Part shown: piece after piece, positions 1 through 64,000 of the stretch | How positions within the stretch are numbered: the stretch's first letter is position 1 | Layout of the letters: the number at the start of each line of letters is the position of its first letter | Source: a phage | Direction: 5' to 3' (one strand) | Sequence record: PZ445526.1 | Length of the DNA stretch: 64,000 nucleotides | The notes under the pieces: generated by a model | Told to the model about the DNA's origin: nothing | Databases searched by the model: none | What the model saw: the letters and a program-made list of their open reading frames with translations, nothing else | Program-made: the position numbers and the translations under genes

Positions 1-83
1 TTATATTTCTGGGCAAAATAAGGAAGGCCTGATTGCCAGCTTAAACATACTCCATCAATATCAGTCAAAATAGTAGGCTTCAT
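1..83 (-). CDS. Partial CDS (N-terminal 27 codons; rest lies beyond window start); HAD-like hydrolase candidate
   Basis: ATG at 83..81 overlaps upstream stop (ATGA); translation MKPTILTDIDGVCLSWQ... has a DxDG-type HAD motif I; runs off the window. Confidence 0.4.
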   Translation of the reverse strand, partial: MKPTILTDIDGVCLSWQSGLPYFAQKY

Positions 84-538
84 AGAGAGTCTCTTAATAG
101 GTTTAACACATCAATAAATTCAGCTTCGGTTAGTATTGTATCATCTTTTGTTAGACCACTAGCCATGCTGTGCTTCAAAACTTTTCCTTTCGAGGCTTGT
201 AATGCATCACGAAAGCCCTTGTTTTGGATCGCTGCTTCAAAATATGCATTTGTGTATAATTCTTTCCACGCTGGGGAGTATCTTGAAAACGGAACTCCAA
301 GCCAGAAGAGGGTCCCACGGTCCTGAGCTCTAGCATAAGACCTTCCAGCTTGTTGGGCGGCAAGCCCTGATAACCCAAATATACGACGTTGTTGTTCAAC
401 ATTTTTCACCTTACACCCTTGGAGGAATCCTTCGAGACCTCCAAATTGAATACCATCCATAACGAAAGGCCAATGGGCGAAATTACTTAATGCACATGAT
501 GGCCATCTAAAATTGCTTCTAATCTCTAACTCAGACAT
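80..538 (-). CDS. NADAR/YbiA-like (DUF1768) domain protein, 152 aa from the ATG
   Basis: Track ORF starts on TTG at 544; in-frame ATG at 538. Motif LSNFAHWPFVMDG resembles E. coli YbiA FSNFAAWPIKVDG. Confidence 0.55.
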   Translation of the reverse strand: MSELEIRSNFRWPSCALSNFAHWPFVMDGIQFGGLEGFLQGCKVKNVEQQRRIFGLSGLAAQQAGRSYARAQDRGTLFWLGVPFSRYSPAWKELYTNAYFEAAIQNKGFRDALQASKGKVLKHSMASGLTKDDTILTEAEFIDVLNLLRDSL

Positions 539-737
539 TTTCAATGCTTATAATTTCAACATCAGCCCAATGACCATAGCAAGGAAGACGAAATTCAACT
601 GGCCAGTTAGGGTCCTTTTCTAATATAATAGACTCAACTTGTGGTTCTTCATGTTCATCAGTATATGGATTTTTATCTGTTACTTTATATGTGACCTTAA
701 TGTACTGAATTCCAAAAATCTTATTAATTATATTCAT
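531..737 (-). CDS. Hypothetical protein, 68 aa
   Basis: ATG-initiated ORF in a tightly packed minus-strand array; overlaps neighbours by a few nt. Confidence 0.5.
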   Translation of the reverse strand: MNIINKIFGIQYIKVTYKVTDKNPYTDEHEEPQVESIILEKDPNWPVEFRLPCYGHWADVEIISIENV

Positions 738-931
738 ACTAATTCCTTTAATCCGTAAATAGGAGATAATTCATCACCCATACGAAGGTCTTCATTTCCA
801 TCTACCCAGGAAACAATATAAGCCTCTTTTATTTGAATACCACTCCATTTAAATGGAGGTAGAACCTTAGAAATTAATCCAGGTATACCAACTCCCTTTA
901 ATTCAACGGTTTGACCTAAAAAGAATTTCAT
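734..931 (-). CDS. Hypothetical protein, 65 aa
   Basis: ATG-initiated ORF, 4-nt overlap with downstream gene. Confidence 0.5.
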   Translation of the reverse strand: MKFFLGQTVELKGVGIPGLISKVLPPFKWSGIQIKEAYIVSWVDGNEDLRMGDELSPIYGLKELV

Positions 932-1218
932 TAAAACCTCATCTGAAAACCGTGCGATTTAACGTTACCGCCGCCAATATCAGAAATGTTAATTTCGCGC
1001 GCAATTGAAGGGTCAATGTCAATTTCACGATTGAGTTTAGTGATAGCTAAAGTATCGCGCCCATTTACAGTACGGAACTCTAAAGGACAAACCACATCAA
1101 CGTAGTTTTTAATCGATTCACTGGTAGGCTGCAAATGAGCAGGAAGGTCTTTAGGCGCCTTTGAGAAAACCACTTCACAGAAATTTTTGCGGGTATCAAA
1201 ATAAGTAGTCATAAACAT
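931..1218 (-). CDS. Hypothetical protein, about 95 aa
   Basis: Track start 1251 has no SD and sits against a GC hairpin; ATG at 1218 is preceded by GAGGAAAAT. Confidence 0.5.
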   Translation of the reverse strand: MFMTTYFDTRKNFCEVVFSKAPKDLPAHLQPTSESIKNYVDVVCPLEFRTVNGRDTLAITKLNREIDIDPSIAREINISDIGGGNVKSHGFQMRF

Positions 1219-1235
1219 AATATTTTCCTCAGTAA

Positions 1236-1249
1236 GGGGCCGAAGCCCC
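1236..1249 (-). other. Intercistronic GC-rich stem-loop (GGGGC-UUCG-GCCCC on the transcript)
   Basis: Plus-strand ggggccgaagcccc is a perfect inverted repeat with a 4-nt loop, between a stop at 1258 and the SD/ATG at 1218. Confidence 0.5.
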
Positions 1250-1257
1250 ATTTTATT

Positions 1258-1623
1258 TTAAATATCAAATTCATTAAGAACTACATCAAAGATTGCTTCA
1301 AGATGCTCAGGTTTAGCTCTGTTACTCAGAATATGACGAATCCAAGTTTTAACCAAAAGCTTGCGATTAACGCCATTCCAGCAAGGATGAGTCCCTAAAT
1401 CGCGTTGACGGAAATCATCATCCAGAGCGATTTTGAAGTTGGAACCTTCCATTGTGATTGAAACCGTGATACCGTTTTCAAATCGCATATAAACGTAGTT
1501 AGGAGTCATATACTGTTCAATTTCGCATACTGATCCATTTTGATGTTTCCAAAGGCAAATAGTATCAATAGAACCTGCAATACCATTAGAAACATATTTA
1601 CGTTCAAAGTTGATGTAGTTCAT
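1258..1623 (-). CDS. Hypothetical protein, 121 aa
   Basis: ATG-initiated ORF with coding-like composition. Confidence 0.6.
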   Translation of the reverse strand: MNYINFERKYVSNGIAGSIDTICLWKHQNGSVCEIEQYMTPNYVYMRFENGITVSITMEGSNFKIALDDDFRQRDLGTHPCWNGVNRKLLVKTWIRHILSNRAKPEHLEAIFDVVLNEFDI

Positions 1624-1691
1624 TTTTATTCTCCGAGATGTTTAATTGCGGTACAGGTATATAATATCATATCCTGTACCAAAGTAAACAA

Positions 1692-2024
1692 TTATTTTAC
1701 TACTTTCCAATGCTGCATGTCAAGTTTACCAACTTTTTTCATCTTCTCAATTAAGCGTTCTGCACGTTGGCGAGCTGTAACATAATGCCATTCGCCTAAT
1801 TCATTTTGTTCAATTTTTCCAACGATTACTGTATTCAATTCATAAATCCAACCAGTAAAGAAATTATGAACTTGAATTGTAAAGGTGAAATCTGTTCCCA
1901 TACCTTCTGTTGTTTCTACTTCAATAATATCACCTTCAACTGCCATTAAGAACCACATAGTTTCATTATATTTACCATTGAAGCATTTAGTTTTAACTGC
2001 AGCGTTCAGATTAATCGTTTTCAT
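1692..2024 (-). CDS. Hypothetical protein, 110 aa
   Basis: ATG at 2024 preceded by AAAGGAGAA; early-promoter-like motif upstream. Confidence 0.6.
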   Translation of the reverse strand: MKTINLNAAVKTKCFNGKYNETMWFLMAVEGDIIEVETTEGMGTDFTFTIQVHNFFTGWIYELNTVIVGKIEQNELGEWHYVTARQRAERLIEKMKKVGKLDMQHWKVVK

Positions 2025-2045
2025 TTTATTCTCCTTTGTTTGTGT

Positions 2046-2083
2046 AAGATAATACTATCACAAAGGAACCATACTGTAAACAA
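2046..2083 (-). promoter_or_regulatory. Candidate sigma70-type early promoter (GTTTACA -35, TAGTATTAT -10 on minus strand)
   Basis: Plus-strand tgtaaac at 2075..2081 and gataatacta at 2048..2057, about 17 nt apart, upstream of the ATG at 2024. Confidence 0.4.
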
Positions 2084-2100
2084 CTTTATGCAATCTTTGG

Positions 2101-2130
2101 AAAATAAAAAAGGACTCCCGAAGGAGTCCT
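2101..2130 (-). terminator. Rho-independent terminator
   Basis: aggactcc-cgaa-ggagtcct hairpin followed on the minus strand by a U-run (plus aaaataaaaa), just after the stop at 2135. Confidence 0.7.
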
Positions 2131-2134
2131 CAAC

Positions 2135-2311
2135 TTATGCTTTCTGCTTACCAAAACGAGAAGCATCATCTCGAAGAACCGCACGTGCTCGACACATGAT
2201 CTTCTCAACAGTTTGATTGATACGAGAGTTCGACCCACGCTTGTAGCCAGCGCGTTTAGAATCACCAACTTTCTTTTCAACTGCTTTCTTTGCTTTAGCT
2301 TGTTTTGCCAT
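2135..2311 (-). CDS. Small basic protein, 58 aa (MAKQAKAKKAVEKK...)
   Basis: Track ORF extends to 2353 without SD; ATG at 2311 has an AAGAGA SD; terminator immediately downstream. Confidence 0.5.
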   Translation of the reverse strand: MAKQAKAKKAVEKKVGDSKRAGYKRGSNSRINQTVEKIMCRARAVLRDDASRFGKQKA

Positions 2312-2599
2312 TATAAATTCTCTTTTAAATGAAAATGCAGGACTTATTGACATTGCCTGCGCAAGCCCTCAAGGGGAACATAGGTTTTGAATATTTACCG
2401 ACAGGATAACCATAAACCTCGTCATCATACCACCAAGACTTACACAGATAACACTTTTCTGACGCATGATAGTAACATTCAAGAGGTACACCATAAAACT
2501 GCCGGGGTCTTAAAACTATAATGATTCGCAAATCATTAATCAGACAGTTCGATGGCTCCTCGATTTTAGCTCACACTAAGGCAGTGAATCTCCAATAAA

Positions 2600-2848
2600 T
2601 TACTTCAGTGTTACCACAAAGTGACGAACTGCTTTTCGTGCAGCAGAAGCCAAAGGCTTAGCATATTTAAGTTCATCTTTTTCCTGAAGCTCAGCAGCTA
2701 ATGCAGTTTGAGCAGGATTCAGATGTTTGAAATAACGCAGGATTTCAAGAGCTTCGGCTTCAACATCAATAGATGCGCCATAGTTTTCGTGACCACTATT
2801 CCATGCGTTTCGTTGCAGTTCAAGAGCGTGTTGTAATTGTTTAATCAT
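2600..2848 (-). CDS. rIII: rIII lysis-inhibition accessory protein, 82 aa
   Basis: 82-aa product MIKQLQHALELQRNAWNSGHENYG... recognised as T4 rIII; position between 31 and the 30.x ORFs matches T4. Confidence 0.85.
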   Translation of the reverse strand: MIKQLQHALELQRNAWNSGHENYGASIDVEAEALEILRYFKHLNPAQTALAAELQEKDELKYAKPLASAARKAVRHFVVTLK

Positions 2849-2987
2849 TTAAAAATTCTCGTTAGAGATTAAAACTCGGTAGTCACGTTCTTCTGAATTT
2901 CATCTTCTTTCGACAGATCTCTCAGTTGTAGACTACCACATAGAATTGTTCGGTTGACTTATTATTCCGACACCCAATTCATATTAT

Positions 2988-2995
2988 TATTTATA
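2988..2995 (-). promoter_or_regulatory. Candidate late promoter box TATAAATA
   Basis: Plus-strand tatttata is the reverse complement of TATAAATA, just downstream of the gene 31 stop; would read into rIII. Confidence 0.35.
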
Positions 2996-3331
2996 TCACT
3001 TATAAAGACACGGAATAGCTTTATAGTGACAAGTAACGAATTTTTGTTTAATTTCTTTTGGCTGCTTAAGACCCAGAGCTACAAAAGGATGCGGAACATT
3101 TCGAATTTGACCAACTGGAAGAGAAGTCAAATCACCAACTTCGCAGAAACCTTCAGGAACATCAGGACCAACAGAGTGAACTACACACAGTTCAGGAACT
3201 TCACCTTGAACACGTTTACCGATAATAAGTCCTGATTCTGTGACTTCTTCATCACCAGCTTGTGCAGGTTCAGAAACTAAAATAACATATTCACCGACAG
3301 CACGAATTGGTAGCTGTTGTACTTCAGACAT
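2996..3331 (-). CDS. 31: gp31 co-chaperonin (GroES-like), 111 aa
   Basis: 111-aa product [22 protein letters not shown]... recognised as T4 gp31. Confidence 0.9.
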
Positions 3332-3387
3332 CGTTTTTCCTTTTTGTTAACAGATGAATTAATAATAACAAATAATTCTTAAAGCAT

Positions 3388-3696
3388 TTATTTACCAATA
3401 AATTGGAGCAAATGCTCAACTTTCATACCATTAACGGAAATCAATTTGTCAATAGAAAAACCTCGCCATGCACCAAGCTCAACATCAAACACTGGAATCA
3501 TGTCAGTAGATTCTTTCCGAGTAGATTCAGTCAATTTACCAGTTTGCATGGTTGGCATAAAGTCTGCATCACGAGTACCTTTCATAGTACGAATAGTACC
3601 ATCAGACTTTTCAAAAACTACGTTTGAAACACCCATGGACAGTTTAGTTTTCAAAATTTCACGAATTGCTACTTTCTGCTCAGTTGTCAGTTTCAT
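3388..3696 (-). CDS. Hypothetical protein, 102 aa
   Basis: ATG-initiated ORF between 31 and cd. Confidence 0.6.
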   Translation of the reverse strand: MKLTTEQKVAIREILKTKLSMGVSNVVFEKSDGTIRTMKGTRDADFMPTMQTGKLTESTRKESTDMIPVFDVELGAWRGFSIDKLISVNGMKVEHLLQFIGK

Positions 3697-3933
3697 TTAT
3701 TTACCTATTACAGTTTTAATATGAGTTGTTCCACGTTCTTTAAGGGTGGAAAGTAATTTTTGGCATTTTTCTAAATCAGATTTCCAACTATATGGTCTAT
3801 CAATACTAGTCCAATCAGTTTTATAATACTGTTTCCATTTAGAGAAAAAATATTTCTTATACTCTACAGCAAATGAGATGTTCTCGTTAGAATAAGAACT
3901 AATTGCTGTGAGCTTTACCAAACGAAATTTCAT
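3697..3933 (-). CDS. Hypothetical protein, 78 aa
   Basis: ATG-initiated ORF abutting the cd stop. Confidence 0.55.
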   Translation of the reverse strand: MKFRLVKLTAISSYSNENISFAVEYKKYFFSKWKQYYKTDWTSIDRPYSWKSDLEKCQKLLSTLKERGTTHIKTVIGK

Positions 3934-4514
3934 TATTCACCACAGAATTCGTTGATATTTTCCCAGTTTAACTTATTCAAGTTTTTCTTAGGAACATTAA
4001 ACACTTCAATACCTGCATTTCGCAGAATATCATCCCAGCCAGGTTTATTTTTATCGTATGTTTCACAATAAACCAGCTTTTTAATACCAGATTGAGCTAT
4101 CGCTTTTGCACAATCTGGACAGGGAGAAAGTGTTACATACATAGTAGCACCTTCAATAGAAGAACCATTTCGTGCAGCAAACAAAATTGCATTTAGTTCA
4201 GCATGAATTTCATTTTTAGATGACCATTCCGAGTGAGCACTACGATGTTCTTTCGCCAAAACAAAACGATCAGTTGAACCAAATGATACGCATTCAGGCT
4301 TATGACCTTGAATGATAGTATGTTTAGGCTTATTCAACAACCAACCTTGCTCAGCAGCATAATCACAACAGTTCACACCCCCTGCGGGTGAACCATTATA
4401 CCCAGTAGAAATAATACGTCCATTCTTTTCAATTACTGCTCCTACCTTCCAGGAGCAACATTTTGATTCCTGCGATACTAAATATGCAATTTGAAGTACT
4501 GTACTCGCTTTCAT
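3933..4514 (-). CDS. cd: dCMP deaminase, 193 aa
   Basis: Zinc-dependent deaminase motifs HAELNA and SPCPDCAKAI; length and sequence match T4 Cd. Confidence 0.9.
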   Translation of the reverse strand: MKASTVLQIAYLVSQESKCCSWKVGAVIEKNGRIISTGYNGSPAGGVNCCDYAAEQGWLLNKPKHTIIQGHKPECVSFGSTDRFVLAKEHRSAHSEWSSKNEIHAELNAILFAARNGSSIEGATMYVTLSPCPDCAKAIAQSGIKKLVYCETYDKNKPGWDDILRNAGIEVFNVPKKNLNKLNWENINEFCGE

Positions 4515-4849
4515 TTCATAATCACCAGATAAGCAGATTTAGCAGTTTCAACACGATAAATTTCGTGACGAAGTTTAGTTATACTTTTAATAACAGAACT
4601 AATTATATTCTGCCCATCTTTAAAGCGGTTTTTCTTATCAATAAAAACTGCTCCAGTCATCTTTTTGTGAAGCTCAACCGGATACTTCGTCACAATAATA
4701 GCATCATACGCAGAAGGATGAATACTATTCACCAGAGTATCATTCATTAAAGTTATTCTAATGAACTGTGCTGTTTCAGAATCAAGCGCTCTATGATCGC
4801 CAGTATCATTTTCAAGACAATTATCAATTATATCAGTTAAATTCATCAT
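4511..4849 (-). CDS. Hypothetical protein, 112 aa
   Basis: ATG-initiated ORF, 4-nt overlap with cd. Confidence 0.55.
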   Translation of the reverse strand: MMNLTDIIDNCLENDTGDHRALDSETAQFIRITLMNDTLVNSIHPSAYDAIIVTKYPVELHKKMTGAVFIDKKNRFKDGQNIISSVIKSITKLRHEIYRVETAKSAYLVIMK

Positions 4850-5085
4850 AGTACGCCATATACCCTTTGTGCTTCAACTAATCCATCAAAATCCAGTTTA
4901 AGATGCGATATTTGATCGCCATCACCTGGATTCACAATTACTAATACTGAACGAGGAGTTTCGGTAATAACACGAACCGATGTTTCAGGAAATCGTTCAG
5001 AAACCTTATTTACTAATTCCTGTGCAAATAGTTTAACTTTTTCTTGGAATTCTTTAACAGTAATCGGTTTTTCACTTAGTAGCAT
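4846..5085 (-). CDS. Hypothetical protein, 79 aa
   Basis: ATG-initiated ORF in an overlapping array. Confidence 0.55.
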   Translation of the reverse strand: MLLSEKPITVKEFQEKVKLFAQELVNKVSERFPETSVRVITETPRSVLVIVNPGDGDQISHLKLDFDGLVEAQRVYGVL

Positions 5086-5606
5086 GTTGATCCCAGCTCC
5101 TTACTTTCAACGTTTTTAACTAATTTGACAGAAACTAATTCAGCATCTTGAGTAATCATTACCGGACCTTCTTCATACTCTTCAAGATATTCTAGAGCTT
5201 TCTTTTTAGCTTCTTCCTTCGTATCAGTTTGAGCATAGATATAAAACATACAACCAGTAATACCTACTACTTTCCACTTAATTTCTTTATCAGTTTTAAT
5301 TTCAAATTTACTGACGGAATCATCTTTTTGAACTTCTTCGAAAAAATAATATTCTGACATATAAGCAATTGAAAATAACGGGCTGTCTTTATAGCATTCA
5401 CCCATTACATCAACAGCTTTATACCAGCAATCGTCAATTTCACGTTTAATGCTAATAACATTCTTTGCAGGGTCAATTTTTACTTTAAATGAATTTTCAT
5501 CAATAAACTGGACGATTCGTTTATTAGCCCCGCAAGTTTCATTAAAAATATCTTTATATCCAGTTTTAAAGCGATAAACCTTATCTTCTTCAAACCATTT
5601 GCTCAT
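5076..5606 (-). CDS. Hypothetical protein, 176 aa
   Basis: ATG at 5606 preceded by GAGGAAA. Confidence 0.6.
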   Translation of the reverse strand: MSKWFEEDKVYRFKTGYKDIFNETCGANKRIVQFIDENSFKVKIDPAKNVISIKREIDDCWYKAVDVMGECYKDSPLFSIAYMSEYYFFEEVQKDDSVSKFEIKTDKEIKWKVVGITGCMFYIYAQTDTKEEAKKKALEYLEEYEEGPVMITQDAELVSVKLVKNVESKELGSTCY

Positions 5607-5632
5607 TTCAATTTCCTCGTTTGTTTGGTAGA

Positions 5633-5667
5633 GCTATAATATCACAACTCTACCGTAAAGTAAACCA
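5633..5667 (-). promoter_or_regulatory. Candidate early promoter
   Basis: Plus-strand gtaaac at 5660..5665 with tataat-like block at 5635..5642, upstream of the ATG at 5606. Confidence 0.35.
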
Positions 5668-5943
5668 CTAAATTGCTTTGAATTCTGCTGTCTGCGATTC
5701 AAAACGAATGTCGCCTTTGATAACTAGCTCAGCATCAAGACCGAATACAACAATGATATGCGCGGAACCTGGATACAGCGTAATGGCAATAGAATCCACC
5801 TGGTCTGGAAGCAAAGTGTTCAATACATGAGTCACTTGAGCATGAATTCGAAGCTCGGCTGCGTTATCAAGTTTTTCAAACATATTATTAGCGATAATTT
5901 GGCTAAACACTACTTCTACGATTTTAGAATAAGTTGGAAACAT
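5668..5943 (-). CDS. Hypothetical protein, 91 aa
   Basis: ATG-initiated ORF between pseT and downstream genes. Confidence 0.5.
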   Translation of the reverse strand: MFPTYSKIVEVVFSQIIANNMFEKLDNAAELRIHAQVTHVLNTLLPDQVDSIAITLYPGSAHIIVVFGLDAELVIKGDIRFESQTAEFKAI

Positions 5944-6007
5944 ATTTACCTCACATAATTTTCTTCAAGCCAATTAATAATATCCCAAGTTTTATGATGC
6001 AAAGCCA

Positions 6008-7211
<1,204 letters not shown>

Positions 7212-7215
<4 letters not shown>

Positions 7216-7442
7216 TTATTTTTCTCAACCAATGATTGAATATAATCATGCAGGTCTTTAGATGCTTTGCCCCACTTATTTTGATATTCATTTTTAAGAT
7301 TAGCACGTGATTGAGCTAATAAAACATCATTAGTTGGAGGTAAAGATTCTAACCGCTGAATCTGGCGTCCATAAATCATTGCAGCCATCTCGGATTCATA
7401 AATCAATCCTTTGAGATGTTCAAATTGATGCCATGAAATCAT
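7212..7442 (-). CDS. Hypothetical protein, 76 aa
   Basis: ATG-initiated ORF. Confidence 0.5.
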
Positions 7443-7738
7443 TTACATTTATCCTCTTTTAGCTCTTGACGATAATAACATATCATAGTTTTCTGATCAT
7501 GTACATATCGTTTTACATCATTAAGCCAAATACGAAATTCCTGAGAATCTTCAAATGGCATACCGACCCAAGCTTTACCATCGATAACTTTAACTTGCCA
7601 AGATAGTTTAGCTTCGTCATATGACTTTATTTGTACAGGCCAATTAGGATGAACTGTTTCTTTCTTTACTTCTAGAGGCTTTGTAGAACAACCAACTAGA
7701 AGACCAATAGATAATATTACTGCTGATAGTTTAATCAT
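7439..7738 (-). CDS. Outer-membrane lipoprotein, o-spanin candidate (T4 pseT.2 equivalent), 99 aa
   Basis: N-terminal signal with lipobox LLVGC; immediately downstream of, and 4-nt overlapping, a TM plus coiled-coil ORF. Confidence 0.65.
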   Translation of the reverse strand: MIKLSAVILSIGLLVGCSTKPLEVKKETVHPNWPVQIKSYDEAKLSWQVKVIDGKAWVGMPFEDSQEFRIWLNDVKRYVHDQKTMICYYRQELKEDKCK

Positions 7739-8088
7739 TTAGAAAGGTCCTGGATGTCTTCTGCGAACTTGTTGAAGGAGTTGTTGATTTGTTTTTCAAC
7801 CAATCCTGGCTTATGAGCCACCACATCCGCCTTCTTTGCATCTTTGCGCAGTTTTTCATTTTCACGCTCAATAGCAGCAATTGCCTCACGATTTTTAGTA
7901 TTCATCGCATCAATATAATTATACTGAATTCGCAAATTATTTAATGCTAAAGCGTTTTCATTGGCCGTTTTTGTAATTTCTACAACAGACGTTTCTAATC
8001 TTTCAATTTTATTTTTTAAAATTAAAGAAGTTCCGCCTAATGCAATTACAATTAATAGCAAACCTGCTGTCGTATTACTTAATTGCAT
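7735..8088 (-). CDS. Inner-membrane i-spanin candidate (T4 pseT.3 equivalent), 117 aa
   Basis: N-terminal TM segment AGLLLIVIALGGTSLIL then charged coiled-coil-like region; paired with the downstream lipoprotein. Confidence 0.65.
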   Translation of the reverse strand: MQLSNTTAGLLLIVIALGGTSLILKNKIERLETSVVEITKTANENALALNNLRIQYNYIDAMNTKNREAIAAIERENEKLRKDAKKADVVAHKPGLVEKQINNSFNKFAEDIQDLSK

Positions 8089-8585
8089 AAAGTTTTAATA
8101 ACCTCTATAATATCGTCTTGAGAAAGACCGTTAATTAAAATATGATGTTCAGCTGGAGATTTAGAAATTTTAAAGCATGCCGCAACATCTTCTGCCATAT
8201 CTGATGCACTACGATTTGGATTACTAATTCCAAGACGATGCTTTCCAGTCAAAGGATTGACGATGATATAGCATTTGCAGCTATTGATATGAACATTAGG
8301 TTGAGTCTGATTAATGAATACTTCGCACTCATACTTAGCGAGTTGATTTTCTAAAAAGACTTTCATTTCCTCAACCGCATCAGGAAGCATATCACGGGCT
8401 TGCTCAAGACGACGATTTCGATATTCTTTAATGGTCGTTTTCCGCTTGACTTGCTTAGCTAAATCTTTCTTAAGATCGGTGATATATCCAACTCGACGAT
8501 TTCCTTTAAATACAGAAATCCCATCCGTAGTATCACCGTATGCTTCAACGACCATTTCAGTAGTAATAAGCTGTAAATCCATCAT
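8079..8585 (-). CDS. alc: Alc, inhibitor of host transcription, 168 aa
   Basis: Recognised as T4 Alc by sequence and position next to rnlA. Confidence 0.85.
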   Translation of the reverse strand: MMDLQLITTEMVVEAYGDTTDGISVFKGNRRVGYITDLKKDLAKQVKRKTTIKEYRNRRLEQARDMLPDAVEEMKVFLENQLAKYECEVFINQTQPNVHINSCKCYIIVNPLTGKHRLGISNPNRSASDMAEDVAACFKISKSPAEHHILINGLSQDDIIEVIKTLCN

Positions 8586-8599
8586 AAAGTCCTCATGTT

Positions 8600-8645
8600 A
8601 TGTCAGTAAGACTACTGTAACACAACATGAGGGACTTGTAAACAG
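8600..8645 (-). promoter_or_regulatory. Candidate early promoter upstream of alc
   Basis: Plus-strand ttgtaaaca at 8637..8645 with an AT-rich -10-like block about 17 nt lower. Confidence 0.3.
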
Positions 8646-8646
8646 C

Positions 8647-10234
<1,588 letters not shown>

Positions 10235-10242
10235 AATAAAAT

Positions 10243-10256
10243 GGGCCTTGCGGCCC
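10243..10256 (-). other. Stem-loop between the SD and the ATG of denA
   Basis: gggcc-ttgc-ggccc hairpin lies between AGGAG at 10257..10261 and the ATG at 10234, an arrangement that would bring the SD near the start. Confidence 0.5.
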
Positions 10257-10261
10257 ACTCC

Positions 10262-11440
10262 TTAAAAATATTTTTTAAAACTCATCATAACTTTATCATC
10301 AACATCATTATCAATCTGTGCAACAAGGTAAGATGACAGTTCTACTTCTTGTGGCGCGGATTGAACATTATCAGAATTAAGATATTCACGAATCCAAGGA
10401 TATGGATGTTTAACCGGAGCATCGGTAATTGGGCATGGAAGACCACACTGTTTCATACGAGATACAGTTAAGTAATCAATAAAGCTCCACATGCTATTTG
10501 TATTTAATCCAGGAACATCGCCATCTTTAAATAAATGAACTGCCCAATCTTTTTCTTGGCGGTTAACTTCCATGAAAATATCAACTGCTTCTTGTTCACA
10601 CTCTTGAGCAATTTTAACCCATTCATCGCCATCAGTGCCAAGTTGAAGTTGACGAATAATATATTGGGTGCCTTTAAGGTGAAGCTGCTCATCACGTGCA
10701 ATGAACTTCATAATCTTGGCATTACCTTCCATGATTTCCATGTTCTTATGGAAGTTAAAGGTACATGCGAAAGATACATAAAAACGAATAGCTTCCAATG
10801 CGTTGATTACATGCAAACAGAGGTAAAGAGATTTCATTAGCTCATGCTTCCAATATGTCTCATGCTCAATAGCATCTTCAATAACGTCTTCGTCTGCATT
10901 AATTTCTTTTTGGTATTCGATATCAGCTTTAGCGTTTTCCCAATAACGAGTTTTAATCAGAACATCATCATAATAACGTCCAATGGATTCAGCACGTTTC
11001 ATAATAGCTTCATCTAATACAATTTCATCAAATACCTTCGATGGATCAGTATAAAGATTTCGCATGATATGAGTATATGAACGACTGTGAATAGTTTCAC
11101 TAAAAGTCCATGTAGCAACCCATGTATCAAGGCTTGGGTCTGAAATTAATGACATAAGTACAGCAGACGGCGCACGACCCTGAATGCTATCCAAAAGTGA
11201 TTGATACTTCAGATTATTAGTAAAAATATTTTGCTGATACTGAGGAAGCTTATTAAACTGTGCAGCATCCATCATCAAGTTTACTTCTTCAGGACGCCAG
11301 AAAAATGATAATTGCTTTTCGGTTAAATCTTCAAATACTCGATGCCGTTGAATATCATAACGCGCAATACCAAGACCTGAACCAAAAAACATGGGTTCTT
11401 TTAAAACATCAACTGGATTTGTATTAAAAACTGTAGACAT
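10262..11440 (-). CDS. nrdB: Ribonucleotide reductase beta subunit, uninterrupted, 392 aa
   Basis: Recognised as NrdB starting MSTVFNTNPVDVLKEPMFF; continuous ORF with no intron; ATG at 11440 overlaps the upstream stop. Confidence 0.92.
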   Translation of the reverse strand: MSTVFNTNPVDVLKEPMFFGSGLGIARYDIQRHRVFEDLTEKQLSFFWRPEEVNLMMDAAQFNKLPQYQQNIFTNNLKYQSLLDSIQGRAPSAVLMSLISDPSLDTWVATWTFSETIHSRSYTHIMRNLYTDPSKVFDEIVLDEAIMKRAESIGRYYDDVLIKTRYWENAKADIEYQKEINADEDVIEDAIEHETYWKHELMKSLYLCLHVINALEAIRFYVSFACTFNFHKNMEIMEGNAKIMKFIARDEQLHLKGTQYIIRQLQLGTDGDEWVKIAQECEQEAVDIFMEVNRQEKDWAVHLFKDGDVPGLNTNSMWSFIDYLTVSRMKQCGLPCPITDAPVKHPYPWIREYLNSDNVQSAPQEVELSSYLVAQIDNDVDDKVMMSFKKYF

Positions 11441-12171
11441 TAATTTTTCCTCTTTAAAATTCTGCCGCGTTTCCAACCTGGCGGTATAATATCATCTTTA
11501 CCTATAAGCGTGCATTCACTTCCATTATTAATCCATTTCTTACCGCGGATTCCTTTATAATCTCTTGGTTGTATTTTGTCAAACTTTGCATCAAGTTGAT
11601 ATGCCCATCTAAATCCATAGGCATATTGAAATTTACCCTCAGCACAATATTTGATATTTGACCCGTTTCCATTAACTGACCTGGACGCTGCTGCAATAGA
11701 GTGAAAGGTTTCTATGAAATCCCCATCTAATGAGAATTTATGTATTTCGATAGATGGGCATGCATACCTATTCACGTTTGATACATGTCGTTTAGTTTCG
11801 TTTTTATGATGCTTGCCTAACATTCCTCTAGGATGAGGATTATTTTTCCAATATTTCTTAAAGAAATCAGAATTAGCTTTAGCAAATAATTTTCTGTGCA
11901 AGCTATACAATCTGTTATTAATTCTATTACCAGCTTTATCTGTTGCCATTAACGTTAACGCAGAGGCAAGCCCAAAATGGCCTTCATTTATCTTACATAG
12001 TAATAGATGCGCTATAAAATGTTCTCTAGCTGTTAATTCAACTAAATTTTCTTTATCATCAGAACCTCCCATGCATTTAGGGACTATATGATGTGTCTCT
12101 TTATATTCGGATAAAGGTTCCCGAGCCTGAGCTCGGGAAATTAGGTCGTTATAGATTTTTTGATAATTCAT
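11440..12171 (-). CDS. mobE: Free-standing HNH homing endonuclease (mobE-like), 243 aa
   Basis: HNH core HHIVPKCMGGSDDKENLVELTAREHFIAH with a C-terminal DNA-binding-like tail GWKRGRILKRKN; between nrdA and nrdB as T4 mobE. Confidence 0.75.
   Translation of the reverse strand: MNYQKIYNDLISRAQAREPLSEYKETHHIVPKCMGGSDDKENLVELTAREHFIAHLLLCKINEGHFGLASALTLMATDKAGNRINNRLYSLHRKLFAKANSDFFKKYWKNNPHPRGMLGKHHKNETKRHVSNVNRYACPSIEIHKFSLDGDFIETFHSIAAASRSVNGNGSNIKYCAEGKFQYAYGFRWAYQLDAKFDKIQPRDYKGIRGKKWINNGSECTLIGKDDIIPPGWKRGRILKRKN
12119..12138 (-). other. Perfect 8-bp stem-loop inside the 5' end of the endonuclease ORF
   Basis: tcccgagc-ctga-gctcggga inverted repeat, 33-52 nt downstream of the ATG at 12171. 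Confidence 0.45.
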
Positions 12172-14435
12172 TACAATTTACACGCTGCACAATCGTCGGC
12201 TTTAGGAGTTTCGATTTCATAATCATCAGTACCAGAACCATCGCGGGTATTATGATAATAGAAATTTTTAATGCCATAATACCATCCGTATAGCATATCA
12301 TCAATCATTATTGACATTGGAACCTTGCCTTTAGGGAAGATTTGGGGGTCATAATATGTATTTGCTGAAGCTGATTGACATACCCATTTCAGCATAATAG
12401 CTACCTGCGTAAGATAAGGTTTATTACCTTTCTTAGCTAATTTCCATGTATAATCATAGAGGTCTATGTTATGCTCAATATTGGGCACGACTTGATTAAA
12501 GGAGCCCTCTTTTGATTCTTTAACAGAGACTGGTCCACGTGGAGGCTCGATACCGTTTGTACTGTTAGAAACTTGGGAAGATGACTCACATGGCATAAGT
12601 GCTGATAATGTGCTATTACGGATGCCAAAGAGCTTAAGGTCTTCCCGCAGCGACGACCAGTCACAAACGTATTTTGGAGCTGCGATTTGGTCAATCTTTT
12701 TATTGTACCAGTCGATAGGTAATTCGCCTCGAGACCAACGAGTGTCTGAATAATATTCGCAAGGTCCTTTTTCTTTGGCGAGCTTAATGGATGCTTTAAT
12801 GAGTCCATACTGTAATCTCTCAAATAGTTCATGTGTTAAATCGTTAGCATCTTCATAAGAAGCAAAGTTACTTGCCAGCCAAGCCGCATAGTTGGTAACA
12901 CCTACACCAAGGTTACGACGCTTTTTAGCTTTTTCTGCTTCAGGAACTGGATATCCTTGGTAATCCAAAAGATTATCAAGAGCACGAACTTGAACTTCTG
13001 CCAATTCATTAATTTTATCTTGGTCTTGCCAATCGAAGTTATCCAACACAAATGCAGATAACGTGCACAAGCCAATTTCAGCATCAGGACTATTCACATC
13101 ATTTGTTGGAATAGCAATTTCACAGCACAAGTTACTCTGACGAATAGGTGCCTTTTCACGAATAAACGGAGTATAGTTATTTGTATTATCAATGAACTGC
13201 ACATAAATCCTTGCTGTTCCTGAACGTTCAGTCATGAGCAATTCAAATAGTTCACGGGCTTTAATACGCTTTTTACGAATATTAGGGTCTTTTTCTGCTG
13301 CTTCGTATAATTCACGGAAACGGTTTTGGTCTTTAAAATAAGAATAATAAAGCTCGCCACCCATTTCATGCGGACTGAACAAAGTAATGTAATCGTTCTT
13401 TCCGAATCGTTCCATCATCAAATCATTCAGTTGAACACCATAATCCATATGACGAATTCGGTTTTCTTCTACGCCTTTGTTATTTTTCAAAACGAGAAGA
13501 TTTTCAACTTCCAAATGCCAAATAGGATAATAAGCAGTAGCAGCGCCGCCACGAATTCCACCCTGTGAACATGATTTAACTGCAGTCTGAAAATGTTTCC
13601 AAAAAGGAATAACACCAGTATGACGTACTTCACCCATGCCAATCTTAGAACCTTCGGCACGAATCATACCAACGTTAATACCAATTCCAGCGCGTTTAGA
13701 GATATATTCAACAATTGAAGCGGAAGCCTTGTTGATAGACTTTAATGAATCACCTGCCTCAATAACAACACATGAACTAAACTGTCTAGTCGGAGTACGA
13801 CAACCAGCCATAATAGGAGTTGGCAGTGAAATCTGTCGAGTAGATACTGCTTCATAAAAACGGATAACATGTTTTAATCTATCAACAGGTTCATCTTGAT
13901 GCAGTGCCATTCCAATAGCCATAAATGCAAACTGTGGAGTTTCATAAATTTGACCAGTGGTTTTATCTTTAACTAGATATTTTTCTTTTAATTGCATCGC
14001 CCCGGAATAAGTAAATTCCATATCCCGCTCGTGCTTAATTTTTGATTCTAAAAATGTAATTTCTTCTGCTGAATATTTTGACAATAATTCAGGGTCATAT
14101 TTACCTTCATTTACACAGTAAGAAATATGGTCAATAAATGAACGTGGTTCATACTGCCCGTAAACATGCTTACGAAGAGCAAACATTAAACAGCGTGCAG
14201 CTACATATTGATAATCAGGTTCTTCAACCGAAATAGAATTCGCAGCGGCCTTAATGACAATAGTCTGAATATCGTCAGTTGTCATTCCATCACGGAGATA
14301 AGATTTAATATTTTCATATAATTCATAAGGATCTACTGATGTTCCCTCAGCTGCCCAAGATAAAACTTTAATAATTTTTTGTGGGTCAAAGCTCTGAGAA
14401 ACACCACTACTTTTGATAACATTAATTAATTGCAT
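12171..14435 (-). CDS. nrdA: Ribonucleotide reductase alpha subunit, 754 aa
   Basis: 754-aa class I RNR large subunit with NLCCEIA active-site region; recognised as T4 NrdA. Confidence 0.95.
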   Translation of the reverse strand: MQLINVIKSSGVSQSFDPQKIIKVLSWAAEGTSVDPYELYENIKSYLRDGMTTDDIQTIVIKAAANSISVEEPDYQYVAARCLMFALRKHVYGQYEPRSFIDHISYCVNEGKYDPELLSKYSAEEITFLESKIKHERDMEFTYSGAMQLKEKYLVKDKTTGQIYETPQFAFMAIGMALHQDEPVDRLKHVIRFYEAVSTRQISLPTPIMAGCRTPTRQFSSCVVIEAGDSLKSINKASASIVEYISKRAGIGINVGMIRAEGSKIGMGEVRHTGVIPFWKHFQTAVKSCSQGGIRGGAATAYYPIWHLEVENLLVLKNNKGVEENRIRHMDYGVQLNDLMMERFGKNDYITLFSPHEMGGELYYSYFKDQNRFRELYEAAEKDPNIRKKRIKARELFELLMTERSGTARIYVQFIDNTNNYTPFIREKAPIRQSNLCCEIAIPTNDVNSPDAEIGLCTLSAFVLDNFDWQDQDKINELAEVQVRALDNLLDYQGYPVPEAEKAKKRRNLGVGVTNYAAWLASNFASYEDANDLTHELFERLQYGLIKASIKLAKEKGPCEYYSDTRWSRGELPIDWYNKKIDQIAAPKYVCDWSSLREDLKLFGIRNSTLSALMPCESSSQVSNSTNGIEPPRGPVSVKESKEGSFNQVVPNIEHNIDLYDYTWKLAKKGNKPYLTQVAIMLKWVCQSASANTYYDPQIFPKGKVPMSIMIDDMLYGWYYGIKNFYYHNTRDGSGTDDYEIETPKADDCAACKL

Positions 14436-14752
14436 AAGTCCTCAACTTGAAAATCGTCTTTAAACAATCGGTTAACTATATGAGCTATTATATCACCATG
14501 ACACGGCTTTGGTTTACATGTGCATCCTAGCCTCATTCCACGTAAAGGCTCTAAATGTGCTTTAGTTATTTCTCCGGATTTAATTCGACGTATAAAATCT
14601 TTTTTGAATAATTCAATGGCAGCCTCCCGGCTGCCAGCATCTTTACCGACGTAATTTCCCCAAAATGTACCGCGGTGAATATTAACATCAAAGTCGGATT
14701 TGTATTTATTCACTACCCGGCATAGACGGCCCGGTTGGTAATAATTCTTCAT
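14426..14752 (-). CDS. Hypothetical protein, 108 aa
   Basis: ATG-initiated ORF between td and nrdA. Confidence 0.55.
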
Positions 14753-14969
14753 ATTGTTTTTCCGTTAAAACAGTAATATCGTAGTAACAGTCAGAAGAAG
14801 TTTTAACTGTGGAAATTTTATTATCAAAATACTCACGAGTCATTTTATGAGTATAGTATTTTTTACCATAAATGGTAATAGGCTGTTCTGGTCCTGGAAC
14901 TTCTAACTCACTTGGGTTAGGAAGTGTAAAAAGAACAACGCCAGAAGTATCTTTAAATCGTAAAATCAT
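14706..14969 (-). CDS. Hypothetical protein, about 87 aa
   Basis: Track ORF starts on TTG at 14981; in-frame ATG at 14969 with GAGGA upstream. Confidence 0.45.
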
Positions 14970-14989
14970 ATATCCTCGCAATAATAAAA

Positions 14990-15850
14990 TTACACCGCCA
15001 TCTTTCCTTTAATAGGAGGGTGTGATTCATAGTTGTTAAGAACGAAATCTTTAGGCCTAAGTTTAAGAACATATTTTAATTGTTCTTTAGTAGAAAGATA
15101 TCGGAATTTATAAGGTAGACCACTTATTACCAGCTCACAAAGCTCTTTAGGTTCACGCCTCAAAATTTCTTTACATTGTTCTACGTGATTCATATAGATA
15201 TGAGTATTACCACCAGAAAATATCAAATCTCCCGGAATAAGATTACACATCTTAGCTACAATATGAACTAACGTAGCATATGATGCAATATTAAATGGAA
15301 GACCGAGGAAAACATCTACCGAACGTTGATACCACTGCAAATCCAAATAGCCATTACGCACATTAAACTGATAGAACATATGACAAGGTGGTAATGCCAT
15401 CTGCTTAAGTTCTGCCGGATTCCACGCAGAAACAATTTGACGCCTATCATTTGGCAGTTTTTTAATACGATCAATAACTTCTATAATTTGGTCTACACCA
15501 CCAAAATCACGCCACTGTTTTCCATAAATTGGACCAAGTTCACCGCTATGGTATCCTAAATCTTTTGCTTGATTTTCGTAATTTTCATCCCAAACTGTTT
15601 TGCCTTGGATTAACGAATCATGTTGAATTAATCGCAAATCATTGACATTTGTGCTTCCCGATAAAAACCATATTAGCTCAGCAATGCAAGCTTTCCAGGC
15701 GAGCTTCTTAGTTGTTACCGCAGGAAAACCTTTGGTTAAATCCCAACGCAATTTAGTACCGAACAAAGCAATTGTTCCTGTGCCTGTTCGGTCATCGGTT
15801 TCATAACCATTTTCAAGGATGTTTTTAATTAAATCTTGGTATTGTTTCAT
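14990..15850 (-). CDS. td: Thymidylate synthase, uninterrupted, 286 aa
   Basis: Contains the thymidylate synthase PCH active-site motif ([12 protein letters not shown]); one continuous 286-codon ORF with no intron; ATG at 15850 preceded by AGGTG. Confidence 0.93.
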
Positions 15851-15865
15851 TTAACACCTATATAA

Positions 15866-16213
15866 TCAATACGGTTTAGCATCAAATTTTCTTTCAATTT
15901 CAGGCGTAAAATATAATTCTTTACCACGTTTGGAAAAGCGACCAATAATATGATAATTATTCTCATCAAACGTGATATTACCAATATCCATAGCTTTCAA
16001 CCAAATATCGATATTTCTATCCAGCTTTATGTCAAAATTCCAATACGGAGAAATATTACCGAAAATACTGCAAGCGGATTCAGTGAAACAACTGCTATAA
16101 ATCTTGTCTTTAGGAACTACTAATTGATAGACACCTTTAATAAACTGAGGACCTTGCCATTTTGGCTGTTTCACGTCTTTTTCTAATAAAATAGGGTAAT
16201 AATTAAAATTCAT
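15866..16213 (-). CDS. Hypothetical protein between frd and td, 115 aa from the ATG
   Basis: ORF fills the frd-td gap; track start is GTG at 16225, first ATG at 16213; no recognisable motif. Confidence 0.5.
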   Translation of the reverse strand: MNFNYYPILLEKDVKQPKWQGPQFIKGVYQLVVPKDKIYSSCFTESACSIFGNISPYWNFDIKLDRNIDIWLKAMDIGNITFDENNYHIIGRFSKRGKELYFTPEIERKFDAKPY

Positions 16214-16233
16214 ATTTTCCGCCACGCGTTATT

Positions 16234-17060
<827 letters not shown>

Positions 17061-17070
17061 ATTATTTTCC

Positions 17071-17313
17071 TTAAACAGACTTTTTCACAATTTTCCAATC
17101 AGCTTTAAACTGTTCAACGTCAGAATGGTAAATCCAGAATCCTGCGCTTTCTCCGTCTTCATAAAGAGGACATCCATCACATTCATCTTCCCACCCCATA
17201 TCACGTAAAAGGTGTTCAGCTTTTTCAACAAGCTCAGAATCTTTACCGATGATATTAAAATACCATTTACCTCTAACTTCTGAATCTTTGATGCTTTGGC
17301 GTTGTAATCTCAT
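17071..17313 (-). CDS. Hypothetical protein, 80 aa
   Basis: ATG at 17313 preceded by GAGGAGAA. Confidence 0.6.
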   Translation of the reverse strand: MRLQRQSIKDSEVRGKWYFNIIGKDSELVEKAEHLLRDMGWEDECDGCPLYEDGESAGFWIYHSDVEQFKADWKIVKKSV

Positions 17314-17329
17314 TTTATTCTCCTCAGTT

Positions 17330-17370
17330 GATAGGGTAATAGTATCACACTACTACCCTGTTGTAAACTA
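17330..17370 (-). promoter_or_regulatory. Candidate early promoter
   Basis: Plus-strand tgtaaac at 17362..17368 with gttgatagggtaatagtat upstream block. Confidence 0.4.
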
Positions 17371-17748
17371 CTTTTTGAAAGTTTTTCGCAAAAGTTCAAT
17401 GATTTCATCTACATTGTTTTCATCTACAATGCAGTGAATTTTTGTTACGCCAGAAACCGGGTCTTTGACTTCGTCTTTTTCAGAAGTCGGTTCTTTATAC
17501 TCGCGAAAACAATGAAATTCGTCTTCGCAAATTTCTAAAAGTCTATCTTTGAGGTAAAAATGCTTTCCATTTGCGCATTCAATGTGTTTTACTGCTTTAT
17601 ATCCGTTAGCGACGGAAACTTCTTTAACTTCAAACCATCCGCCATTATCTCGAATGGCTTTAACTATTGATGAATTAGAACGTGGGCTATAATTAATAAA
17701 TGTATCAATAAGTCTTGGAACAAGTTCATACTTTTTACCGGTATACAT
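17368..17748 (-). CDS. Hypothetical protein, 126 aa
   Basis: ATG-initiated ORF. Confidence 0.6.
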   Translation of the reverse strand: MYTGKKYELVPRLIDTFINYSPRSNSSIVKAIRDNGGWFEVKEVSVANGYKAVKHIECANGKHFYLKDRLLEICEDEFHCFREYKEPTSEKDEVKDPVSGVTKIHCIVDENNVDEIIELLRKTFKK

Positions 17749-17792
17749 TACGGTTTCCTCATTTTAATAGGGGCTTGATAGCCCCTTGATAA

Positions 17793-18023
17793 TTATTGTT
17801 CAATCAGTCCCATGTAAAATTCTGCGTCTTCAGAATCCATGCCATCGCAATATTCATTAGCCATAAAGCGGGTGAGGTCTTCAAGAGGACCTTCAATGAC
17901 AATAGAAAAATTGCAATAATTGGGATCATCGTGAATACTTGTGATACTAAGTTCAGGATAACGATTACGAATAATCTCTTCAATATATTCAAAATCAACG
18001 ATGTCAATATCAACTTTAGCCAT
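17793..18023 (-). CDS. Hypothetical acidic protein, 76 aa
   Basis: Track ORF starts on TTG at 18086 inside the promoter; ATG at 18023 preceded by AAGAGGAAA. Confidence 0.55.
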
Positions 18024-18060
18024 ATTATTTTCCTCTTTAATCATCAGCAGTATTGCCGAT

Positions 18061-18098
18061 AGTTGTATAGTACCATGGAAGGACAAGGATGTAAACCG
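18061..18098 (-). promoter_or_regulatory. Candidate early promoter within a repeated module
   Basis: gtaaac at 18091..18096 and gtatagtacc at 18065..18074; same module recurs at 35196..35265. Confidence 0.45.
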
Positions 18099-18121
18099 TT
18101 TTGTGAAAAAATTTTTGAAAT

Positions 18122-18146
18122 AAAAAAGGGGACCTCTAGGGTCCCC
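18122..18146 (-). terminator. Rho-independent terminator downstream of gene 32
   Basis: ggggacc-tcta-ggtcccc hairpin followed on the minus strand by a U-run (plus aaaaaa 18122..18127); gene 32 stop at 18169. Confidence 0.75.
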
Positions 18147-18168
18147 AATTAATTAGTAATATAATCTA

Positions 18169-19077
18169 TTAAAGGTCATTCAAAAGGTCATCCAGGTCCG
18201 TGTCATCAGCACTAGATGAACTGCCAGAGCTTGAGCTCATAAAATCATCTTCAGTTTTTGTATTGAAGTCATCAACATTGAATGCATCCAAATCATCAGC
18301 AACTTTATCAGCTTTCTTAGCGGCAGTTGCTGCGGCACCGCCCATCACAGCAGTTCCCATAACTTGACTGAACTTAGTGCTCAGTTCTTCAAATGATTTG
18401 AATTTATCTTTAGAAGTCATTTCAGAAAGGTCAACCATTTGTTCGAACAGTTCTTTCTGGAAAGATTTATCGTCAATGTTTGGAATCGCAGATTGATTCA
18501 GGAATTTAGATTCGTCGTAGTTACTAAATCCAGAAACTTGTTTAACTTTCAGTACAAAGTTAGCACCTTCCCACGGACAAGTTACATCAACCGGAGTTTC
18601 ACCCATTTCAACATCAACTGCAATCATTGCATTGATTTTATCCCAGATTTTCTTACCGAAACGGTATTTAAATACTTTACCTTCATTTTCTGGAGCAGCT
18701 GGGTCTTTTACTACAAGAATGTTAGCCCAGTAAGAAGTTTTACGTTTAACAAGACTGTACTCTTTATTGTCAGTGTTGTACAGATCATTTTTACTGATGT
18801 ATTGACATACTGGACAAGAATCGTAATCACCGTGGGTAGATGAGCAATTTTCGATATACCATTTACCGTTTTTCTTGAAACCGTGATTTACAAGAATTGC
18901 AAATGGTGCCTGTTCATCATTTTTAGACGGAAGAAAACGAATTACTGCTTGACCGTTACCCGCATTATCGAGTTTCAGTTTCCACTCGCCTTTATCTTCA
19001 GAAGAAAAACCACCTTTATTTCCAGCCAGTTTAGCCATTTGTGCAGCGAGTTCAGCAGTAGATTTACGTTTAAACAT
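18169..19077 (-). CDS. 32: Single-stranded DNA-binding protein gp32, 302 aa
   Basis: Recognised as T4 gp32 including zinc ligands [14 protein letters not shown] and acidic Ser/Asp-rich C-terminus. Confidence 0.95.
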
Positions 19078-19140
19078 TTTTATTTCCTTTTTAATTTAAT
19101 TAACAGTTGGTGCTATGACGATGTATGACCTCATAGCTGG
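19078..19140 (-). promoter_or_regulatory. Gene 32 translational operator (pseudoknot plus AU-rich leader)
   Basis: Minus strand reads GCTATGAGGTCATACATCGTCATAGCAC then TTAATTAAATTAAAAAGGAAATA before the ATG, matching my recollection of the T4 gene 32 operator. Confidence 0.6.
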
Positions 19141-19160
19141 TCAGTGAGATAATTATAATC

Positions 19161-19168
19161 TATTTATA
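19161..19168 (-). promoter_or_regulatory. Late promoter box TATAAATA upstream of gene 32
   Basis: Plus-strand tatttata, reverse complement of TATAAATA, in the 59-32 intergenic region. Confidence 0.5.
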
Positions 19169-19176
19169 ATAAGCAA

Positions 19177-19830
19177 TTAATACTTGCAAGATTTCACAGT
19201 TTCAATGAAAACACTTTTAGCTTTCTGTGAATCAATATTTAAAATTTTTCTATAAGCCTTTAACTTTATAGAATAATTATTCCAGACTAAATTATCAGTC
19301 TGTTCATCATGTTTATCAATTATATTTAAAAATGAATCAAGCAAGATAAACGTCTCAAACGAAATTATGTTCGATTGCAGAAGTTTAAAAATATAACTTG
19401 ACTGAACCTTTGGATTATATTCAAAGATTTCTTTAAAAGCAGAAACTTCAACTTTTTTACTAAAATAATAAATGTTGCGAATATCTTCTTCAAACTTAAA
19501 TTTAATTTGCTTTAAGCGTCCGATATATTCACGATAAAACACAAGTGCATCAGCGTCAGAGATGTCACCAATCCAAGCATCTTGGTTAGCAACAAGATTG
19601 CTTATAAAGATTAAAGCAAGTTCCTTTAATTTATATTTTTCTGATAACTTCTGGAAAAAATACTTATCCCTTCGCTTTTGATAAGCGGCATCAGACACCC
19701 GCATGCACCAATTATACTTAATTACATCATACTTTCCATTCATATGCTGTTTTATCATTAAGTATAATTTATAAACTGATTTACCATCAATGTATCTTTC
19801 ACCACCAGCAGGCATGCGGAGTTTAATCAT
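19177..19830 (-). CDS. 59: Helicase loader gp59, 217 aa
   Basis: 217-aa product recognised as T4 gp59; position between 33 and 32. Confidence 0.9.
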   Translation of the reverse strand: MIKLRMPAGGERYIDGKSVYKLYLMIKQHMNGKYDVIKYNWCMRVSDAAYQKRRDKYFFQKLSEKYKLKELALIFISNLVANQDAWIGDISDADALVFYREYIGRLKQIKFKFEEDIRNIYYFSKKVEVSAFKEIFEYNPKVQSSYIFKLLQSNIISFETFILLDSFLNIIDKHDEQTDNLVWNNYSIKLKAYRKILNIDSQKAKSVFIETVKSCKY

Positions 19831-20165
19831 AGCAGAAAATCTAATGTATTAGTTTTTTCACAACGAACAACAGAAGGACGTAAAAGATTTTCGTCAATAG
19901 CTTCTGACTGAATTTTTTCAATTATACCCGAAGGAATAAATTTAGCAAATTGAGTTTCAGGAATAGAATTTTCTTCCAAGAATGCTGTCGTAGCTTCAAG
20001 ATAACTCATTCCAAACTCTTCTACCATTTTTTCAATAATAAATCCGTTTTCTTGACGATCAAGAAGCTTTGCTATTTCATCCTTTTCTTTCTTAATTGAA
20101 AGTTCTTTTTCTGAAAGACCGGTCTCATCGACCGGACGAATATCATTTAGAGAAAACTGTGTCAT
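19827..20165 (-). CDS. 33: Late transcription co-activator gp33, 112 aa
   Basis: Recognised as T4 gp33 starting MTQFSLNDIRPVDE; track ORF begins 3 codons earlier on TTG. Confidence 0.88.
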   Translation of the reverse strand: MTQFSLNDIRPVDETGLSEKELSIKKEKDEIAKLLDRQENGFIIEKMVEEFGMSYLEATTAFLEENSIPETQFAKFIPSGIIEKIQSEAIDENLLRPSVVRCEKTNTLDFLL

Positions 20166-20412
20166 AAAGTTCAACTACCTCTTCAGTTTCAGCTTCAAAC
20201 ACATCACGGTTATCTTTATGATACAGAGCTAATAGACGATTAAACATCTTACCATCAACGCCAAGTTCATCTTTAGCACGAATTCGAATATCTTTAATCA
20301 GTTCATTATAACCGGAAATTTTCAGTTTATGATCAGATGCTTCTTTAATAAATTTAGCCAAGTCTTCGCCATGGATAGCTTCATCAAATTCAACCATTTC
20401 TTTTTTAGCCAT
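20143..20412 (-). CDS. dsbA: DsbA double-stranded DNA-binding protein, 89 aa
   Basis: 89-aa product MAKKEMVEFDEAIHGEDLAKFIKEA... recognised; position between rnh and 33. Confidence 0.85.
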   Translation of the reverse strand: MAKKEMVEFDEAIHGEDLAKFIKEASDHKLKISGYNELIKDIRIRAKDELGVDGKMFNRLLALYHKDNRDVFEAETEEVVELYDTVFSK

Positions 20413-20420
20413 TATTCACC

Positions 20421-21338
20421 TCAAAATTCATTAATGCTATTAGTTAATTTAGAAAGACCCGCTTTTACAAAATATGAATAAATTTTGCCACGCGGTGGTA
20501 ATTTATATGAATTATAGTAATTCACAATGTTTGAAGCAATATTATCAGGAATATAATCAAAATCAATTAGAACTAAATTTTCTTTATAACGATTATATTC
20601 AGATTCTGTGAGAAGCACCTTAGCTTGCTCACGGTCATTAGCAATAGCTTCAACGATTGAAGTTTTCATTGAAGGAGTTCGTTCACCTTCAACTCTGGTA
20701 AACCAAAAGTCAGAACGTACTTTAACTGAAGCAACGTTATCCTTTTTGTCACCCTTAAGAATTTTAGTCATACAATCAATTTCAGCAGAACCGCTTTTAA
20801 TTTTAACCCATTTCTTGTGCATCGGTGACCATTGCTTAACATTTGGATATTTGTGAAGCTGAGTAAAGTCACCATCAGATGAAATGATTAAAATCTTATG
20901 CCCTTCTAAAGAGAACTTTTTAACAAGAACAGCAATGTGGTCATCTGCTTCATACTTATCAATATCCATAACAATGTATGGCATATAAGCTTTCAATTCA
21001 TCTATAACTTTATGGCTGGATTCAAAATAACCTTCCCAGTCCCAAGTAGATTCTTCTCGTGCTTTTCCACGGTTTTTCTTGTAATAATACGCGAAATCAC
21101 GACGCCAGTATCCAGATTTCGCGTTATCAATACACAGTACAATTTTAGTGTATCCAAGCGTTTTTGCTTTTTTGACATTAAACTTAATTGAGTTCAATAT
21201 CAAATGACGAACCATTGATAAATTAATTTTTTCTTTATCTGGGAAGTTTACTAAAGCAGTTGAAAGCGCGATTTGACTAAAGTCAATAAAGCAAATTCCT
21301 TCTTTGTAATCTTCATCCAGCATCATTTCTAAATCCAT
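20421..21338 (-). CDS. rnh: RNase H (5'-3' exonuclease/flap endonuclease), 305 aa
   Basis: Recognised as T4 RNase H starting MDLEMMLDEDYKEG; track ORF begins 5 codons earlier on TTG. Confidence 0.92.
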   Translation of the reverse strand: MDLEMMLDEDYKEGICFIDFSQIALSTALVNFPDKEKINLSMVRHLILNSIKFNVKKAKTLGYTKIVLCIDNAKSGYWRRDFAYYYKKNRGKAREESTWDWEGYFESSHKVIDELKAYMPYIVMDIDKYEADDHIAVLVKKFSLEGHKILIISSDGDFTQLHKYPNVKQWSPMHKKWVKIKSGSAEIDCMTKILKGDKKDNVASVKVRSDFWFTRVEGERTPSMKTSIVEAIANDREQAKVLLTESEYNRYKENLVLIDFDYIPDNIASNIVNYYNSYKLPPRGKIYSYFVKAGLSKLTNSINEF

Positions 21339-21364
21339 ATGAACCTCGTTCAATTAGTGAGATT

Positions 21365-21398
21365 TCTATTATATACCATCCAAATCTTAAAGTAAACA
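21365..21398 (-). promoter_or_regulatory. Candidate early promoter for rnh
   Basis: Minus strand GTTTAC (plus gtaaac 21392..21397) then TATATAAT about 17 nt downstream (plus attatata 21368..21375). Confidence 0.45.
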
Positions 21399-21400
21399 AG

Positions 21401-21408
21401 TATAAATA
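21401..21408 (+). promoter_or_regulatory. Late promoter box TATAAATA for gene 34
   Basis: Exact tataaata 35 nt upstream of the gene 34 ATG. Confidence 0.65.
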
Positions 21409-21442
21409 CTTATTATTGAAAACACAATAGGAGCCCGGGAGA

Positions 21443-24400
21443 ATGGCCGAGATTAAAAGAAAGTTCAGAGCAGAAGATGGTCTGGACGCAGGTGGTGATA
21501 AAATAATCAACGTAGCTTTAGCTGATCGTACCGTAGGAACTGACGGTGTTAACGTTGATTACTTAATTCAAGAAAACACAGTTCAACAATATGATCCAAC
21601 TCGTGGATATTTAAAAGATTTTGTAATCATTTATGATAACCGCTTTTGGGCTGCTATAAATGATATTCCAAAACCAGCAGGAGCTTTTAATAGCGGACGC
21701 TGGAGAGCATTACGTACGGACGCAAACTGGATTACGGTTTCATCTGGTTCATATCAATTGAAATCCGGTGAAGCAATTTCTGTTAATACTGCAGCTGGAA
21801 ATGACATCACGTTTACTTTACCGTCTTCTCCAATTGATGGTGATACTATCGTTCTCCAAGATATTGGAGGAAAACCAGGAGTTAACCAAGTTTTAATTGT
21901 AGCTTCAGTGCAAAGTATTGTAAACTTTAGAGGTGAACAGGTACGTTCAGTACTAATGACTCATCCAAAGTCACAGCTAGTTTTATTTTTTAGTAATCGT
22001 CTGTGGCAAATGTATGTTGCTGATTATAGTAGAGAAGCTATAGTTGTAACACCAGCGAATACCTATCAAGCACAATCCAACGATTTTATCGTACGTAGAT
22101 TTACTTCTGCTGCACCAATTAATGTTAAACTTCCAAGATTTGCTAATCATGGCGATATTATTAATTTCGTTGATTTAGATAAACTGAATCCACTTTATCA
22201 TACAATTGTTACTACATACGATGAAACGACTTCAGTACAAGAAGTTGGAACTCATTCCATTGAAGGACGTACATCTATTGACGGTTTCTTAATGTTTGAT
22301 GATAATGAGAAATTGTGGAGATTGTTTGACGGGGATAGTAAAGCACGTTTACGCATTATAACGACTAATTCTAATATTCGTCCAAATGAAGAAGTCATGG
22401 TATTTGGTGCAAATAACGGAACAACTCAGACAATTGAGCTTAAGCTTCCAACTAATATTTCTGTTGGTGATACTGTTAAAATTTCCATGAATTACATGAG
22501 AAAAGGACAAACAGTTAAAATCAAAGCTGCTGGTGAAGATAAAATTGCTTCTTCAGTTCAATTGCTGCAATTCCCAAAACGCTCAGAATATCCACCTGAG
22601 GCTGAATGGGTAACAGTTCAAGAATTAGTTTTTAATGGTGAAACTAATTATGTTCCAGTTTTAGAACTTGCTTATATTGAAGATTCTGATGGAAAATACT
22701 GGGTTGTACAGCAAAACGTTCCAACTGTAGAAAGAGTAGATTCTTTAAATGATTCTACTAGAGCAAGATTAGGCGTAATTGCTTTAGCTACACAAGCTCA
22801 AGCTAACGTCGATTTAGAAAATTCTCCACAAAAAGAATTAGCAATTACTCCAGAAACATTAGCTAACCGTACTGCTACAGAAACTCGTAGAGGTATCGCA
22901 AGAATAGCAACTACTGCTCAAGTGAATCAGAACACCACATTCTCTTTTGCAGATGACCTTATCATTACTCCTAAAAAGCTGAATGAAAGAACTGCTACTG
23001 AAACTCGCAGAGGTGTTGCTGAAATTGCTACGCAGCAAGAAACTAATGCAGGAACCGATGATACTACAATCATCACTCCCAAAAAGCTTCAAGCTCGTCA
23101 AGGTTCTGAATCATTATCTGGTATTGTAACTTTTGTATCTACTGCAAGTGCTACTCCAGCTTCTAGCCGTGAATTAAATGGTACGAATGTTTATAATAAA
23201 AACACTAATAATTTAGTTGTTTCACCTAAAGCTTTGGATCAGTATAAAGCTACTCCAACACAGCAAGGTGCAGTAATTTTAGCAGTTGAAAGTGAAGTAA
23301 TTGCTGGACAAAGTCAGCAAGGATGGGCAAATGCTGTTGTAACGCCAGAAACGTTACATAAAAAGACATCAACTGATGGAAGAATTGGTTTAATTGAAAT
23401 TGCTACGCAAAGTGAAGTTAATACAGGAACTGATTATACTCGTGCAGTCACTCCTAAAACTTTAAATGACCGTAGAGCAACTGAAAGTTTAAGTGGTATA
23501 GCTGAAATTGCTACACAAGTTGAATTCGACGCAGGCGTCGACGATACTCGTATCTCTACACCATTAAAAATTAAAACCAGATTTAATAGTACTGATCGTA
23601 CTTCTGTTGTTGCTCTATCTGGATTAGTTGAATCAGGAACTCTCTGGGACCATTATACCCTTAATATTCTTGAAGCAAATGAGACACAGCGTGGTACACT
23701 TCGTGTAGCTACACAGGTCGAAGCTGCTGCAGGAACATTAGATAATGTTTTAATAACTCCTAAAAAGCTTTTAGGTACTAAATCTACCGAATCGCAAGAA
23801 GGTGTTATTAAAGTTGCAACTCAGTCTGAAACTGTGACTGGAACATCAGCAAATACTGCTGTATCTCCAAAAAATTTAAAGTGGATTGCGCAGAGTGAAC
23901 CTACCTGGGCAGCTACTACTGCGATAAGAGGTTTTGTTAAAACTTCATCTGGTTCAATTACATTCGTTGGTAATGATACAGTCGGTTCTACCCAAGATTT
24001 AGAACTGTATGAGAAAAATAGCTATGCGGTATCACCATATGAATTAAACCGTGTATTAGCAAATTATCTGCCATTAAAAGCAAAAGCTGTAGATAGTAAT
24101 TTATTGGATGGTCTAGATTCATCTCAGTTCATTCGTAGGGATATTGCACAGACGGTTAATGGTTCACTAACCTTAACCCAACAAACGAATCTGAGTGCCC
24201 CTCTTGTATCATCTAGTACTGCTACGTTTGGTGGTTCAGTTTCGGCAAATAGTACATTAACTATTTCTAATACTGGAACGGCAACTCGTCTGATTTTTGA
24301 GAAAGGACCTCAGACTGGAACAAATCCTGCTCAAACGATGACTATCAGAGTTTGGGGAAATCAGTTTGGCGGCGGTTCAGATACAACACGTTCTACTGTA

Positions 24401-25312
24401 TTTGAAGTTGGTGATGAAACGTCTAATCACTTTTACTCTCAACGTAATAAAGCTGGGAATATAACGTTTAGTATCAATGGTACTGTAATGCCAATAAATG
24501 TTAATGCTTCGGGTTCTTTAAATGCGAATGGCGTTGCAACATTTGGTAGTTCAGTTACAGCCAATGGTGAATTCATTAGCAAGTCTGCAAATGCTTTCAG
24601 AGCAATTAGTGGTGATTACGGATTCCTTATTCGCAATGATGGCACTAATACCTATTTTTTGCTAACCCATCCAGGAGGCCAGACTGGTGGATTTAGTGGA
24701 TTACGTCCTTTAGCTATTAATAATGCATCTGGCCAAGTAACGATTGGTGAAGGCTTAATCATTGCCAAAGGTGCTACTATAAATTCAGGTGGTTTGACTG
24801 TTAACTCGAGAATTCGTTCTCAGGGCACTAAAACATCTGATTTATACACCCGCGCACCAACATCTGATACTGTAGGATTCTGGTCAATCGATATTAACGA
24901 TTCAGCCACTTATAACCAGTTCCCGGGTTATTTTAAAATGGTTGAAAAAACTAATGAAGTGACTGGACTTCCATACTTAGAGCGTGGTGAAGAAGTTAAA
25001 TCTCCTGGTACATTGACTCAGTTTGGTAATACACTTGATTCGCTTTACCAAGATTGGATTACTTATCCAACGACAGCAGAAGCGCGTACCACTCGCTGGA
25101 CACGCACATGGCAGAAAACTAAAAACTCTTGGTCAAGTTTTGTTCAGGTATTTGACGGAGGTAACCCTCCTCAACCGTCTGATATCGGTGCTTTACCATC
25201 TGATAATGCTACAATGGGGAATCTTACTATTCGTGACTTCTTACGAATTGGTAATGTTCGCATTGTTCCTGACCCAGTAAATAAAACGGTTAAATTTGAA
25301 TGGGTTGAATAA
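21443..25312 (+). CDS. 34: Long tail fibre proximal subunit gp34, 1289 aa
   Basis: 1289-aa ORF with GGGAGA SD, internal roughly 40-aa fibre repeats; recognised as T4-type gp34. Confidence 0.95.
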   Translation: MAEIKRKFRAEDGLDAGGDKIINVALADRTVGTDGVNVDYLIQENTVQQYDPTRGYLKDFVIIYDNRFWAAINDIPKPAGAFNSGRWRALRTDANWITVSSGSYQLKSGEAISVNTAAGNDITFTLPSSPIDGDTIVLQDIGGKPGVNQVLIVASVQSIVNFRGEQVRSVLMTHPKSQLVLFFSNRLWQMYVADYSREAIVVTPANTYQAQSNDFIVRRFTSAAPINVKLPRFANHGDIINFVDLDKLNPLYHTIVTTYDETTSVQEVGTHSIEGRTSIDGFLMFDDNEKLWRLFDGDSKARLRIITTNSNIRPNEEVMVFGANNGTTQTIELKLPTNISVGDTVKISMNYMRKGQTVKIKAAGEDKIASSVQLLQFPKRSEYPPEAEWVTVQELVFNGETNYVPVLELAYIEDSDGKYWVVQQNVPTVERVDSLNDSTRARLGVIALATQAQANVDLENSPQKELAITPETLANRTATETRRGIARIATTAQVNQNTTFSFADDLIITPKKLNERTATETRRGVAEIATQQETNAGTDDTTIITPKKLQARQGSESLSGIVTFVSTASATPASSRELNGTNVYNKNTNNLVVSPKALDQYKATPTQQGAVILAVESEVIAGQSQQGWANAVVTPETLHKKTSTDGRIGLIEIATQSEVNTGTDYTRAVTPKTLNDRRATESLSGIAEIATQVEFDAGVDDTRISTPLKIKTRFNSTDRTSVVALSGLVESGTLWDHYTLNILEANETQRGTLRVATQVEAAAGTLDNVLITPKKLLGTKSTESQEGVIKVATQSETVTGTSANTAVSPKNLKWIAQSEPTWAATTAIRGFVKTSSGSITFVGNDTVGSTQDLELYEKNSYAVSPYELNRVLANYLPLKAKAVDSNLLDGLDSSQFIRRDIAQTVNGSLTLTQQTNLSAPLVSSSTATFGGSVSANSTLTISNTGTATRLIFEKGPQTGTNPAQTMTIRVWGNQFGGGSDTTRSTVFEVGDETSNHFYSQRNKAGNITFSINGTVMPINVNASGSLNANGVATFGSSVTANGEFISKSANAFRAISGDYGFLIRNDGTNTYFLLTHPGGQTGGFSGLRPLAINNASGQVTIGEGLIIAKGATINSGGLTVNSRIRSQGTKTSDLYTRAPTSDTVGFWSIDINDSATYNQFPGYFKMVEKTNEVTGLPYLERGEEVKSPGTLTQFGNTLDSLYQDWITYPTTAEARTTRWTRTWQKTKNSWSSFVQVFDGGNPPQPSDIGALPSDNATMGNLTIRDFLRIGNVRIVPDPVNKTVKFEWVE

Positions 25313-25320
25313 GAGGTATT

Positions 25321-26439
25321 ATGGAAAAATTTATGGCAGAGTTTGGACAAGGATATGTCCAAACGCCATTTTTATCGGAAAGCAATTCAGTAAGATACAA
25401 AATAAGTATAGCGGGTTCTTGCCCGCTTTCTACTGCAGGACCACCATATGTTAAATTTCAGGATAATCCTGTAGGAAGTCAAACATTTAGCGCAGGACTT
25501 CATTTAAGAGTTTTTGACCCTTCCACCGGAGCATTAGTTGATAGTAAGTCATATGCTTTTTCGACTTCAAATGATACTACATCAGCTGCCTTTGTTAGTT
25601 TCATGAATTCTATTTCAAGCAATAGACTTGTTGCTATATTAACTAACGGAAAGGTTAATTTTCCTCCTGAAGTAGCATCTTGGTTAAGAACCGCCGGAAC
25701 GTCTGCCTTTCCGTCTGATTCTGTATTGTCAAGATTCGACGTATCATATGCTGCTTTTTACACTTCTTCTAAAAGAGCTATTGCATTAGAGCATGTTAAA
25801 CTAAGTAATAGAAAAAGCACAGATGATTATCAAACTATTTTAGATGTTGTATTTGACAGTTTAGAAGACGTTGGAGCTACAGGATTTCCTAAAAGAACAT
25901 ATGAAAGCGTTGAGCAATTCATGTCGGCAGTTGGTGGAACTAATAACGAAATTGCGCGATTGCCAACTTCAGCTGCTATAAGTAAATTATCTGATTATAA
26001 TTTAATTCCTGGCGATGTTCTTTATCTTAAAGCCCAGTTATATGCTGATGCCGATTTACTTGCTCTTGGAACTACGAATATATCCATTCGATTTTATAAT
26101 GCATCAAATGGATATATTTCCTCGACACAAGCTGAGTTCACCGGACAAGCTGGGTCTTGGGAATTAAAGGAAGATTATGTAGTTGTTCCAGAAAATGCTG
26201 TGGGATTTACGATATACGCGCAAAGAACTGCACAAGCTGGTCAAGGTGGCATGAGGAATTTAAGCTTTTCGGAAGTGTCAAGAAATGGAAGTATTTCGAA
26301 ACCTGCTGAATTTGGTATCAACGGCATTCGTGTTAATTATATCTGCGAATCCGCTTCACCTCCGGATATAATTGTACTTCCTACGCAAGCATCGTCTAAA
26401 ACTGGTAAAGTGTTTGGACAAGAATTTAGAGAAGTATAA
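25321..26439 (+). CDS. 35: Long tail fibre hinge protein gp35, 372 aa
   Basis: 372 aa, AAGAGG SD; follows gene 34 as in T4. Confidence 0.9.
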   Translation: MEKFMAEFGQGYVQTPFLSESNSVRYKISIAGSCPLSTAGPPYVKFQDNPVGSQTFSAGLHLRVFDPSTGALVDSKSYAFSTSNDTTSAAFVSFMNSISSNRLVAILTNGKVNFPPEVASWLRTAGTSAFPSDSVLSRFDVSYAAFYTSSKRAIALEHVKLSNRKSTDDYQTILDVVFDSLEDVGATGFPKRTYESVEQFMSAVGGTNNEIARLPTSAAISKLSDYNLIPGDVLYLKAQLYADADLLALGTTNISIRFYNASNGYISSTQAEFTGQAGSWELKEDYVVVPENAVGFTIYAQRTAQAGQGGMRNLSFSEVSRNGSISKPAEFGINGIRVNYICESASPPDIIVLPTQASSKTGKVFGQEFREV

Positions 26440-26444
26440 ATTGA

Positions 26445-26470
26445 GGGAGCCTTCGGGTTCCCTTTTTCTT
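26445..26470 (+). terminator. Rho-independent terminator after gene 35
   Basis: gggagcc-ttcg-ggttccc hairpin (one G-U pair) followed by tttttcttt. Confidence 0.6.
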
Positions 26471-26478
26471 TATAAATA
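26471..26478 (+). promoter_or_regulatory. Late promoter box TATAAATA for gene 36
   Basis: Exact tataaata directly after the terminator, 24 nt upstream of the gene 36 ATG. Confidence 0.65.
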
Positions 26479-26501
26479 CTATTAAAATAAAGGGGCATAC
26501 A

Positions 26502-27191
26502 ATGGCTGATTTAAAAGTAGGTTCAACAACTGGAGGCTCTGTCATTTGGCATCAAGGAAATTTTCCATTGAATCCAGCCGGTGACGATGTACTCTATAAA
26601 TCATTTAAAATATATTCAGAATATAACAAACCACAAGCTACTGACAACGATTTCGTTTCTAAAGCTAACGGTGGCACAAAGTCTCAGGGTTTCCAAAAAG
26701 AAGTAGAATTTAGAGAAGGCGTTAAGATTTCTGCAACGTTTTCTGGCGGTTCAGACCTGAACGGGTTATATTCTGGCAATGGAGATGGAGCTTCCAGAGA
26801 AAAAGCTAACATGGATTTACGTTCATGGTACGGCATTGGTATTTGGAACACATGTACGGGTGATGGGATCCAGGGACGCACAATCTGGTTTAATGCCAGG
26901 CGTGGTACAGTTGAAACAGTTGGCGATATTGTTTCAGACCGACAAGTTATTTCTAATGCTTCAGGACCGACCGGCCCAGCACACTTAACTCGTAAAGATT
27001 ATGTTGATGGAGCAATAAATACTGTTACAGCAAATGCGAACTCTAGAGTGTTGCGTTCTGGCGACACTATGACAGGTAACTTAACCGCGCCAAACTTTTT
27101 CTCGCAGAATCCCGCATCTCAACCCTCACATGTTCCACGATTTGACCAAATCGTAATTAAGGATTCTGTTCAAGATTTCGGCTATTATTAA
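26502..27191 (+). CDS. 36: Long tail fibre distal connector gp36, 229 aa
   Basis: Position between 35 and 37; SD aaagggg; size close to T4 gp36. Confidence 0.88.
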
Positions 27192-27199
27192 GAGGACTT

Positions 27200-30100
27200 A
27201 TGGCTACTTTAAAACAAATACAATTTAAAAGAAGCAAAATCGCAGGAACTCGTCCTGCTGCTTCAGTATTAGCCGAAGGTGAATTGGCTATAAACTTAAA
27301 AGATAGAACACTTTTTACTAAAGATGATTCAGGAAATATCATTGATTTAAGCATTTCCGCTGGCGGTAATATCAGTGGAAATGTAACTATTGATGGAACT
27401 TTACGCGTCAATGGACCAATAAACAATTTTGGAAATTTTTCCACAAGTGGCCAGATTACCGCTGGTAGTAGTATTTCAGCTCAAGTTTTTAGAGCATTGC
27501 AAGGTTCGTTTTATTCAAGAGCTTCAACCGGTGAAACAGCAAATGCCCATTTATGGTTTGAAAATGCCGATGGCACTGAACGTGGCGTTATATATGCTCG
27601 TCCTCAAACTACAACTGCCGGTGAAATACGCCTTAGGGTTAGACAAGGAACAGGAAGCACTACCAACAGTGAATTCTATTTCCGTTCTATAAACGGCGGT
27701 GAATTTCAAGCCAATCGTATTTTAGCATCAGATTCGTTAGTAACTAAACGCATTGCGGTTGATACTGTTATTCACGATGCCAAAGCGTTTGGACAATATG
27801 ATTCTCACTCTTTGGTTAACTATGTTTATCCTGGAACCGGTGAAACAAATGGTGTAAACTATCTTCGTAAAGTTCGCGCTAAAGCTGCCGGAACCATGTG
27901 GCATGAAATCTGTACAGCTCAGACTGGACAAGCTGATGAAATGTCATGGTGGACTGGTAATACTCCTCAGTCTAAACAATATGGTATTCGTAATGACGGA
28001 CGAATTGCTGGACGTAATAGCCTTGCATTAGGTACATTCACTACAAATTTCCCGTCTAGTGATTATGGTAATGTCGGTGTAATGGGCGATAAATATCTTG
28101 TTCTCGGTGACACTGTAACTGGCTTGTCATACAAAAAAACTGGTGTATTTGATCTAGTTGGCGGTGGATATTCTGTTGCATCTATTACTCCAGATAGTTT
28201 CCGTAGTACTCGTAAAGGTATATTTGGTCGTTCCGAGGACCAAGGCGCAACTTGGATAATGCCTGGTACAAATGCTGCTCTCTTGTCCGTTCAAACACAA
28301 GCTGATACTAACAATGCTGGAGACGGACAAACCCATATCGGGTACAATGCTGGCGGTAAAATGAACCACTATTTCCGTGGTACAGGACAGATGAATATCA
28401 ATACCCAACAAGGTATGGAAATTAACCCGGGTATTTTGAAATTGGTAACTGGCTCTAATAATGTACAGTTTTATGCTGACGGCAATATTTCTTCTATCCA
28501 ACCTGTTAAATTAGACAACGAATTATTTTTAAATAGTTCTAATAATACCGCAGGACTTAAATTTGGCGCCCCTAGCAAAGTTGATGGAACAAGAGCTATC
28601 CAATGGAACGGTGGTACTCGCGAAGGACAGAATAAAAACTATGTGATTATTAAAGCATGGGGTAACTCATTTAATGCCACTGGTGATAGATCTCGCGAAA
28701 CGGTTTTCCAAGTATCAGATAGTCAAGGATATTATTTTTATGCTCATCGTAAAGCTCCAACCGGCGACGAAACTATTGGACGTATTGAAGCTCAGTTTGC
28801 TGGAGAACTTAATGCTAAAAGTATTAATGCCGTCGAAAATTTTAAAGTTAATGGATTAAGCACTTTAGTCGGCGGAGTTACAATGAGCAATGGGCTTAAT
28901 TTAACCGGCGGTTCTTCTATTACTGGACAAGTTAAAATAGGCGGAACATATGATGCGTTAAGAATTTGGAACTCTCGTTATGGCGCCATTTTCCGTCGCT
29001 CAGAAACATCATTACATATTATCCCAACTAATGAAAATGAAGGGGAAAACGGTGCAATAAACAACCTTCGTCCGTTTAGTATTGAGTTAGGCACCGGCAC
29101 AGTTTCTATGTTACATGATGTTCATTTAGGAAATTCCGGATCTTCTACAGGATTATTACAAGTAAGTAATAGTCTTAAAACTATTAAAATGATATGTCCA
29201 GTGACTATTAATGAACGCAATGCAGCGCTTACCCTGGATTCTCCTTCATCTTCTTCTGCTAATTATTTACAGGGTTCTAAAGCTGGAACTAAATCGTGGT
29301 ATGTTGGTCTTGGTGGCGCTGGAAATGATTTATCGCTTTATAGCCAATCTTATGGACATGGTCTTGTTATAAGCGATAATTTCGTGTCAATTAGTAAACC
29401 TCTTAAAGTTGGAAATGCACAACTAGGAACTGACGGTAATATTACTGGTGGTTCTGGTAATTTTGCTAACTTGAATACCACGTTAAATCGTAAAGTTAAT
29501 TCTGGATTTATTACTTATGGAGCAACCTCTGGATGGTATAAGTTTGCAACAGTAACAATGCCACAATCCACTTCGACAGCCTTCTTTAAAATAGTTGGAG
29601 GTTCTGGATTTAATAGTGGATTATTCACCCAATGTAATATTGCTGAAATTGTTTTACGTACTGGTAATGAAAGACCTGCTGACTTAAATGCTGTATTATA
29701 CACAAGAACAATTGGAGCTGCATTTAAAAATATTGCAGTTAATAACGTCTCTGGAGATACATATGACATCTATGTTTATGCTGGAACATATTGTAATCAA
29801 TTAGCTTGTGAATGGGCATGTACTGAAAACGCTACTATTAGTGTTATTGGTATTAACTCATCTACACAATCACCTGTAGATGATCTTCCAGATACAGCAG
29901 TTAACGGTCAAGTTGCTAATGTTCTTAATAACTTGGTTGATAGCGGTAAAGGTAAGCGTTATGAAGCCGAGTCTGAAATAGCTATTAATAGCCAAACCGG
30001 TATTCGTATCAGAAGCAATGCCGATAAAACTGGTTCTGTAGCTACAATGTTACGAAATGATGGCGGTAGTTTTTATATTCTGTTTACAGATAAAAATGAC

Positions 30101-30931
30101 ACCGATGGCGCAGCAACTGTTAATGGTGAGTGGAATAGTAAACGTCCTTTCGCAATTAACTTAACAACCGGCGAAGTGATGATGAATAATGGCATAGCTG
30201 TTCGCAGCGCTGCTTTATTCTATAATAGCATAAACGTCAAAGATAATGGTTCTATTAACTTTGATAAATCAGGTGCTAACCCGAGAAATATGAGAATATT
30301 TCATGCTGGCGATGCTTCTCGCGGTAACCGTATTGAAATTGCCGATGAAACTAATTATATTGCTTACTTTGAAAAAGCTCCAGGTGGAGCTAACCGCTTT
30401 GTAGTAAATAATGCTACTGTATCTGGTGTTAATCAAATGAATTCATTTGGTGTCAATACATCAAATGCTCTCGGTGGAAACAGTATAACATTTGGTGATA
30501 CCGATACTGGTATTAAGCAAAATGGTGATGGATTATTAGACATATATGCGAACAACGCACAAGTATTCCGTTTCCAAAACGGCGATTTGTACTCATACAA
30601 AAATATAAATGCTCCAAACGTTTATATTCGTTCTGATATTCGTTTAAAATCCAACTTTAAGCCTATCGAAAATGCACTTGATAAAGTTGAAAAACTTAAC
30701 GGTGTCATTTATGATAAAGCTGAATACATCGGTGGAGAGGCAATTGAAACTGAAGCGGGTATTGTGGCTCAAACGCTACAAGACGTTTTACCAGAAGCCG
30801 TCCGTGAAACAGAAGACAGCAAGGGTAATAAAATACTCACTGTTTCTTCTCAAGCCCAGATTGCTCTTCTGGTTGAAGCTGTGAAAACGCTTTCTGCTCG
30901 TGTAAAAGAACTTGAATCTAAACTTATGTAA
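27200..30931 (+). CDS. 37: Long tail fibre distal subunit gp37 with C-terminal intramolecular chaperone-like domain, 1243 aa
   Basis: AAGAGGA SD; gene order; C-terminal SDIRLKSNF...[11 protein letters not shown] resembles self-cleaving fibre chaperone domains. Confidence 0.92.
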
Positions 30932-30932
30932 A

Positions 30933-30950
30933 AGAGGGCTTCGGCCCTCT
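30933..30950 (+). other. Stem-loop between genes 37 and 38
   Basis: agagggc-ttcg-gccctct hairpin immediately after the gp37 stop and before the gp38 SD. Confidence 0.5.
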
Positions 30951-30961
30951 AAGGATTTTTA

Positions 30962-31744
30962 ATGGCAATTGTAGGTGTTCCTGGCTGGATTGGTGAATCT
31001 GCCGTGAATGAAACTGGACAACGCTGGATGGATGCTGCGATGAGAGAAGTTCGTGTTTCAGTTCCCGGTTGGATGAGTTCAATGGCTGGGCAATCTAAAG
31101 AGATTCATTATAGCATTGGTGCTAGCAATTCTTACAATAAAGACACACTAATAAACTGGATAAAAGCCCAAGGAAGCACTCCTGTTGTTATTACTATTAC
31201 AGGAAATATTGTTTCTCAATCTACTGGTGTTCCATGCTTAGATTTTCCTAGCTCATTAACTAATGCATATGTTACGTTGATCATTAACTCAGGTGTGACT
31301 GTTTACGGACGCGGTGGCAATGGTGGTAGTAACGCTGCTGGTGCTGCTGGTGGTAACGCAATTAATAATGGCATCGGTACACGCTTGCGTATTACGAATA
31401 ATGGTGCAATCGCTGGAGGTGGCGGCGGCGGCGGCGGCGGTAACAGGGGTAAACTAATATTTGGTGGTGGCGGTGGTCGCCCATTCGGTGCTGGTGGGTC
31501 TTCCTCTCATATGAGTTCCGGTGCAACTGCTGGCACCATTTCCGCTCCGGGTAAAGGATCTGTTGGTGAGGGGTCTCTTAGCGCATATACAGGCGGCGCG
31601 GGCGGCAACGTTGGTGCTGCTGGAGGAAGATGTAATACTCAAGGTAACGGTACAGAATATAACGGCGGCGCAGCAGGTAAAGCTGTTACTGGTAATGCTC
31701 CAACTTGGACTAAAGTTGGTACAATATACGGTTCAAGAGTATAA
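30962..31744 (+). CDS. 38: Tail fibre adhesin gp38 (T2/T6 type, glycine-rich), 260 aa
   Basis: Conserved N-terminus then Gly-rich blocks including GGGGGGGGGN separated by variable segments. Confidence 0.88.
   Translation: MAIVGVPGWIGESAVNETGQRWMDAAMREVRVSVPGWMSSMAGQSKEIHYSIGASNSYNKDTLINWIKAQGSTPVVITITGNIVSQSTGVPCLDFPSSLTNAYVTLIINSGVTVYGRGGNGGSNAAGAAGGNAINNGIGTRLRITNNGAIAGGGGGGGGGNRGKLIFGGGGGRPFGAGGSSSHMSSGATAGTISAPGKGSVGEGSLSAYTGGAGGNVGAAGGRCNTQGNGTEYNGGAAGKAVTGNAPTWTKVGTIYGSRV
31415..31441 (+). repeat. GGN trinucleotide repeat, (GGC)6 flanked by GGT, encoding polyglycine in gp38
   Basis: ggaggtggcggcggcggcggcggcggt read directly. Confidence 0.85.
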
Positions 31745-31749
31745 TTTTG

Positions 31750-31757
31750 AATAAATA
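31750..31757 (+). promoter_or_regulatory. Near-consensus late promoter box AATAAATA upstream of t
   Basis: aataaata about 19 nt upstream of the holin ATG with AAGGAGG SD. Confidence 0.4.
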
Positions 31758-31775
31758 TCCTTAAAAGGAGGGTCT

Positions 31776-32432
31776 ATGGCAGCACCTAGAATATCATTTT
31801 CGCCCTCTGATATTCTATTTGGTGTTCTAGATCGCTTGTTCAAAGATAACGCTACCGGGAAAGTTCTTGCTTCCCGGGTAGCTGTCGTAATTCTTTTATT
31901 TATGATGGCGATTGTTTGGTATAGGGGAGATAGTTTCTTTGAGTACTATAAGCAATCAAAGTATGAAACATACAGTGAAATTATTGAAAAGGAAAGAAAT
32001 GCACGCTTTGAATCTGTCGCCCTGGAACAACTCCAGATAGTTCATATATCATCTGAGGCAGACTTTAGTGCGGTGTATTCTTTCCGCCCTAAAAACTTAA
32101 ACTATTTTGTTGATATTATAGCATACGAAGGAAAATTACCTTCAACAATAAGTGAAAAATCACTTGGAGGATATCCTGTTGATAAAACTATGGATGAATA
32201 TACAGTTCATTTAAATGGACGTCATTATTATTCCAACTCAAAATTTGCTTTTTTACCAACTAAAAAGCCTACTCCCGAAATAAACTACATGTACAGTTGT
32301 CCATATTTCAATTTGGATAATATCTATGCTGGAACAATAACCATGTACTGGTATAGAAATGATCATATAAGTAATGACCGCCTTGAATCAATATGTTCTC
32401 AGGCGGCCAGAATATTAGGAAGGGCTAAATAA
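31776..32432 (+). CDS. t: Holin T, 218 aa
   Basis: 218 aa, single TM segment VAVVILLFMMAIVWY, recognised as T4 holin; strong SD. Confidence 0.9.
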   Translation: MAAPRISFSPSDILFGVLDRLFKDNATGKVLASRVAVVILLFMMAIVWYRGDSFFEYYKQSKYETYSEIIEKERNARFESVALEQLQIVHISSEADFSAVYSFRPKNLNYFVDIIAYEGKLPSTISEKSLGGYPVDKTMDEYTVHLNGRHYYSNSKFAFLPTKKPTPEINYMYSCPYFNLDNIYAGTITMYWYRNDHISNDRLESICSQAARILGRAK

Positions 32433-32705
32433 TTATTTGTTCGTATACATCTCTAGATATCGATATACACCCTCAAAACCCTCGTTGAATTCATCGATGA
32501 GGGTTTTCTTATCTTCCTGAGTTAATTCAGAAACAATTTTACGGAATGAATTCTGATTTAATTTTCTACCTTCATGTGTTACTCCAATCTCATTCAGAAA
32601 TGCAATAAAATTAGCACGATTCTCAACAATATCTTCTCTGGAAAATTTAATCAAAATAGACGCAACAGTAATAATTTCACGAACTGTATCAATATTTTTA
32701 TTCAT
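32433..32705 (-). CDS. asiA: Anti-sigma70 factor AsiA, 90 aa
   Basis: 90-aa product MNKNIDTVREIITVASILIKFSRED... recognised as T4 AsiA. Confidence 0.92.
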   Translation of the reverse strand: MNKNIDTVREIITVASILIKFSREDIVENRANFIAFLNEIGVTHEGRKLNQNSFRKIVSELTQEDKKTLIDEFNEGFEGVYRYLEMYTNK

Positions 32706-32726
32706 TAACTATACCACTCAATTAGT

Positions 32727-32768
32727 TGACTTTGTTATAATATCATCAGACGCTTGATTTGTAAACTG
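32727..32768 (-). promoter_or_regulatory. Candidate early promoter for asiA
   Basis: Minus strand GTTTACA with TATTAT about 17 nt downstream. Confidence 0.4.
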
Positions 32769-32866
32769 GTCTGTGTTATTTTCTTCAAAAATTTTTTCTA
32801 CGAATTCCTTGAACGACTCACGTTCCTGAGCTACATTATGCTCGATTACCTTTTCAAGATTATGAC

Positions 32867-33145
32867 TCATTCGAAATAATCTTCAATTTCATAATCATGG
32901 ACATAAATCATTATAGTTTTTAATACATCATCAATACTTTTTCCTGGAGCTGGAATTACGTAAAAATATCCTGCTTTTGAGAGGTCTTTATAAGTTCCAA
33001 TCAAGAAATCATTATTCTCAAGATGTAGTTCTTCAACTAATTCATTAACAATTGAATGGTATAGGTTTGGTAGAAACTTATATAGCTTTTCTAGAATATC
33101 AATTTTGATTGTGTATTGAACCACGGACTGAGAATCAATAATCAT
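32867..33145 (-). CDS. arn: Arn anti-restriction (anti-McrBC) protein, 92 aa
   Basis: 92-aa acidic protein at the position of T4 arn between asiA and motA. Confidence 0.75.
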   Translation of the reverse strand: MIIDSQSVVQYTIKIDILEKLYKFLPNLYHSIVNELVEELHLENNDFLIGTYKDLSKAGYFYVIPAPGKSIDDVLKTIMIYVHDYEIEDYFE

Positions 33146-33228
33146 AGACCTTCCCCTTATGTTTCTGTTTGCGATTAGATTCTTTAAACGCTTTCTTCTT
33201 ATCTTTATGGACAGAAGCTTTATTAAAA

Positions 33229-33447
33229 TTATGTTTTGCGACTAAATTGTTCATAGTGCTGAATTACCTCTCTCAAACATTTGCATGTGAATGAAAACTT
33301 TTTAGCTACACCACATTCAAATATATGTTCTCTTAAATCGCGTGTATCGGTATATCCCATCTCAACAATAAAATGCCGTATTAGATTTTTATCTTTATCA
33401 TTGAGAGAATTAAAATAGTCAGATTTTGAATTAATTTCCCTGGCCAA
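33229..33447 (-). CDS. Hypothetical Cys-containing small protein; start uncertain
   Basis: Track ORF starts on TTG and overlaps the upstream gene; first in-frame ATG at 33360 would give 43 aa. Confidence 0.3.
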   Translation of the reverse strand: MAREINSKSDYFNSLNDKDKNLIRHFIVEMGYTDTRDLREHIFECGVAKKFSFTCKCLREVIQHYEQFSRKT

Positions 33448-33727
33448 ATTGAATCACCTTCAGTTGACGTTTTAACTCTTTTATCATTTCTTCGTTCATC
33501 GCAATATAAAGATCGCGTAAAGCAGGTTTTAGCATTCCATTTACCGGAGAACTAAATGGGCATACATAATCTTTTCCTACGAGCTTTTTAGTGAATTCCA
33601 TATTACAGAACTGAAATGCCGGTTCATTGGCATAAATTCCCCAATTAGTTGACATCATTTTATTGGCATATTCTAGTGCCTGGATTTGATTCATAATTCC
33701 ATCAATTTGAAACTTTTTAATATTCAT
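33431..33727 (-). CDS. Hypothetical protein, 98 aa
   Basis: ATG-initiated ORF. Confidence 0.55.
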   Translation of the reverse strand: MNIKKFQIDGIMNQIQALEYANKMMSTNWGIYANEPAFQFCNMEFTKKLVGKDYVCPFSSPVNGMLKPALRDLYIAMNEEMIKELKRQLKVIQFGQGN

Positions 33728-34188
33728 TAGTAAAGGTCCTCAGAGTAAAGTTCTTTTTCACTACCACCACGTTCAATACGTACTTGTCCAGCGTAAGTTG
33801 CAATAATCATTGCTTCTTCGCGAGTCCAATAATTACTATATTGGTCAATAAATCCTTGGTCATCATCACAAACTTGCTGAGTAACTAATTGAGGTTTAAC
33901 TACATCTAAAACTTCTGCCATATCTTTAGAATAATGACGAGCACCTGGAATAATAAGAGTTCGTCCATCTTTTAATTTAAAACGATTAGCTGCACAGACA
34001 ATTCGTCGTTGATACTTTTGGTTTTCATCCCAGTATGCAGGCTGCCAACAGATTTCAGGAACTTCTTTCAGAATATCTTCTTCTGCGCATTTATAACCGT
34101 GTGCTTTAAATTTTTGAACAAGACTTTCTGGAGTCTCACGAGATAAAGGAACATTCAGCATTTTTAAACGATTAATAAATGGATTCAT
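33727..34188 (-). CDS. Hypothetical protein, 153 aa
   Basis: ATG-initiated ORF. Confidence 0.6.
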
Positions 34189-34514
34189 TTAAACCATCCT
34201 TTAATACGCTGCCACAAAGTTTTCTGTTGAGCTTTGTTAACACCAATTGAACGAATAACCGGTTGAGATTCCTGGAATTCTTTATAATCGGCAAGGTAAA
34301 TTTCGTAAGCTGCATCTGTAAAGGAACTTATCGCTGCCATGAAATTATTGCGAATACCTACTGGAGCATCTTTACTTTCACGAATAATCATGTATTTACC
34401 AGTCTTAATCTTTACAATAGTTCCAAGATAAGCTCCATGGTACCAAATATCCCAACCCTCTTGAGTAGGTTCTGCACAACGACGAAGTTCATTGACAATT
34501 TCTAACTTGTTCAT
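34185..34514 (-). CDS. Hypothetical protein, 109 aa
   Basis: ATG-initiated ORF. Confidence 0.6.
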
Positions 34515-34524
34515 TATTTATTCC

Positions 34525-35160
34525 TCATAGTTCAGATGCTACAGTGATTACAGCTTCAATGTTTTCTACTGAGCGTTTAATGTCAAGATACACATTACCG
34601 TTTTTAGCGATTTTACATGACATTCCGATGTCAGTAAATTTCTGAATATGATGTTCCATCATTTTGTATCCAAAAATTCGCATATTTCCATTGTTGTTAA
34701 TTTCAAAATTACGAATTCCGTGAGTGCGTTTTTCTAAAATAGCGAGATAGTTACTGCGATAAGTTTCAACCTTTTTAAGAACAAATCCATTTTCATCTAA
34801 AAGTTTTAACATGAAGTCTTTATCTTCTTCCATATCAGAAGTAATCTCACGAGCTTTACGAGTTGCTCGTTTTTTCAGCAGTTCCGGAGCATTTTCTTGT
34901 GCGTATAAAGTTGCTGCATTTGAAATAATATCCTGAGCTTCACCAGTAATGATTAATCCATCACCAGATTTCTCCACCAGGCCTTTTTTAATCAATACCC
35001 CAATATTACTATTAACTACTGCGTTACCTAAATCTGGATGCACCTCACGAACTTCTGCAGCTGTAATGAAATCTTTCTTAGCAATGGTAATTAAAATCGC
35101 AGCAGTTTTTTCATTCAGAACATCGTTAGAAGCTTTGATGATGTAAGTTACTTTAGACAT
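34525..35160 (-). CDS. motA: Middle-transcription activator MotA, 211 aa
   Basis: 211-aa product MSKVTYIIKASNDVLNEKTAAILITIAKKDF... recognised as T4 MotA. Confidence 0.92.
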   Translation of the reverse strand: MSKVTYIIKASNDVLNEKTAAILITIAKKDFITAAEVREVHPDLGNAVVNSNIGVLIKKGLVEKSGDGLIITGEAQDIISNAATLYAQENAPELLKKRATRKAREITSDMEEDKDFMLKLLDENGFVLKKVETYRSNYLAILEKRTHGIRNFEINNNGNMRIFGYKMMEHHIQKFTDIGMSCKIAKNGNVYLDIKRSVENIEAVITVASEL

Positions 35161-35195
35161 TTTCTAATCTCCGTAATTCTGTATCAGTAGTTGAT

Positions 35196-35235
35196 AGTTG
35201 TATAGTACCATAGAATGCTTTGGTTGTAAACAGTT
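35196..35235 (-). promoter_or_regulatory. Candidate early promoter for motA within a repeated module
   Basis: tgtaaac at 35226..35232 with gtatagtacc at 35200..35209. Confidence 0.45.
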
Positions 35236-35254
35236 TTGTGAAAAAATTTTTGAA

Positions 35255-35282
35255 ATAAAAAAGGGAGAGCCGAGGCTCTCCC
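35255..35282 (-). terminator. Rho-independent terminator
   Basis: gggagagc-cgag-gctctccc hairpin followed on the minus strand by a U-run (plus aaaaaaaa). Confidence 0.7.
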
Positions 35283-35287
35283 TAAAA

Positions 35288-35437
35288 TTACTGCATGACT
35301 GTGATAACTGTCATGATAACACGTTGAATTCCGAACGCAAGAAGACCTCCTGCTACGGCTGGAACAACACCTAAACCCGCCAGTAAAATGCTACCGGATA
35401 CTAATGCAGCGCTTGTAATACCTATGAATGGACTCAT
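35288..35437 (-). CDS. Small hydrophobic peptide, 49 aa
   Basis: ATG overlaps the gene 52 stop (ATGA); product MSPFIGITSAALVSGSILLAGLGVVPAVAGGLLAF... is membrane-like; below the track size cutoff. Confidence 0.45.
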   Translation of the reverse strand: MSPFIGITSAALVSGSILLAGLGVVPAVAGGLLAFGIQRVIMTVITVMQ

Positions 35438-36762
35438 TTGATTTCCTCTAAATCTTTGGTGTATTCTGTAACTACATCAGTAGTTTTCCAATATTCGTTT
35501 TCTTCTTTTTTAGCTTTAGCTTCTTCGGCAAGTTTCTTTGCTTCATCAGAAGTCATGTGAAAAATATTCATTCCAACTAGTTTATCAACATAAGAAGAAT
35601 ACATATCGATTTTCGAAAGTTCTTCGGTCAGTTCTTTACGAGTTTTACCCTGCACAATGATTTCACCTGAAATTACTTTCTTAATGAAATGTGCCTTGGC
35701 AAAGGCTAAACGAAAAGCTGATTCAGTTTCTTTAATTTTGTTATCAATTCGTTTTTGAACATAAGTTTTACGAACTTCAACAAAGTCTTTAATTAAATCA
35801 ACTACGTTATCGTAAACTTGTAGTTTTCCTTTCTCATTAATAACCGTAATATTCTGAGAACGACGCTCAATCAACCCGAAGTCTTTCATAATTTTTGCAT
35901 GGCGTTCTTCTTCGTTATCGCTCAAAGAATATTCTTTGCGGAATTTAACTTTGAATCCAAAACCGTGCTCACCACAAGCATCATCCCATGTAATGAAGCC
36001 TTTATCTTCAAGTGGGTCTAAGATTTTACTCACATAAGTTTCACGATCATACTTATACGGAATCTCAGTGATATTCATTTGAGTTCGTGAAGTAAACTTG
36101 TACGTTCCACGAATTTCATATTGACCGTCAATCTCAACGACTTCACCACGAAATTCTGGGAATTCTACCTTCGGTTTAGTTACTTTCTTTCCTTGAAGAG
36201 CTTGCAGTACAGCTTTCTTGACAGAAGAAACACTATGAGGAAGAATGTAAGTTGCATAACCAGTTGCAATACCGGAAACGCCATTAAGAAGAACAGTAGG
36301 AATAATAGGCAAATAGAAAGCAGGCGGAATGTGTTCTTTATCTTGATGTACCGGAGCATATTCAGTATCTTTATATACGTTATAGAAATTTTTACTTACA
36401 CGAGCAAAAATATAACGACTTGCCGCTGCTTTTTGAACGGTACGAGAACCGAAGTTTCCTTGACCATCTAACAGAGGAAAGTTATTATTCCAAGTGTTAG
36501 CCATCAAAGCTCCCGCATCTTGCGCAGAGTTTTCGCCATGGTGATATCCAAGGTCCGCTACACCACCTGCGATAGAAGCTAGCTTATGAAACTTATCTTT
36601 ATTTCCTCGTGCCAAATCAAGAGCTCGAGCAATAACAAATCGTTGAACTGGCTTAAATCCATCAATCATATTTGGGATAGCACGATTTTCAACCGTGTAC
36701 ATAGCATAAGCCAATGCTTCATTATCAATGATACTTTTTAAATCGCGATTATTCAGTTGCAT
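35434..36762 (-). CDS. 52: Topoisomerase II medium subunit gp52, 442 aa
   Basis: GyrA-like breakage-reunion domain; recognised as T4 gp52. Confidence 0.93.
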   Translation of the reverse strand: MQLNNRDLKSIIDNEALAYAMYTVENRAIPNMIDGFKPVQRFVIARALDLARGNKDKFHKLASIAGGVADLGYHHGENSAQDAGALMANTWNNNFPLLDGQGNFGSRTVQKAAASRYIFARVSKNFYNVYKDTEYAPVHQDKEHIPPAFYLPIIPTVLLNGVSGIATGYATYILPHSVSSVKKAVLQALQGKKVTKPKVEFPEFRGEVVEIDGQYEIRGTYKFTSRTQMNITEIPYKYDRETYVSKILDPLEDKGFITWDDACGEHGFGFKVKFRKEYSLSDNEEERHAKIMKDFGLIERRSQNITVINEKGKLQVYDNVVDLIKDFVEVRKTYVQKRIDNKIKETESAFRLAFAKAHFIKKVISGEIIVQGKTRKELTEELSKIDMYSSYVDKLVGMNIFHMTSDEAKKLAEEAKAKKEENEYWKTTDVVTEYTKDLEEIK

Positions 36763-36766
36763 AAAT

Positions 36767-36907
36767 TTACCATACTAGTGAATGTAGTGCCATAATAACA
36801 TCAGAAATGAAAAGCACGACTTGAATTAATCCGAACATTACTCCATAATATAGTGCTACTAATAAAGTAGCAAGGGCTAATGAATAGCCCAAGATTTTCT
36901 TAATCAT
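36767..36907 (-). CDS. Small hydrophobic peptide, 46 aa
   Basis: Hand-translated MIKKILGYSLALATLLVALYYGVMFGLIQVVLFISDVIMALHSLVW; start overlaps the next gene's stop. Confidence 0.45.
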   Translation of the reverse strand: MIKKILGYSLALATLLVALYYGVMFGLIQVVLFISDVIMALHSLVW

Positions 36908-37058
36908 TAGTAGATAACAACACAAATGTTAAATATGCACACATACCCTGAGCTAAAGCTTGCGAAAACACACTGCTGGCATCAATACAGATAGTTAAAA
37001 CACATGCTACTATCCAACAAATAAATGAAATAACTCCTAATAATTTTGCAATATTCAT
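36900..37058 (-). CDS. ac: Small membrane protein, 52 aa, candidate ac (acridine sensitivity)
   Basis: Hand-translated MNIAKLLGVISFICWIVACVLTICIDASSVFSQALAQGMCAYLTFVLLSTND; GAGGAAAAT SD; adjacent to stp as in T4. Confidence 0.5.
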   Translation of the reverse strand: MNIAKLLGVISFICWIVACVLTICIDASSVFSQALAQGMCAYLTFVLLSTND

Positions 37059-37065
37059 ATTTTCC

Positions 37066-37146
37066 TCACTGGCGTCCGAAGACGCCTTTAGTTTTAAGAT
37101 TATTACGATAGAACTGCATCACGTGTTCGTTGTGGAAATTACTCAT
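37066..37146 (-). CDS. stp: Stp peptide, 26 aa
   Basis: Hand-translated [26 protein letters not shown], matching T4 Stp as I recall it; ATG overlaps the ndd stop; not in the ORF track. Confidence 0.85.
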
Positions 37147-37604
37147 TAATATGCCTGCAAAACGAATTTAAAATTATCAGCCAACATACGGTTCATTTCT
37201 TCAAGTGTTTGATACTCAGAATGATGATTACGAGTAAACGCTAAAGCTAACTGTCCTTTTCCAAATCCCGTCGTCAGAGGTTTCATCTTAGAAGCAGGCA
37301 GATAAAATACTGTGTATGGAACATTGTTATTTGCAATAGTACGTGCAAGCTGAGACCGACGTTGACGAATATGACTTAGAACTGCACTGAATCCTTGCTT
37401 AGAACGCTGATTACCTACATAAAATCGTGCTGACACACATGGATTACTAAATGGACGACCATCTAATTTACTTACTAAAAAGTAAAATCCAGGTTTAGAT
37501 AAAATATCTTTATGCGGAGTTCCCAAAAACCATTCACCGCCCTTGATTGTACCAATAACAGTTGCGCCTGCATTGTTCAGATCAGTAACAGTCATGTATT
37601 TCAT
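37146..37604 (-). CDS. ndd: Nucleoid disruption protein Ndd, 152 aa
   Basis: Recognised as T4 Ndd starting [13 protein letters not shown]; ATG at 37604 preceded by GAGGAAA (track ORF begins 18 codons earlier). Confidence 0.85.
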
Positions 37605-37636
37605 ATTAATTTCCTCTAAATTATTTTCTACTCCAA

Positions 37637-37656
37637 GGCCGCATGAATACGCGGCC
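37637..37656 (-). other. Intercistronic stem-loop upstream of ndd
   Basis: ggccgc-atgaatac-gcggcc inverted repeat between the upstream stop at 37663 and the ndd SD. Confidence 0.4.
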
Positions 37657-37662
37657 ATTAAA

Positions 37663-37878
37663 TTAATCGTCGCAGTCGACGCTCAATTCCCAAAACTCTT
37701 CTACGGTATAAGTTTCAGTATCATTTTCAATACAGAAACGTTCATTACTGTTATTTGCTAAAGTAGCATTAACTGTCGGTTTCTCGCTAGTGCTCTTAAG
37801 AGGTGAAATACGAATTAACTGATCACCGTTATCTAAACAGAAAATTTCACCAACTTTTACATCTTTAAAACTTTTCAT
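37663..37878 (-). CDS. Hypothetical protein, 71 aa
   Basis: ATG-initiated ORF. Confidence 0.55.
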
Positions 37879-37993
37879 AATTCACCTCAAGGAGTATAAA
37901 ATCCAAATGCAGTTGTTGACCATCCCATCCAATACGGAAAATTTGCACCAATGTAAAACATGAGAATATAAAACCAACCGCTCAGCAAATTCA

Positions 37994-38191
37994 TCATTTT
38001 ACACCATTCCAAATTGTTTCAATCACGGATTTTAAACCATTTTGATGAATATCAATTCCGACAACTGCCATCAAATAGATTCCAACTACAACTGAACCCA
38101 AGGCGAAAATCAGCATGAAAATGAATAAAGCCGGAAAAATATTATCGAAAAACCATTCAATAAATGTAAAAGCACTACGTTTACGCTTCAT
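37994..38191 (-). CDS. Small membrane protein, about 65 aa
   Basis: Track start is TTG at 38212; ATG at 38191 preceded by GAGGAAAAT; hydrophobic core FPALFIFMLIFALGSVVVGIYLMAVV. Confidence 0.5.
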   Translation of the reverse strand: MKRKRSAFTFIEWFFDNIFPALFIFMLIFALGSVVVGIYLMAVVGIDIHQNGLKSVIETIWNGVK

Positions 38192-38198
38192 ATTTTCC

Positions 38199-38312
38199 TC
38201 ACATAAATCCAAAATAAGCGTTTAATACATCAATCATTAAAACGATTGGGAATATACTCAAAACTATTAGTATTATAACTACATTCCATATAGCTTTAAC
38301 AATCTTTTTCAT
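38199..38312 (-). CDS. Small membrane peptide, 37 aa
   Basis: ATG at 38312 preceded by GGAGGAA; product MKKIVKAIWNVVIILIVLSIFPIVLMIDVLNAYFGFM. Confidence 0.4.
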   Translation of the reverse strand: MKKIVKAIWNVVIILIVLSIFPIVLMIDVLNAYFGFM

Positions 38313-38324
38313 TTTCTGTTCCTC

Positions 38325-38375
38325 CGTAGTTGATAGGGTAATAATACCACAGAGGAACAGTCTTGTAAACAACTT
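38325..38375 (-). promoter_or_regulatory. Candidate early promoter
   Basis: tgtaaac at 38364..38370 with gttgatagggtaataatacc block. Confidence 0.4.
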
Positions 38376-38554
38376 TTTAAAAATATTCGTAATAAATGTG
38401 AATACCAATCACCACTGCCGAAACTTGTGCAACCCACCACGCACAAGCAATAAGTACAGAATTAAAAATTTTCATAATAACCTCATCACAAAAGTAAATG
38501 TTAAACAAATTAATGGAATACTAATTAACCAAACAAAACACCACCATAATGAAC

Positions 38555-38818
38555 TCATAGCTCAATCTCAGCGATTTTCATTTCATTACTATTAATAGCC
38601 GCTTTAAGACTATCTGAAAGAATTACATTCCAGTGGTCATTCATATGACCATTAACTAAGCGTGTAATTTCTTCAGGAGTTGAAAAATAAGGCTGATCAG
38701 ACTCCCAATGCGATAATCCTAAGCGAGTATAAATCATGCCTTCATCATCGCTAGAATATTCAACTGACACAAACTCATCAGTTATTTTATGCTTAGCATA
38801 ATAAAATTTAAATTTCAT
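38555..38818 (-). CDS. Hypothetical protein, 87 aa
   Basis: ATG at 38818 preceded by GGAGAG; the longer track start lacks an SD and sits in the promoter. Confidence 0.55.
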   Translation of the reverse strand: MKFKFYYAKHKITDEFVSVEYSSDDEGMIYTRLGLSHWESDQPYFSTPEEITRLVNGHMNDHWNVILSDSLKAAINSNEMKIAEIEL

Positions 38819-38844
38819 TTTACTCTCCAAATCCATATCAGTTG

Positions 38845-38885
38845 ATAGTTGTATAGTACCACGGTCCTTGTGGTATGTAAACTGT
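38845..38885 (-). promoter_or_regulatory. Candidate early promoter
   Basis: tgtaaac at 38877..38883 with gtatagtacc at 38851..38860. Confidence 0.4.
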
Positions 38886-38897
38886 TTTGTGAAATTT

Positions 38898-39455
38898 TTA
38901 AATGGAAAGATACCATCCGTTGTAGTTGCTTTTTCTTACAACTTTACGAAGGTCTTCTCTGTCACCGATGAACTTCGGAGTGTACTGGATGACACCTGGA
39001 TGAATTTCTTTAGTGTTGAATATAATTATACAGTCAGCGACTTGATGATTTAGAATGGGCCCTAGATTTATTCCAGAACCGTATGGATACTCTCCGCTGC
39101 ATCCTGTTGTTACAGAAATCCAACGTGAGTCAGTTTGGTGTGTCTTAACTTCTACACGAAGCCCGCAGTATCTTGGATGCGCCAATACATCCCATGCGTA
39201 TGTATACGGGTCATTAACATCCTCTTGGCCTTTATTGACATATCCGCTTAGCCAATCTGCTACAAAAAATTCTGCGTACACAGCGATACGACATCTTTCG
39301 ATAACTTCTGCCTTATCCTGATTTGGGTTTTGTTTTAAAGAGTATCTTGCTGTATCAGCAATTTTGACCTTCATTTCACTAGTCAAGTCACTGTTCGATA
39401 GGGTAAATGTCGGAATCTGAAATAGTCTCTGTAAACCCGGATTCGTTTTCTGCAT
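38898..39455 (-). CDS. denB: Endonuclease IV (DenB), 185 aa
   Basis: 185-aa product recognised as T4 DenB; position downstream of rIIB. Confidence 0.88.
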   Translation of the reverse strand: MQKTNPGLQRLFQIPTFTLSNSDLTSEMKVKIADTARYSLKQNPNQDKAEVIERCRIAVYAEFFVADWLSGYVNKGQEDVNDPYTYAWDVLAHPRYCGLRVEVKTHQTDSRWISVTTGCSGEYPYGSGINLGPILNHQVADCIIIFNTKEIHPGVIQYTPKFIGDREDLRKVVRKSNYNGWYLSI

Positions 39456-39523
39456 TTAGACTTTCCTTTATGTCGGAATCACTGATATTCATATAATAAA
39501 TCATAATTTCTCTTAAAACAAAA

Positions 39524-39535
39524 GGGCCGAAGCCC
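39524..39535 (-). other. GC-rich stem-loop (GGGC-UUCG-GCCC)
   Basis: gggccgaagccc inverted repeat directly after the stop at 39540. Confidence 0.5.
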
Positions 39536-39539
39536 TTAT

Positions 39540-39734
39540 TTATTTGAATTGTGCAATTCTTTTCTCTAGACATTCAGCATAAGATTTCATTGAGATGAAC
39601 TGTGAAAGCAGCAGTTCTTGCTCAACTGCACTAACCGTTAGAAACTTTGTGCTTTCTAAAAATTTGCTCAGTGCATTAATTTTGAGCATTAATTGATCGT
39701 ATTCTTCTTTTACTCGTGCTTGATAACCTAACAT
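39540..39734 (-). CDS. Hypothetical protein, 64 aa
   Basis: ATG at 39734 preceded by TAAGGAAAA; lies between rIIB and denB. Confidence 0.5.
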   Translation of the reverse strand: MLGYQARVKEEYDQLMLKINALSKFLESTKFLTVSAVEQELLLSQFISMKSYAECLEKRIAQFK

Positions 39735-39750
39735 AATTTTCCTTAGTTAA

Positions 39751-39762
39751 GGGCCGAAGCCC
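39751..39762 (-). other. GC-rich stem-loop directly after the rIIB stop
   Basis: Same 12-mer gggccgaagccc as at 39524..39535. Confidence 0.5.
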
Positions 39763-40701
39763 TTATTTAAATTGTTCAGTAACGTCTTCAACTACTTCGT
39801 ATTGGCAGGTACGCATTTTAGCATCGTTGTAATCAATCGGAATTGATACTACATCACGCGGATGTACTTTAACTTTTACAACTCGGCTAGTTGAACTGCC
39901 AAAGTGACGAATATAAGATTTAGAACACACATGTAGACCACGAGAACAAGTTTGTGTATCATCGTCATTCACACGAGTACGCGGCATTTTAACTACTTTA
40001 CCAGGACTGTTATCAAAGGTATTTGAGTGACAGTCAAAGTAATTACTACGAACTACTTTCCAAGCATAGAAGTAACCATCTTCTGTAATTTCAATATCGT
40101 TTGCTACCAAGAAATCAAAAAGTCGAGATACCGCTTTCTGGCTTGGGTTTTCCAGCAGATTTTCCAAGAACGGAAAATAAAATTCAAAGTTTTCGCCTTT
40201 TTCCATCGAATCAAGAATACGATCAACCAAACCAGACCGCAATTCAATATTTTGATAGAATAAGCTTCCACCTTCAATTCGAACATCGCCGGAAATATAT
40301 TTTTCAACAGCGCGACGAACATTAATTTTTTGTGCCGCTTCTTCTAACTTATCTGCTACGAGCAGATTAAGAATTTCCTGGAAGTTTGAATGAGTATTAG
40401 GAGTTGCGTTATAAGTTACACCGTCAACAGTAATTGAAATGAATTTTTTAGAAGCATTCCAAATAATATCAGATTTAGCAGCTGGAGCAATAACTGCATC
40501 GCTATTAACTTTAACTGTAATATCACCGCTAATAGTAACTGTAGAGCGTTCTGCTTCTTCAGCATTTTTCAAAACACGACGGATTGTGTCAACCGATACA
40601 CCTTGCCAATCAGCCAATTCCTGCTGAGTGTAATTACCACTTGAATACAGTTTAACAATTTCAGCTTGTTCGTTTTTGGTCAGGCATTTAATATTGTACA
40701 T
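39763..40701 (-). CDS. rIIB: rIIB protein, 312 aa
   Basis: 312-aa product recognised as T4 rIIB; follows rIIA. Confidence 0.93.
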   Translation of the reverse strand: MYNIKCLTKNEQAEIVKLYSSGNYTQQELADWQGVSVDTIRRVLKNAEEAERSTVTISGDITVKVNSDAVIAPAAKSDIIWNASKKFISITVDGVTYNATPNTHSNFQEILNLLVADKLEEAAQKINVRRAVEKYISGDVRIEGGSLFYQNIELRSGLVDRILDSMEKGENFEFYFPFLENLLENPSQKAVSRLFDFLVANDIEITEDGYFYAWKVVRSNYFDCHSNTFDNSPGKVVKMPRTRVNDDDTQTCSRGLHVCSKSYIRHFGSSTSRVVKVKVHPRDVVSIPIDYNDAKMRTCQYEVVEDVTEQFK

Positions 40702-40712
40702 AATTTTCCTTA

Positions 40713-42890
40713 TTAGGCCGCAAGGGCCTTCATAGTTTTAGCGATTTGGGAAACTTCATCATCACTTAAAGAGTTGCGATAACCGATGAAGTCGGAAACA
40801 ATGCGGAATTTCTTGGTAAACTCAGCAACCATTTTATCACTGTTTTTTGAAGCATTATTTGATAATACATCAAAAAGATTAGTTACTGTCCAGATGTCAT
40901 GACCGATGGTATCTTTTCCACCATTAAAATATACACCCTGTAATGAACTAACCATATTAGCAAGTCGTGTATATTCTTCAGAAACTTCATCTACACTGAA
41001 GTACTTCATCATAAAATCTAATTCAGGATACTTGATAATTTTATCAATATATCGTTTAGCTGAACTTGAATAACCTACATACTTATCATAATCTACATCA
41101 TCAAAAGCATCTACATATAAATCACGCAAAGCTTCAAAAATACATTGGCACTGACCGAGTTCTTTTACCTTTTTCTGTAAAAGCGGACGAATAACATAAA
41201 ATTCATTAATGCCAATAAGATTAGCCATACGAATCAAAATATTCATAGATGGATTACAAAGAGATGTAGTACCATCCATAGAGAAAATATCAGAACGATG
41301 CATATACGCTACATAACCAGTAATTTCATCTGCTTCTGACGTAAGTGTAAATAGTTCCTCTTTTTCCCAGCGCCCGTCTTTAATTTCAAACTTAAATGCT
41401 GTAGCAGCTTTAGGACGAGGAGCTTTACTTTTAACTACCTTTGGAATATAGTTTTTAACTAAAGCTTCAATTTCTGACAAATAATGAATGTTAACTTCAT
41501 CACTTTCAAACATCGCCATAATATCAGGAAGCAAATCAATCTGCGATTCTACTTCTGGATTAATAAACAGAAGGCGTTCGTTGTGATGAATATTCAAAGT
41601 GTTATTAAATTCACTATCATCTAACGCACGTGCTAATCCACGGACAATATTAACACGATTTTTAATATTATCAATAACAATATTAATTTTTGTTGTATTA
41701 ATACCAAACAGACGATAACTTGATGCAACGGCTGAAGTTTCATGACTTTGCTTAATGCGCTTCAGTCGAGGGTCAAGATTTACTTCATACACAACTCCTG
41801 CATTACATAACTTACTATCAGGTTCAAACATGCTCTGCATCTTCTTATATGACAGATTTTTAGTCGTGAATTTGACTGAATTACTAATCATATAATCTCG
41901 AGCAGAATACCCCATCTTCATTAATTCGCGATATGTATGACGAGGAGATGTAGATTCTTTAAATCGTTTTACATCTTCATTAAATGCTTTCTCACTGAGT
42001 TCTTTAACTCGTTCAATAATATTTTTACGAGTACGATCATCCAATGAAAGAGCCTCACGAGATGGAGCAATATCAAGTGAACCCATTGGAAACTTAATGT
42101 AATTCACTTCATTACGGATGCTTAGCCAGTTACGGTCTCTAATAACACCATCGATAGGATAAACAATACCGCCATAGATAGCATATAATCCACCGCGATC
42201 AGGCCAGTATCTTTCTGGATTTACGCCGTAATAATCATCAAAATCCGGAAAATAGTCAATTTCACGGTCAAGGCCATTAATGATAGCCAAATCTTTGAAC
42301 GGTCGCATGATATAAGAAACTTCATAAGCAAAGTTTCTAAAGTCTTTTTCTTCAACTGGAACTACGATTTCAATACCAGTTTTATCATCTGGACCCATTT
42401 CTTTTACGAATGTAGGTTTAATCTGTGGGCCATCACCATCCATGTAAGCTACATAACCACGAATTTCACCTTTATGGTATGAAGTAATACTAAACGTATC
42501 AGTATAACTAAACGGAGATTTAGAACCTAAACCAAATCCACCAATAAAATCATTAGATTCAGCTTTAGATGAACTGAAGTATGAATTATACAGCCCAGGA
42601 GAATTATCATCACCCTGAATATCAAAATCACTCATACCCGGACCAAAATCTCGACAAACAAATCGCGGATCTAATCGTCCTGGAACTTGAATGATAAATT
42701 TTTCAGGATTTCCATTGAGAGCATGGGCATCAATCATGTTGGTAATCAATTCACGGACTACTGCGCGAATCTTGTTTGTATACAAATCAGATGACAGAAT
42801 TTTAAATACTTTAGGAGATGCTGTGATGCTAAATGCTTTTGATTTAGAACCATTACCAAGAATTGTTTCTTTTTCAGTGGTGATAATCAT
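40713..42890 (-). CDS. rIIA: rIIA protein, 725 aa
   Basis: 725-aa product recognised as T4 rIIA; GC hairpin spans its last codons. Confidence 0.95.
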
Positions 42891-42900
42891 AATTTCCTCA

Positions 42901-43104
42901 TTAATTCATATTACGCTTAATAACTTCAGCAACTTCTAGTAATTCATCTTTAGTTGCGGTGTCGGATTGAATTTTATCTCTAATATCCTTAAAGCGGTTT
43001 TTAAATTCTTCGGCTTCTCCCATATCGAAAAAGCGTTGAATGATTCTATATTCTCGATGAACTGCTTTATCAAAAAGTTCTAAATTTACTCTATATGATT
43101 TCAT
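42901..43104 (-). CDS. Hypothetical protein, 67 aa (rIIA.1-like position)
   Basis: ATG-initiated ORF between 39 and rIIA. Confidence 0.55.
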
Positions 43105-43127
43105 TTCAATATCCTCATTTGCCCAAT

Positions 43128-43160
43128 TAATTATACCACATCCTTGTGGTAAAGTAAACT
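43128..43160 (-). promoter_or_regulatory. Candidate early promoter with extended -10 (TGGTATAAT)
   Basis: Minus strand GTTTAC (plus gtaaac 43154..43159) then TGTGGTATAAT; overlaps the gene 39 stop. Confidence 0.45.
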
Positions 43161-44976
43161 ACTGGCTCATCCATTCTTTACGAAGGTCAGCATTATCTCC
43201 CATGAGCATTTCAAAAAGCTCTTTCCAGTTCTCAGGAAGTTTAACAACATCATATACTGGATTTTGAATCATTTCACGATATTCAGATTTTTCCAAAGAG
43301 CCAAGTCCTTTAATATAACGGATGCTATGTTTAGGTAGAGCATCTTTGGCACTCTCATATTCAGCGACTGTATAAAACCATTCTTGTTTTTTACCGACCT
43401 GAGCGATGATTACAGGAGTTTTGACAAAGCGAATTCGTCCTTGCTCAAACAATTCTGGCCAATTACTAAAAAACCCGAGCAGAGAAGGATAAATGCTTCC
43501 TAGACCATCATGGTCAGCATCAGTCATAATAGCAATATTGCGATAATTCAAGTTTTCAGCTTTTTCACCAAGAACTAGACCAGTGATTGCGCAAATATCA
43601 AATAGTTCTTTGTTTTTAAGCATATCGGCATATGACATACCCCAGCTATTAAGAACTTTACCACGCAATGGATAACCACCATGAAGTTCTTTATCGCGAA
43701 CATCAATAAGATATCCGATAGCAGAATCACCCTCAGTCAAGAAAAGAGTAGTATCAGCATCTTTACCACAAAGGTTCGCTTTGATATGTTTATGAACCTT
43801 AGCTTTAGAAGCCTTTTTAGCTGCTTTAGTTTCAGCTGCTTTTTCTGCTGCCAATTTACGGGCCAAGGCAGCTTCAATAATTGGCATCAAAATAGCTTCA
43901 TTATTTAGAATAGCGCGTGAAATCTTTTTAGCATCAAGCTGAATATGACTACGAATTTCGCCAAATGGAGAAGTCAAACGCTCTTTAGTTTGAGAATCAA
44001 ATCGCATGTTTTTCATATCACGAACAAACATAACGATAGTCAAACATTCTTTAACACGTGCTTTAGTCACATCAATTTTGAACTTACGTTTGATTTGTGG
44101 AATAAGGTCTTCACAAATATCATCCATAACACAATCAATGTGATGGCCACCATTCTTAGTATGAATGTTATTGACGTACGTCAACTGACGAAAACCATCC
44201 GGTGAACGACCAACCGCAATAGAACAATTTTCTTGTTCTTGAACAATAGCATGTTCATCATACTGTCGTGCATATTTCTTAAAATTGCCCTGAACCTTTT
44301 TACCATTAAAGGTAAATTGAATATCAGGATAAACAACAGCAAGTGTCTGGAGACGATCTAGTGTAATGTCAAGATAAACTTGGGACAGCTCATTAGTTTC
44401 AAATGACATAAAATCAGGAATGAAAGTAACACGGGTTCCTTTCCATTTTCCAGGAATATCTTCCCATGATTTATTTTCCATGCCATTTGAACAACGAACT
44501 ACAATATTATTTTGACCATCACCAGTTTCACCAACAAACATCACAGAAAAAATGTTTGTCAAACTAGAACCAACACCATTCATACCGCCAGTGACGCGTT
44601 CTTTATCATCGCCGAAGTTACCACCTGCTTTTGGAATAGTCCAAGCAGCAACTGGACCAGGAATTTCTTCACCGGTAGGTGTTTTAACCATAGCCTGTGG
44701 AATACCACGACCGTTATCTTCAACTGTTACTTGATTGTTTTTAATAGTAACATTAATTTTATTTGCGAATTTAAACTTAGTACGAATACCTTCATCGACT
44801 GAGTTATCGATAATTTCATCAATAAGCTTAACAAGACCAGGTACATACTGAACACTTTCCCATTTACCAAACAGAAAGCGCTCATGCATTTCATTAGCAG
44901 AAGAGCCAATATACATGCCGCTACGCTTTTTGATATGTTCAATATCGCTCAGAATTTTAATTTCATTCTTAATCAT
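43159..44976 (-). CDS. 39: Topoisomerase II large ATPase subunit, single ORF covering the T4 gene 39 and gene 60 equivalents, 605 aa
   Basis: Begins MIKNEIKILSDIEHIKKRSGMYIGSS with GAGGA SD; one continuous ORF, no interruption. Confidence 0.93.
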   Translation of the reverse strand: MIKNEIKILSDIEHIKKRSGMYIGSSANEMHERFLFGKWESVQYVPGLVKLIDEIIDNSVDEGIRTKFKFANKINVTIKNNQVTVEDNGRGIPQAMVKTPTGEEIPGPVAAWTIPKAGGNFGDDKERVTGGMNGVGSSLTNIFSVMFVGETGDGQNNIVVRCSNGMENKSWEDIPGKWKGTRVTFIPDFMSFETNELSQVYLDITLDRLQTLAVVYPDIQFTFNGKKVQGNFKKYARQYDEHAIVQEQENCSIAVGRSPDGFRQLTYVNNIHTKNGGHHIDCVMDDICEDLIPQIKRKFKIDVTKARVKECLTIVMFVRDMKNMRFDSQTKERLTSPFGEIRSHIQLDAKKISRAILNNEAILMPIIEAALARKLAAEKAAETKAAKKASKAKVHKHIKANLCGKDADTTLFLTEGDSAIGYLIDVRDKELHGGYPLRGKVLNSWGMSYADMLKNKELFDICAITGLVLGEKAENLNYRNIAIMTDADHDGLGSIYPSLLGFFSNWPELFEQGRIRFVKTPVIIAQVGKKQEWFYTVAEYESAKDALPKHSIRYIKGLGSLEKSEYREMIQNPVYDVVKLPENWKELFEMLMGDNADLRKEWMSQ

Positions 44977-45030
44977 CACTTATCCTCGTTTGGTTTCGGG
45001 AATATTATACTCCGGTAATCATAAAGCTAA

Positions 45031-45046
45031 AGGCCCGAAGGCCTTT
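45031..45046 (-). terminator. Stem-loop/terminator candidate
   Basis: aggcc-cgaa-ggcct hairpin immediately after the lipoprotein ORF stop, followed on the minus strand by a U-rich tract. Confidence 0.45.
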
Positions 45047-45306
45047 TATTTAAAACGGATAGTCGAATCCTTGAAGAATAGACCAGAACATACTGTTCCT
45101 TCTACTTTCTGCCCAGTAGGTCCAACAGCACGAAATCCAGTGTGTTGGAAATCATTTTCAGAGCAACCGAACCAGTTATATCCAGTGATTTCAATATTAG
45201 TAAAACCACTTGAAGACAAAACTTTGGTTGCATTATCAGCATCAGTACATCCTACTAAAGACACTGCTAATACTAATGCTGCGATAGAACGATTAATATA
45301 TTTCAT
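45046..45306 (-). CDS. Lipoprotein, about 86 aa
   Basis: Signal peptide with lipobox LVGC (MKYINRSIAALVLAVSLVGCTD); track start is GTG at 45315, ATG at 45306. Confidence 0.5.
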   Translation of the reverse strand: MKYINRSIAALVLAVSLVGCTDADNATKVLSSSGFTNIEITGYNWFGCSENDFQHTGFRAVGPTGQKVEGTVCSGLFFKDSTIRFK

Positions 45307-45311
45307 AATTT

Positions 45312-45683
45312 TCACTTAAATTTAATGGCTTGAAGAAGACTAATAACTCTCAAGCGACTTCTTTCATCTTTAACTGTAAAGGAAAGAGGGTCACCAGATT
45401 TCATAGTGATAGTGCATCCAAAATCAAAATTTTCGGGAACTTCTTCGAAGAAGTCAAATTCTTCAGCATAAATTAGAACATTACTCTGCATACTGTGAAG
45501 AATTTTTCCATTATTTCCAGACGCTGTACTAATCATCGTAACATTATGACCTTTCATATCTTCAACGATAAATTCGCTTGAAGATATTACAGCATTAATA
45601 GAACCATTCCTATAAATAGCAGACATTAGATATTTCTTTTCTTCGCCTTCGCGAATACGATATTTCTTACCGATTTTAAACAT
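45312..45683 (-). CDS. Hypothetical protein, about 123 aa
   Basis: ATG at 45683 preceded by AAGGGTGA (track start GTG at 45689). Confidence 0.55.
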   Translation of the reverse strand: MFKIGKKYRIREGEEKKYLMSAIYRNGSINAVISSSEFIVEDMKGHNVTMISTASGNNGKILHSMQSNVLIYAEEFDFFEEVPENFDFGCTITMKSGDPLSFTVKDERSRLRVISLLQAIKFK

Positions 45684-45685
45684 AA

Positions 45686-45862
45686 TCACCCTTTAAGTAA
45701 GTCGTAAAATCCACCATTCACATGCTTAGGAGCAGAAGGCCGACGAGTAGACAAACGATGACATTTAGGACAAACATCATTTTCTCGTTCAGAAATCTTT
45801 TTAATTTTTTCATATTCATGCCCGCAGTCTTCAGATTGGCATTTATAATCATACATTGGCAT
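45686..45862 (-). CDS. Zinc-ribbon small protein, 58 aa
   Basis: Hand-translated MPMYDYKCQSEDCGHEYEKIKKISERENDVCPKCHRL... with CxxC...CPxC spacing; not in the ORF track. Confidence 0.5.
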   Translation of the reverse strand: MPMYDYKCQSEDCGHEYEKIKKISERENDVCPKCHRLSTRRPSAPKHVNGGFYDLLKG

Positions 45863-45864
45863 AA

Positions 45865-46269
45865 TTATTCCTTAAAATGAGCTTTCAGCATCTGATACAA
45901 AGACCATGCTTGTTCATTATTTTCAATAGTAACTTTCATGACCGGGAATTCTGTGAAATCTTCTATCTGTTCTTGCTCTTCAGAAGCTTGGTATGGATTT
46001 TCCACTTCATCAAAGAACTCTGCTTCATTCGTGGAGAGCCAGATAAAGTTTTCGTCAAGGATATCAGCGCCGGCACAACGTTTGAGTACACCTGTGGATG
46101 TCACAATTTTAGTAGGACGACTTAGATGGTCAGCATCTAAAATTTTAAAAGGCTCCATACCTAAACGTCGTGCATAGATTCCGTTATCAGTATGGTCTTT
46201 AATAAAATTTTCTTGTGCTTGTTTATTTTTAAATTGATACCATTTATTAACTTCAAATTTAATAGCCAT
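45865..46269 (-). CDS. Hypothetical acidic protein, 134 aa
   Basis: ATG-initiated ORF. Confidence 0.6.
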
Positions 46270-46484
46270 TAATAAATTTCCTTCCAGTAAGTTGTGCCGT
46301 CTTCAGTAATTTCACGAAATACACCGTAAATTGGCTGTTTATCACCGACTTTCTCATACACATAAACCGAAGTCAAGTGAGTAAACTTAACGGTATGTTC
46401 CTTTTGAACCACTACCAAATCTGGATCAAATAATACATCTTCAAATTCGTCATTAGTGCAATTCTGAACAATTTTACGTTTCAT
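46269..46484 (-). CDS. Hypothetical protein, 71 aa
   Basis: ATG-initiated ORF. Confidence 0.55.
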
Positions 46485-46497
46485 TACAATTTCCTCA

Positions 46498-46770
46498 TTA
46501 ATTAAATAGTGGAGCGATACGTTTCAGAAGAGTAGCAACACCTTTAGCGAATTTTACATCATGAAAAACAGTTTCTTCTTCTGTAACAACACGAACTTTA
46601 ATATTTTCGCAATCCCAATTTTTGCGAACAATCTTCAAAAGCTGTAGTAAATCTTTACATTCAGCAATATCAATAACACATCCACGAGAATCTTCCATTA
46701 TCGCACGATAACCGTAAGCCATACCATAATCGTTGAAAGATTGTTCGATGATGATGATTAAGTTTTCCAT
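46498..46770 (-). CDS. Hypothetical protein, about 90 aa
   Basis: ATG at 46770 preceded by GGAGAA (track start TTG at 46782). Confidence 0.55.
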   Translation of the reverse strand: MENLIIIIEQSFNDYGMAYGYRAIMEDSRGCVIDIAECKDLLQLLKIVRKNWDCENIKVRVVTEEETVFHDVKFAKGVATLLKRIAPLFN

Positions 46771-46867
46771 TTTATTCTCCAAGTTGTTTTCTGTATCAGT
46801 AGTTGATATTGATATAGTACCATAATCAACTACTGATGTATATAGTTTTATGAAAAAATTTTAAACT

Positions 46868-47359
46868 TTATGCACAGCGAGCTTTGCTATAGTGTTTAAT
46901 CCAACTTTCAGGAATGACTTTGTATGTTCCTAAAAATACCACATTATACAACTTAACACCGTCTTCTACCCATTGATCGGTAATGTATGCACACATAGCG
47001 CGAGTACGATTAACAACACCTTCCTCACCTTCAGTAAATTCAAACTCATAAGGAGCAACGAACTTGATAGCTTGACCGAGTTTCCACTTAAAGTCTACGC
47101 CTACATGCGAAGTATCAATCGTTTCAATTCCTTTAGCAGGAACAGCTTTCAAAAACGCAGACTCAAGAAATTTCGCACGAACATAGCCAAACTGGGGTTT
47201 AGACTTTCCATCTTTAGGAATGATACGAACTTTTACTTCAGAATCTTCATCTTTAACACCATGCTTAAGCTGAATGCTTACAACTTCGACCAATTTTCCT
47301 GCTGCTTTAGAGCGGGATTTATCAGATACACGAGCTAATTCACCAATATTAATAATCAT
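46868..47359 (-). CDS. Hypothetical protein, 163 aa; paralog of the next ORF
   Basis: C-terminus ITDQWVEDGVKLYNVVFLGTYKVIPES aligns with VTDQWIEDGVELLNVVHAGEYSVVPRS of 47432..47866. Confidence 0.6.
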   Translation of the reverse strand: MIINIGELARVSDKSRSKAAGKLVEVVSIQLKHGVKDEDSEVKVRIIPKDGKSKPQFGYVRAKFLESAFLKAVPAKGIETIDTSHVGVDFKWKLGQAIKFVAPYEFEFTEGEEGVVNRTRAMCAYITDQWVEDGVKLYNVVFLGTYKVIPESWIKHYSKARCA

Positions 47360-47431
47360 AGTTATCTCTCACTTGTTAAAAGATTTTATACTCCACGGGA
47401 CCATTATACTCTGGTCCCAAAAGTTTGTAAA

Positions 47432-47866
47432 CTAGCTTACACGAACATTAATCACTGCGCTACGAGGAACTACAGAGTATTCTCCAGCATGAACTACGTT
47501 CAGAAGTTCAACGCCATCTTCAATCCACTGGTCAGTTACCCAACCACCAATCGGATTCGCGAATGGACGACGAATGTAAACCGCCTTACACAACAAATCA
47601 GTCGGATCTTCAGGTTTTTCAATTTCTGTCAATAGATTAAAATCTTCTTCATAGATGATGAATGATGATACCCTTCCATAATAGTTTCTAATTTCCATGT
47701 ACACTGTACCAATGAGAATTCCGCTATTAACACTAATAACAGTAAAAGGATATCCGCCAGTTGTACCAAGAAGTTCCCAAAACTTGCTATCAGTCGTATT
47801 TGACATTGTCTGGAAATCAATTTCAGATGGTTTTTTCATTTGATACGCAGTATTAATTTTAATCAT
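47432..47866 (-). CDS. Hypothetical protein, 144 aa; paralog of the previous ORF
   Basis: Shared C-terminal domain with 46868..47359. Confidence 0.6.
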   Translation of the reverse strand: MIKINTAYQMKKPSEIDFQTMSNTTDSKFWELLGTTGGYPFTVISVNSGILIGTVYMEIRNYYGRVSSFIIYEEDFNLLTEIEKPEDPTDLLCKAVYIRRPFANPIGGWVTDQWIEDGVELLNVVHAGEYSVVPRSAVINVRVS

Positions 47867-47876
47867 GATTTTCTCT

Positions 47877-48377
47877 TTAATCTAAAGTAATAAAGCCTTT
47901 TAATTCGGCATGTGATTTGCGGAACATTACTTGGTGCCCGCCAATGATAACTTGATCATCTGGAACTTCGTATACAGCGAGATAAAATCCTTTAGAAGAT
48001 AATTCTTCACGCTCTTCTCGTGTGAACCATCTCATCATATCATATTCGCTAGCGAAAGCAAAATGATAAAGAGCTATAAACCATCCTGGAATATGATATT
48101 CTACTCCAACATAATCTTTCTTGAACTTAATATTAATTGCTATATTAGCATTTTTAACTAATAATTTGTCTTCGTGCGGAAGAGGAATTCTTTTATTATC
48201 ATTACTATGATGCATAAAATTAGGTCTGTCATAACCTACGTGTAATAACCACTCTTCGCTCCATGAATCTATTATACTCCTGTATGGCGTTATTTGAACA
48301 CAAAGATTTCGACGTATTGTTATAGCATCTTCATAATTAAGAATACTAAACGATGATTCAACACGATAAATTTTCAT
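47877..48377 (-). CDS. Hypothetical protein, 166 aa
   Basis: ATG-initiated ORF upstream of the paralog pair. Confidence 0.6.
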   Translation of the reverse strand: MKIYRVESSFSILNYEDAITIRRNLCVQITPYRSIIDSWSEEWLLHVGYDRPNFMHHSNDNKRIPLPHEDKLLVKNANIAINIKFKKDYVGVEYHIPGWFIALYHFAFASEYDMMRWFTREEREELSSKGFYLAVYEVPDDQVIIGGHQVMFRKSHAELKGFITLD

Positions 48378-48440
48378 TTTATTATCCTCAGTAGCTATGG
48401 TGTTATAATACCATAACTAACCGAGGAAGTAAACAACTTT

Positions 48441-49124
48441 TTATCGTTTTGTTGGAAGAGATAGAGGATCGCAATCTTCCTCTGATGGAGCATCTTCAAG
48501 ACCCATAGCATATCGCAAAGCGTACTTCATCATCAGGATGTCTTTCGCACAGTCATGAATAGAATCATGTGCAACGAATCCATCTAAAGTTCCCTTTGGA
48601 AGAGGACATGTGGTCATATCACGAACAAGGAGAAGTGCTTCAATTCTGGTACGAATATCACGCTGATTCCAGAATTTACATGGTTCTAGCTTAAATGTGT
48701 CAAGTTCATTCTCAGAAACACCATTAAGACGTTGAATATCACGAATTAGATCGACTAAAATTGGAAAATCAAACGACATTCCACGGCACCAGCCTTGAGA
48801 TTTCCAAGGATCGATATTATGCGCATTGATGTAATCATTAAATTTTGCAATACCATCGATGGTGCTTACATCTTCATCTGATGGTGCAATATTTTTTCGA
48901 GCTTCAGGAGATTGATTCTTCCACCATTCGATAGTACTTTTAGTAAAAAGACGATGTCCTTTTTGGCTTTTTAAATCAAATTTGATTTTAATGCCGCGTG
49001 AAACTAATTCATCAAATGTTTCAACTACTTCTGGGTTAGGGTCAAAAGCAATTACAGCTAAATCAATAACAGCTGCTTTTTCACCACTTCCCATTGTTTC
49101 AAAATCTATAATAAAATCAAACAT
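48441..49124 (-). CDS. dexA: Exonuclease A (DEDD 3'-5' exonuclease), 227 aa
   Basis: N-terminal DFETMG exonuclease motif; 227 aa; recognised as T4 DexA. Confidence 0.9.
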   Translation of the reverse strand: MFDFIIDFETMGSGEKAAVIDLAVIAFDPNPEVVETFDELVSRGIKIKFDLKSQKGHRLFTKSTIEWWKNQSPEARKNIAPSDEDVSTIDGIAKFNDYINAHNIDPWKSQGWCRGMSFDFPILVDLIRDIQRLNGVSENELDTFKLEPCKFWNQRDIRTRIEALLLVRDMTTCPLPKGTLDGFVAHDSIHDCAKDILMMKYALRYAMGLEDAPSEEDCDPLSLPTKR

Positions 49125-49366
49125 TAAATTTTCCTTGCTAAATCGCGAATTTGACCTACAGTATAGTCTTGAATATAAACTTTATTAATAGGTTCATCAA
49201 TAAATTTTGCCATAGATTCAATATCTTTTTGCATCTCTTCAAGACTGTATATTATCTTTAAAGCTTTTTCGCGAATAGTAATATTTTCAGGACCAGAATT
49301 TTTCTCAATGACAGCTTTAACATTTGTCATAAGAGATTTAAACTGACACCAACTTAATTCAATCAT
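49124..49366 (-). CDS. Hypothetical small protein, about 80 aa; paralog of the next ORF
   Basis: ATG at 49366 (track start GTG at 49399); C-terminal region resembles the upstream ORF. Confidence 0.5.
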   Translation of the reverse strand: MIELSWCQFKSLMTNVKAVIEKNSGPENITIREKALKIIYSLEEMQKDIESMAKFIDEPINKVYIQDYTVGQIRDLARKI

Positions 49367-49604
49367 TAATAACCGCCTTATAAAGATGGCTAATTTCACC
49401 TAAAATGTAATCACCGATTGTAACAGTTTTTACTTCACCACAAAAGAATTCTAACGCAATTAAATCTCGTTCAATTTCTTCCAATTGAAGCATTAACTTG
49501 CCTGATTCAGTTTTCACATTTTTGCGATTTTTGCTATAAGCTATTTCATAAATTTCGCTTACTTTATCTTGAAGAAGATAAAACTGATCTTTAGTTATTT
49601 CCAC
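49359..49604 (-). CDS. Hypothetical small protein, about 81 aa; start uncertain
   Basis: Track start TTG at 49619 lacks an SD; GTG at 49604 is preceded by GAGGAAG. Confidence 0.4.
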   Translation of the reverse strand: MEITKDQFYLLQDKVSEIYEIAYSKNRKNVKTESGKLMLQLEEIERDLIALEFFCGEVKTVTIGDYILGEISHLYKAVIND

Positions 49605-49625
49605 GAATAGCTTCCTCAAATTTAA

Positions 49626-50945
49626 TCATACATAAAATACATCATAACGACCACGGGTGACACCAACATAAAGAAGTTGTTGAGCCAATTCAGCATCTGC
49701 ATAATGAATACAAGGCGTATAAATGAAAGCACGGTCTACAGACATACCCTGTGCTTTATGGAATGTTGATGCAGGAAGTGCTTTCACTTTACTAAACTGT
49801 GATTTAGCATCCCAAAAATCACTCCACGGAGCTTTTCCACCTTTATTCCAGTTTTTATAAGTTTCTGCTGTTTTACCTAAAAATAGGTTAAACTTATATA
49901 GCTCTTCATCAGATGAAATTATTTTAATCTTTTCACGATAATATTCATCATCGCCGTAAGTTTCTACTGTTAAATCCCAATGACGAATTAAGTATTCTCC
50001 AGGAACACCACGAGCTTTAACAAACGTTGATGTATACTCTGCTTCTATAATACGAACTAACTGTCCGTTATTAAAAATAATTTCTGACACAGGCTTTCCA
50101 TCAATTTTATATGTTTTAATTAATGGTTCCTGCATTACAATAATTTCACCGACAATAAAATCTTTATCAGTTTCAAAAATCTTTTTACGAATAATGCTAT
50201 TTAACTTGTCAACAGATTTATTCGTAAATGCCATTACGCGATTTTCAAACAAATCATCTAGTGATTTGACGATTGAAAAATAATTTACCATAAAATCGCG
50301 TAAAGCGGTATCACCAGTAAATCCACGTACTCCATGCCCGTCAACAACTTTATCATAAATCCACTTACCGTTGCGAACATCAGTAGCTACATCAATAATA
50401 GGAGCATTACTGCGTTTAACTTCAGTAAGTTCACACTGATAAAAATCTTTGTGTGTAAAGAATGGACTGATATAAGCAGTATTTTCTCCTGGGTCAACAG
50501 GTCTAATTTGCTTATTATCACCTATTCCAATTATAGTACACCAAGGTGGGATAGTTGAAAGCAGAATTTTAAATAGCTTTCTATCATACATTGATACTTC
50601 GTCGCAGATTAATACCCTGCATTTAGCTAAATCTGGTACTTCCTTCTGTTCAAAAAGAACATTTTCTTCATATGTTACTGGGTTAATTTTAAGAATACTA
50701 TGAATAGTACTCGCTTCTTTCCCTGATAGTTTTGAAAGAATCTTTTTAGCTGCATGAGTAGGAGCTGCTAAAATAATACCAGTTTCACCCGTAGATATTA
50801 AAGCTTCAATGATGAACTTAGTAAGAGTAGTCTTACCGGTACCGGCAGGTCCATTAATAGTTACATGGTGTTTCTTTTCTTTAATAGCCTTCATAACAAT
50901 GTTAAAAGCATTTTTCTGGCCTTCGGTCAAATCATCAAATGTCAT
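49626..50945 (-). CDS. dda: Dda DNA helicase (SF1B), 439 aa
   Basis: Walker A GPAGTGKTT; 439 aa; recognised as T4 Dda. Confidence 0.93.
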   Translation of the reverse strand: MTFDDLTEGQKNAFNIVMKAIKEKKHHVTINGPAGTGKTTLTKFIIEALISTGETGIILAAPTHAAKKILSKLSGKEASTIHSILKINPVTYEENVLFEQKEVPDLAKCRVLICDEVSMYDRKLFKILLSTIPPWCTIIGIGDNKQIRPVDPGENTAYISPFFTHKDFYQCELTEVKRSNAPIIDVATDVRNGKWIYDKVVDGHGVRGFTGDTALRDFMVNYFSIVKSLDDLFENRVMAFTNKSVDKLNSIIRKKIFETDKDFIVGEIIVMQEPLIKTYKIDGKPVSEIIFNNGQLVRIIEAEYTSTFVKARGVPGEYLIRHWDLTVETYGDDEYYREKIKIISSDEELYKFNLFLGKTAETYKNWNKGGKAPWSDFWDAKSQFSKVKALPASTFHKAQGMSVDRAFIYTPCIHYADAELAQQLLYVGVTRGRYDVFYV

Positions 50946-51253
50946 CGTAAATTCCCTGCAATTGGTATACTAACAATACGCCCAGTATCTAAAATTCGCT
51001 GATATAATCTTTGTGTGTCTACGTCAGGCTTAACATGTTTAACTTCTATTTTATTAAACCAAAACTTGCGTGGAGTCTCAACTAATCTTGGAATTCCCTT
51101 ACCTAAAGCTAGTTGATACTGCTCTTTAAGAGTGGTAAATACTTTATCAGCAATCTTCCATTCAAAAAATACAGCAGGACGATGTTCATCAAGCGGAACT
51201 GGCGCCGTAAATCCGTCTTTGTCTCGGTAAACTATCGCATATACATAAACCAT
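50942..51253 (-). CDS. Hypothetical protein, 103 aa
   Basis: ATG-initiated ORF overlapping the dda start. Confidence 0.55.
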   Translation of the reverse strand: MVYVYAIVYRDKDGFTAPVPLDEHRPAVFFEWKIADKVFTTLKEQYQLALGKGIPRLVETPRKFWFNKIEVKHVKPDVDTQRLYQRILDTGRIVSIPIAGNLR

Positions 51254-51254
51254 A

Positions 51255-52001
51255 TTATCCTCGGATAAGTTTAAAAATTGAACAATTTAGCGGATATCCT
51301 CTTTTCAGTTTAAGTTTATCAATAAAAGACAAATTTTGATACCGCTCTACACCTTGAATAATTTTATCACACATATCATATTGCATTTCTGCTTCTGACA
51401 ACTTTTTCACAATTTTCCAATCCGAACCTTTAAGAAGAACGTTCAATTTAACAACTTCAGCGCCTTCTGCTATACGAGAACCATCAATACGAGCTTTAAG
51501 TGCTATAATTCTTAGCTTAATGTCAGAGGTCTGTTTTGATTTAGAAAGCTGAGAAATGTGTTCAATTCGATTTTCACGTTTTTTCTGTATAGCTTTAATT
51601 TGATTATAAGTCTTTTTGATTTTAGCCCATTTCTTTTCATCTAAATTTAGTTTATGAACTTTTTTCGCAGATGAACGACCAATTCGCAAAGCAAATAAAT
51701 CCCGTTTTTCAATCAACTCCTCTAAAGTATAATCAGAACGAAATGTATTATACTTTTTCTTTACTGCAATAACATTCCCTTTAATGTATCCAACGTTATT
51801 ATCAAAACGTTCTAATGATAATTTCTCTCCTTCAATACGATTATCAAAAGGTTCTCCCGAGTAAGCACAAACTTTTTGATCTAAAATGTTCTTAATGTAA
51901 TTGAAGTCTAAGTTAAAATCTTTAGAACGTCTTTTTGCAGATGCCTGAGTATGCTCTAAACGACGTTTAATTTTACGAATTTGGTTATTAGACAGCTTCA
52001 T
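51255..52001 (-). CDS. srd: Lys/Arg-rich protein, 248 aa; srd-like by position
   Basis: Sits where T4 srd lies, between dda and modA; the name rests on position and size only. Confidence 0.45.
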   Translation of the reverse strand: MKLSNNQIRKIKRRLEHTQASAKRRSKDFNLDFNYIKNILDQKVCAYSGEPFDNRIEGEKLSLERFDNNVGYIKGNVIAVKKKYNTFRSDYTLEELIEKRDLFALRIGRSSAKKVHKLNLDEKKWAKIKKTYNQIKAIQKKRENRIEHISQLSKSKQTSDIKLRIIALKARIDGSRIAEGAEVVKLNVLLKGSDWKIVKKLSEAEMQYDMCDKIIQGVERYQNLSFIDKLKLKRGYPLNCSIFKLIRG

Positions 52002-52126
52002 ATTTTTCTCACATCTTACGGACGGTTAACTACTTATACTATAACATTTTTACTTTAACTTTTGTAAACAACTTTATGTAAAAATGCTTTAAAAATTTCA
52101 TGGTATAATGAATCTAAGTCCTTCCA

Positions 52127-52729
52127 TTATAGATTAAATCCTTCAAAATCAAGAGTATAGATAGTGTATGTTGAATACTTTTTGTACTCATATCTATCTG
52201 CAATTCTAAATACACTTCCAGCTGGTATCATTACTTCTTGTTCATCTGAAACTAATTCCATATTACGATAACGATGGCTATCCGGAAACTTAAAGTTTGG
52301 ATTGTATTCTTTACAGCGTAGAGCTTTTATAGCATACTCCTGGAAATTGAATACCATAGGAGCTTTGAATTCAAAGATAACTTGTGTGTTATACTCTAAA
52401 CCGGAAGCAAAATGTAGAGCTATATTTTTATCATATGAAGCTGATACGACTTTATCAAATGTAATAATATCAATTCCTTGATTTAATACTTGTTTAGTCT
52501 CAGCTGGAACACCTCTCCAAAGAGGTTTATCGTTTGGAACCAAACGAGATTTGATTATTTCATTTAACCAAGAATGATCGTCTGGTTTATTAGTAATACA
52601 ATGAATTAAAAGTTCAATTTCAGATAAATTAAACCCTTCAGAAAGTAATTCTTCACGAATAGAAGCACGCACCGATGCATCCATTGATTTTATTTTAAAA
52701 TCTTTTAGTTGCATTACTGAGTATTTCAT
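52127..52729 (-). CDS. modA: ADP-ribosyltransferase ModA, 200 aa
   Basis: 200 aa with R-S-E type ART residues (WRGV..., SASYD, EQEVMIP); position and size match T4 ModA. Confidence 0.75.
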   Translation of the reverse strand: MKYSVMQLKDFKIKSMDASVRASIREELLSEGFNLSEIELLIHCITNKPDDHSWLNEIIKSRLVPNDKPLWRGVPAETKQVLNQGIDIITFDKVVSASYDKNIALHFASGLEYNTQVIFEFKAPMVFNFQEYAIKALRCKEYNPNFKFPDSHRYRNMELVSDEQEVMIPAGSVFRIADRYEYKKYSTYTIYTLDFEGFNL

Positions 52730-53349
52730 TCAACTACCTCAATATCATAAACTTTAAATGTTCCAAATGAATCGTGTAATTTTTCTTTTGAAATAGAAGT
52801 TATTCTATACTTTCCAATTGGAATCATCCATTCTTGTTCACGCACAATCATCATTAAGTTATCAGTACGCTCTGAATCTAGCCCATCAGTATCTTCATAC
52901 GTGTACTTAAACTCAGTATTAGGAGAAGAAAGTATAATATCGCTGATATGGTCAGAATAATTAAAAGCTTTATCAGTTTTTAAGCGAAATATTATTTCAG
53001 TGAAATATTCAGCATAAGAAAAAGAACACGCTGTATGCAAACTAGTAGTAAATGAATCTACCCTGTTCGTTGAAAACACTTCTCCAACTTGTAAATCTTT
53101 AATAAGTTCTTCTGTTGATTTTGATATACCACGATATAACTGATATGGTGATTTAGTTAAATGCTTTTTAATGATTTTATTCAATTGCCGATGAAGAGCT
53201 TCATTCTTTTTGGCTTCCATACATTGCCAAAGAATTGACTGTTCAAAGTCAGTAAATTTTTCACAGACCTTTTTATACATATCATATTGAAAATCAACGC
53301 TTTCAGCTTTTATAGATAACTGTTCAACATCTGCAGGATTAATAATCAT
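52726..53349 (-). CDS. modB: ADP-ribosyltransferase ModB, 207 aa
   Basis: 207 aa, paralogous ART motifs (QLYRGIS, EQEWMIP); tandem with modA. Confidence 0.75.
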   Translation of the reverse strand: MIINPADVEQLSIKAESVDFQYDMYKKVCEKFTDFEQSILWQCMEAKKNEALHRQLNKIIKKHLTKSPYQLYRGISKSTEELIKDLQVGEVFSTNRVDSFTTSLHTACSFSYAEYFTEIIFRLKTDKAFNYSDHISDIILSSPNTEFKYTYEDTDGLDSERTDNLMMIVREQEWMIPIGKYRITSISKEKLHDSFGTFKVYDIEVVE

Positions 53350-53416
53350 GATAGCCTCCGTATACTTCAGAAGCTATCATATCATCGTTAGAAAGGAAAG
53401 TAAACAACTTTTTGAA

Positions 53417-53599
53417 TTATTTTGCCCAGGGAGCCCAAGGCGGAGGGTCAAGATGGTATGAAGCTAGTTCTTCTAGAAGAGCATCTGGGGCTTCAATTCC
53501 ATAATTCTGTAATACTATACGGTACTCTTTCTTATAATCACTAGAATCATTCTGGTTATTCGTAGAATGATTATCTTCTAACATCTCAAATAAATCCAT
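53417..53599 (-). CDS. Hypothetical acidic protein, 60 aa
   Basis: ATG-initiated ORF. Confidence 0.45.
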   Translation of the reverse strand: MDLFEMLEDNHSTNNQNDSSDYKKEYRIVLQNYGIEAPDALLEELASYHLDPPPWAPWAK

Positions 53600-53607
53600 A
53601 TTAATTC

Positions 53608-54078
53608 CTAGCGATAAAAACCAAAGTGACGATTAGCTTCAACAATCTTTCTTTCTTCTTCGGACATTCTCCAGCGTAGTCCAACATCAAAATGAGCCCA
53701 GACCATCTTAACAAATGCGTTTATATCTTTAATATCTTCAATAATGAATGTTTTACTTTTAGAAGGTTGACTCGCTAATTTAACTTTATCATCTTCAAAC
53801 AGGTCAAAAAGACCATATTCATGAGCTCTTTTATAGCCTTTAATAGTTAAAGCTTCAGAAGAAGAAAACGGTGAATCAGTATTCTGCAAAATATCTTCAG
53901 TATGCTTTATAATTAGAATAACATTTTCTGGATATTTTCTTTCTTTTATATCTTTAATTAAAAAATCCGGATTTTCTGCTAAAGGAATAATCAATGAGCA
54001 ATTTTTATCAAGCGTATTTACTGATTTACCTTCTTTAGACATAAATTCTATTGAATAGTGTTTTGCTACTTCAATCAT
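53608..54078 (-). CDS. Hypothetical protein, 156 aa
   Basis: ATG-initiated ORF. Confidence 0.55.
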
Positions 54079-54235
54079 GTGATTTCCTTTTGCCTACTAA
54101 TGGACCGTCGGGAATTTTGTTTTCCTGGATATATTTCTCGTTTTCTTCCATCATTTTACTACCAATTTTAAGAAGCAAATCCATTGCTTCATTTGCTTTA
54201 GCTTTAGCCTCTTCTAACGTCATATCTTTGTTCAT
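54071..54235 (-). CDS. Hypothetical small protein, 54 aa
   Basis: Hand-translated [37 protein letters not shown]...; ATGA overlaps on both sides; not in the ORF track. Confidence 0.4.
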
Positions 54236-54435
54236 GATTTATCGCCATAGATGTCTCTCATCAATTTAAGCGCTGAGCGTTCTAATTTCTTTTCTTTCTC
54301 AGCACTAATCATTGATTTCATCCATTCTTCTGATTCATTCTGCATTTCTTTATTTGCTTGTTCAACCCAACCATCATCAATATACATTGAGTTTGGTCTA
54401 TTGAACCATTCAAGTATTTTCTTCAGAACTTTCAT
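54232..54435 (-). CDS. Hypothetical protein, 67 aa
   Basis: ATG-initiated ORF. Confidence 0.5.
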
Positions 54436-54895
54436 TTGTTTTACCTAAAACAATAGTAGGAGCATCGTCAAATTCATGAATTTTTAGCAATTTTGGATTT
54501 AAATTATTCCATACATAATAAATAAAGTATGATAAAGCATCTTCACTCGCAATTATAAATTTATTTCCTTCATTTATTTTCCAGTCATATACTGAATCGT
54601 ACGAATAAAAAGATAAAGGATTACCATTATATTGTTCTGCGCTAACATTAATGTATTCGGATTTAGTAAATGCTTCAATTGCTCTAAACGGACTATTTGG
54701 CACAGTTTCAATAATTCCGATCTTTTTAAGTTTTATTTCAACATCTTCTGGAACTGGCATTGAAACGAAATTTTCTACGAGATACATAGGGTTACAATAA
54801 CCCTTATCAATCACTACGGCTACAGTAATTGGAACATCTTTAGCAAACGACATGCTATTACTGCTAATATACATTTCAAACAAAATTGCTTCCAT
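54410..54895 (-). CDS. Hypothetical protein, about 161 aa
   Basis: ATG at 54895 preceded by GAGGAAAA (track start TTG at 54907). Confidence 0.55.
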
Positions 54896-54903
54896 AATTT
54901 TCC

Positions 54904-55236
54904 TCAATCACAAGATGTAGATGAACAGCTAGAATCACAAGAACTTCCACATGAATCGCCCGCCCATACATGAACAGGAACATTCGTATCATATGAATCA
55001 GAACTAGACTGTGTATTAGATGATGTAGTAGGTGTTGACCAGCGCCAAGGATTTTTATAATATTCTTGGGCTTCTTCATAAGTCATAGTAACTGCTTCTA
55101 CTGTTCCATCTCCCATATAAACATATTCAACTACAGTTAAAGGAAGATAGTCATTTGAAATAGGAACTACACCTTCCCCAGGAGTCGTAGAGAAAAAATC
55201 CGTAAAGAAACTTTTAAACCAATTAAAGATAAACAT
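54904..55236 (-). CDS. Hypothetical protein with Cys/Ser-rich C-terminal tail, 110 aa
   Basis: Hydrophobic N-terminus [11 protein letters not shown] and C-terminal ...[18 protein letters not shown]. Confidence 0.55.
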
Positions 55237-55442
55237 TACAAAAAGCCTCTCTTGAATTCGACTTGCTTCTCACCATAATCGTATCGAATTTCTGCATTAA
55301 ATTCAACAGAACCATCTGCGTACATCATAAATGAATGTACAATAACTTCTGTAGACCATGGCTGTAGTTCATATTTCTTCATTACATGCCGTGAAATGAT
55401 AATATCTAAATCTTCATTCGGTTTAATCCAACGATTTAACAT
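55236..55442 (-). CDS. Hypothetical protein, 68 aa
   Basis: ATG-initiated ORF. Confidence 0.5.
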   Translation of the reverse strand: MLNRWIKPNEDLDIIISRHVMKKYELQPWSTEVIVHSFMMYADGSVEFNAEIRYDYGEKQVEFKRGFL

Positions 55443-55507
55443 AGCGCTCTCCTCTATAAGATAATTCTATTATACCATACTCATTTTGATATGTAAACCG
55501 TTTAAAT

Positions 55508-55535
55508 GAAAAAAAAGGACTCCCGAAGGAGTCCT
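55508..55535 (-). terminator. Rho-independent terminator downstream of soc
   Basis: aggactcc-cgaa-ggagtcct hairpin (identical 20-mer to 2111..2130) with a U-run on the minus strand. Confidence 0.75.
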
Positions 55536-55540
55536 TGAAT

Positions 55541-55786
55541 TTATTCACCAGTTACTTTCCACAAATCTTCATTTGCAGTAATCCATTCAGTACGTTGATT
55601 TTCTTCATATACTGTAGAATATGCTGCTTTTTCTGAAGGGAATGTCTGGTAATGAGCACCAGAAATTTTGTGAACGTCAGAATAAAGAGGGAAAGCTACG
55701 GAAATTTCCTTTCCTTCAATTTTCTTATTTCCATCTAATTTCTGCTCAAATGTTTTGATATTAACATAACCGCGAGTACTAGCCAT
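55541..55786 (-). CDS. soc: Small outer capsid protein Soc, 81 aa
   Basis: 81-aa product MASTRGYVNIKTFEQKLDGNKKIEGKEISVAFPLY... recognised as T4 Soc. Confidence 0.92.
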   Translation of the reverse strand: MASTRGYVNIKTFEQKLDGNKKIEGKEISVAFPLYSDVHKISGAHYQTFPSEKAAYSTVYEENQRTEWITANEDLWKVTGE

Positions 55787-55802
55787 GTAATTCTCCTTTT
55801 AT

Positions 55803-56012
55803 TTAAATTACATGATTATTTATAATAAATTCTCGCGGAACGTTAAAATACCCAATTTTAGTTAATATAACAACATCGCCGTTAATAATTACCGGAGAAT
55901 AATCGGCTGGAGCATTAAATTTCCAATGGGCTCTAATATTATATCCATCAGAACCAAATGCTCGACTAGCCGGTCTCCCGGCTTTTTGCCATGCATAAAA
56001 ATCAAATTTCAT
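55803..56012 (-). CDS. Hypothetical protein, 69 aa
   Basis: ATG-initiated ORF between soc and 56. Confidence 0.5.
   Translation of the reverse strand: MKFDFYAWQKAGRPASRAFGSDGYNIRAHWKFNAPADYSPVIINGDVVILTKIGYFNVPREFIINNHVI
55817..55824 (-). promoter_or_regulatory. Late promoter box TATAAATA upstream of soc
   Basis: Plus-strand tatttata about 30 nt upstream of the soc ATG. Confidence 0.55.
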
Positions 56013-56209
56013 TTTGAATGCTCTATAATTAATTTTAAAGCTTCTTCACGCACCAACTTGCCTGGTATATGCCCAGTTTTAATTGTGTAAACTTTGTGGA
56101 GCTGATTAGATAAGAGCTCACATACGAGCTCCTTGTCATAATCTTTAAATAGCTGGTCAATACGCTTCTTGTGGGCTTTCTTGAGCTGGCGTTTATTTAA
56201 ACGAGCCAT
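56009..56209 (-). CDS. Hypothetical basic protein, 66 aa
   Basis: ATG overlaps the gene 56 stop. Confidence 0.5.
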   Translation of the reverse strand: MARLNKRQLKKAHKKRIDQLFKDYDKELVCELLSNQLHKVYTIKTGHIPGKLVREEALKLIIEHSK

Positions 56210-56727
56210 TAATAGCCTCGATCTTGACGAGCGAAGTTTTCAGCATTTTTCAGATAATAAAGTTTAAAGATTTCCTCAGCTGACATTCCAAGAGCAATGA
56301 ATTTATTCATGAAAAAGTGAAATTGATCAATCAGTTCAAATTTAATTTCAAGTTGATCTTCAGGAGATAAATCTTGAATTTTCTTGGATTGCATTTCAGA
56401 ATAACGTTTTTTCCAAGGTTTCCATACAGCAGAAGCTTCTTTTTCACCATTACTCATACCACCAAGAGAAGTATATAGCTCGCGAGTTTCATCTGCGATA
56501 TAATCGTCTTGGTTTCGCAGCCAAGCAAGAACTTCTCCTGCAGTTTCAAGTGAATCAGGATGACGATTTGTTTCTGGTTTATCATTAGCCAAACGAATCT
56601 GTAAATGCCGCTGCATGTCAAGCATAACCTGTAGTGGGTCAATATTGTGCATAATATTCTCAGCATATGCACGATTTGCTTTATCAACACCTTCGATCAA
56701 ATGAGCACATTCATTAAAGTGAGCCAT
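56209..56727 (-). CDS. 56: dCTP pyrophosphatase gp56, about 172 aa
   Basis: Recognised as T4 gp56 starting MAHFNECAHLIEGVDKA; ATG at 56727 preceded by AAAGGAAAA. Confidence 0.88.
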   Translation of the reverse strand: MAHFNECAHLIEGVDKANRAYAENIMHNIDPLQVMLDMQRHLQIRLANDKPETNRHPDSLETAGEVLAWLRNQDDYIADETRELYTSLGGMSNGEKEASAVWKPWKKRYSEMQSKKIQDLSPEDQLEIKFELIDQFHFFMNKFIALGMSAEEIFKLYYLKNAENFARQDRGY

Positions 56728-56798
56728 TATTTTTCCTTTCAATTCATGGGTTAGTAGATTAATTATACAATAAATATATAAAGCAATAAGGAGGACAT

Positions 56799-56999
56799 AT
56801 GGTACAAAAATTAATGGCACTTGTTAATGCCATCAAAGGTAATAAAAAGCGTATAGCTTTTACTATTTCTGCTATGGTAGGAATTTTACTCTGGAACTTT
56901 ATTTTATCACCTGTTGCAATTGCACATGGTATTAATATTCCAGTAGTTACTCTTGATACATTCGTAGATTTAGCATTTGCTTTAGTTGGGTTAATTTAA
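56799..56999 (+). CDS. Small hydrophobic protein, 66 aa, on the opposite strand to its neighbours
   Basis: AAGGAGG 4 nt upstream of the ATG; TATAAATA-like sequence upstream; 4-nt 3' overlap with gene 61. Confidence 0.45.
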   Translation: MVQKLMALVNAIKGNKKRIAFTISAMVGILLWNFILSPVAIAHGINIPVVTLDTFVDLAFALVGLI

Positions 57000-58024
57000 A
57001 TCTTAGCATATTTAGATAGCCGCATTTTAGCCATCAACCCCTGGGCAATATTATTTTTCATATATTCCATAATTTGTTCAGGGGTTGCACCTTCCTTTTT
57101 AATCATATCATTAACATCTTTTGATTTCCAGGGAGATTTATCCCAAAACATAACCCTTTCTCCTGCATCAACTAATTTAGTCATTCGCTTAATAGTGTCA
57201 GGATGACGAGGTTCATTATCTAAAACCCACACACGTCTATCTTTAAATGGAACAACTTCTAGGTCTAATTGACCACCCGTAATAGCTATACCATTTTCAA
57301 TAAAAAGTGAATCTATAGGTCCTTCTAGAACATATACATCACCATCTTTAACTCGTTCGACTCCATAGATTTTTGTTGCCTCAGGATAAGCTTTGATGGT
57401 TATATATTTTTGAGGAGCATCTTTCTTTAATGCACGTCCTTGAAAAGACTCAGCTTTTCCATTAGCATTATAAATTGGAATAACAAGACGAGGCTCAGGT
57501 ATTTCCTTTTTATATGTTCCGGGTGCTATACTATTAACTAATTTAGGCCATTCGGTTGTAAACCAAAGATATTTCCATTTATCCTTTGGAATACAACGAG
57601 CTTTTACATATTTTATAATTGGATGGTCTTCCGCCAGTTTATCTAATCTAACACATGACGGAAGAGATTTAATTATTTTCTTCTCAGGTTGTTTAGGAAG
57701 TTCTTTAGGTTTTTCTACTGGACGACTTTTACCTTTTTCTTTTCTTATTTCAAAGATATACTCACGATATAAATCAGGTTCAAACTCCTTTAAATATATT
57801 CCGATTGGTGCATGATAGTTACAGTTATAACAATGAATATTTCCTTCATTATTATCACCATAATACCATCCACGAGCTTTATTCTGGTCGGTTTTTGAAT
57901 CTCCACAAACAGGGCATCTAAACCGCAATTTAAAAGTTGAACTATTATTTACTTGTGTGAATTTAGGTAAATGAGCTAATGCACGGTATGCAAACTCATT
58001 ATCAATCCAAGGTATTGATGACAT
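56996..58024 (-). CDS. 61: DNA primase gp61, 342 aa
   Basis: Zinc-binding motif CPVCGDS...CYNCNYH; 342 aa; recognised as T4 gp61. Confidence 0.93.
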   Translation of the reverse strand: MSSIPWIDNEFAYRALAHLPKFTQVNNSSTFKLRFRCPVCGDSKTDQNKARGWYYGDNNEGNIHCYNCNYHAPIGIYLKEFEPDLYREYIFEIRKEKGKSRPVEKPKELPKQPEKKIIKSLPSCVRLDKLAEDHPIIKYVKARCIPKDKWKYLWFTTEWPKLVNSIAPGTYKKEIPEPRLVIPIYNANGKAESFQGRALKKDAPQKYITIKAYPEATKIYGVERVKDGDVYVLEGPIDSLFIENGIAITGGQLDLEVVPFKDRRVWVLDNEPRHPDTIKRMTKLVDAGERVMFWDKSPWKSKDVNDMIKKEGATPEQIMEYMKNNIAQGLMAKMRLSKYAKI

Positions 58025-58026
58025 TT

Positions 58027-58191
58027 TTACTCTTCTTTTTCTTTAGATTCCTCTTTTTTCTTTTTAGGAATCTGTTCAGGACCTTTATTTACTACAGCGC
58101 CTGACGTTGTTCCAGTAGAGATATTTTCAGGATTACCACCTGAATCTCCAGCTACCATATCTTCTTTAATAAATTCTTTATATGTTTTCAT
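58027..58191 (-). CDS. Hypothetical small Lys/Glu-rich protein, 54 aa
   Basis: Hand-translated MKTYKEFIKEDMVAGDSGGNPENIST...; not in the ORF track. Confidence 0.4.
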   Translation of the reverse strand: MKTYKEFIKEDMVAGDSGGNPENISTGTTSGAVVNKGPEQIPKKKKEESKEKEE

Positions 58192-58192
58192 A

Positions 58193-58819
58193 TTAACCTC
58201 TATTCATAAAAGCATTAAAAATTTGGTCATCAATAGAAACATTTACTTTAGACTGTTTTTCAGATGGCAATTCATATCCACATATTACAATTTTATGATC
58301 AATATCAAAATACACAGAAGCAATATGATTAATGATATTTTCAGTGAAGTCTAAATCAACATCAATGTCTTTTTGACCAAAGCCCAAAGGATAAATAATG
58401 CGAGTAATTCGATTATCTTTAACAAAGATTCCACCGACATACTCTGTGCTGCGTTTAAAGTCTACACGCCGACGAAATGAAAAATATTCAGGCTCTTTAT
58501 GAGCTCGGCTCATAGGGCACAACGAATAACTAGAATAAGAGATGTCAAATCCTACGCCTTCAATATGAACTAAATTGTCATGATTAAACCAATTATAATC
58601 ATATGCCAAGTCCATTAGATTGTCATATGTGAAAGGCACCGGATTAACATCATTGGTCACAAGCATATAATTAGCAACTGCTATAATTTCATTATTTTTA
58701 ACGAATACAAACCGTGATTGATGCGAATGACCTGGACCTGCGTTTTCACGATTAATGATATAACACTGGGCACCTTTATATTTGTACGTGTCTTTACACT
58801 TGTGCATTTGATAAAGCAT
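58193..58819 (-). CDS. Hypothetical protein, 208 aa
   Basis: ATG-initiated ORF overlapping the sp stop. Confidence 0.6.
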   Translation of the reverse strand: MLYQMHKCKDTYKYKGAQCYIINRENAGPGHSHQSRFVFVKNNEIIAVANYMLVTNDVNPVPFTYDNLMDLAYDYNWFNHDNLVHIEGVGFDISYSSYSLCPMSRAHKEPEYFSFRRRVDFKRSTEYVGGIFVKDNRITRIIYPLGFGQKDIDVDLDFTENIINHIASVYFDIDHKIVICGYELPSEKQSKVNVSIDDQIFNAFMNRG

Positions 58820-59112
58820 TATTCACCTACCACTTCAGCGATGATATTTTTATTATTAAAGTTTTTATCGCAATACAGAACATAATTATACTGCATTACA
58901 CCACCAGACTTAAGTTGTTTTTGAACTTCAGCTTTCATTTCAGGACGATCACGCTCAACGATATTCATAATATCTGCTTCAATTTGAGTTTCAACCTCAG
59001 TCTGATCTGCAGTCATAGACCATTCACACAAATCTTTATCATAACCTGCCATAGCAGGCTGAGCAGCACAAGAAGCTAAAGCAAAAATTGTAGCAAAGAT
59101 AAATTTTTTCAT
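58819..59112 (-). CDS. sp: Spackle periplasmic protein, 97 aa
   Basis: Signal peptide MKKFIFATIFALASCAAQPAMA; size and position between 61 and 41 match T4 sp. Confidence 0.75.
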   Translation of the reverse strand: MKKFIFATIFALASCAAQPAMAGYDKDLCEWSMTADQTEVETQIEADIMNIVERDRPEMKAEVQKQLKSGGVMQYNYVLYCDKNFNNKNIIAEVVGE

Positions 59113-59173
59113 GATAATCTCCTCAGTAATTTATGTTTATATAGTATCTCAATTTCTAATAAAAAGTAAACAG

Positions 59174-59470
59174 TTATTTTAAAACTTTTGCATAATCACA
59201 TGTTACAAACTGTTTCTCTAGCTTGACGATTTTACGAAAGTATCTTTTGCATTGGCGAATCTGCCGCTTCGTAGGGCGAACAACAAACTTAATAAATTCC
59301 ACTCGACCAAATGGAGGACTTTCTTCTGCTGGAATATCTAACACCAATTCCCACGTATCTGCAATAAGTGCTTTGAATTGTGTATTTTTCCTGACGTTAT
59401 ACGGAGTAGGTTTAAATAAAACAATATGCATATTATCCTCGGCAATCCACTTCACATACTTTCTTGTCAT
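59174..59470 (-). CDS. Hypothetical basic protein, about 98 aa
   Basis: ATG at 59470 (track start TTG at 59473). Confidence 0.5.
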   Translation of the reverse strand: MTRKYVKWIAEDNMHIVLFKPTPYNVRKNTQFKALIADTWELVLDIPAEESPPFGRVEFIKFVVRPTKRQIRQCKRYFRKIVKLEKQFVTCDYAKVLK

Positions 59471-59615
59471 CAATGAAAGCTTTAACTAATGCTTTATTAA
59501 CTTCAGCATATTGAGCAGTAGCCCATTGAACGTCATCTTTCATCATTGTAGTTTCTTTAGTAAACATGCTTTCATTCTTAAACCACCCCATAAAAACTAC
59601 CTTTACCAATTCCAT
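59433..59615 (-). CDS. dmd: Dmd antitoxin, 60 aa
   Basis: 60-aa product MELVKVVFMGWFKNESMFTKE... recognised as T4 Dmd; adjacent to gene 41. Confidence 0.8.
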   Translation of the reverse strand: MELVKVVFMGWFKNESMFTKETTMMKDDVQWATAQYAEVNKALVKAFIDDKKVCEVDCRG

Positions 59616-59673
59616 AACAATCTCCTCATTTAACCAACAAGACTACTATACCATAGTCCTGTCAGCTTGTAAA

Positions 59674-61101
59674 CTAAAATTTTAATTCATTTGCCAAAGC
59701 ATCTAACTGAGCTCGAGTCGATTCATTTCTTTGATAGCGATTCTGTTCAGCCTGAATCTGTTGTGAACCTGCTACTTCACTCACTTCAGTTGGAGTAGAA
59801 TCTTGTTCAATTTCTACCCATTTCTGATTTCCTTTTTGAACACCCATCAAAAACTTATTCCATTTGTTCTTATCGCCATATCGTGATTTGATTTGCTTAA
59901 TGAGTTGTTGTTCAGCAGCTGCTAGCTCCTCGGTTTCAATGACCGCAAGCATAAAATCGGCTGTTGCTGGAAGACCGGCAGATTCTGCAATATCGCTCAT
60001 GTTAACATCGGAAGAGTCCCAAGCTTGTTTACCAACCTGTGCTGCAGTCCAAAGAACAGTTTCGGTTTCAACAGCCAGAGCACGCAATTCCTCTGCAATA
60101 GCTTTAACAGTTGTGTAACTATTTTCTGAATAAACTCTAATGCGGCAAGATTTACAAATACCTAGATAATCGACAATAATGATTGTTGGAACAAAATTCT
60201 TTTTGAGCTTCAATTCGTTTAAAAGTGATCGAAACGTATTAGCATCTGCTCCACCGGTAGGATACTGTTTAACGATTAAACGACCGAGAGTAGATTTCTC
60301 ACGCCATTTTTCCATTTTTCCTTTATACTCAGCGTAAGAAATATGCCCATCATCAATGTCATCAAGAGAAACATCAAGCATATTAGCATCAATACGCTTA
60401 GCACAGACTTCTTCTGCCATTTCCATGGAAATGTAAAGAACATTATGTCCGAGCTGTAAATAATCTGCTGCCAATGAACACAGACCTAATGACTTACCAA
60501 CGTTAACGCCAGCCATTAAAACGTTCAGTGTTCCAGTCTCAGCTCCGCCTTTAGTAATTTTGTTCAGAATTCTGAGTTTAAATGGAACCTTACGAGCTTT
60601 ATTCATATAAGATAGCCAACGTGCTTCGTAGTCATCCATCCAGTCATGACCAACGTAACTATCAAATGAAATTGATAATGCTTGGCGCATGATGTCAGGA
60701 ATAGCACCAACATCCGGCATTTTCTTATTTCGTTTTTCCGGAGGAAGCTCAGCATTAGTTTGAATTTCGATTATTTTAGACGTAGCATTAAACATCGCCC
60801 TTTGCTGAACATATTTTTCTGTTTCTTTTATTAACCAACTGTGGTCTTCCGGAGAATCAGCCAGTTTTGAAATAAGTGTTTTTACACCAGAATATTCTGT
60901 TTCAGTAAATGAACTATTTTCTAATGCAACATTTAACGCATTAATAGATGGAACGCTATGATACTCATTAACATGAGATTTAATTAATTTGAATGTATTT
61001 TTAGCTGGGCCACTTTCAAAATATTCTGAATCCATATATGGCCAAACTTTTGAAAAATAAGCTTGATCAAATATGAGATGAGAAAGAATAATTTCTACCA
61101 C
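59674..61101 (-). CDS. 41: Replicative helicase gp41 (DnaB-like), 475 aa
   Basis: Walker A GVNVGKS; 475 aa; recognised as T4 gp41; apparent GTG start with AAGGAG SD. Confidence 0.93.
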   Translation of the reverse strand: MVEIILSHLIFDQAYFSKVWPYMDSEYFESGPAKNTFKLIKSHVNEYHSVPSINALNVALENSSFTETEYSGVKTLISKLADSPEDHSWLIKETEKYVQQRAMFNATSKIIEIQTNAELPPEKRNKKMPDVGAIPDIMRQALSISFDSYVGHDWMDDYEARWLSYMNKARKVPFKLRILNKITKGGAETGTLNVLMAGVNVGKSLGLCSLAADYLQLGHNVLYISMEMAEEVCAKRIDANMLDVSLDDIDDGHISYAEYKGKMEKWREKSTLGRLIVKQYPTGGADANTFRSLLNELKLKKNFVPTIIIVDYLGICKSCRIRVYSENSYTTVKAIAEELRALAVETETVLWTAAQVGKQAWDSSDVNMSDIAESAGLPATADFMLAVIETEELAAAEQQLIKQIKSRYGDKNKWNKFLMGVQKGNQKWVEIEQDSTPTEVSEVAGSQQIQAEQNRYQRNESTRAQLDALANELKF

Positions 61102-61110
61102 ACTTACTCC

Positions 61111-61455
61111 TTAAAAGAATTTAAATTTTTTCTTTGACCTTTTATTAAATGCATCTTGCAGTTGCATTGTAATACATTTTTCTACATGAGGAGCTAACTC
61201 AGCTTTTCTTTCTTGGTCAAGAACAGCAAAGTCCATTACAACCTTTCCATCAACCCAATCCAGTTTTGTTACATACACTATATGTGTAGAACCATCTTCT
61301 AGTTTAATGACAATCTCCTGGATAACATTTTCCATGGCAGATTTAATTATCTTAAGAGACTCATTAAAAAGACGTTCTTTTCTTTCTTCTTCCCCCTCCG
61401 AAGAGGGGGATTCATCGATAATTTCTAGATCTAAATCTAAATCATCTTTATTCAT
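61111..61455 (-). CDS. 40: gp40 head-assembly accessory protein, about 114 aa
   Basis: Position between uvsX and 41; ATG at 61455 (track start GTG at 61473). Confidence 0.7.
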   Translation of the reverse strand: MNKDDLDLDLEIIDESPSSEGEEERKERLFNESLKIIKSAMENVIQEIVIKLEDGSTHIVYVTKLDWVDGKVVMDFAVLDQERKAELAPHVEKCITMQLQDAFNKRSKKKFKFF

Positions 61456-62629
61456 TAAATTCTTCCATATCACTTAACTGTTCTAGGTCAGTTTCTAAAT
61501 CAGCTGCTGATTTACTTTTACTTTCTGGAGATTTAAATTTTTCAACCTTTGAGTTAATCAATTCATCAACTTCAGCTTCAACAATTTCATTACTATCAAT
61601 AGCACCTAACTGATAAGCACGTTTAATAGCATCTCGGAATGGTTGATGCTTAAATAAAGGACCCCAGAATGTAGTACAGTTGGTATCTTTTGCACGCCAA
61701 GATTTTTCTTCGCGAATCATCTCGCCGGTTTCTTCATCAAGAAATTCACGAGCATACCAGCCATTTTTAGGTTTTACTACAAATCCTAATTCTAGAGCCA
61801 TATCTAACAATCCAGAATAAGGATCGATACCACCGTCAAATTTAACATCAATAAAGAATTTACTTTTTTCTTTAACGGTACGAGATTTTTCTACATTTAG
61901 AACAAATTGATACCCCTGAAGATCAGAACCATCTTTAATCTGACGTTTACCAATAATGAATACAGTATCAGCCGAATACATTACGCCTGTACCACCTGTC
62001 ATCACGGTTTTACTAAACATTTCAATTGTTTCAATTGTATGGTTAACCGCAACGCATGGAATGTTTTTAATGCTAAAATAAGGAGTAACAATACGGAATA
62101 ATGACTTCAGTGATTTAGCACGAGTCATATCTGCCACAGATTTTTCATTCAAGGCATCTTCAGTTTCTTTCTTAGAAGCCATATTACCGATTGAGTCGAT
62201 GAATACAATAACCTTTTCACCACGCTCAATAGCTTCAAGCTGATTCACCATATCAATTTTCAGCTGTTCAACTGACTGAATTGGCGTATGAATTACTCGT
62301 TCCGGGTCAACTCCCATGGATCGCAAATAAGCTGGAGTAATACCAAATTCGCTATCATAGAATAGACAAACCGCGTCAGGATACTTGTTCAAATATGCCG
62401 CAACCATAGTCAAAGACATATTTGATTTAAAGTGTTTAGAAGGCCCTGCGAAAATAGTTAAACCAGACTGCATACCACCATCAATCGCACCGGAAATAGC
62501 GATATTAAGCATTGGAATTTTTGTACGGATTACATCCTTTTCATTAAAGAATTTAGATGTAGTCAGTTCAGCAGTCATTTTAGAAGTGGAAGCTTTAATC
62601 AAACGGGATTTTAAATCTGCAATAGACAT
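61448..62629 (-). CDS. uvsX: UvsX RecA-like recombinase, 393 aa
   Basis: RecA-fold Walker A GPSKHFKS; recognised as T4-type UvsX. Confidence 0.95.
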   Translation of the reverse strand: MSIADLKSRLIKASTSKMTAELTTSKFFNEKDVIRTKIPMLNIAISGAIDGGMQSGLTIFAGPSKHFKSNMSLTMVAAYLNKYPDAVCLFYDSEFGITPAYLRSMGVDPERVIHTPIQSVEQLKIDMVNQLEAIERGEKVIVFIDSIGNMASKKETEDALNEKSVADMTRAKSLKSLFRIVTPYFSIKNIPCVAVNHTIETIEMFSKTVMTGGTGVMYSADTVFIIGKRQIKDGSDLQGYQFVLNVEKSRTVKEKSKFFIDVKFDGGIDPYSGLLDMALELGFVVKPKNGWYAREFLDEETGEMIREEKSWRAKDTNCTTFWGPLFKHQPFRDAIKRAYQLGAIDSNEIVEAEVDELINSKVEKFKSPESKSKSAADLETDLEQLSDMEEFNE

Positions 62630-62706
62630 TCATTTTTTCCATAGGCATCATTATATTTTCCTCACTGGTTAAAGATAGAGTAATTATAACACAATAAATT
62701 TAGGCA

Positions 62707-63549
62707 TTAATCAACTGCTATTGGATGAATAGCATTAAACTTATGAAATGCTTCTGATTTTTCTTTACGCGAAACACACATGCGAAGAACCTTTAATGGC
62801 TCATCTTCTTCACCCAACGATTTTCGTTTTTCAATATTAGAAGTTTTCCAACGAGCTTGCTCTGGAAACTCTCTATTGATTTGCTCAAGCGCTCTATTAT
62901 GTTTAGAATTACTACGAATTGAACTGCACCCGCCAGGAGCTTGTGCTTTTCCAGATACAACCAGATATTTGAACAAGGCCAAATGCGGATAACCTTGATT
63001 AATTAAATTGAGAAATGCATACATATCTTCACATAAATCAATTTTTCCATACCCAATTTGTTCTGTCGTAAGTTTTCCAAGGTCATACCATGTATTCGTG
63101 AATCCATATGAATTTTCACGATAATTACCCCAAGATGAAGTAATTTTAAAAATAGGTAGACGAGCATGGCCATGATAATACCCGCAATCCATGGCATCCT
63201 CAACATATTGAATCAATTCATAGAACTGTTCACGAGTTAATTGATTAATTTTATCTACACATCGGCGATCATCTCTTTTTCGCATTGAACTCATACGAAT
63301 AGTAGTATCATCGTCAATCATCCAGATTCGTTGACCTGCATACATGTCAGTAATTGCTTTACGAGTACCGGCAATTCCATTTACATCATCAGGAATAGTT
63401 ACAATTTTAGCTCTAGACCCATAGGCATCATAATAAGCTTTTTCTTCGTGTTCACGCACTACAATATGCGGTTCATAATCAGTCGGAAACATATCAAGGG
63501 CAAAAACTGCCCCTACACGTTGATAGCTTGGAATTACGAATTGAATCAT
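62707..63549 (-). CDS. DNA glycosyltransferase, about 280 aa; likely beta-glucosyl-HMC alpha-glucosyltransferase (T2/T6 type)
   Basis: GT-A-like DDD motif (IWMIDDDTTIRM); occupies the uvsX-42 slot where T4 has beta-gt but is about 70 aa shorter. Confidence 0.65.
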   Translation of the reverse strand: MIQFVIPSYQRVGAVFALDMFPTDYEPHIVVREHEEKAYYDAYGSRAKIVTIPDDVNGIAGTRKAITDMYAGQRIWMIDDDTTIRMSSMRKRDDRRCVDKINQLTREQFYELIQYVEDAMDCGYYHGHARLPIFKITSSWGNYRENSYGFTNTWYDLGKLTTEQIGYGKIDLCEDMYAFLNLINQGYPHLALFKYLVVSGKAQAPGGCSSIRSNSKHNRALEQINREFPEQARWKTSNIEKRKSLGEEDEPLKVLRMCVSRKEKSEAFHKFNAIHPIAVD

Positions 63550-64000
63550 TTCCACTCACCGTTATAATCTTTTTTCACAATATGAGTTTCGCCAGTATTC
63601 CACCAGTGATCAACCAAGTAAAAATGACGAGAATATACATGAAGACTTCCAACATTCCATATAATAGAACCTGCTTTATACTGACGAGTTGAATCGCCTG
63701 CATTCAAATCAGATACTAATTTATCTAATACGTATTTTTGCCATGCATAATCATTACGGAATCCGAAGACCACGTCATTTGAGCGCATGCTTACTACTGC
63801 ATTGACTTTCTTATCACGAATCAGGTACTGTACTGTATTCGTACACATGAAATCTGACATACCATCTTTATTGTAGTCAAATTGCATGGATGGACGAGTA
63901 TAAATCATGATACCACGTCGAGAATCAGGATTTTGACCAAGTTCAGCTAAACACATATCATACTGGGCATAGTTATCTTCTGACCAAATAGCCCAACCAT
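63546..64000 (-). CDS. 42: dCMP hydroxymethylase gp42, C-terminal part; N-terminus lies beyond the window end
   Basis: Reading frame is open to position 64000; stop at 63546 overlaps the upstream ATG; position matches T4 gene 42. Confidence 0.8.
   Translation of the reverse strand, partial: GWAIWSEDNYAQYDMCLAELGQNPDSRRGIMIYTRPSMQFDYNKDGMSDFMCTNTVQYLIRDKKVNAVVSMRSNDVVFGFRNDYAWQKYVLDKLVSDLNAGDSTRQYKAGSIIWNVGSLHVYSRHFYLVDHWWNTGETHIVKKDYNGEWK

Follow-up and report, generated by a model that had tools for sequence, protein, structure and literature searches.

What does the short open reading frame at positions 80 to 538 of this phage DNA encode, and does its product act against a host defence? 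The window (the whole 64,000-nucleotide stretch analysed, record PZ445526.1) had been given an initial annotation in which this frame, placed in the 30.x region, was read as a NADAR/YbiA-like enzyme and a plausible counter-defence or nucleotide-metabolism factor, lying beside a HAD-like ORF that runs off the window. We followed up this reading by sequence comparison, structure modelling and the published work on phage T4.

Identity and surroundings of gene 30.3

The frame lies on the minus strand and has 152 codons, running from an ATG at 538..536 to a TGA stop at 82..80. The mechanical ORF list starts it at a TTG at 544, two codons further upstream; the ATG is the start annotated in T4 and related records. 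Its assignment to the 30.x region was exact, with gp31, rIII and 30.9 to 30.4 upstream of it, and the minus-strand gene order of 31, rIII, 30.9, 30.8, 30.7, 30.6, 30.5, 30.4, 30.3, 30.2 is identical to that of T4. Over its first 3.4 kb, the window has approximately 98% identity to many genomes of Tequatrovirus (T4-like) phages. The features at the level of genes and their junctions are as follows.

80..538, minus strand: coding sequence of gene 30.3 / adfN, from the ORF and its translation, Pfam PF08010 and identity to T4 gp30.3
531..538, minus strand: 8-nt overlap of the end of 30.4 with the start of 30.3, ATGTCTGA, read from the sequence; the same arrangement is annotated in T4
80..83, minus strand: overlap of the 30.3 stop with the 30.2 start, ATGA, read from the sequence
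1..83, minus strand: first 27 codons of gene 30.2 (MKPTILTDIDGVCLSWQSGLPYFAQKY...), which runs off the window edge; identical to the N-terminus of T4 gp30.2
175..402, minus strand: ORF 30.3', 75 aa, inside gene 30.3; annotated in T4, Pfam DUF2883/PF11097

The window protein is identical to T4 gp30.3 at 150 of 152 residues. Both differences, Q22H and I125M, fall at variable, non-conserved columns of an alignment of 58 full-length gp30.3 homologues (alignment A1), and at the nucleotide level the gene differs from that of T4 at 8 of 459 positions. The proteins of the Tequatrovirus phages Shinka and SHFML-26 are 100% identical to that of the window, and the Shinka copy is annotated 'NADAR domain containing protein'. 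Pfam PF08010 (Phage_30_3) matches residues 11-150 over its full length (model positions 1-138 of 138) with E=7.4e-70 and 233.6 bits against a cutoff of 36, and tblastn found a match to the window protein in 1511 phage records from many host genera, 1504 of which cover at least 80% of the protein. The Pfam match, the number of phage records and the identity to T4 together rule out a chance ORF. PHROGs returned only 'unknown function' for the window protein. By sequence, the ORF is an intact allele of the T4-type gene 30.3, alias adfN (anti-DarT factor NADAR).

Since gene 30.3 overlaps 30.4 and has no obvious Shine-Dalgarno sequence at its start, its translation is probably coupled to that of the gene before it, and the 30.4/30.3 and 30.3/30.2 overlaps suggest translational coupling within one transcript. 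A promoter and terminator scan of positions 1..3500 gave fewer promoter-like sites than shuffled sequence and nothing convincing beside 30.3. Further upstream, the 3' end of the 30.9 ORF (2135..2353) is overlapped by a strong terminator-like hairpin at 2110..2131 (minus strand), which extends slightly beyond it and has a 9-bp stem (GAGGACTCC/GGAGTCCTT) with a T-run after it. At 1694..1723 (minus strand), at the end of 30.8 and upstream of 30.7, there is a sigma-70-like promoter close to consensus (TTGACA-18-TAAAAT, 11/12). These two elements may bound a transcription unit that includes 30.7 to 30.2.

Two further observations concern the neighbourhood. The gene 30.6 ORF at 931..1251 (minus strand) has 106 codons if read from an upstream ATG, where T4 and Shinka annotate 95 (288 nt); the longer form is probably just an alternative upstream start. 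In T4 the minus strand continues beyond 30.2, in a part that lies outside the window, with 30.1, 30 (DNA ligase), alt.1 and alt, so that the genes of AdfN and of Alt, an ADP-ribosyltransferase of the phage itself, are some 3 kb apart. Iyer et al. noted that phage NADARs are co-expressed with ARTs (PMC9503650).

The embedded ORF 30.3' was considered as a second gene product and rejected, as it bears no sign of selection at the protein level. Within the overlap, the differences are synonymous in 30.3 and non-synonymous in 30.3' (4 of 4 against T4, 6 of 6 against Shinka), and Shinka has ACG in place of the 30.3' ATG while its gp30.3 is identical to that of the window. Compared with the phage CLB_P2, the window gp30.3 is 85% identical and 30.3' only 60%, and the 30.3' ORF was not detectable in more distant gp30.3 genes. 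By these comparisons 30.3' is probably not a real protein-coding gene.

NADAR fold and catalytic residues

The initial annotation had named a search with the PF08719 (NADAR) profile as a check on its reading, and for the single window sequence this check came out negative, with no match at E<=10. A phmmer search of the PDB with the same sequence found no NADAR, its sole match, an ATP pyrophosphatase (E=0.61), being discarded as a chance match, and the NCBIfam search gave no NADAR match. Because the single sequence has no NADAR match, the question had to be put to a family alignment and a structure model.

Taken individually, 21 of the 58 members of A1 match PF08719 (best E=1.5e-7). The A1 profile found E. 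coli YbiA (2B3W) in the PDB at E=0.0049, and hhalign of A1 against YbiA gave 93% probability and E=3e-7 over 90 columns. Pairwise BLASTP aligned the window protein with YbiA at 33% identity over residues 17-70 (E=1e-5); within this segment lies the YbiA-like peptide that had been noticed from the sequence, LSNFAHWPFVMDG at residues 17-29, whose counterpart in E. coli YbiA is FSNFAAWPIKVDG. Among the A1 columns A16-L17-S18-N19-F20 and F25 are invariant, and D28 and G29 nearly so. The similar length that had been remarked on is also correct (152 aa vs 160 aa). The AlphaFold2 model of the window protein built on A1 (mean pLDDT 93.1, pTM 0.88) has the YbiA-like alpha+beta fold that a comparison with YbiA was expected to reveal, and a Foldseek search with this model returned the same top three matches. 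We regard the assignment of the window protein to the NADAR fold and superfamily as secure, the relationship being visible at the level of the family profile and the modelled fold only.

The sites within the protein map to the window as follows.

452..490, minus strand: N-terminal NADAR signature LSNFAHWPFVMDG, codons 17-29, from A1; aligns to YbiA FSNFAAWPIKVDG
431..433, minus strand: Glu36, predicted catalytic glutamate, codon GAA; invariant in the 58 homologues, aligns to YbiA Glu48
410..412, minus strand: Lys43, predicted catalytic lysine, codon AAG; at least 90% conserved in A1, aligns to YbiA Lys55
170..172, minus strand: His123, codon CAC, at the end of the last beta-strand; invariant in A1 (58/58)
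83..127, minus strand: C-terminal alpha-helix, codons 138-152; helix at 138-151 in the model, residues identical to T4

The catalytic Glu that had been looked for on alignment is thus in place, as Glu36 opposite YbiA Glu48. The last beta-strand of the model comprises residues 120-123 and is closed by His123. The hhalign alignment ends at K122, opposite YbiA V124, so that His123 comes to stand opposite YbiA Glu125 by one ungapped column. The last-strand residue is reported to differ by NADAR subfamily, being Glu in the YbiA type, Asp in the DarT1-linked type and His in phage gp30.3 (PMC11543638, PMC11125620, PMC12945103), and the placement of His123 agrees with this rule for the phage proteins. 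In calling the product a NADAR/YbiA-like enzyme, the initial annotation was right as to the NADAR fold; within NADAR the protein lies outside the YbiA subfamily, the residue at this position being His and not Glu. The C-terminal helix, which is lost in the inactive RB69 allele, is intact in the window allele. As judged from alignment and model, every residue known to matter for function is kept in the window allele: E36, K43, H123 and the C-terminal helix.

Disrupted forms of adfN occur in some natural T4-like sequences (P0007, P0014, P0015, P0016, P0017, P0049, P0093). Some are in-frame deletion fusions in which the N-terminus of gp30.7, gp30.8 or gp30.4 is joined to the C-terminal half of gp30.3, two have frameshifts near codons 77-80 that shift the reading between 30.3 and 30.3', and a further group consists of calls with a truncated N-terminus. 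Glu36/Lys43 are missing from most of these sequences; in P0015 both are retained, and His123 and the C-terminal helix are lost. Such forms are rare, given that 1504 of the 1511 phage records have coverage of 80% or more of the protein. This pattern is consistent with an accessory counter-defence gene that lies in a region prone to deletions.

Action of AdfN and its neighbour gp30.2

The function of T4 gp30.3 has been published. Johannesman et al. [quoted passage not shown] Deleting adfN in T4 or T2 cost about 4 logs of plaquing on DarTG1 cells, and the E36A and K43A substitutions each abolished the function of T4 AdfN (PMC11257639). RB69, whose non-functional adfN has lost its last 15 residues through a frameshift, was rescued on DarTG1 by AdfN supplied in trans (PMC11257639). 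Purified AdfN took ADP-ribose off DarT1-modified DNA and did not bind DarT1 (PMC11257639), and two independent biochemical papers found that T4 gp30.3 hydrolyses guanine-ADPr and not thymidine-ADPr in vitro (PMC11125620, PMC12945103). In transposon sequencing, 30.3/adfN was conditionally essential only with DarTG1 present (bioRxiv 10.1101/2025.11.20.689424). In uninfected E. coli, T4 AdfN failed to neutralise DarT1, and it was of hardly any help to phages with unmodified DNA; a preference for hydroxymethylcytosine DNA is the authors' own suggestion (PMC11257639, PMC11125620). Since T4 AdfN works only in T-even infection, the assay that had been proposed for the window gene, rescue from DarT toxicity by expression, would have been negative, the idea behind it being right nonetheless. 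The suggestion that this phage gene counters defence by reversing DarT-type guanine ADP-ribosylation was thus already in print for T4 gp30.3, from which the window protein differs at 2 of 152 residues.

Because all key residues are kept and Q22H and I125M lie at variable columns, we infer that the window protein has the same function as the T4 protein. We put at roughly 0.93 the probability that the window ORF encodes an intact T4-type AdfN, a single-domain NADAR N-glycosidase, with the anti-DarTG1 function of this allele carried over from T4. On infection, host DarTG1 would release DarT1, which would ADP-ribosylate guanine N2 of the phage DNA and block its replication. AdfN, a minimal single-domain NADAR-fold enzyme expressed during infection, would hydrolyse the guanine-ADP-ribose bond by means of Glu36 and Lys43, with His123 standing in for the third acidic residue of other NADARs, and the restored DNA would make phage replication possible. 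AdfN would then act as an orphan type-IV-like antitoxin whose target is the modified DNA, the toxin being left unbound.

The neighbouring ORF that had been described as HAD-like and running off the window is gene 30.2, and this description is borne out by a DxDG motif and by the HAD fold of a homologue 97% identical to T4 gp30.2. The 30.2 product begins MKPTILTDIDGV, which contains the HAD motif I (DxDG). In an alignment of 43 gp30.2 homologues (alignment A2), D8 and D10 (motif I), K132 (the motif III Lys), and D150 and D151 (the motif IV DD) are invariant. The window gene being partial, the fold was tested on that full-length homologue (P0105), whose model, built on the 43 sequences, has a pLDDT of 83 overall and above 90 over residues 1-190 and adopts a Rossmannoid HAD fold with a cap. 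With this model, a fold search of the PDB gave 92 matches at E<=0.001, of which the best 50 are HAD-superfamily hydrolases or enzymes engineered on that scaffold, 5'(3')-deoxyribonucleotidases among them. The sequence searches with gp30.2 gave little: there was no match to Pfam or NCBIfam even at E<=10, the single-sequence PDB search returned noise only, and the profile search gave a marginal match to a 5'(3')-deoxyribonucleotidase (E=0.021). For the HAD assignment, therefore, only the fold search is conclusive. We are confident that residues 1-200 of gp30.2 have a HAD-phosphatase fold, and by the model the nearest relatives among the listed matches would be 5'(3')-deoxyribonucleotidases and other HAD hydrolases. 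T4-type gp30.2 (T4 locus L001:5475-6311) also has a C-terminal tail of about 80 residues, modelled with low confidence and rich in Pro, Asn and aromatic residues, which is missing from many homologues (about 200-220 aa).

Genes 30.3 and 30.2 are adjacent in Tequatrovirus and Dhakavirus and close to each other in Acj61, Matisse and SJ_PmiM, the adjacency being absent in Phi1 and KVP40; they occur in similar numbers of phage records (1440 for gp30.2 vs 1511 for gp30.3). In the published DarTG1 screen adfN was the sole gene reported lost and 30.2 went unmentioned, and nothing in that screen indicates that 30.2 is needed against DarTG1 (bioRxiv 10.1101/2025.11.20.689424). It is a speculative and improbable idea that AdfN and the coupled gp30.2 form a two-enzyme module, with gp30.2 acting on released ADP-ribose, its phosphorylated product or a damaged deoxynucleotide, or that the His swap and the stripped core give AdfN substrates beyond DarT1 lesions on hydroxymethylcytosine DNA.

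A main substrate other than DNA is very unlikely. Iyer et al. (2022) argued from genomic context that the main targets of phage NADARs are soluble ADPr derivatives (PMC9503650), which for AdfN could be immune signals or by-products of RNA repair, and guanine-ADPr on RNA is likewise a substrate of all NADAR families in vitro (PMC12945103); the anti-DarTG1 activity would then be one facet of the enzyme. The spread of gp30.3 homologues over approximately 1500 phage records and many host genera is perhaps wider than pressure from DarTG1 explains. However, the phage can do without adfN on K-12 and cannot do without it on DarTG1+ hosts (PMC11257639, bioRxiv 10.1101/2025.11.20.689424), and the purified enzyme cleans DarT1-modified DNA (PMC11257639), both of which favour AdfN as a DNA-repairing counter-defence enzyme.

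The nucleotide-metabolism role that had been offered alongside counter-defence can be given next to no weight. It would make gp30.3 a YbiA-type housekeeping N-glycosidase that clears reactive intermediates of the riboflavin pathway; gp30.3 does have its fold and N-terminal motif in common with E. coli YbiA, a HAD phosphatase-like gene adjoins it, and cd and DNA ligase, both of nucleotide metabolism, lie in the region. Against this, gp30.3 carries His at the last-strand position where Glu defines YbiA, published trees place it nearest the DarG1-type NADARs and not YbiA (PMC11257639), and the knockout phenotype is specific to defence (PMC11257639, bioRxiv 10.1101/2025.11.20.689424). Nor do we believe that the window copy is an inactive allele like that of RB69: disrupted natural copies exist (the RB69 frameshift and the deletion-fusion and frameshift variants in databases), but here the frame is full-length, no invariant residue is missing, the C-terminal helix is in place, and the protein, with its two changes at variable columns, recurs with identical sequence in other phages.

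The NADAR anti-DarTG1 role of gene 30.3 is already known from T4, and the window adds no new biology to it. The main value of the analysis lies in correct annotation, as the labels 'hypothetical' or 'unknown function' are still found in many GenBank records and in the PHROG family for what is a characterised anti-defence enzyme that decides whether T4-like phages grow on DarTG1-carrying E. coli. For phage therapy and the prediction of host range, resistance to DarTG1 can be predicted from an intact adfN in which E36, K43, H123 and the C-terminal helix are all present.

Comparison with known systems

The closest known system is T4 gp30.3 itself, which has the same length, the same site between 30.4 and 30.2, and the same E36, K43, H123 and C-terminal helix, so that only Q22H and I125M set the window protein apart from it. 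E. coli YbiA (PDB 2B3W), encoded on the chromosome in an operon under LexA control, is a housekeeping N-glycosidase that acts on riboflavin intermediates; it has about 20% identity with the window protein, and its Glu125 corresponds to His123. Since His replaces this defining Glu in 58 of 58 gp30.3 homologues, the YbiA subfamily is excluded.

The DarG1 antitoxins (BC4488-type) are encoded beside DarT1, whereas the window gene is an orphan with no adjacent darT. We found no darT beside 30.3 in the window, where the neighbours are 30.4 and 30.2, nor beside 30.3 in T4, Shinka, CLB_P2, Acj61, Matisse, Phi1 or KVP40. DarG1 has a catalytic Asp in the last strand, where the window protein has His123, and DarG1 proteins such as the Geobacter/Trichlorobacter lovleyi NADAR (PDB 8BAT) carry an N-terminal beta-sheet/helix extension, a proposed ssDNA binder, that the window protein lacks: it has 152 aa against 219 aa in 8BAT, 133 of them aligned, and the first core strand of its model begins at residue 3. 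With no adjacent darT, no last-strand Asp and no N-terminal extension, a DarG1-type assignment is likewise excluded. T4 AdfN is also no substitute for DarG1 in uninfected cells (PMC11257639).

Other phage enzymes undo DarT-type ADP-ribosylation of DNA as AdfN does, namely NADAR-Bas32, NADAR-Bas60 and AdfM (T4 tk.4). The Bas32 and Bas60 enzymes belong to other NADAR branches and are also active on unmodified DNA, and AdfM is a macrodomain directed against the thymidine-ADPr made by DarT2. By its sequence and modelled structure, the window protein belongs to the phage gp30.3/AdfN clade of NADAR and consists of the core fold alone; it would work as DarG1 does, but as an orphan.

Follow-up and report, generated by a model that had tools for sequence, protein, structure and literature searches.

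td.1, a probable long-standing resident of the frd-td interval that T4 lacks

In phage T4 the genes frd and td, which encode dihydrofolate reductase and thymidylate synthase, overlap by four nucleotides (NC_000866; frd ends at 145109 and td starts at 145112). In the phage DNA analysed here, a stretch of 64,000 nucleotides (PZ445526.1; referred to below as the window), the two genes are separated by 383 bp (15851-16233), and a single long open reading frame lies in this gap. This raises the question of what the ORF is, and whether it was added to this genome or lost from T4. An initial annotation, made from the letters alone, had taken it for an extra ORF inserted at this place. Its description of the locus was accurate: the overlap in T4, a segment of roughly 380 bp, an ORF of 115 to 119 codons and an uninterrupted, intronless td of 286 codons were all found as described. 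The reading of the ORF as an inserted extra did not hold, as is described below.

The interval and its open reading frame

The window is a segment of a Tequatrovirus (T4-like) genome, and its first 25 kb are about 96.5% identical to the phages FriedrichMiescher and JLBYU24; an identical record was not found. The whole neighbourhood of frd and td lies on the minus strand and is transcribed in the direction from gene 32 to nrdA, in the order gene 32 (18169-19077), a frd.3-like gene (17793-18086), frd.2 (17368-17748), frd.1 (17071-17313), orf81 (16815-17060), frd (16234-16815), the ORF in question, td (14990-15850), nrdA.2 (14706-14981) and nrdA.1 (14426-14752). The frd product has 193 amino acids and matches Pfam DHFR_1 (E 2.3e-19); the td product has 286 amino acids and matches Thymidylat_synt (E 1.2e-96) over positions 1-266 of 266, from which it follows that td has no intron. 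This is a difference to T4, whose td carries an intron with I-TevI; the window td has neither.

In the list of ORFs, the frame between frd and td is given as 15866-16213 when started at ATG and as 15866-16225 when started at GTG. The ATG start yields 115 amino acids followed by a TGA stop, whereas the in-frame GTG at 16223-16225 would add a short N-terminal extension (16214-16225, minus strand) and yield 119 amino acids. Four nucleotides upstream of the ATG is a weak Shine-Dalgarno-like sequence, GGCGGA (16218-16223, minus strand), which is weaker than the sites of td (AGGTG) and frd.1 (GAGGAG); no such sequence precedes the GTG at 16225. The annotation of phage T2H uses the ATG. A metagenomic homologue (P0002, 66% identical) has 119 amino acids, and its methionine is aligned with the GTG of the window.

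The weakness of the Shine-Dalgarno-like sequence would fit a frame that is open by chance in an AT-rich spacer and gives no product, but several observations argue against this. In mononucleotide shuffles of the gap segment a stop-free run of at least 115 codons was obtained in only 5 out of 2000 cases. Compared with the copy of T2H, there are 15 synonymous but only 2 non-synonymous differences, and among five Tequatrovirus copies dN/dS is 0.02-0.06, which is similar to td and below the values for frd (0.04-0.22). The gene is under strong purifying selection. In addition, protein homologues with only 30-45% identity retain the same motifs, as do homologues over the whole range of 30-66% identity, and the fold prediction described below is confident and reproducible. 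The conservation pattern thus refutes a chance frame, whose probability we take to be practically nil. As judged from these comparisons, the ORF is a genuine, conserved coding gene.

It is also a gene that has a name. The protein matches PHROG 1928, a family whose listed function is unknown, with residues 8-115 aligned to positions 2-125 of the 126-position profile (E 1.9e-35). Phage T2H has, at the same place between frd and td, a CDS of identical length (348 nt) that is annotated as td.1 (AY262132.2, protein ABI48932.1) and differs from the window protein in two amino acids; it is the same gene. In RB51 it goes by the name RB32ORF229c, and the window copy is 96-98% identical to those of T6, T2H and RB51. 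By profile, position and length, the ORF is identified as the known td.1 of PHROG 1928, and all the family features tested are present. The gene is annotated in hundreds of genomes. However, a literature search revealed no paper discussing td.1 and no function reported for any member of the family; AY262132 is cited in the literature only as source of an nrdB sequence.

How common is td.1 at this junction? With tblastn against 50,697 phage records it was found in 556; its identity reaches 90% or more in 363 of these, among them T2, T6, RB51, RB33, PP01 and HY01. A contiguous frd/td junction of the T4 type, detected with a 43-nt junction probe, is present in 32 records only, about half of which are T4 itself, laboratory variants and duplicate entries; in 349 further records only the part of the probe that begins with the repeat at the td start is matched (query positions 13-43). 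The interval thus exists in three states in T-even phages: it contains td.1, an unrelated ORF of 68 amino acids, or nothing. Approximately two thirds of the T-even-type junctions carry td.1, one quarter the 68-residue ORF and about 6% are of the T4 type. Since about two thirds of the T4-like coliphages have td.1, it is T4 that stands apart, and there is nothing exceptional about the window. What had been read as an insert in the window is the ORF present at this junction in most T-even genomes.

Anatomy and origin of the T4-type junction

T4-type genomes lack exactly 387 bp that are present in the window, as seen in an alignment of the window, T2H and the T4-type phage RB55. The 387 bp reach from one copy of a 9-bp direct repeat, TAAATGAAA, to the other. 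The first copy (16232-16240, minus strand) spans the frd stop codon TGA (16234-16236), the second (15845-15853, minus strand) spans the td start codon ATG (15848-15850), and recombination between the two would yield the exact T4 sequence ...TATAAATGAAACAATACC... with its ATGA overlap. On either side, frd and td of the window are 95-97% identical to those of the T4 type, and the end of frd keeps the ATGA. The difference lies in how td is started: the window td has a Shine-Dalgarno sequence of its own, AGGTG (15855-15859, minus strand), within the 15-nt spacer between td.1 and td (15851-15865), whereas td of T4 is stop/start-coupled to frd.

At the end of frd there is a mini-ORF, ATG AAA TAA (16229-16237, minus strand), which overlaps the frd stop codon (ATGA) and shares its frame with td.1. 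Since the td.1 start itself overlaps the frd stop in other lineages, the mini-ORF of the window may be a dead coupled start codon. On the other hand, the ATGAAA after frd corresponds to the first six bases of td, and this fits an insertion into a T4-type junction. The mini-ORF may therefore be a vestige of a coupled start or the footprint of such an insertion. Likewise, a 9-bp repeat is equally expected from an insertion with a duplicated target, and the repeats alone give no polarity. The distribution among the sequence records favours a deletion in the T4 lineage. From the rII deletion literature it is well known that T4 can lose DNA between short direct repeats, and the T4-type junction would most simply be explained by a deletion through recombination between the TAAATGAAA repeats. 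The 9-bp repeat would then be a tidy example of the loss of a cassette that leaves behind a working, translationally coupled junction.

The alternative occupant of the interval, here called orf68, is an unrelated ORF of 68 amino acids (PHROG 9550). It overlaps both neighbouring genes, the frd stop with its start and the td start with its stop, and 135 records carry it at 90% identity or more, e.g. Sf21, ESh29 and JS98. It lies on the minus strand at 1503-1709 of L007 (Sf21), at 1661-1867 of L009 and at about 1517-1723 of L008 (JS98, where it is unannotated). A copy with 79% identity is present in Marfavirus, and homologues with about 43% identity are found in Phapecoctavirus (phAPEC8-like), which are not T4-like phages. 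Dhakavirus MX01 has an overlap similar to that of T4, whereas orf68 is present in its relative JS98; this suggests that a loss occurred a second time, independently.

In at least four other lineages a diverged homologue of td.1 (31-45% identity) follows immediately on frd and precedes td, namely in Kanagawavirus (IME523), Jiaodavirus (ValerieMcCarty04), Marfavirus (AmPh_EK29) and the unclassified Citrobacter phage Ursula. The order frd-td.1-td on one strand is also found in T2H, T6, F2 and Killian, and each of the five metagenomic contigs that were looked up for distant relatives has td.1 between frd and td. In comparison with these lineages, Td.1 of the window is 31-45% identical, Frd 45-49% and Td 73-78%. 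The divergence of Td.1 is thus about that of its neighbour Frd, as would be expected of an old cassette region reduced to varying degrees, and not of a recent insertion.

In several other genera td.1 is followed by a tandem paralogue, td.1B, which matches PHROG 1928 as well (E 4.9e-36). Proteins of the td.1B type are encoded in 124 records from many enterobacterial T4-like genera, among them Kanagawavirus, Marfavirus, Moonvirus, Gelderlandvirus and Karamvirus; examples are found at 2817-3176 of L003, 2790-3143 of L005, about 2790-3134 of L006, 3332-3673 of L015 and 3336-3701 of L011. They share the motifs QKKW...HG(I/L)Y...GRFxKxG with Td.1 but differ from it by an insertion of about 20 residues after QKKW (consensus ALVxQGxxPTIxQ(F/Y)KRNP) and by a shorter C terminus. 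td.1B is absent from Tequatrovirus, and no paralogue of td.1 was found within the window. Marfavirus and one metagenomic contig have the order frd, td.1, td.1B, orf68, td.

Inspection of these loci also revealed some irregularities in the records. In phage Ursula, the annotated CDS of td.1B (2682-3134) has its start placed too far upstream, and an annotation is missing for the first paralogue (2480-2809). In phage F2, a 2-bp insertion (AA) before the usual stop of frd (606-1223 of L016) shifts the frame; Frd is 12 residues longer and frd overlaps the td.1 start by 11 nt. The record PV654520.1 ("Pseudomonas phage vB_PSGBLB0006", 142 kb, host label P. aeruginosa) has a td.1 that is 98% identical to that of the window. 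Its frd-td block has 92% nucleotide identity to the window, which is in the range of coliphage Tequatrovirus, and the host label looks doubtful.

The sole unusual feature of the window copy is the short spacer between td.1 and td. In T2H (3862-3906 of L001), T6 and Killian this spacer has 45 nt, compared with 15 nt in the window. The additional 30 bp (AGCTTCA...TATAAT) contain a TATAAT and a sequence that resembles a MotA box, AGCTTCA, and this promoter-like piece may be a middle promoter for td. The short spacer is present in only eight records: Phaginator, REP1, Ge15, SF (two records), PHB12, NHEP29 and NHEP36.

Expression context and predicted structure

A strong terminator-like hairpin (GGGGACC...GGTCCCC followed by a T run; 18128-18146, minus strand) is located just downstream of gene 32. 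Between 18128 and 14300 no further terminator-like site was found on the minus strand. Promoter-like sites with a TTTACA -35 element lie ahead of frd.3 (18095-18067), frd.2 (17818-17789) and frd.1 (17367-17339), all on the minus strand, and are the likely source of a transcript that covers td.1. It should be mentioned that promoter-like matches from gene 32 to td were no more frequent than expected by chance (21, compared with 19.4 ± 5.0 in shuffled sequence). MotA-box and late-promoter motifs were not found around td.1, and an Rfam scan of 14000-19500 gave nothing near threshold. A self-contained cassette with its own promoter and terminator, as in a moron, was considered for td.1 and rejected, because neither element was found. 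Lacking both, td.1 is probably read together with frd.1, orf81, frd and td from one leftward early transcript.

Td.1 is a mildly basic protein of about 13.7 kDa (pI 8.5), which is predicted to form a single, beta-rich domain. The AlphaFold model, built on an alignment of 16 sequences, has a pLDDT of 92.2 (87-92 for the five models) and a pTM of 0.85. It comprises seven strands, one helix (68-76) and a long terminal hairpin (86-96, 99-104). A homologue predicted independently in BFVD superposes on the model with a TM score of 0.80, and the distant structural relatives are uncharacterised proteins of T4-like phages of Pectobacterium, Serratia, Erwinia and Aeromonas. In the PDB no significant match to the predicted fold was found, only matches at noise level, and a profile search by sequence gave E values of 0.4 or higher only. 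Many of the noise-level matches are OB-fold domains (HIN, Teb1, Cdc13, RecO, S1, SSB/RPA). The order of elements in Td.1, with strands, a helix and a long hairpin, is compatible with OB-fold nucleic-acid-binding domains such as SSB/RPA, HIN, S1 and cold-shock domains, and the conserved aromatic and basic residues of Td.1 sit in loops. For Td.1 we take an OB fold as a lead from the model and not as a classification.

Five residues are invariant across Td.1 and Td.1B, W19, G27, G91, K95 and G97, and all of them are present in the window protein. L9, Q16, Y29, R92, F93 and F102 are nearly invariant. The conserved residues fall in the beta1-beta2 loop and in the beta-hairpin motif GRFxKxG, and the family alignment contains no conserved Asp, Glu, His, Cys or Ser that would point to catalysis; none of the conserved residues is typical of an active site. 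In line with the statement in the initial annotation that the ORF has no recognisable motif, scans with Pfam, NCBIfam and PADLOC were without match; for Pfam and NCBIfam this holds for the window protein and family members even at E values of up to 10. The family consists solely of single-domain proteins of 99-121 amino acids. HMMER and profile searches covering 1.8 billion cluster representatives and 5.8 billion clusters detected no fusions and no named or bacterial members; a match to an 838-aa TPR-repeat protein (P0012) was rejected as spurious.

What Td.1 may do

We consider it probable that the ORF is td.1, an old resident of the frd-td interval, that its absence from T4-type genomes is most simply a deletion, and that its product is a binding protein. 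td.1 would then be a long-standing resident of this interval in enterobacterial T4-like phages, transcribed early in infection together with frd and td. Its product would be a non-enzymatic protein that most likely binds a partner, either protein or nucleic acid, presumably via the loop and the hairpin that bear W19 and K95. The gene is dispensable, as judged from its absence in T4 and the orf68-type phages. A strong constraint on td.1 combined with its easy loss in some lineages is somewhat paradoxical.

The initial annotation had pointed out that homing endonucleases and accessory cargo accumulate at this junction in T-even phages. The interval is indeed polymorphic, with its three states; a link of td.1 to homing endonucleases was not found. 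That the ORF is recently acquired mobile cargo, i.e. a homing-endonuclease gene or a passenger, is suggested by this polymorphism, by the 9-bp direct repeat that bounds the segment and by a GC content of 31%, compared with 36-39% in the neighbouring genes. Moreover, a homologue is labelled "putative homing endonuclease" in three GenBank records, MZ501066 (FriedrichMiescher), MZ501052 (AugustSocin) and OR271596 (ValerieMcCarty04; 2504-2821 of L004), although sequence, profile and fold comparisons lend this label no support. The free-standing homing endonuclease genes of T-even phages (seg, mob) and I-TevI also show presence/absence polymorphism between collinear genomes, but Td.1 differs from them in having no nuclease motif, in being half their usual size or less and in being syntenic across genera. 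No GIY-YIG, HNH, LAGLIDADG, His-Cys box, PD-(D/E)xK or other nuclease domain was detected with Pfam and NCBIfam at E values of up to 10, the 115-residue protein has no conserved acidic or histidine residues, and nucleases are absent from the fold matches. td.1 is present in about two thirds of the Tequatrovirus records and keeps its place in other genera, it has diverged to a similar extent as frd, and whether it is present does not depend on the td intron and I-TevI; T6 and SHFML-11 carry both. A sporadic distribution apart from the flanking genes was not seen either: despite the three states in Tequatrovirus, td.1 is syntenic in all lineages examined. Mobile cargo is thus already largely refuted as an explanation and appears very unlikely to us.

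Two more specific roles are compatible with a binding protein, and we give both of them a roughly equal, low probability. Td.1 could be an accessory of the folate and thymidylate enzymes, for example an adaptor of DHFR and TS in the dNTP-synthesising complex or a regulator that binds folate or nucleotides. Every family member examined is encoded directly after frd and before td, and the stop/start codon overlaps that are usual in the family suggest translational coupling. The strong constraint on td.1, with a dN below that of Frd, points in the same direction, and in the model the conserved cluster of Trp, Lys, Gln and Asn could form a ligand pocket. Against this, DHFR and TS are active in T4 and the orf68-type phages, which have no Td.1. 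Frd of the window differs in only two amino acids from Frd of RB55, which has no td.1, and thus gives no hint of co-adaptation. All genes in the early clusters of T4-like phages keep their order, which makes synteny by itself weak evidence. There is also no similarity to known folate- or nucleotide-binding folds, and we regard an accessory role as rather doubtful. The same holds for the wider idea that Td.1 and Td.1B are a small beta-barrel family, confined to phages and without a solved relative, whose position between frd and td reflects a functional tie, e.g. as an adaptor in the thymidylate cycle or dNTP complex or as a ligand-sensing regulator: it has, in our estimate, a small chance of being correct. 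If it were true, Td.1 would be a component that was missed by studies on T4 because T4 had deleted the gene.

Alternatively, Td.1 could serve host takeover or counter-defence, as an early protein that neutralises a strain-specific host protein or nucleic acid. A target that occurs only in some host strains would explain why td.1 is optional. It is a small gene in the leftward (minus-strand) early block and dispensable in T4, its presence varies among close relatives, other genera have tandem paralogues and the family is restricted to phages; all of this would be in line with such a role. However, counter-defence genes usually evolve fast and lie in shuffled locations, and td.1 evolves very slowly (see the dN/dS values above) and has a fixed position across genera. 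PADLOC gave no match at E values of up to 1 for four members of the family, but it covers defence and not counter-defence proteins, and the literature search found no link between td.1 and any defence system. This role, too, seems improbable to us.

Irrespective of its role, td.1 corrects an expectation centred on T4: the textbook overlap of frd and td is a rare and apparently derived state, and the state with td.1 is the common one. The tight constraint and the confident fold without a solved relative make td.1 a reasonable, though not urgent, target among the T-even genes that are missing from T4.

td.1 is not the only small gene of this neighbourhood that T4 lacks. orf81, located between frd.1 and frd, encodes 81 amino acids that belong to PHROG 3183 (listed function unknown), and its stop codon overlaps the frd start. 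In T4 there is just a gap of 71 nt where the window has orf81. In Citrobacter phage Ursula, the gene annotated immediately ahead of frd also belongs to PHROG 3183, and T6 and Sf21 have an ORF in this position that resembles orf81 in its length of 81 amino acids.

Follow-up and report, generated by a model that had tools for sequence, protein, structure and literature searches.

The window, a stretch of 64,000 nucleotides of phage DNA (PZ445526.1), carries on its + strand a long tail fiber locus of the T-even (Tequatrovirus) type. The genes and the intergenic element at this locus are as follows.

25321-26439, + strand: gene 35 (gp35)
26502-27191, + strand: gene 36 (gp36), matching Pfam Phage_T4_gp36
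27200..30931, + strand: gene 37, long tail fiber distal subunit precursor of 1243 aa, from the ORF list
30933..30950, + strand: intergenic stem-loop AGAGGGC-TTCG-GCCCTCT, between genes 37 and 38
30962..31744, + strand: gene 38, T2-type tail fiber adhesin of 260 aa, matching Pfam GP38 and Gp38_N
31776-32432, + strand: ORF of 218 aa in the slot held by the holin gene t in T2 and T4

The DNA of gene 37 is 99.9% identical to gene 37 of K3 (X04747.1) across the full 3765 bases of that record. The five single-base differences all fall within the 5' third, with none in the chaperone domain described below. The 24-kb stretches on either flank display about 96% identity to many Tequatrovirus genomes. 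On this basis, the window comes from K3 or from a phage very closely related to it. Comparison of the window gp37 with Pfam returns Gp34_trimer, gp37_trimer, and Peptidase_S74, the first two lying upstream of the Peptidase_S74 domain, which reaches the stop codon. The stem-loop, whose 7-bp stem is perfect and whose loop is TTCG, follows the stop codon of gene 37 and precedes the start codon of gene 38; it is annotated in the K3 record as a potential transcription terminator overlapping the potential ribosome-binding site of gene 38. In the hinge protein gp35, residues 59-128 match Pfam ILEI (PF15711, interleukin-like EMT inducer / FAM3-type) with an E-value of 1.5e-8 and 35.4 bits, for a cut-off of 27. 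Phage gp35 and FAM3-like proteins have been described as sharing a 'GG' domain.

Analysis of the 3' end of gene 37 delineates a C-terminal domain, together with the predicted elements of a cleavage site at its start.

27200..30631, + strand: predicted mature gp37, residues 1-1144, with the boundary inferred from the sites of S16 and the fPS phages
30629..30634, + strand: predicted scissile bond Arg1144-Ser1145 (codons cgt tct), from the alignment with the sites of relatives
30632..30634, + strand: codon of Ser1145, predicted catalytic nucleophile, from conservation and the alignment with 3gud
30632..30928, + strand: C-terminal intramolecular chaperone domain (Peptidase_S74), gp37 residues 1145-1243, 99 aa
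30647..30649, + strand: codon of Lys1150, predicted general base (Ser + 5), from conservation; equivalent to Lys1269 of T5 pb1

An earlier note on this DNA had translated the last 99 codons of gene 37 (30632-30928) and proposed that they resemble the C-terminal chaperone domains of phage fiber proteins, which cleave at a conserved Ser. The translation proves exact: it corresponds to residues 1145-1243 of the 1243-aa ORF, the stop codon at 30929-30931 follows directly after the domain, and the start coordinate 30632 coincides exactly with the codon of the conserved Ser, the first residue of the family motif. The proposed resemblance is borne out at the profile level. PF13884, Peptidase_S74 ('Chaperone of endosialidase'), matches the 99-aa piece with an E-value of 6.9e-17 and 61.9 bits, for a curated cut-off of 22, and residues 1-58 of the piece cover model positions 1-58 of 58, i.e., the full model. 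A phmmer search of the PDB retrieves gp37 of the Salmonella phage S16 (6f45) with an E-value of 2e-13, the domain-boundary sequence being aligned to DLNVS-SDRRIKKDIKAFEN, and the PDB profile search, with a profile made from the homologs, adds the MYRF autoprocessing domain 7dc3 (2e-11), the tail fiber 8jov (4e-11), and 3gud (1.5e-4). The latter, which belongs to gp12 of the Bacillus phage GA-1 (PMC9608196), is a released chaperone fragment whose chain sequence starts at the aligned SDERHK, and Ser1145 aligns with its first residue. A lack of profile similarity to chaperone domains, which the note had named as grounds against its own reading, is thus contradicted by both PF13884 and the PDB profile search. 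At the sequence level, gp37 residues 1145-1243 resemble chaperone domains to a degree well outside what chance would give.

The piece displays the features of a C-terminal intramolecular chaperone domain (CIMCD): PF13884 is above threshold, the domain forms the very end of a trimeric fiber protein, and the Ser/Lys dyad is present. Its predicted fold is also like that of solved chaperone domains, which have a helical core and a coiled-coil end. For the last 113 residues, an AlphaFold2 monomer model based on an 11-sequence alignment, with a pLDDT of only 67.8, shows a pair of short helices, a beta-hairpin, and, at the C-terminus, a long helix. A Foldseek comparison of this model with the PDB gave nothing significant, the best E-value being 0.12. 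The alignment available for structure prediction is shallow, since only about ten of the sequences retrieved as protein homologs contain the chaperone domain; most of the others are short fragments or tail proteins of prophages that have just an upstream motif in common with gp37.

The domain opens with SDIRLK, in which S1145 and K1150 correspond to the catalytic Ser of the family and the Lys five residues on. Ser1145 is present in 10 of the 11 database homologs, the exception being a fragment that begins after the Ser, and Lys1150 is invariant in the same alignment, which extends to environmental homologs with an identity of 39-44%. An alignment of nine diverse phage chaperone domains (the window, T2, T6, Yersinia phage fPS-2, a T5-like phage, and phages of Thermus, Streptomyces, Burkholderia, and Synechococcus) shows no exception at the Ser and a single one at the Lys, namely the 1998 record of T6. 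The two residues also align to Ser1264 and Lys1269 of T5 pb1 (positions according to PMC4690869). The conserved Ser put forward earlier is therefore found in these alignments, accompanied by the Lys at +5, within the SDIRLK at the domain start.

The T6 exception concerns AF052605.1 (1998), which reads SDSRLN, with Asn at the position of the catalytic Lys and an ambiguous base/residue in addition, whereas the T6 record MH550421.1 reads SDSRLK. The two records differ by about 1.2% over 423 nt. Because the modern T6 genome reads Lys and the two records diverge to this extent, the 1998 record is probably in error. The Lys-to-Asn change, confined to that record, was rejected as a sign of a dispensable dyad.

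The predicted position of the cut follows from an alignment with processed relatives. PMC7917993, in its summary of Dunne et al. (2018), describes the last 113 residues of S16 gp37 as autocleaved after trimerization, within DLNVS^SDRRIKK, between two serines. The S16 site has been aligned with that of the fPS phages, DVYIR^SDGRLKI (PMC7917993). The corresponding region of the window, NVYIR^SDIRLKS, aligns with both the DLNVS^SD of S16 and the DVYIR^SD of the fPS phages, which points to Arg1144-Ser1145 as the predicted scissile bond. T5 pb1 is cut before the motif Ser, between Thr1263 and Ser1264 (PMC4690869). For T5 pb1 and K1F, a mechanism has been described in which the Lys at +5 activates the Ser at the boundary, the X-Ser bond is cut, and an Arg of the neighboring chain senses correct trimer folding (PMC4690869); oxyanion-hole residues have likewise been proposed for K1F and T5.

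Removal of the C-terminus by a separate host or phage protease, the domain being a folding nucleus only, would fit the title of Drexler, Riede & Henning (1986), which, as listed in PMC3157838, mentions only 'proteolytic processing' of T2 gp37 and does not attribute it to autocatalysis. We nevertheless regard such an enzyme as very unlikely. Upon recombinant expression in E. coli, replacement of the aligned Ser by Ala blocks cleavage in homologs, namely T5 pb1 (S1264A) and K1F as cited there (PMC4690869), and S16 gp37 is described as autocleaved (PMC7917993), the same Ser and Lys being conserved here.

Over its last 118 residues, the window gp37 is 100% identical to T2 gp37 (AP018813); over the last 165, the identity is 96%. 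Outside this shared C-terminus, in contrast, the identity to T2 gp37 is only about 50-55%, and the T2 protein has 1341 aa compared to 1243 here (98 shorter). In both phages, the Peptidase_S74 domain is followed by a GP38-family adhesin and the gene order is 34-35-36-37-38-t. PF13884 is present in both T2 and T6 gp37. The piece predicted from the motif to be removed has 99 residues, whereas by the estimate of Drexler et al. about 120 residues are reportedly removed from T2 gp37. For T2 and T6, PMC3157838 states, citing Drexler et al. 1986, that the C-terminus of gp37 is proteolytically cleaved, followed by capping with gp38. This account of cleavage and capping is repeated by later papers, including PMC7289586. 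The earlier statement that a T2-type gp37 is processed and that gp38 then binds the tip is supported by PMC3157838 and PMC7917993, together with the identity of the last 118 residues to T2.

Homology alone is no proof of activity, and the domain is short, with 99 aa compared to 133 in T5 pb1 and 113 in S16. A genuine Peptidase_S74 homolog could on these grounds be retained in the virion, as a distal cap or as a platform for gp38 binding. The probability that we attach to a retained domain is very slight indeed. Contrary to such an arrangement, both residues of the Ser/Lys(+5) dyad are in place, and the sequence is identical to that of T2 gp37, the C-terminus of which is reported in PMC3157838 to be cleaved before gp38 capping. 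Moreover, in S16, gp38 docks on a surface exposed by removal of the domain, as stated in PMC7917993, and the uncleaved mutant fiber of T5 was non-functional in competition (PMC4690869).

The product of gene 38 provides the expected partner of a processed tip. It matches PF05268 (GP38) with an E-value of 3e-71 and PF21721 (Gp38_N) with an E-value of 4e-18. Its residues 1-28, MAIVGVPGWIGESAVNETGQRWMDAAMR, are identical to those of T2 gp38 and contain W9 and W22; tryptophans of gp38 insert in a prong-like manner into the gp37 tip, according to PMC7917993. The specificity region of gp38, in contrast, has diverged from T2. The window thus has the make-up of a T2-type long tail fiber, with a glycine-rich GP38 adhesin bearing an N-terminal attachment domain and a conserved pair of gp37 tip and gp38 N-terminus.

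In T4-type fibers, gp37 itself is the adhesin, its C-terminus bearing collar/needle domains for receptor binding, and gp38 is a released chaperone. Compared to Pfam, T4 gp37 matches Collar and Phage_fiber and lacks PF13884, and no Pfam family was matched by T4 gp38. The window genes show the opposite pattern: the Peptidase_S74 domain is present in gp37, and gp38 is not the 183-aa protein of the T4 type. This agrees with the claim of the earlier note that fiber assembly and receptor recognition differ here from the T4 mode, a difference that is already textbook knowledge.

Comparing the DNA with T2 in sliding windows of 60 nt reveals a block of near-identity that spans the junction of the two genes.

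~30440..31100, + strand: 'joint' cassette of ~660 nt common with T2

Within the cassette, the identity to T2 is 87-100% per 60-nt block and reaches 95% or more in 8 of the 11 blocks, while it drops to about 30-40% upstream and to about 28-73% downstream. The cassette takes in the final ~64 residues of mature gp37, followed by the chaperone domain, the stem-loop (itself within a shared stretch of 95-100% identity), and the gp38 attachment domain. Such near-identity between diverged flanks suggests that recombination boundaries lie to both sides of the gp37-gp38 joint. The pattern would also fit the lock-and-key subtypes of gp37 tip and gp38 N-terminus that have been described (PMC3157838), the tip and the N-terminus apparently being conserved as a pair.

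The last part of mature gp37 contains a further shared segment. Residues ~1090-1115 (about 30470-30545) carry a motif that recurs, at 57-75% identity, in hundreds of E. coli and Salmonella prophage genes annotated 'phage tail protein' (~335 aa), all of which lack the chaperone domain; this motif looks like a widely exchanged fiber module.

Of 50,697 phage records searched with the domain by tblastn, 1,747 contain it, 59 of them at 99% identity or more. The matches are nearly all located at the ends of annotated tail fiber genes and involve many host genera. From the number of phage records, the domain can be considered common. A chance or compositional match to, for example, a coiled-coil tail, with no real domain present, might be argued from the C-terminal ~25 residues, which form a generic amphipathic helix, and from the empty Foldseek result, but its probability is vanishingly small, being refuted by a PF13884 match (E = 7e-17) that covers the non-helical N-terminal 58 residues over the full model, by the tblastn distribution at tail fiber gene ends, and by the specific PDB profile matches.

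Two database entries deserve a separate mention. A 114-aa 'tail fiber domain-containing protein [Escherichia coli]', encoded on a contig of 168,860 nt, consists of the chaperone domain alone and is 100% identical to the window; as this contig, filed under E. coli, has the length of a T-even genome, it is apparently phage DNA submitted under a bacterial name, in which gene 37 was either split or called incorrectly. A 176-aa ENA protein from an 885-nt contig is 98% identical to 45% of a 104-aa domain query and yet has a precomputed match to PF01594 (AI-2E transporter); a chimera, in the metagenome contig or in the gene call, is the probable cause.

Taken together, gp37 residues 1145-1243 are very probably a Peptidase_S74 intramolecular chaperone that is self-released, after which gp38 caps the tip. 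Homology, the catalytic motif, the extreme C-terminal position, the identity to T2, and the matching gp38 gene are observed directly in the window. In the proposed sequence of events, trimerization of the domain would set three nascent gp37 chains in register, by analogy with K1F, T5, and S16, and the chaperone would then nucleate the folding of the triple-stranded, beta-structured distal fiber from its C-terminal end. Once the tip is folded, Ser1145, activated by Lys1150, would attack the Arg1144-Ser1145 bond in each chain, with the chemistry presumed from the relatives. The 99-residue chaperone trimer would be released and absent from the virion, as reported for T2 with its identical C-terminal sequence, and cutting off the domain would enable the gp38 adhesin to cap the fiber. 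By the precedent of S16, the exposed ...NVYIR tip may be where the N-terminal domain of gp38 docks, and gp38 would carry the receptor specificity. For the window phage, the autocleavage, the precise bond that is cut, and the order of the steps are all inferred from these relatives.

The 99-residue domain of the T2/K3 type might alternatively be a minimal chaperone. It would then lack the long 'tentacle' hairpins of K1F and T5 and would template only the last beta-strands, which form the gp38 docking platform. A related option is a second trimming step, which could apply if the true figure for T2 were roughly 120 rather than the product of a gel-sizing error. Jointly, these two options appear unlikely, and either of them, if true, would represent a modest variation on the known mechanism.

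With self-release of a Peptidase_S74 chaperone as the preferred reading, the feature is one already known, namely the intramolecular chaperone of T2/K3 gp37, well described for T2 and S16. Nothing here is new to biology; what is gained is a correct label for a feature that goes unannotated in many database records, many T-even genomes listing gene 37 as 'hypothetical' or as a plain 'tail fiber protein'. In practice, the mature gp37 of the window phage should be taken as its predicted residues 1-1144, and receptor specificity should be looked for in gp38, not in gp37. For fiber-swapping designs, the ~660-nt cassette of gp37 tip, chaperone, and gp38 N-terminus should be kept together.

Among the known systems, K3 has a chaperone domain and a stem-loop identical to those of the window; the 1987 record names the product just 'receptor recognizing protein' and leaves the domain unannotated. 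S16 gp37 has a domain of the same family, in the same position and with the same motif (VS^SDRRIKK compared to IR^SDIRLKS in the window). However, the S16 domain has 113 residues instead of 99, its scissile bond is preceded by Ser instead of Arg, and the preceding tip sequence is divergent, save for its last few residues. The chaperone domains of K1F endosialidase (3gw6), T5 pb1 (4uw8), and GA-1 gp12 (3gud) are longer (133 aa in T5) and embrace the preceding domain with long beta-hairpin 'tentacles'. In these three systems, the mature proteins bind the receptor themselves after cleavage, with no separate adhesin cap. The intramolecular chaperone autoprocessing (ICA) domain of MYRF (7dc3) lies internally in a eukaryotic membrane-bound transcription factor, and its cleavage frees the transcription factor instead of maturing a fiber.

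Follow-up and report, generated by a model that had tools for sequence, protein, structure and literature searches.

The DNA analysed here, referred to below as the window, is a single stretch of 64,000 nucleotides of phage origin (sequence record PZ445526.1). Gene 38 lies on the plus strand at 30962..31744 and encodes gp38, an adhesin of 260 amino acids. Directly upstream is gene 37 (27200..30931, plus strand), which specifies the distal subunit of the long tail fibre (1243 aa; Peptidase_S74, Gp34_trimer and gp37_trimer); its product has a C-terminal intramolecular chaperone domain and a tip that is capped by gp38. The holin gene t follows at 31776..32432 on the same strand (T-holin, 218 aa; PF11031, 1.9e-117). 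The order gp37-gp38-t is that of Tequatrovirus, and the surrounding 24 kb shows 94-95% identity to several Tequatrovirus genomes.

The gp38 protein is letter-for-letter identical to that of Enterobacteria phage K3 (UniProt P07876; CAA29074.1). K3 is the classical OmpA-specific T-even phage (PMC3157838). From work on K3 and S16, a single gp38 subunit sits on the gp37 trimer and recognises a protein of the outer membrane, which is OmpA in the case of K3 (PMC3157838, PMC6851490). In the phage collection that was searched, which does not include a K3 genome, the DNA closest to gene 38 was that of PaulHMueller, at only 95%; the window may therefore come from K3 or from another phage with this allele. 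The exact K3 gp38 protein was absent from the contig index that was searched. A preliminary description, made from the sequence alone, had named the gene as the gp38 adhesin, and this assignment was borne out by Pfam GP38 (PF05268; 3e-71, 240.1 bits against a cut-off of 25, aa 47-260), by Gp38_N (PF21721; 4e-18, 65.4 bits, aa 1-42) and by chain D of PDB 6F45. The latter, S16 gp38 (6f45_D), was matched by HMMER at 7e-50, and PP01 gp38 (9v85) was also matched.

An AlphaFold2 (AF2) model of K3 gp38 has a mean pLDDT of 92. When it was submitted to Foldseek the only significant structural neighbours were 6F45 (6f45_D; E = 1.7e-21, TM 0.80/0.84) and 9V85 (TM 0.75/0.87), and the model displays the three domains of this fold, namely an N-terminal helical attachment domain, a beta-helix and a polyglycine-II (PGII) sandwich. 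The family alignment reveals five glycine-rich motifs (GRMs) alternating with four hypervariable segments (HVSs). Invariant columns are G116 R117 G118 G119, G152-G157, G169 G171 G172 P174 G176, G212 G214 G215, and G236 G239 A241 G244, with variable stretches in between. This arrangement agrees with the earlier statement that glycine-rich motifs frame hypervariable receptor-binding loops (PMC3157838, PMC12032242).

Direct reading of the 64-kb window shows that positions 31415..31441 on the plus strand are GGAGGTGGCGGCGGCGGCGGCGGCGGT, that is, GGA GGT (GGC)6 GGT. Codon 152 starts at 31415, and the nine in-frame codons specify aa 152-160 of gp38, all glycine, in the context ...NNGAIA-GGGGGGGGG-NRGKLIF.... 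The perfect (GGC)6 core occupies 31421..31438 (plus strand), and Tandem Repeats Finder extends it to 31440 (31421-31440, period 3, 6.7 copies, 100% matches). Over the whole 64 kb, a search by regular expression identified it as the sole perfect non-homopolymer trinucleotide repeat of at least 5 units, the runner-up being (GAT)4 at 46747. The (GGC)6 run in gp38 is therefore confirmed by the sequence, by Tandem Repeats Finder and by the scan, as is its place within a longer polyglycine block, here nine consecutive residues.

Upstream of the array, GRM1 (GRGGNGG, aa 116-122, 31307..31327, plus strand) corresponds to the first PGII helix pair, as judged from the alignment and PMC6851490. Immediately downstream lies HVS2 (NRGKLIF, aa 161-167, 31442..31462, plus strand), a distal receptor-binding loop which by alignment is loop B of PP01 gp38. 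The next glycine array, GGT GGT GGC GGT GGT (aa 168-172, 31463..31477, plus strand), starts the motif GGGGGRPFG, which is GRM3 of Trojet. In relatives this second array is the partner of the nine-glycine array in deletions and duplications of HVS2 (L055, L116, P0097, P0092, P0120).

A structural or regulatory role for the repeat as RNA or DNA was considered and rejected. The fold energy around the repeat is no better than that of shuffled sequences (z = -0.67), and on the repeat itself no promoter-like or terminator-like site and no Rfam family match were found. The sole minus-strand ORF nearby (31454-31642) does not overlap the run and is without support.

HMMER aligned the K3 glycine run residue for residue with GGGGGGGG of S16 gp38. 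In S16 the segment 151-GGGGGGGG-158 is PGII helix 3, the long central helix of the three-layered polyglycine-II sandwich, the backbone hydrogen bonds of which are saturated by neighbouring helices according to Dunne and Leiman (PMC6851490). The conserved Ile is separated from the RPF motif by 22 residues in both K3 and S16 gp38, and the ninth glycine of K3 therefore falls where HVS2 opens in S16. Trojet 2011 distinguishes five GRMs, and the nine-glycine block is GRM2 of that scheme, because HVS2 in that scheme includes T6 residues 167 and 168, which lie just after the block. No viable phage was obtained when the whole of GRM2 was deleted from T6 (PMC3157838). The adjoining loop is a determinant of host recognition: the HVS2 changes Q167R/M168I allow T6 to grow on Yersinia (PMC3157838), PP01 requires its loop B (Q161-V170) in order to adsorb to the OmpC of O157 (PMC12892980), and evolution experiments with PP01 gave Y159H, Q161H and N163H in gp38 (PMC6027323).

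As homology to S16 and PP01 gp38 and a confident model show, the nine glycines form the central PGII helix, which connects the beta-helix body with the distal tip and passes there into the HVS2 loop. In the AF2 model residues 151-160 have a pLDDT of about 98, the highest along the K3 gp38 chain. The preliminary description had treated this stretch as a linker, the length of which could vary. A counterpart of S16 PGII helix 3, with its saturated hydrogen bonds and this level of model confidence, does not fit that description; by homology and prediction the block is instead a packed core element that positions HVS2.

The purity of the (GGC)6 core depends for its significance on the codon usage with which it is compared. 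In window genes outside gp38 the glycine codons are used in the proportions GGT 0.475, GGA 0.315, GGC 0.15 and GGG 0.06, and under this null six or more consecutive GGC among nine glycine codons have P = 3.5e-5. In the same block of 54 other distinct alleles the proportions are GGT 0.494, GGC 0.432, GGA 0.069 and GGG 0.005; under this second null a pure run of at least six is expected in 5.5% of alleles, and it was observed in 5/55, among them (GGC)7 in L006 and (GGT)7 in L027 and L043. Comparison of the two nulls thus indicates that what is non-random is the block of nine glycines and the family-wide preference for GGT/GGC, not the purity of the K3 run.

The isolates nearest to K3 keep all nine codons and differ in third positions alone. 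The array of 310Ecol104PP, GGA GGT GGC GGC GGC GGT GGC GGC GGT, is one synonymous T/C change from that of K3; PaulHMueller has (GGC)5 GGT (GGC)2 GGT, and several IMG/VR relatives have GGA GGT GGT GGC GGC GGT GGC GGC GGT. With this codon usage and a neighbour one step away, a pure run such as that of K3 is to be expected occasionally from synonymous drift. The DNA repeat would then be a by-product of nine glycines written in the family's choice of GGT/GGC only. We considered whether the purity of the K3 run might be a sign of recent slippage and rejected this, since about 5% of alleles are expected to have such a run and a single synonymous change separates it from a sister array. As a separate observation, 37/55 alleles have no pure run longer than two units, the expectation being about 0.30-0.36; because the alleles share ancestry and are not independent of one another phylogenetically, we do not rely on this figure. 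An excess of interrupted arrays might reflect selection against pure repeats. An interrupted array is present, for example, in 236Ecol005PP (GGA GGT GGT GGC GGT GGT GGC GGC GGT).

The length of the block was measured in 349 proteins and 119 loci, which together represent 272 distinct C-terminal sequences; a degenerate DNA pattern for LRI-N-G-I-GGG was used in the search for related loci. Block length is class-specific and tied to the HVS2 class, the classes having 7, 8 or 9 glycines. In the class to which K3 belongs (HVS2 starting NR or NK), 88/89 distinct sequences have nine, including those with (GGC)5 and (GGC)6 arrays. Variants in glycine number amount to seven alleles among the 272 distinct sequences, all in lineages other than that of K3; among the sequences compared, none proved to be a length variant of K3's own allele. 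The comparison of gp38 alleles that the preliminary description had proposed thus shows that repeat number is not invariant across the family and that it changes by whole units.

In four of these alleles the number of tandem units has changed. P0041 / L012 has three glycines where its parent P0040 / L104 has six (1 aa mismatch), through reduction of (GGTGGCGGT)2 to one copy. From P0071 / L105-110 with nine glycines, in which (GGTGGTGGC)3 is present, L029 has gained a fourth copy relative to L107 (12 glycines, 0 aa mismatches) and P0325 / L112 has lost one (6 glycines; 0 nt differences from L107 over 660 flanking bases), so that a series of n = 2, 3 and 4 exists. L021, with six glycines, differs from its parent L020, with eight, by (GGTGGC)3 becoming (GGTGGC)2 (0 aa mismatches). 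The remaining events are losses between short direct repeats: 9 nt in P0032 / L013 (6 glycines against 9 in its parent P0029 / L101-103; 0 aa mismatches), 6 nt in P0286 / L113 (7 against 9 in phage Sf20, L114; 0 aa mismatches to this nearest sampled relative) and 15 nt in P0015 / L011 (4 against 9 in P0140; 5 aa mismatches). L011 is without a closely matched parent among the sampled alleles. The source records are ERR689735 for P0015, SRR21291524 for P0032, ERZ27280761 for P0041, GCA_045000265.1 for P0325 and GCA_047674915.1 for P0286. An apparent 37-nt excess in L105 and L106 was discarded, since the annotated range alone differs and by alignment the gene is that of L107.

All seven DNA-level events are clean gains or losses of whole units, in frame. 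Flanking divergence over 660 nt is 0-2 nt in the best-matched pairs and 7 nt in L113; on the time scale of point substitution, then, these events happened very recently. In an unbiased map that took in all internal indels between allele pairs no more than 5% divergent, most independent events fall within, or are anchored at, K3 aa 151-160. Judged from the aligned alleles, this pattern is the signature of slipped-strand mispairing combined with unequal exchange between short direct repeats. Both processes are well documented in T4. By its nature a tandem array of this kind is liable to slipped-strand mispairing, and it can also exchange unequally with the glycine array next to it; comparison of homologous alleles shows the outcome as gains and losses of units and as deletions or duplications of HVS2. 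Whole-unit slippage within a GRM goes unmentioned in the accessible gp38 literature, and we found no accessible primary text on slippage in tail-fibre trinucleotide repeats. Slippage had been suggested for the K3 array in particular. The homologous arrays are indeed a preferred site of in-frame indels, and to this extent the suggestion holds; their length is nevertheless kept almost constant, with nine glycines in 88/89 sequences of the K3 class.

It might be argued that the array is truly invariant and that the length variants arose as errors of sequencing or assembly, since most of them were seen once only, in a metagenome or Logan assembly, and GC-rich short tandem repeats are liable to PCR stutter. 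We regard this as very improbable. The arrays, at 36 nt or less, are spanned by single reads and are shorter than or comparable to the k-mers used in assembly (141 according to the contig name k141_243190; 31 in Logan assemblies), and the changes in the consensus sequences are clean and comprise whole units. Moreover, P0325 has several NCBI accessions and is present on two contigs, P0286 is likewise on two contigs, and the HVS2 duplications described below are present in deposited isolate genomes (MT515755).

Each length variant is a single tip allele without diversified descendants. The four-glycine allele P0015 gave an AF2 model with a mean pLDDT of 86.8, compared with 92.0 for K3, and of about 62 in the block/HVS2 segment, compared with about 98; this drop fits a disturbed sandwich, AF2 confidence being a poor proxy for mutational effect and the comparison accordingly weak evidence. 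Because nine glycines are found in 88/89 sequences of the K3 class, all variants are tips and the four-glycine model is less confident, the data point to strong stabilising selection on array length in the K3 class, in counts that ignore phylogeny. Length variants would stay rare and young if the length of the helix is held by such selection to that required for packing of the sandwich.

Several facts speak against a fixed length. The natural classes carry 7-9 glycines, and their HVS2 loops range in size from 7 to about 16 residues. Each variant is also the consensus allele of the assembly that contains it; P0325 is known from several NCBI accessions and two contigs, and P0041 from a 162-kb near-complete phage contig. 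Given their consensus status and the repeated records, some variants may be functional and not deleterious. It is plausible that some changes of length are tolerated, insertions especially, as these merely lengthen a loop that already measures 7 to about 16 residues. Several of the variants are on contigs of ~50-110 kb in bacterial assemblies, with plasmid-type genes or plasmid annotation; these contigs are probably phage-plasmids, elements in which selection does not act on adsorption all the time.

The glycine arrays may also owe their conserved DNA similarity to a use as micro-homology, through which HVS cassettes are swapped, deleted and duplicated. We hold this reading, which is compatible with our preferred one, as a tentative possibility at somewhat less than even odds. 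GGT/GGC arrays flank HVS2 on both sides in all alleles, and recombinant junctions fall in glycine motifs in L116, L055, P0097, P0092, P0120, P0034 and P0114. Hybrid junctions inside glycine arrays are found in two independent HVS2 duplications, both in isolate genomes, of 18 aa in L116 (Yersinia phage PYps47T) and 17 aa in L055 (IMG/VR 2974787500), and the two junctions are unlike. HVS2 deletions fuse the nine-glycine array to GGGGGRPF in P0097 (0 mismatches to P0062), P0092, P0120 and P0034, and other deletions join glycine-rich stretches in P0114, P0056/P0058, P0261 and P0068. There are also alleles that are almost the same apart from the HVS2 cassette, such as K3 with NRGKLIF and P0002 with VYGRLSF (94% overall). 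A modular-shuffling model (Tetart 1998, Trojet 2011) is stated in PMC12032242 and PMC3157838, and receptor specificity was changed by exchange in T6 x PST and RB5 x RB32 crosses (PMC3157838). On the other hand, codon order within the array is not conserved between lineages and shared stretches are only about 8-14 nt in length; moreover, the GGT/GGC bias could equally reflect translation, one tRNA-Gly(GCC) reading both codons, or avoidance of G-runs and of Shine-Dalgarno-like GGAGG.

The preliminary description had gone on to propose the repeat as a candidate hotspot of host-range variation. Such a contingency hotspot would be an in-frame variable-number tandem repeat (VNTR) that makes helix 3 longer or shorter at its distal end and thereby moves HVS2 out or in, much faster than point mutation can act; the resulting receptor-binding variants would be used by selection to change host range. 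The array does abut HVS2, a loop that experiments have proved to determine specificity (PMC3157838, PMC12892980, PMC6027323), and block length co-varies with HVS2 class. Five or more allele lineages have independently acquired whole-unit indels at the array, and in the best pairs the flanks differ by 0-2 substitutions; these indels include the three-allele series with n = 2, 3 and 4 of GGTGGTGGC, and the variants are assembly consensus alleles. The K3 array is also among the purest and so, by general slippage rules, among the most mutable. Set against this, no phenotype is attached to any length variant, each variant is a singleton tip without diversified descendants, and the K3 class retains nine glycines in 88/89 sequences despite some having (GGC)5-6. 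Six units are also short for an unstable trinucleotide repeat.

Evolution experiments with PP01 and T2 gave gp38 substitutions only (PMC6027323, PMC12529663), and the helix belongs to the packed core (PMC6851490); furthermore, several variants come from bacterial assemblies or probable phage-plasmids, settings without continuous selection for adsorption, and the four-glycine allele loses model confidence. The documented changes of host range through gp38 are substitutions in HVS loops or exchanges of HVS cassettes (PMC3157838, PMC6027323, PMC12529663). With a near-constant length, published changes of this other kind and no variant tied to a phenotype, the proposal of a host-range hotspot is not upheld, and we judge it unlikely. 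We are equally doubtful that the array is a genuine VNTR in which slippage by 2-5 glycines, mostly by three, which is one PGII turn, repeatedly resets the projection of HVS2 at the adhesin tip. Host-range mutations of K3 and Ox2 from the Henning laboratory reportedly lie in the variable regions and not in the oligoglycine stretches; no accessible primary text on K3 host-range mutants was found in the literature.

The reading that we prefer, with a probability of about 0.8, is that (GGC)6 is coding sequence for the structural core of the K3 receptor-binding adhesin gp38. According to the literature, host range evolves in gp38 mainly by substitution in, or exchange of, the HVS loops that the glycine arrays delimit. 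If the length variants of other lineages are functional and shift receptor use, the number of glycines at the base of HVS2 becomes a tuning knob for phage-therapy adhesins, and tools for receptor prediction must weigh array length besides HVS sequence. Defective variants, on the other hand, would be an example of what it costs in mutations to encode a polyglycine helix. Were the VNTR to prove real, T-even phages and gp38-bearing phage-plasmids would gain a fast and reversible means of retuning receptor binding, and the uninterrupted (GGC)6 of K3 would be a particularly mutable allele.

The closest known counterpart of this gene is K3 gene 38 itself, sequenced by the Henning laboratory in 1987 (P07876), the product of which is 100% identical over 260 residues and which stands in the same gp37-gp38-t order. 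S16 gp38 (6F45) resembles it in the three-domain fold (TM 0.80/0.84), in the aligned glycine block and in the spacing of 22 residues from Ile to RPF; K3 has nine glycines and a 7-residue HVS2 whereas S16 has eight and an 8-residue HVS2, overall identity is 43%, and the receptors differ, being OmpA for K3 (PMC3157838) and OmpC for S16. The oligoglycine stretch of K3 gp38 is thus already known, in sequence since 1987 and in structure, from S16, since 2018.

Simple-sequence contingency loci, which underlie slipped-strand phase variation in bacteria and some phages, have in common with the present locus a perfect short tandem repeat in a gene for surface recognition; polymorphism in unit number among near-identical genomes is seen here at low frequency, in homologous arrays of other lineages. 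They differ in that the present repeat has a 3-nt unit within an ORF, so that neither an on/off frameshift nor a promoter-spacing switch is found; there are only six units, and the variants, known from sequences alone, are rare tips and not a balanced polymorphism. A further parallel is offered by the duplications of His boxes in T4 gp37, which expanded host range (Tetart 1996, cited in PMC3157838). Like the duplicated HVS2 of L116 and of L055, they are in-frame tandem duplications of a small adhesin segment with short repeats at its borders; the HVS2 cases affect another protein and motif and lie outside the K3 window.

A parallel within the family is the GRM/HVS shuffling of Tetart 1998 and Trojet 2011. 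The block is GRM2, between HVS1 and HVS2, and in relatives the junctions of HVS2 deletions and duplications fall within glycine arrays. In those papers the GRMs are described as strictly conserved and as sites of recombination between alleles, whereas here whole-unit slippage is seen in seven alleles. The value added by the present analysis is comparative: the "strictly conserved" GRM2 has rare and very recent whole-unit length variants, and it is the main anchor of in-frame indels among close gp38 alleles.

The nine-glycine array of gp38 (window 31415-31441, residues 152-160) is built almost entirely from two codons. Across all 55 distinct DNA alleles of this block, GGT and GGC together make up 93% of the codons and GGA and GGG are nearly absent, whereas GGA accounts for 31% of the glycine codons in the other genes of the window. 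The longest pure run is two codons or fewer in 37 of the 55 alleles, compared with an expectation of about one third, the alleles being non-independent. Both the codon bias and the shortness of the pure runs could possibly result from avoidance of G-runs or of Shine-Dalgarno-like GGAGG sequences, from the reading of these codons by a single tRNA-Gly(GCC), or from selection against pure repeats.

Larger in-frame losses, of 12-48 amino acids, are seen between nearly identical gp38 alleles (P0114, P0056/P0058, P0261, P0068 and locus L033). In the first four proteins the deletion ends lie in glycine-rich stretches, and the deletions extend from the region following glycine-rich motif 1 (GRM1) to the nine-glycine block, from the first hypervariable segment (HVS1) to the RPF motif of GRM3, or from GRM3 to GRM4. 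The deletion in L033 removes 34 amino acids from the N-terminal domain.

Upstream of the adhesin gene, a hairpin resembling a terminator (AGAGGGCTTCGGCCCTCT and then a run of T; window 30933-30959) overlaps the stop of gene 37 (30931). It begins in the last codon of that gene and extends into the 30-nt gap preceding gene 38, the start codon of which lies 3′ of it at 30962.

At loci L105-L112 the gp38 homologues adjoin a 1129-residue gp37-like fibre on contigs of approximately 50-130 kb from Enterobacteriaceae assemblies (e.g., GCA_011077125.1 JAALAL010000021.1 and GCA_045000265.1 DBBUMV010000031.1). These contigs probably represent phage-plasmids with a T-even-type adhesin. Some are annotated as plasmids, and on one the homologue is adjoined by TacA/acetyltransferase toxin-antitoxin genes. 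Their array has the form (GGTGGTGGC)n, with n = 2, 3 and 4 all found.

Four metagenome contigs (L016, L017, L026 and L032) are approximately 222-229 kb in size. The tblastn match of the 260-residue query covers about 890-930 nt in these rather than 780, which suggests that their gp38 is extended or carries an insertion. Contigs of approximately 224 kb in Salmonella assemblies are also the source of gp38 clusters P0020, P0021 and P0082.

An unexpectedly remote host for a gp38-type adhesin is the marine Bacteroidota species Flagellimonas marina (NZ_JBHSCL010000010.1; L014, 601-1100), whose genome encodes a protein with 45% identity to gp38 residues 1-146. The gp38-like part is followed by a (GGT)-rich block of seven glycines and a long HVS2-like segment.

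In two isolate genomes, Yersinia phage PYps47T (MT515755; L116, 751-900) and IMGVR_UViG_2974787500_000001 (L055, 838-990), YYSPFSQMRLTFGGGGG(G) is present twice, the receptor-binding loop HVS2 and its adjoining glycine array being tandemly duplicated with a gain of 18 and 17 residues, respectively. The two duplications are of independent origin, and the glycine arrays at their junctions are hybrids, unlike each other. Since substitutions in HVS2 of T6-type gp38 allow infection of Yersinia (PMC3157838), the duplication in PYps47T may bear on host range.

Follow-up and report, generated by a model that had tools for sequence, protein, structure and literature searches.

A conserved cysteine-aspartate signature at the C-terminus of Mrh.1, a DUF7206 protein of T4-like phages

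The open reading frame at positions 54904..55236 (-) of the 64,000-nucleotide stretch of phage DNA that was analysed here (sequence record PZ445526.1, "the window") is almost certainly the orthologue of T4 mrh.1, a protein-coding early gene which belongs to the DUF7206 family and is restricted to T4-like phages. The most constrained element of its product is a disordered piece at the C-terminal end, which is kept precisely aligned to the free C-terminus, and the pattern of its conservation across the family indicates that this tail is a genuine, selected, functional-looking feature. A possible reading, put forward tentatively on the strength of sequence patterns, is that the tail may be a leash-mounted chelating or docking end piece for a metal ion or a host metalloprotein.

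T4 is the best-studied virulent phage, and mrh.1 is one of approximately one hundred T4 early genes that are without a known function. The gene itself is already known from the T4 genome annotation, UniProt (P20706) and Pfam, and membership of DUF7206 gives it a name without explaining what it does. What is gained here is not a new gene: an anonymous hypothetical protein acquires a defined architecture and a sharp, testable signature, which spans T4-like phages of Escherichia, Shigella, Yersinia, Salmonella and Enterobacter, and which is useful because it singles out the exact residues to mutate. Should the tail turn out to dock through a metal or through thiols, a phage protein would be engaging its host target in a new way, and the srh/mrh heat-shock module, which is poorly understood, might become easier to explain; otherwise mrh.1 is one more conserved accessory ORF. 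Neither "mrh.1" nor "DUF7206" occurs in the main text of the searchable literature, in which no description of the tail signature was found either.

Identity and distribution of the gene

The window is Tequatrovirus DNA. The 2.3 kb surrounding the ORF are approximately 97% identical to Yersinia phage phiD1 and to phage T6, and this 2.3-kb region has matches in 592 phage records. The mrh.1 coding sequence (54904..55236 (-)) is a genuine protein-coding gene which, in the ORF list and its translation, comprises 110 codons from ATG to TGA, with the stop at 54904-54906. Its product matches the Pfam family DUF7206 (PF23836) with an E-value of 2.4e-27 and a score of 96.1 bits, compared to a cutoff of 25.6, in a full-length alignment that places residues 3-110 on positions 1-107 of the 107 positions in the profile, and it also matches PHROG 2031 (phrog_2031, function unknown) with an E-value of 1.1e-33. 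The family motifs K-x-x-F, P-G-x-G-x-x-P, E-Y-x-Y-x-G-D-G-x-x-E-E-V and S-C-D-S...C-D are all present in the window protein, which keeps every residue that is invariant or nearly so in the alignments of 15 and of 117 sequences.

The window protein is about 96% identical to T4 Mrh.1 (UniProt P20706, GenBank AAD42613.1), and the two share their position relative to mrh.2 and mrh, the start/stop overlap with mrh.2 and an identical 20-residue tail. They differ in length, at 110 residues in the window and 113 in T4, and the main difference between them is an in-frame 9-bp deletion that removes one AAYACNCAG (Asn-Thr-Gln) unit, of which the spacer described below contains one copy in the window and two in T4. 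The annotation "mrh.1" stands between mrh.2 and mrh both in Shfl2 and in T4 (AAD42613.1).

The first-pass annotation had held that its interpretation would fail if the region were non-coding or frame-shifted in closely related genomes. This is not what the relatives show: the frame is intact in at least 480 of the 502 phage records in which the protein was found by tblastn, these 480 containing at least 80% of its length, and the indels in the linker are in-frame. The tblastn alignments end at residue 92, as a result of the masking of the low-complexity tail by BLAST. Frame-shifted or truncated copies are few and isolated (P0006 in phage ERS-1 and P0004 in Sa45lw).

A word-indexed search with the single protein recovered only Tequatrovirus clusters together with one relative of 60% identity, and an exhaustive HMMER profile search recovered 19 representatives. 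When a profile was built from the distant matches, 148 proteins were obtained, all of which are assigned to DUF7206 and none of which carries a functional name. The long contigs (about 160-175 kb) and the named sources among these relatives are T4-like phages (JS98, IME08, CJ20, and Enterobacter, Salmonella and Yersinia phages), many of the 148 lying on contigs that are too short for classification. The diversity of the family described here is drawn from protein databases and not from IMG/VR, which yielded six loci only, all of them Tequatrovirus. One apparent relative (P0043, 1152 aa, with eight matching stretches) was rejected as a spurious repeat translation.

Genomic context and expression

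The locus is arranged in the order soc terminator, early promoter, mrh.2, mrh.1 and mrh, followed by srh and the Mod ADP-ribosyltransferases. The gene order in the window is the same as that in Shfl2 and T4, with mrh.1 downstream of soc and mrh.2, upstream of mrh, and on the early-gene strand. A strong intrinsic terminator after soc (55515..55536 (-)), which has a 9-bp stem with five GC pairs followed by a T run, separates the late soc transcript from the mrh.2-mrh.1-mrh unit. A near-consensus sigma-70 promoter of the T4 early type (55469..55497 (-); TTTACA-17-TATAAT with an extended TG) lies 5' of mrh.2, and was detected in a promoter scan with 11 of 12 matches plus the TG (sequence GTTTACA...TGGTATAAT).

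A Shine-Dalgarno sequence is located between this promoter and mrh.2, the upstream partner gene (55236..55442 (-), 68 aa, identified from the ORF list and from the annotation of Shfl2 and T4). The TAA stop of mrh.2 overlaps the ATG of mrh.1 (TAATG), an overlap which suggests that the two genes are translationally coupled. On the other side, the Shine-Dalgarno sequence of mrh overlaps the stop of mrh.1 (GAT TGA GGA AAA TT ATG); mrh occupies 54410..54895 (-), encodes 161 aa from the ATG at 54895, and is identified both by a match to Pfam T4_MRH (E 5.6e-42) and by the T4 annotation. Because the terminator precedes the promoter, the TAATG overlap joins the first two genes and the mrh.1 stop lies within the Shine-Dalgarno sequence of mrh, the mrh.2-mrh.1-mrh unit reads as a single early operon.

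The arrangement extends to divergent members of the family. In four divergent loci (L009, L010, L012 and L013) the order is soc, a small ORF, DUF7206, MRH, Y01E and a Mod ADP-ribosyltransferase, with the variations that the MRH slot of L012 is filled by a same-sized ORF without a Pfam match and that L009 has two additional small ORFs before an MRH gene pair; L011 has no recognisable neighbours. If Tequatrovirus is counted as one lineage, the start/stop overlap with the upstream ORF is retained in 5 of the 6 lineages, and in 4 of the 6 an Mrh.2-like protein can be recognised in the upstream ORF. No conserved Cys or His was found in the Mrh.2-like or Mrh proteins, which rules out a metal site shared with the operon partners. 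Among the genes called within about 5 kb, no maturase-type gene was found in the window or in the five divergent loci.

In the T4 data of the PMC9697503 supplement, the mrh.1 RNA is classed as "early" with no protein class given, and the mrh.2, mrh and srh proteins are quantified by proteomics whereas Mrh.1 is not. Since the predicted tryptic peptides of Mrh.1 are 8, 53, 4 and 45-48 residues in length, its absence from the proteomics is expected and uninformative. The interval of the T4 map defined by the Delta12 deletion (map units 16,280-3,778) is dispensable (PMC6070864), and T4 mrh.1 (14,685-15,026) falls inside it; mrh.1 is therefore non-essential in the laboratory, and any role that it plays must consequently be conditional.

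Architecture of the protein

The structure predicted by AlphaFold2 from the 117-sequence alignment has a mean pLDDT of 60 and is confident in the core only, and the prediction from a 5-sequence alignment is poor (pLDDT 46). The folded core comprises residues 34-66 (55039..55137 (-), pLDDT 75-85), in which a beta-hairpin with a GDG turn is followed by a helix; in detail, strands are predicted at residues 34-40 and 46-52 and helices at 53-61 and 63-66. The consensus of the core is E-Y-[VI]-Y-[MV]-G-D-G-[MT]-[MV]-E-E-V, and residues E37, Y40, G42, D43, G44 and E47 are invariant or nearly so. The core is preceded by a P-G-E-G-[VM]-[VI]-P-[IV]-S motif at residues 19-27 (55156..55182 (-)), in which P19 and P25 are near-invariant among 117 sequences. 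It is followed by a disordered Ser/Thr-rich spacer at residues 67-90 (54967..55038 (-), pLDDT below 50), the length of which is widely variable across the family, the 164-aa variants having 54 extra residues. Residues 70-110, which include the tail, have pLDDT values below 50 and are predicted to be disordered.

A Foldseek comparison with the PDB found nothing (best E 1.9), and a comparison with the BFVD viral models returned family members only. A sequence-profile search of the PDB gave nothing significant, and NCBIfam and PADLOC gave no meaningful matches. Homology and structure prediction, which the first-pass annotation had named as checks, connect the protein to DUF7206 and T4 Mrh.1 and provide a small predicted core, but offer no fold or sequence analogue outside the family.

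Residues 3-15 (55192..55230 (-)) are predicted to form an aromatic amphipathic helix, with the family consensus M-I-x-W-L-K-N-L-F-K and an AlphaFold2 pLDDT of about 71. The N-terminal pattern in the alignments is M-[FI]-x-W-[LI]-K-x-[LF]-F, and K8 and F11 are invariant or near-invariant. The N-terminus had been described at first as hydrophobic, and it is indeed aromatic and amphipathic, but it falls below transmembrane grade: the best 19-residue Kyte-Doolittle mean is 0.84, and the N-terminal segment contains Lys8 and Asp13. On the basis of this hydropathy, an integral membrane or secreted protein was rejected.

The short terminal targeting helices of MinD, FtsA and MreB resemble the N-terminal helix of Mrh.1 in having a hydrophobic or aromatic face and a polar face that bears Lys. 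Their computed muH values are 0.45-0.58, compared to a median of 0.63 for the DUF7206 family, but the T4-type Mrh.1 helix is less cationic than these helices and is not exceptional among the ORFs of the window. The muH of the window protein is 0.41-0.51, and this degree of amphipathicity, which is equalled or exceeded by 22% of the window ORFs, is not unusual, an observation that weakens the case for a tether in the window protein itself. The predicted N-terminal helix is a candidate tether that could attach the protein to a membrane or to a partner, and it may instead pack on the core.

Composition and conservation of the tail

The C-terminal end of the product quoted in the first-pass annotation matches the translation of the ORF, but the count of five Cys that accompanied it must be corrected, since the translation gives exactly four (residues 96, 100, 104 and 109). 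All of the Cys of the protein lie in the tail, with the spacing CX3CX3CX4C; they amount to 4 in 110 residues (3.6%) in a protein that is very acidic, with a net charge of -11.

The frequency with which such a cluster is produced by composition alone was estimated by shuffling the residues of a crude 100-ORF window proteome (Cys frequency 1.18%) in 2000 shuffles. At least four Cys per 16 residues were found anywhere in 262 of the 2000 shuffles (13%) and at a C-terminus in 9 of the 2000 (0.45%), and the Cys cluster of the single sequence is therefore only moderately unusual when composition alone is considered. The case for the reality of the tail, as judged from sequence, is made by its conservation and not by the composition of the cluster. 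One other ORF in the window reaches such a Cys density (43681-43908 (+)), and it is spurious, lying antisense within the gp39 topoisomerase gene. The initial impression that the tail is unusual among neighbouring ORFs can be extended, since no other real gene of the window encodes a tail of this kind.

The conserved tail consists of residues 91-110 (54907..54966 (-)), in which S99-C100-D101-S102 and C109-D110 are found family-wide and C96 and C104 are specific to Tequatrovirus. Among the 117 full-length members of the family, the C-terminal end is -CD in 115 and -CN in 2, which places Cys at position -2 and Asp or Asn at position -1 in every member. The pattern SC[DG][ST].{2,8}C[DN]$ is matched by 114 of the 117, and the last two Cys are separated by a distance of 5-11 residues. 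Since exactly two Cys are present in 106 of the 117 members, the four-Cys tail is a Tequatrovirus elaboration, with only C100 and C109 being universal; C96 stands in the column of a Tyr that is conserved in the family. The family tail can be described more generally as an aromatic-x-G-[DS]-[SD] element and (S)-Y-D-S-G repeats, ending in S-C-D-S-x(2-8)-C-D-COOH. Conservation in related phages, which had been suggested as a means of evaluating the tail, therefore supports it: the ORF is intact and S-C-D-S...C-D is kept family-wide, the two additional Cys being specific to Tequatrovirus.

The tail is near-invariant in about 35 distinct Tequatrovirus variants, and its core motif is retained in relatives of just 30-45% identity. 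From lineage to lineage the tail codons show synonymous turnover, with exchanges between TCN and AGY for Ser, TGT and TGC for Cys, and GAT and GAC for Asp, and the DNA 3' of the mrh.1 stop is unrelated between lineages, L009 having a different downstream gene. When Tequatrovirus members are compared with the window, 1-4 synonymous and 0-1 non-synonymous differences are found over the 25 codons of the tail. Because the codons turn over synonymously and the downstream DNA is unrelated, selection acts on the protein sequence of the tail and not on the DNA.

Possible functions of the tail

In the mechanism that is proposed here, the end piece S-C-D-S-x(2-8)-C-D-COOH would be the working part of Mrh.1. 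It would present two thiolates flanked by Asp carboxylates, with one of the thiolates a single residue from the free C-terminal carboxylate, and these thiolates and carboxylates together could create a flexible site that chelates a soft or borderline metal such as Zn2+, Fe2+ or an Fe-S cluster, or Cu+. Two Cys per chain cannot alone complete a tetrahedral thiolate site. Since there are two Cys per chain and none are conserved in the operon partners, a complete metal site would need a second Mrh.1 chain or a host protein, and the likeliest target would be a metal that one of these, in the latter case a host metalloprotein, already holds. The tail would plug this target or form a bridge to it, and the spacer would serve as a leash running from an N-terminal anchor on a membrane or a partner. 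In Tequatrovirus the valency would be raised by the two additional Cys, one of which replaces the family Tyr. Biologically, Mrh.1 would contribute to conditional host takeover and not to an essential function.

The register of the conserved residues with the C-terminus in 117 of 117 members, the predicted disorder of the tail and the freely varying length of the spacer are features that fit an end piece. The 5-11-residue spacing of the Cys is unlike that of structural zinc sites, which have CxxC pairs, and counts against a metal. No similarity to a metal-binding family was found in Pfam, in NCBIfam, in the PDB or by fold.

The Rad50 zinc hook and the CD4-Lck zinc clasp are inter-chain sites to which each partner contributes two Cys. 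Mrh.1 is like them in having two conserved Cys per chain, which would fit inter-chain bridging, but those sites are structured and have CxxC or a fixed short spacing, whereas the Cys of Mrh.1 are 5-11 residues apart in a tail that is predicted to be disordered. A zinc ribbon or zinc finger was rejected on the grounds that there is no CxxC, that the tail has a pLDDT below 50 and that nothing matches in the PDB or by fold. Mrh.1 lacks at least one defining feature of each of four groups: metallothioneins, zinc ribbons, RiPP precursors and integral membrane proteins.

A more far-reaching form of the proposal, which must be considered doubtful, is that DUF7206 may be an unrecognised class of host-takeover effectors, in which the active element would be, in place of a folded domain, a leash-mounted C-terminal -S-C-D-COOH "warhead" that enters the metal site of a host protein. 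A chemical parallel for such a warhead exists in thiol-carboxylate inhibitors of zinc enzymes. FtsH, a membrane zinc protease which degrades sigma-32, is a conceivable target, although this choice is pure speculation; it is suggested by the sigma-32-related neighbouring genes srh and mrh, by the possibly membrane-binding N-terminus of Mrh.1 and by the analogy of lambda CIII.

The fixed C-terminal register, which is found in 117 of 117 members, could also be produced by a short linear motif anchored by the carboxylate, in which the disordered tail is a peptide ligand or degron that is read through the free C-terminus without any metal. The host or phage protein that reads it might be a protease or an adaptor, or carry a peptide-binding domain, and Cys and Asp would act as recognition side chains. 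The predicted disorder of the tail agrees with this interpretation, as does the variable length of the spacer, which would be accommodated in the same manner as for a leash. The internal S-C-D-S copy is not explained by recognition of the end alone, however, and Cys is unusual as a pure recognition residue; to our knowledge, there is no nameable C-terminal recognition system that reads -S-C-D-COOH. A metal-free motif of this kind is on balance rather unlikely.

An unlikely interpretation is that the tail is redox-active, with the two conserved Cys closing an intramolecular disulfide loop or engaging in mixed disulfides. The tail would then be a thiol-disulfide switch, or else a trap for, or a substrate of, host or phage proteins of the thioredoxin or glutaredoxin type. 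The presence of exactly two Cys in 106 of the 117 members, 5-11 residues apart in a flexible Gly/Ser-rich segment that could close a loop, is what would be expected of such a tail. A protein without a signal peptide or transmembrane segment should reside in the reducing cytoplasm, however, and Tequatrovirus has four Cys. Carboxylates near thiols raise their pKa, and the flanking carboxylates of the tail would be expected to have this effect and to make the thiols poor redox nucleophiles.

The first-pass annotation had offered a heavily modified tail as an alternative to a metal-binding one, and this is disfavoured by the absence of a maturase-type gene near the six lineages and by the lack of a match to models of RiPP precursors. 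In the specific form of this alternative, Mrh.1 would be a RiPP precursor with a conserved N-terminal leader and a C-terminal core whose Cys, Ser and Thr residues are turned into thiazole/oxazole or thioether cross-links, either as in TOMM peptides of the microcin B17 type or as in SCIFF/ranthipeptides. The resemblance is a superficial one: like the SCIFF/ranthipeptide and TOMM precursors, Mrh.1 is a small protein with a C-terminus rich in Cys, Ser and Thr (and in Asp), with CX3C-type spacing in the T4-type tail of Tequatrovirus, and an A/T/S-G pair stands before the tail. Double-glycine-type leader cleavage sites resemble this pair. Against this, none of the six lineages has a YcaO, cyclodehydratase, radical-SAM or other enzyme gene next to the DUF7206 gene, the neighbours being small conserved ORFs, MRH and Mod. 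No NCBIfam precursor model, such as those of the SCIFF, NHLP or Nif11 leader families, is matched at E<=10 by the window protein or by two divergent relatives, and the only Pfam match of the window protein is DUF7206. There are two Cys only across the family, and conservation is highest in the core and lowest in the middle, whereas typical RiPP precursors show the reverse; the conserved tail and variable middle likewise set Mrh.1 apart from the SCIFF/ranthipeptide and TOMM families. A RiPP precursor is therefore very improbable.

It is likewise highly improbable that the tail sequesters or stores metal in bulk in the manner of a metallothionein, which would be the metal-binding idea of the first-pass annotation taken at its most literal. 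A disordered tail rich in Cys, Asp and Ser in a protein of net charge -11 is suggestive of such a role, and the (predicted) disordered C-terminal tail that combines thiols with carboxylates is a point of likeness to metallothioneins and to E. coli SlyD, which has a metal-binding C-terminal tail. The Cys count is very low by comparison, however, at four here and two in 106 of the 117 relatives, so that a chain could hold about one ion at most. CxC, CxxC and CC motifs are absent, as is His, and no metallothionein family is matched in Pfam (E<=1) or NCBIfam (E<=10).

The proposition that the tail has no protein-level function, being either a chance low-complexity run, for which the 13% chance from composition alone of such a cluster somewhere in the window could be cited, or a DNA or RNA element such as the ribosome-binding site of mrh, whose Shine-Dalgarno sequence is overlapped by the last codon and stop of mrh.1 in Tequatrovirus, is effectively refuted by the counts for the tail and the turnover of its codons, the motif being kept at 30-45% identity through TCN/AGY switches of Ser and alongside unrelated downstream sequence, and the changes in the tail within Tequatrovirus being mostly synonymous.

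Length variation in Mrh.1

In a cluster of 164-aa Mrh.1 variants (P0003), found in Shigella phages Sf24/Sf22, Yersinia phage fPS-90 and Escherichia phage 235Ecol030PP, 54 extra residues are inserted after approximately residue 86 of the window protein (about window position 54979), and this added sequence is non-random. The start of the insertion, YASDDTMEEIIRQPE, is aligned by BLASTP with the family core motif YMGDGMMEEVIRPHE and the linker of distant members of the family (E = 3e-11 against P0047 and 1e-9 against P0045), and since the alignment covers both of these elements, core and linker are each present twice in the long variants, the additional copy being degenerate. Comparison of the sequences suggests that this copy arose either through partial duplication or through recombination between diverged alleles. 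The tail of the long variants is unaltered.

Length also varies on a smaller scale within the spacer, in the region of window positions 55005-55013, where a 9-bp unit, AAYACNCAG, encodes Asn-Thr-Gln. The unit is present once in the window, twice in T4 and three times in the family member P0024, and the reading frame of mrh.1 is kept in every one of these versions.

Rare variants of the tail

The internal tail motif is reversed, with D-C in place of C-D, in the rare variants P0090 (Escherichia phage vB_EcoM_ESCO47; tail …SGDSCSSSSDCSSSSGSCD) and P0120 (tail …SSDCGVSSPSCD), both of which retain the terminal C-D. Four cysteines are present also in P0090, which is a member not of the Tequatrovirus type.

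The mrh.1-mrh junction and neighbouring genes

The end of mrh.1 overlaps the translation signals of the gene that follows it: at window positions 54896-54909 (GAT TGA GGA AAA TT ATG), the Shine-Dalgarno sequence of mrh contains the mrh.1 stop codon. The mechanical ORF list lengthens mrh to a TTG at 54907, but it is the ATG at 54895 that is the equivalent of the annotated T4 start.

The homing endonuclease gene segF is absent from the window, where soc.1 and soc.2 (55803-56209; DUF7422 and phrog_5782) stand between gene 56 and soc, whereas in T4 this place is occupied by segF (T4 locus L002, 247-921). Between genes 56 and 61, on the opposite strand, lies a 66-aa ORF (56799-56999, +) that has long hydrophobic stretches (…IAFTISAMVGILLWNFILSPVAIAHG…) and may encode a small membrane protein; its counterpart in Shfl2, Shfl2p035, is annotated as hypothetical.

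In the divergent T4-like contig L010, which also encodes an Mrh.1 relative present in Enterobacter phage Entb_45, a 504-aa ORF (L010 3224-4738) adjoins an ordinary soc gene. The ORF has Pfam matches to Soc and also to GDSL lipase, and its product may combine a capsid-decoration protein with an esterase or lipase in a single fusion.

Labels in public records

Several labels in the public records of related phages that cover window positions 52100-56200 are misleading. The T6 RefSeq record (NC_054907) and phage BW-1 label mrh.1 as “prohead assembly scaffold protein”, and AP018814 carries misleading terminase and scaffold labels throughout this early region. In several records, ORFs of this region are labelled “molybdenum ABC transporter”; these are presumably the modA/modB ADP-ribosyltransferase genes, mislabelled through a confusion of gene names. 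The Tequatrovirus-like record PV654520.1 (H76), which holds mrh.1 at 87% identity, is labelled “Pseudomonas phage vB_PSGBLB0006” with P. aeruginosa as host, a host label that is unexpected for a Tequatrovirus.
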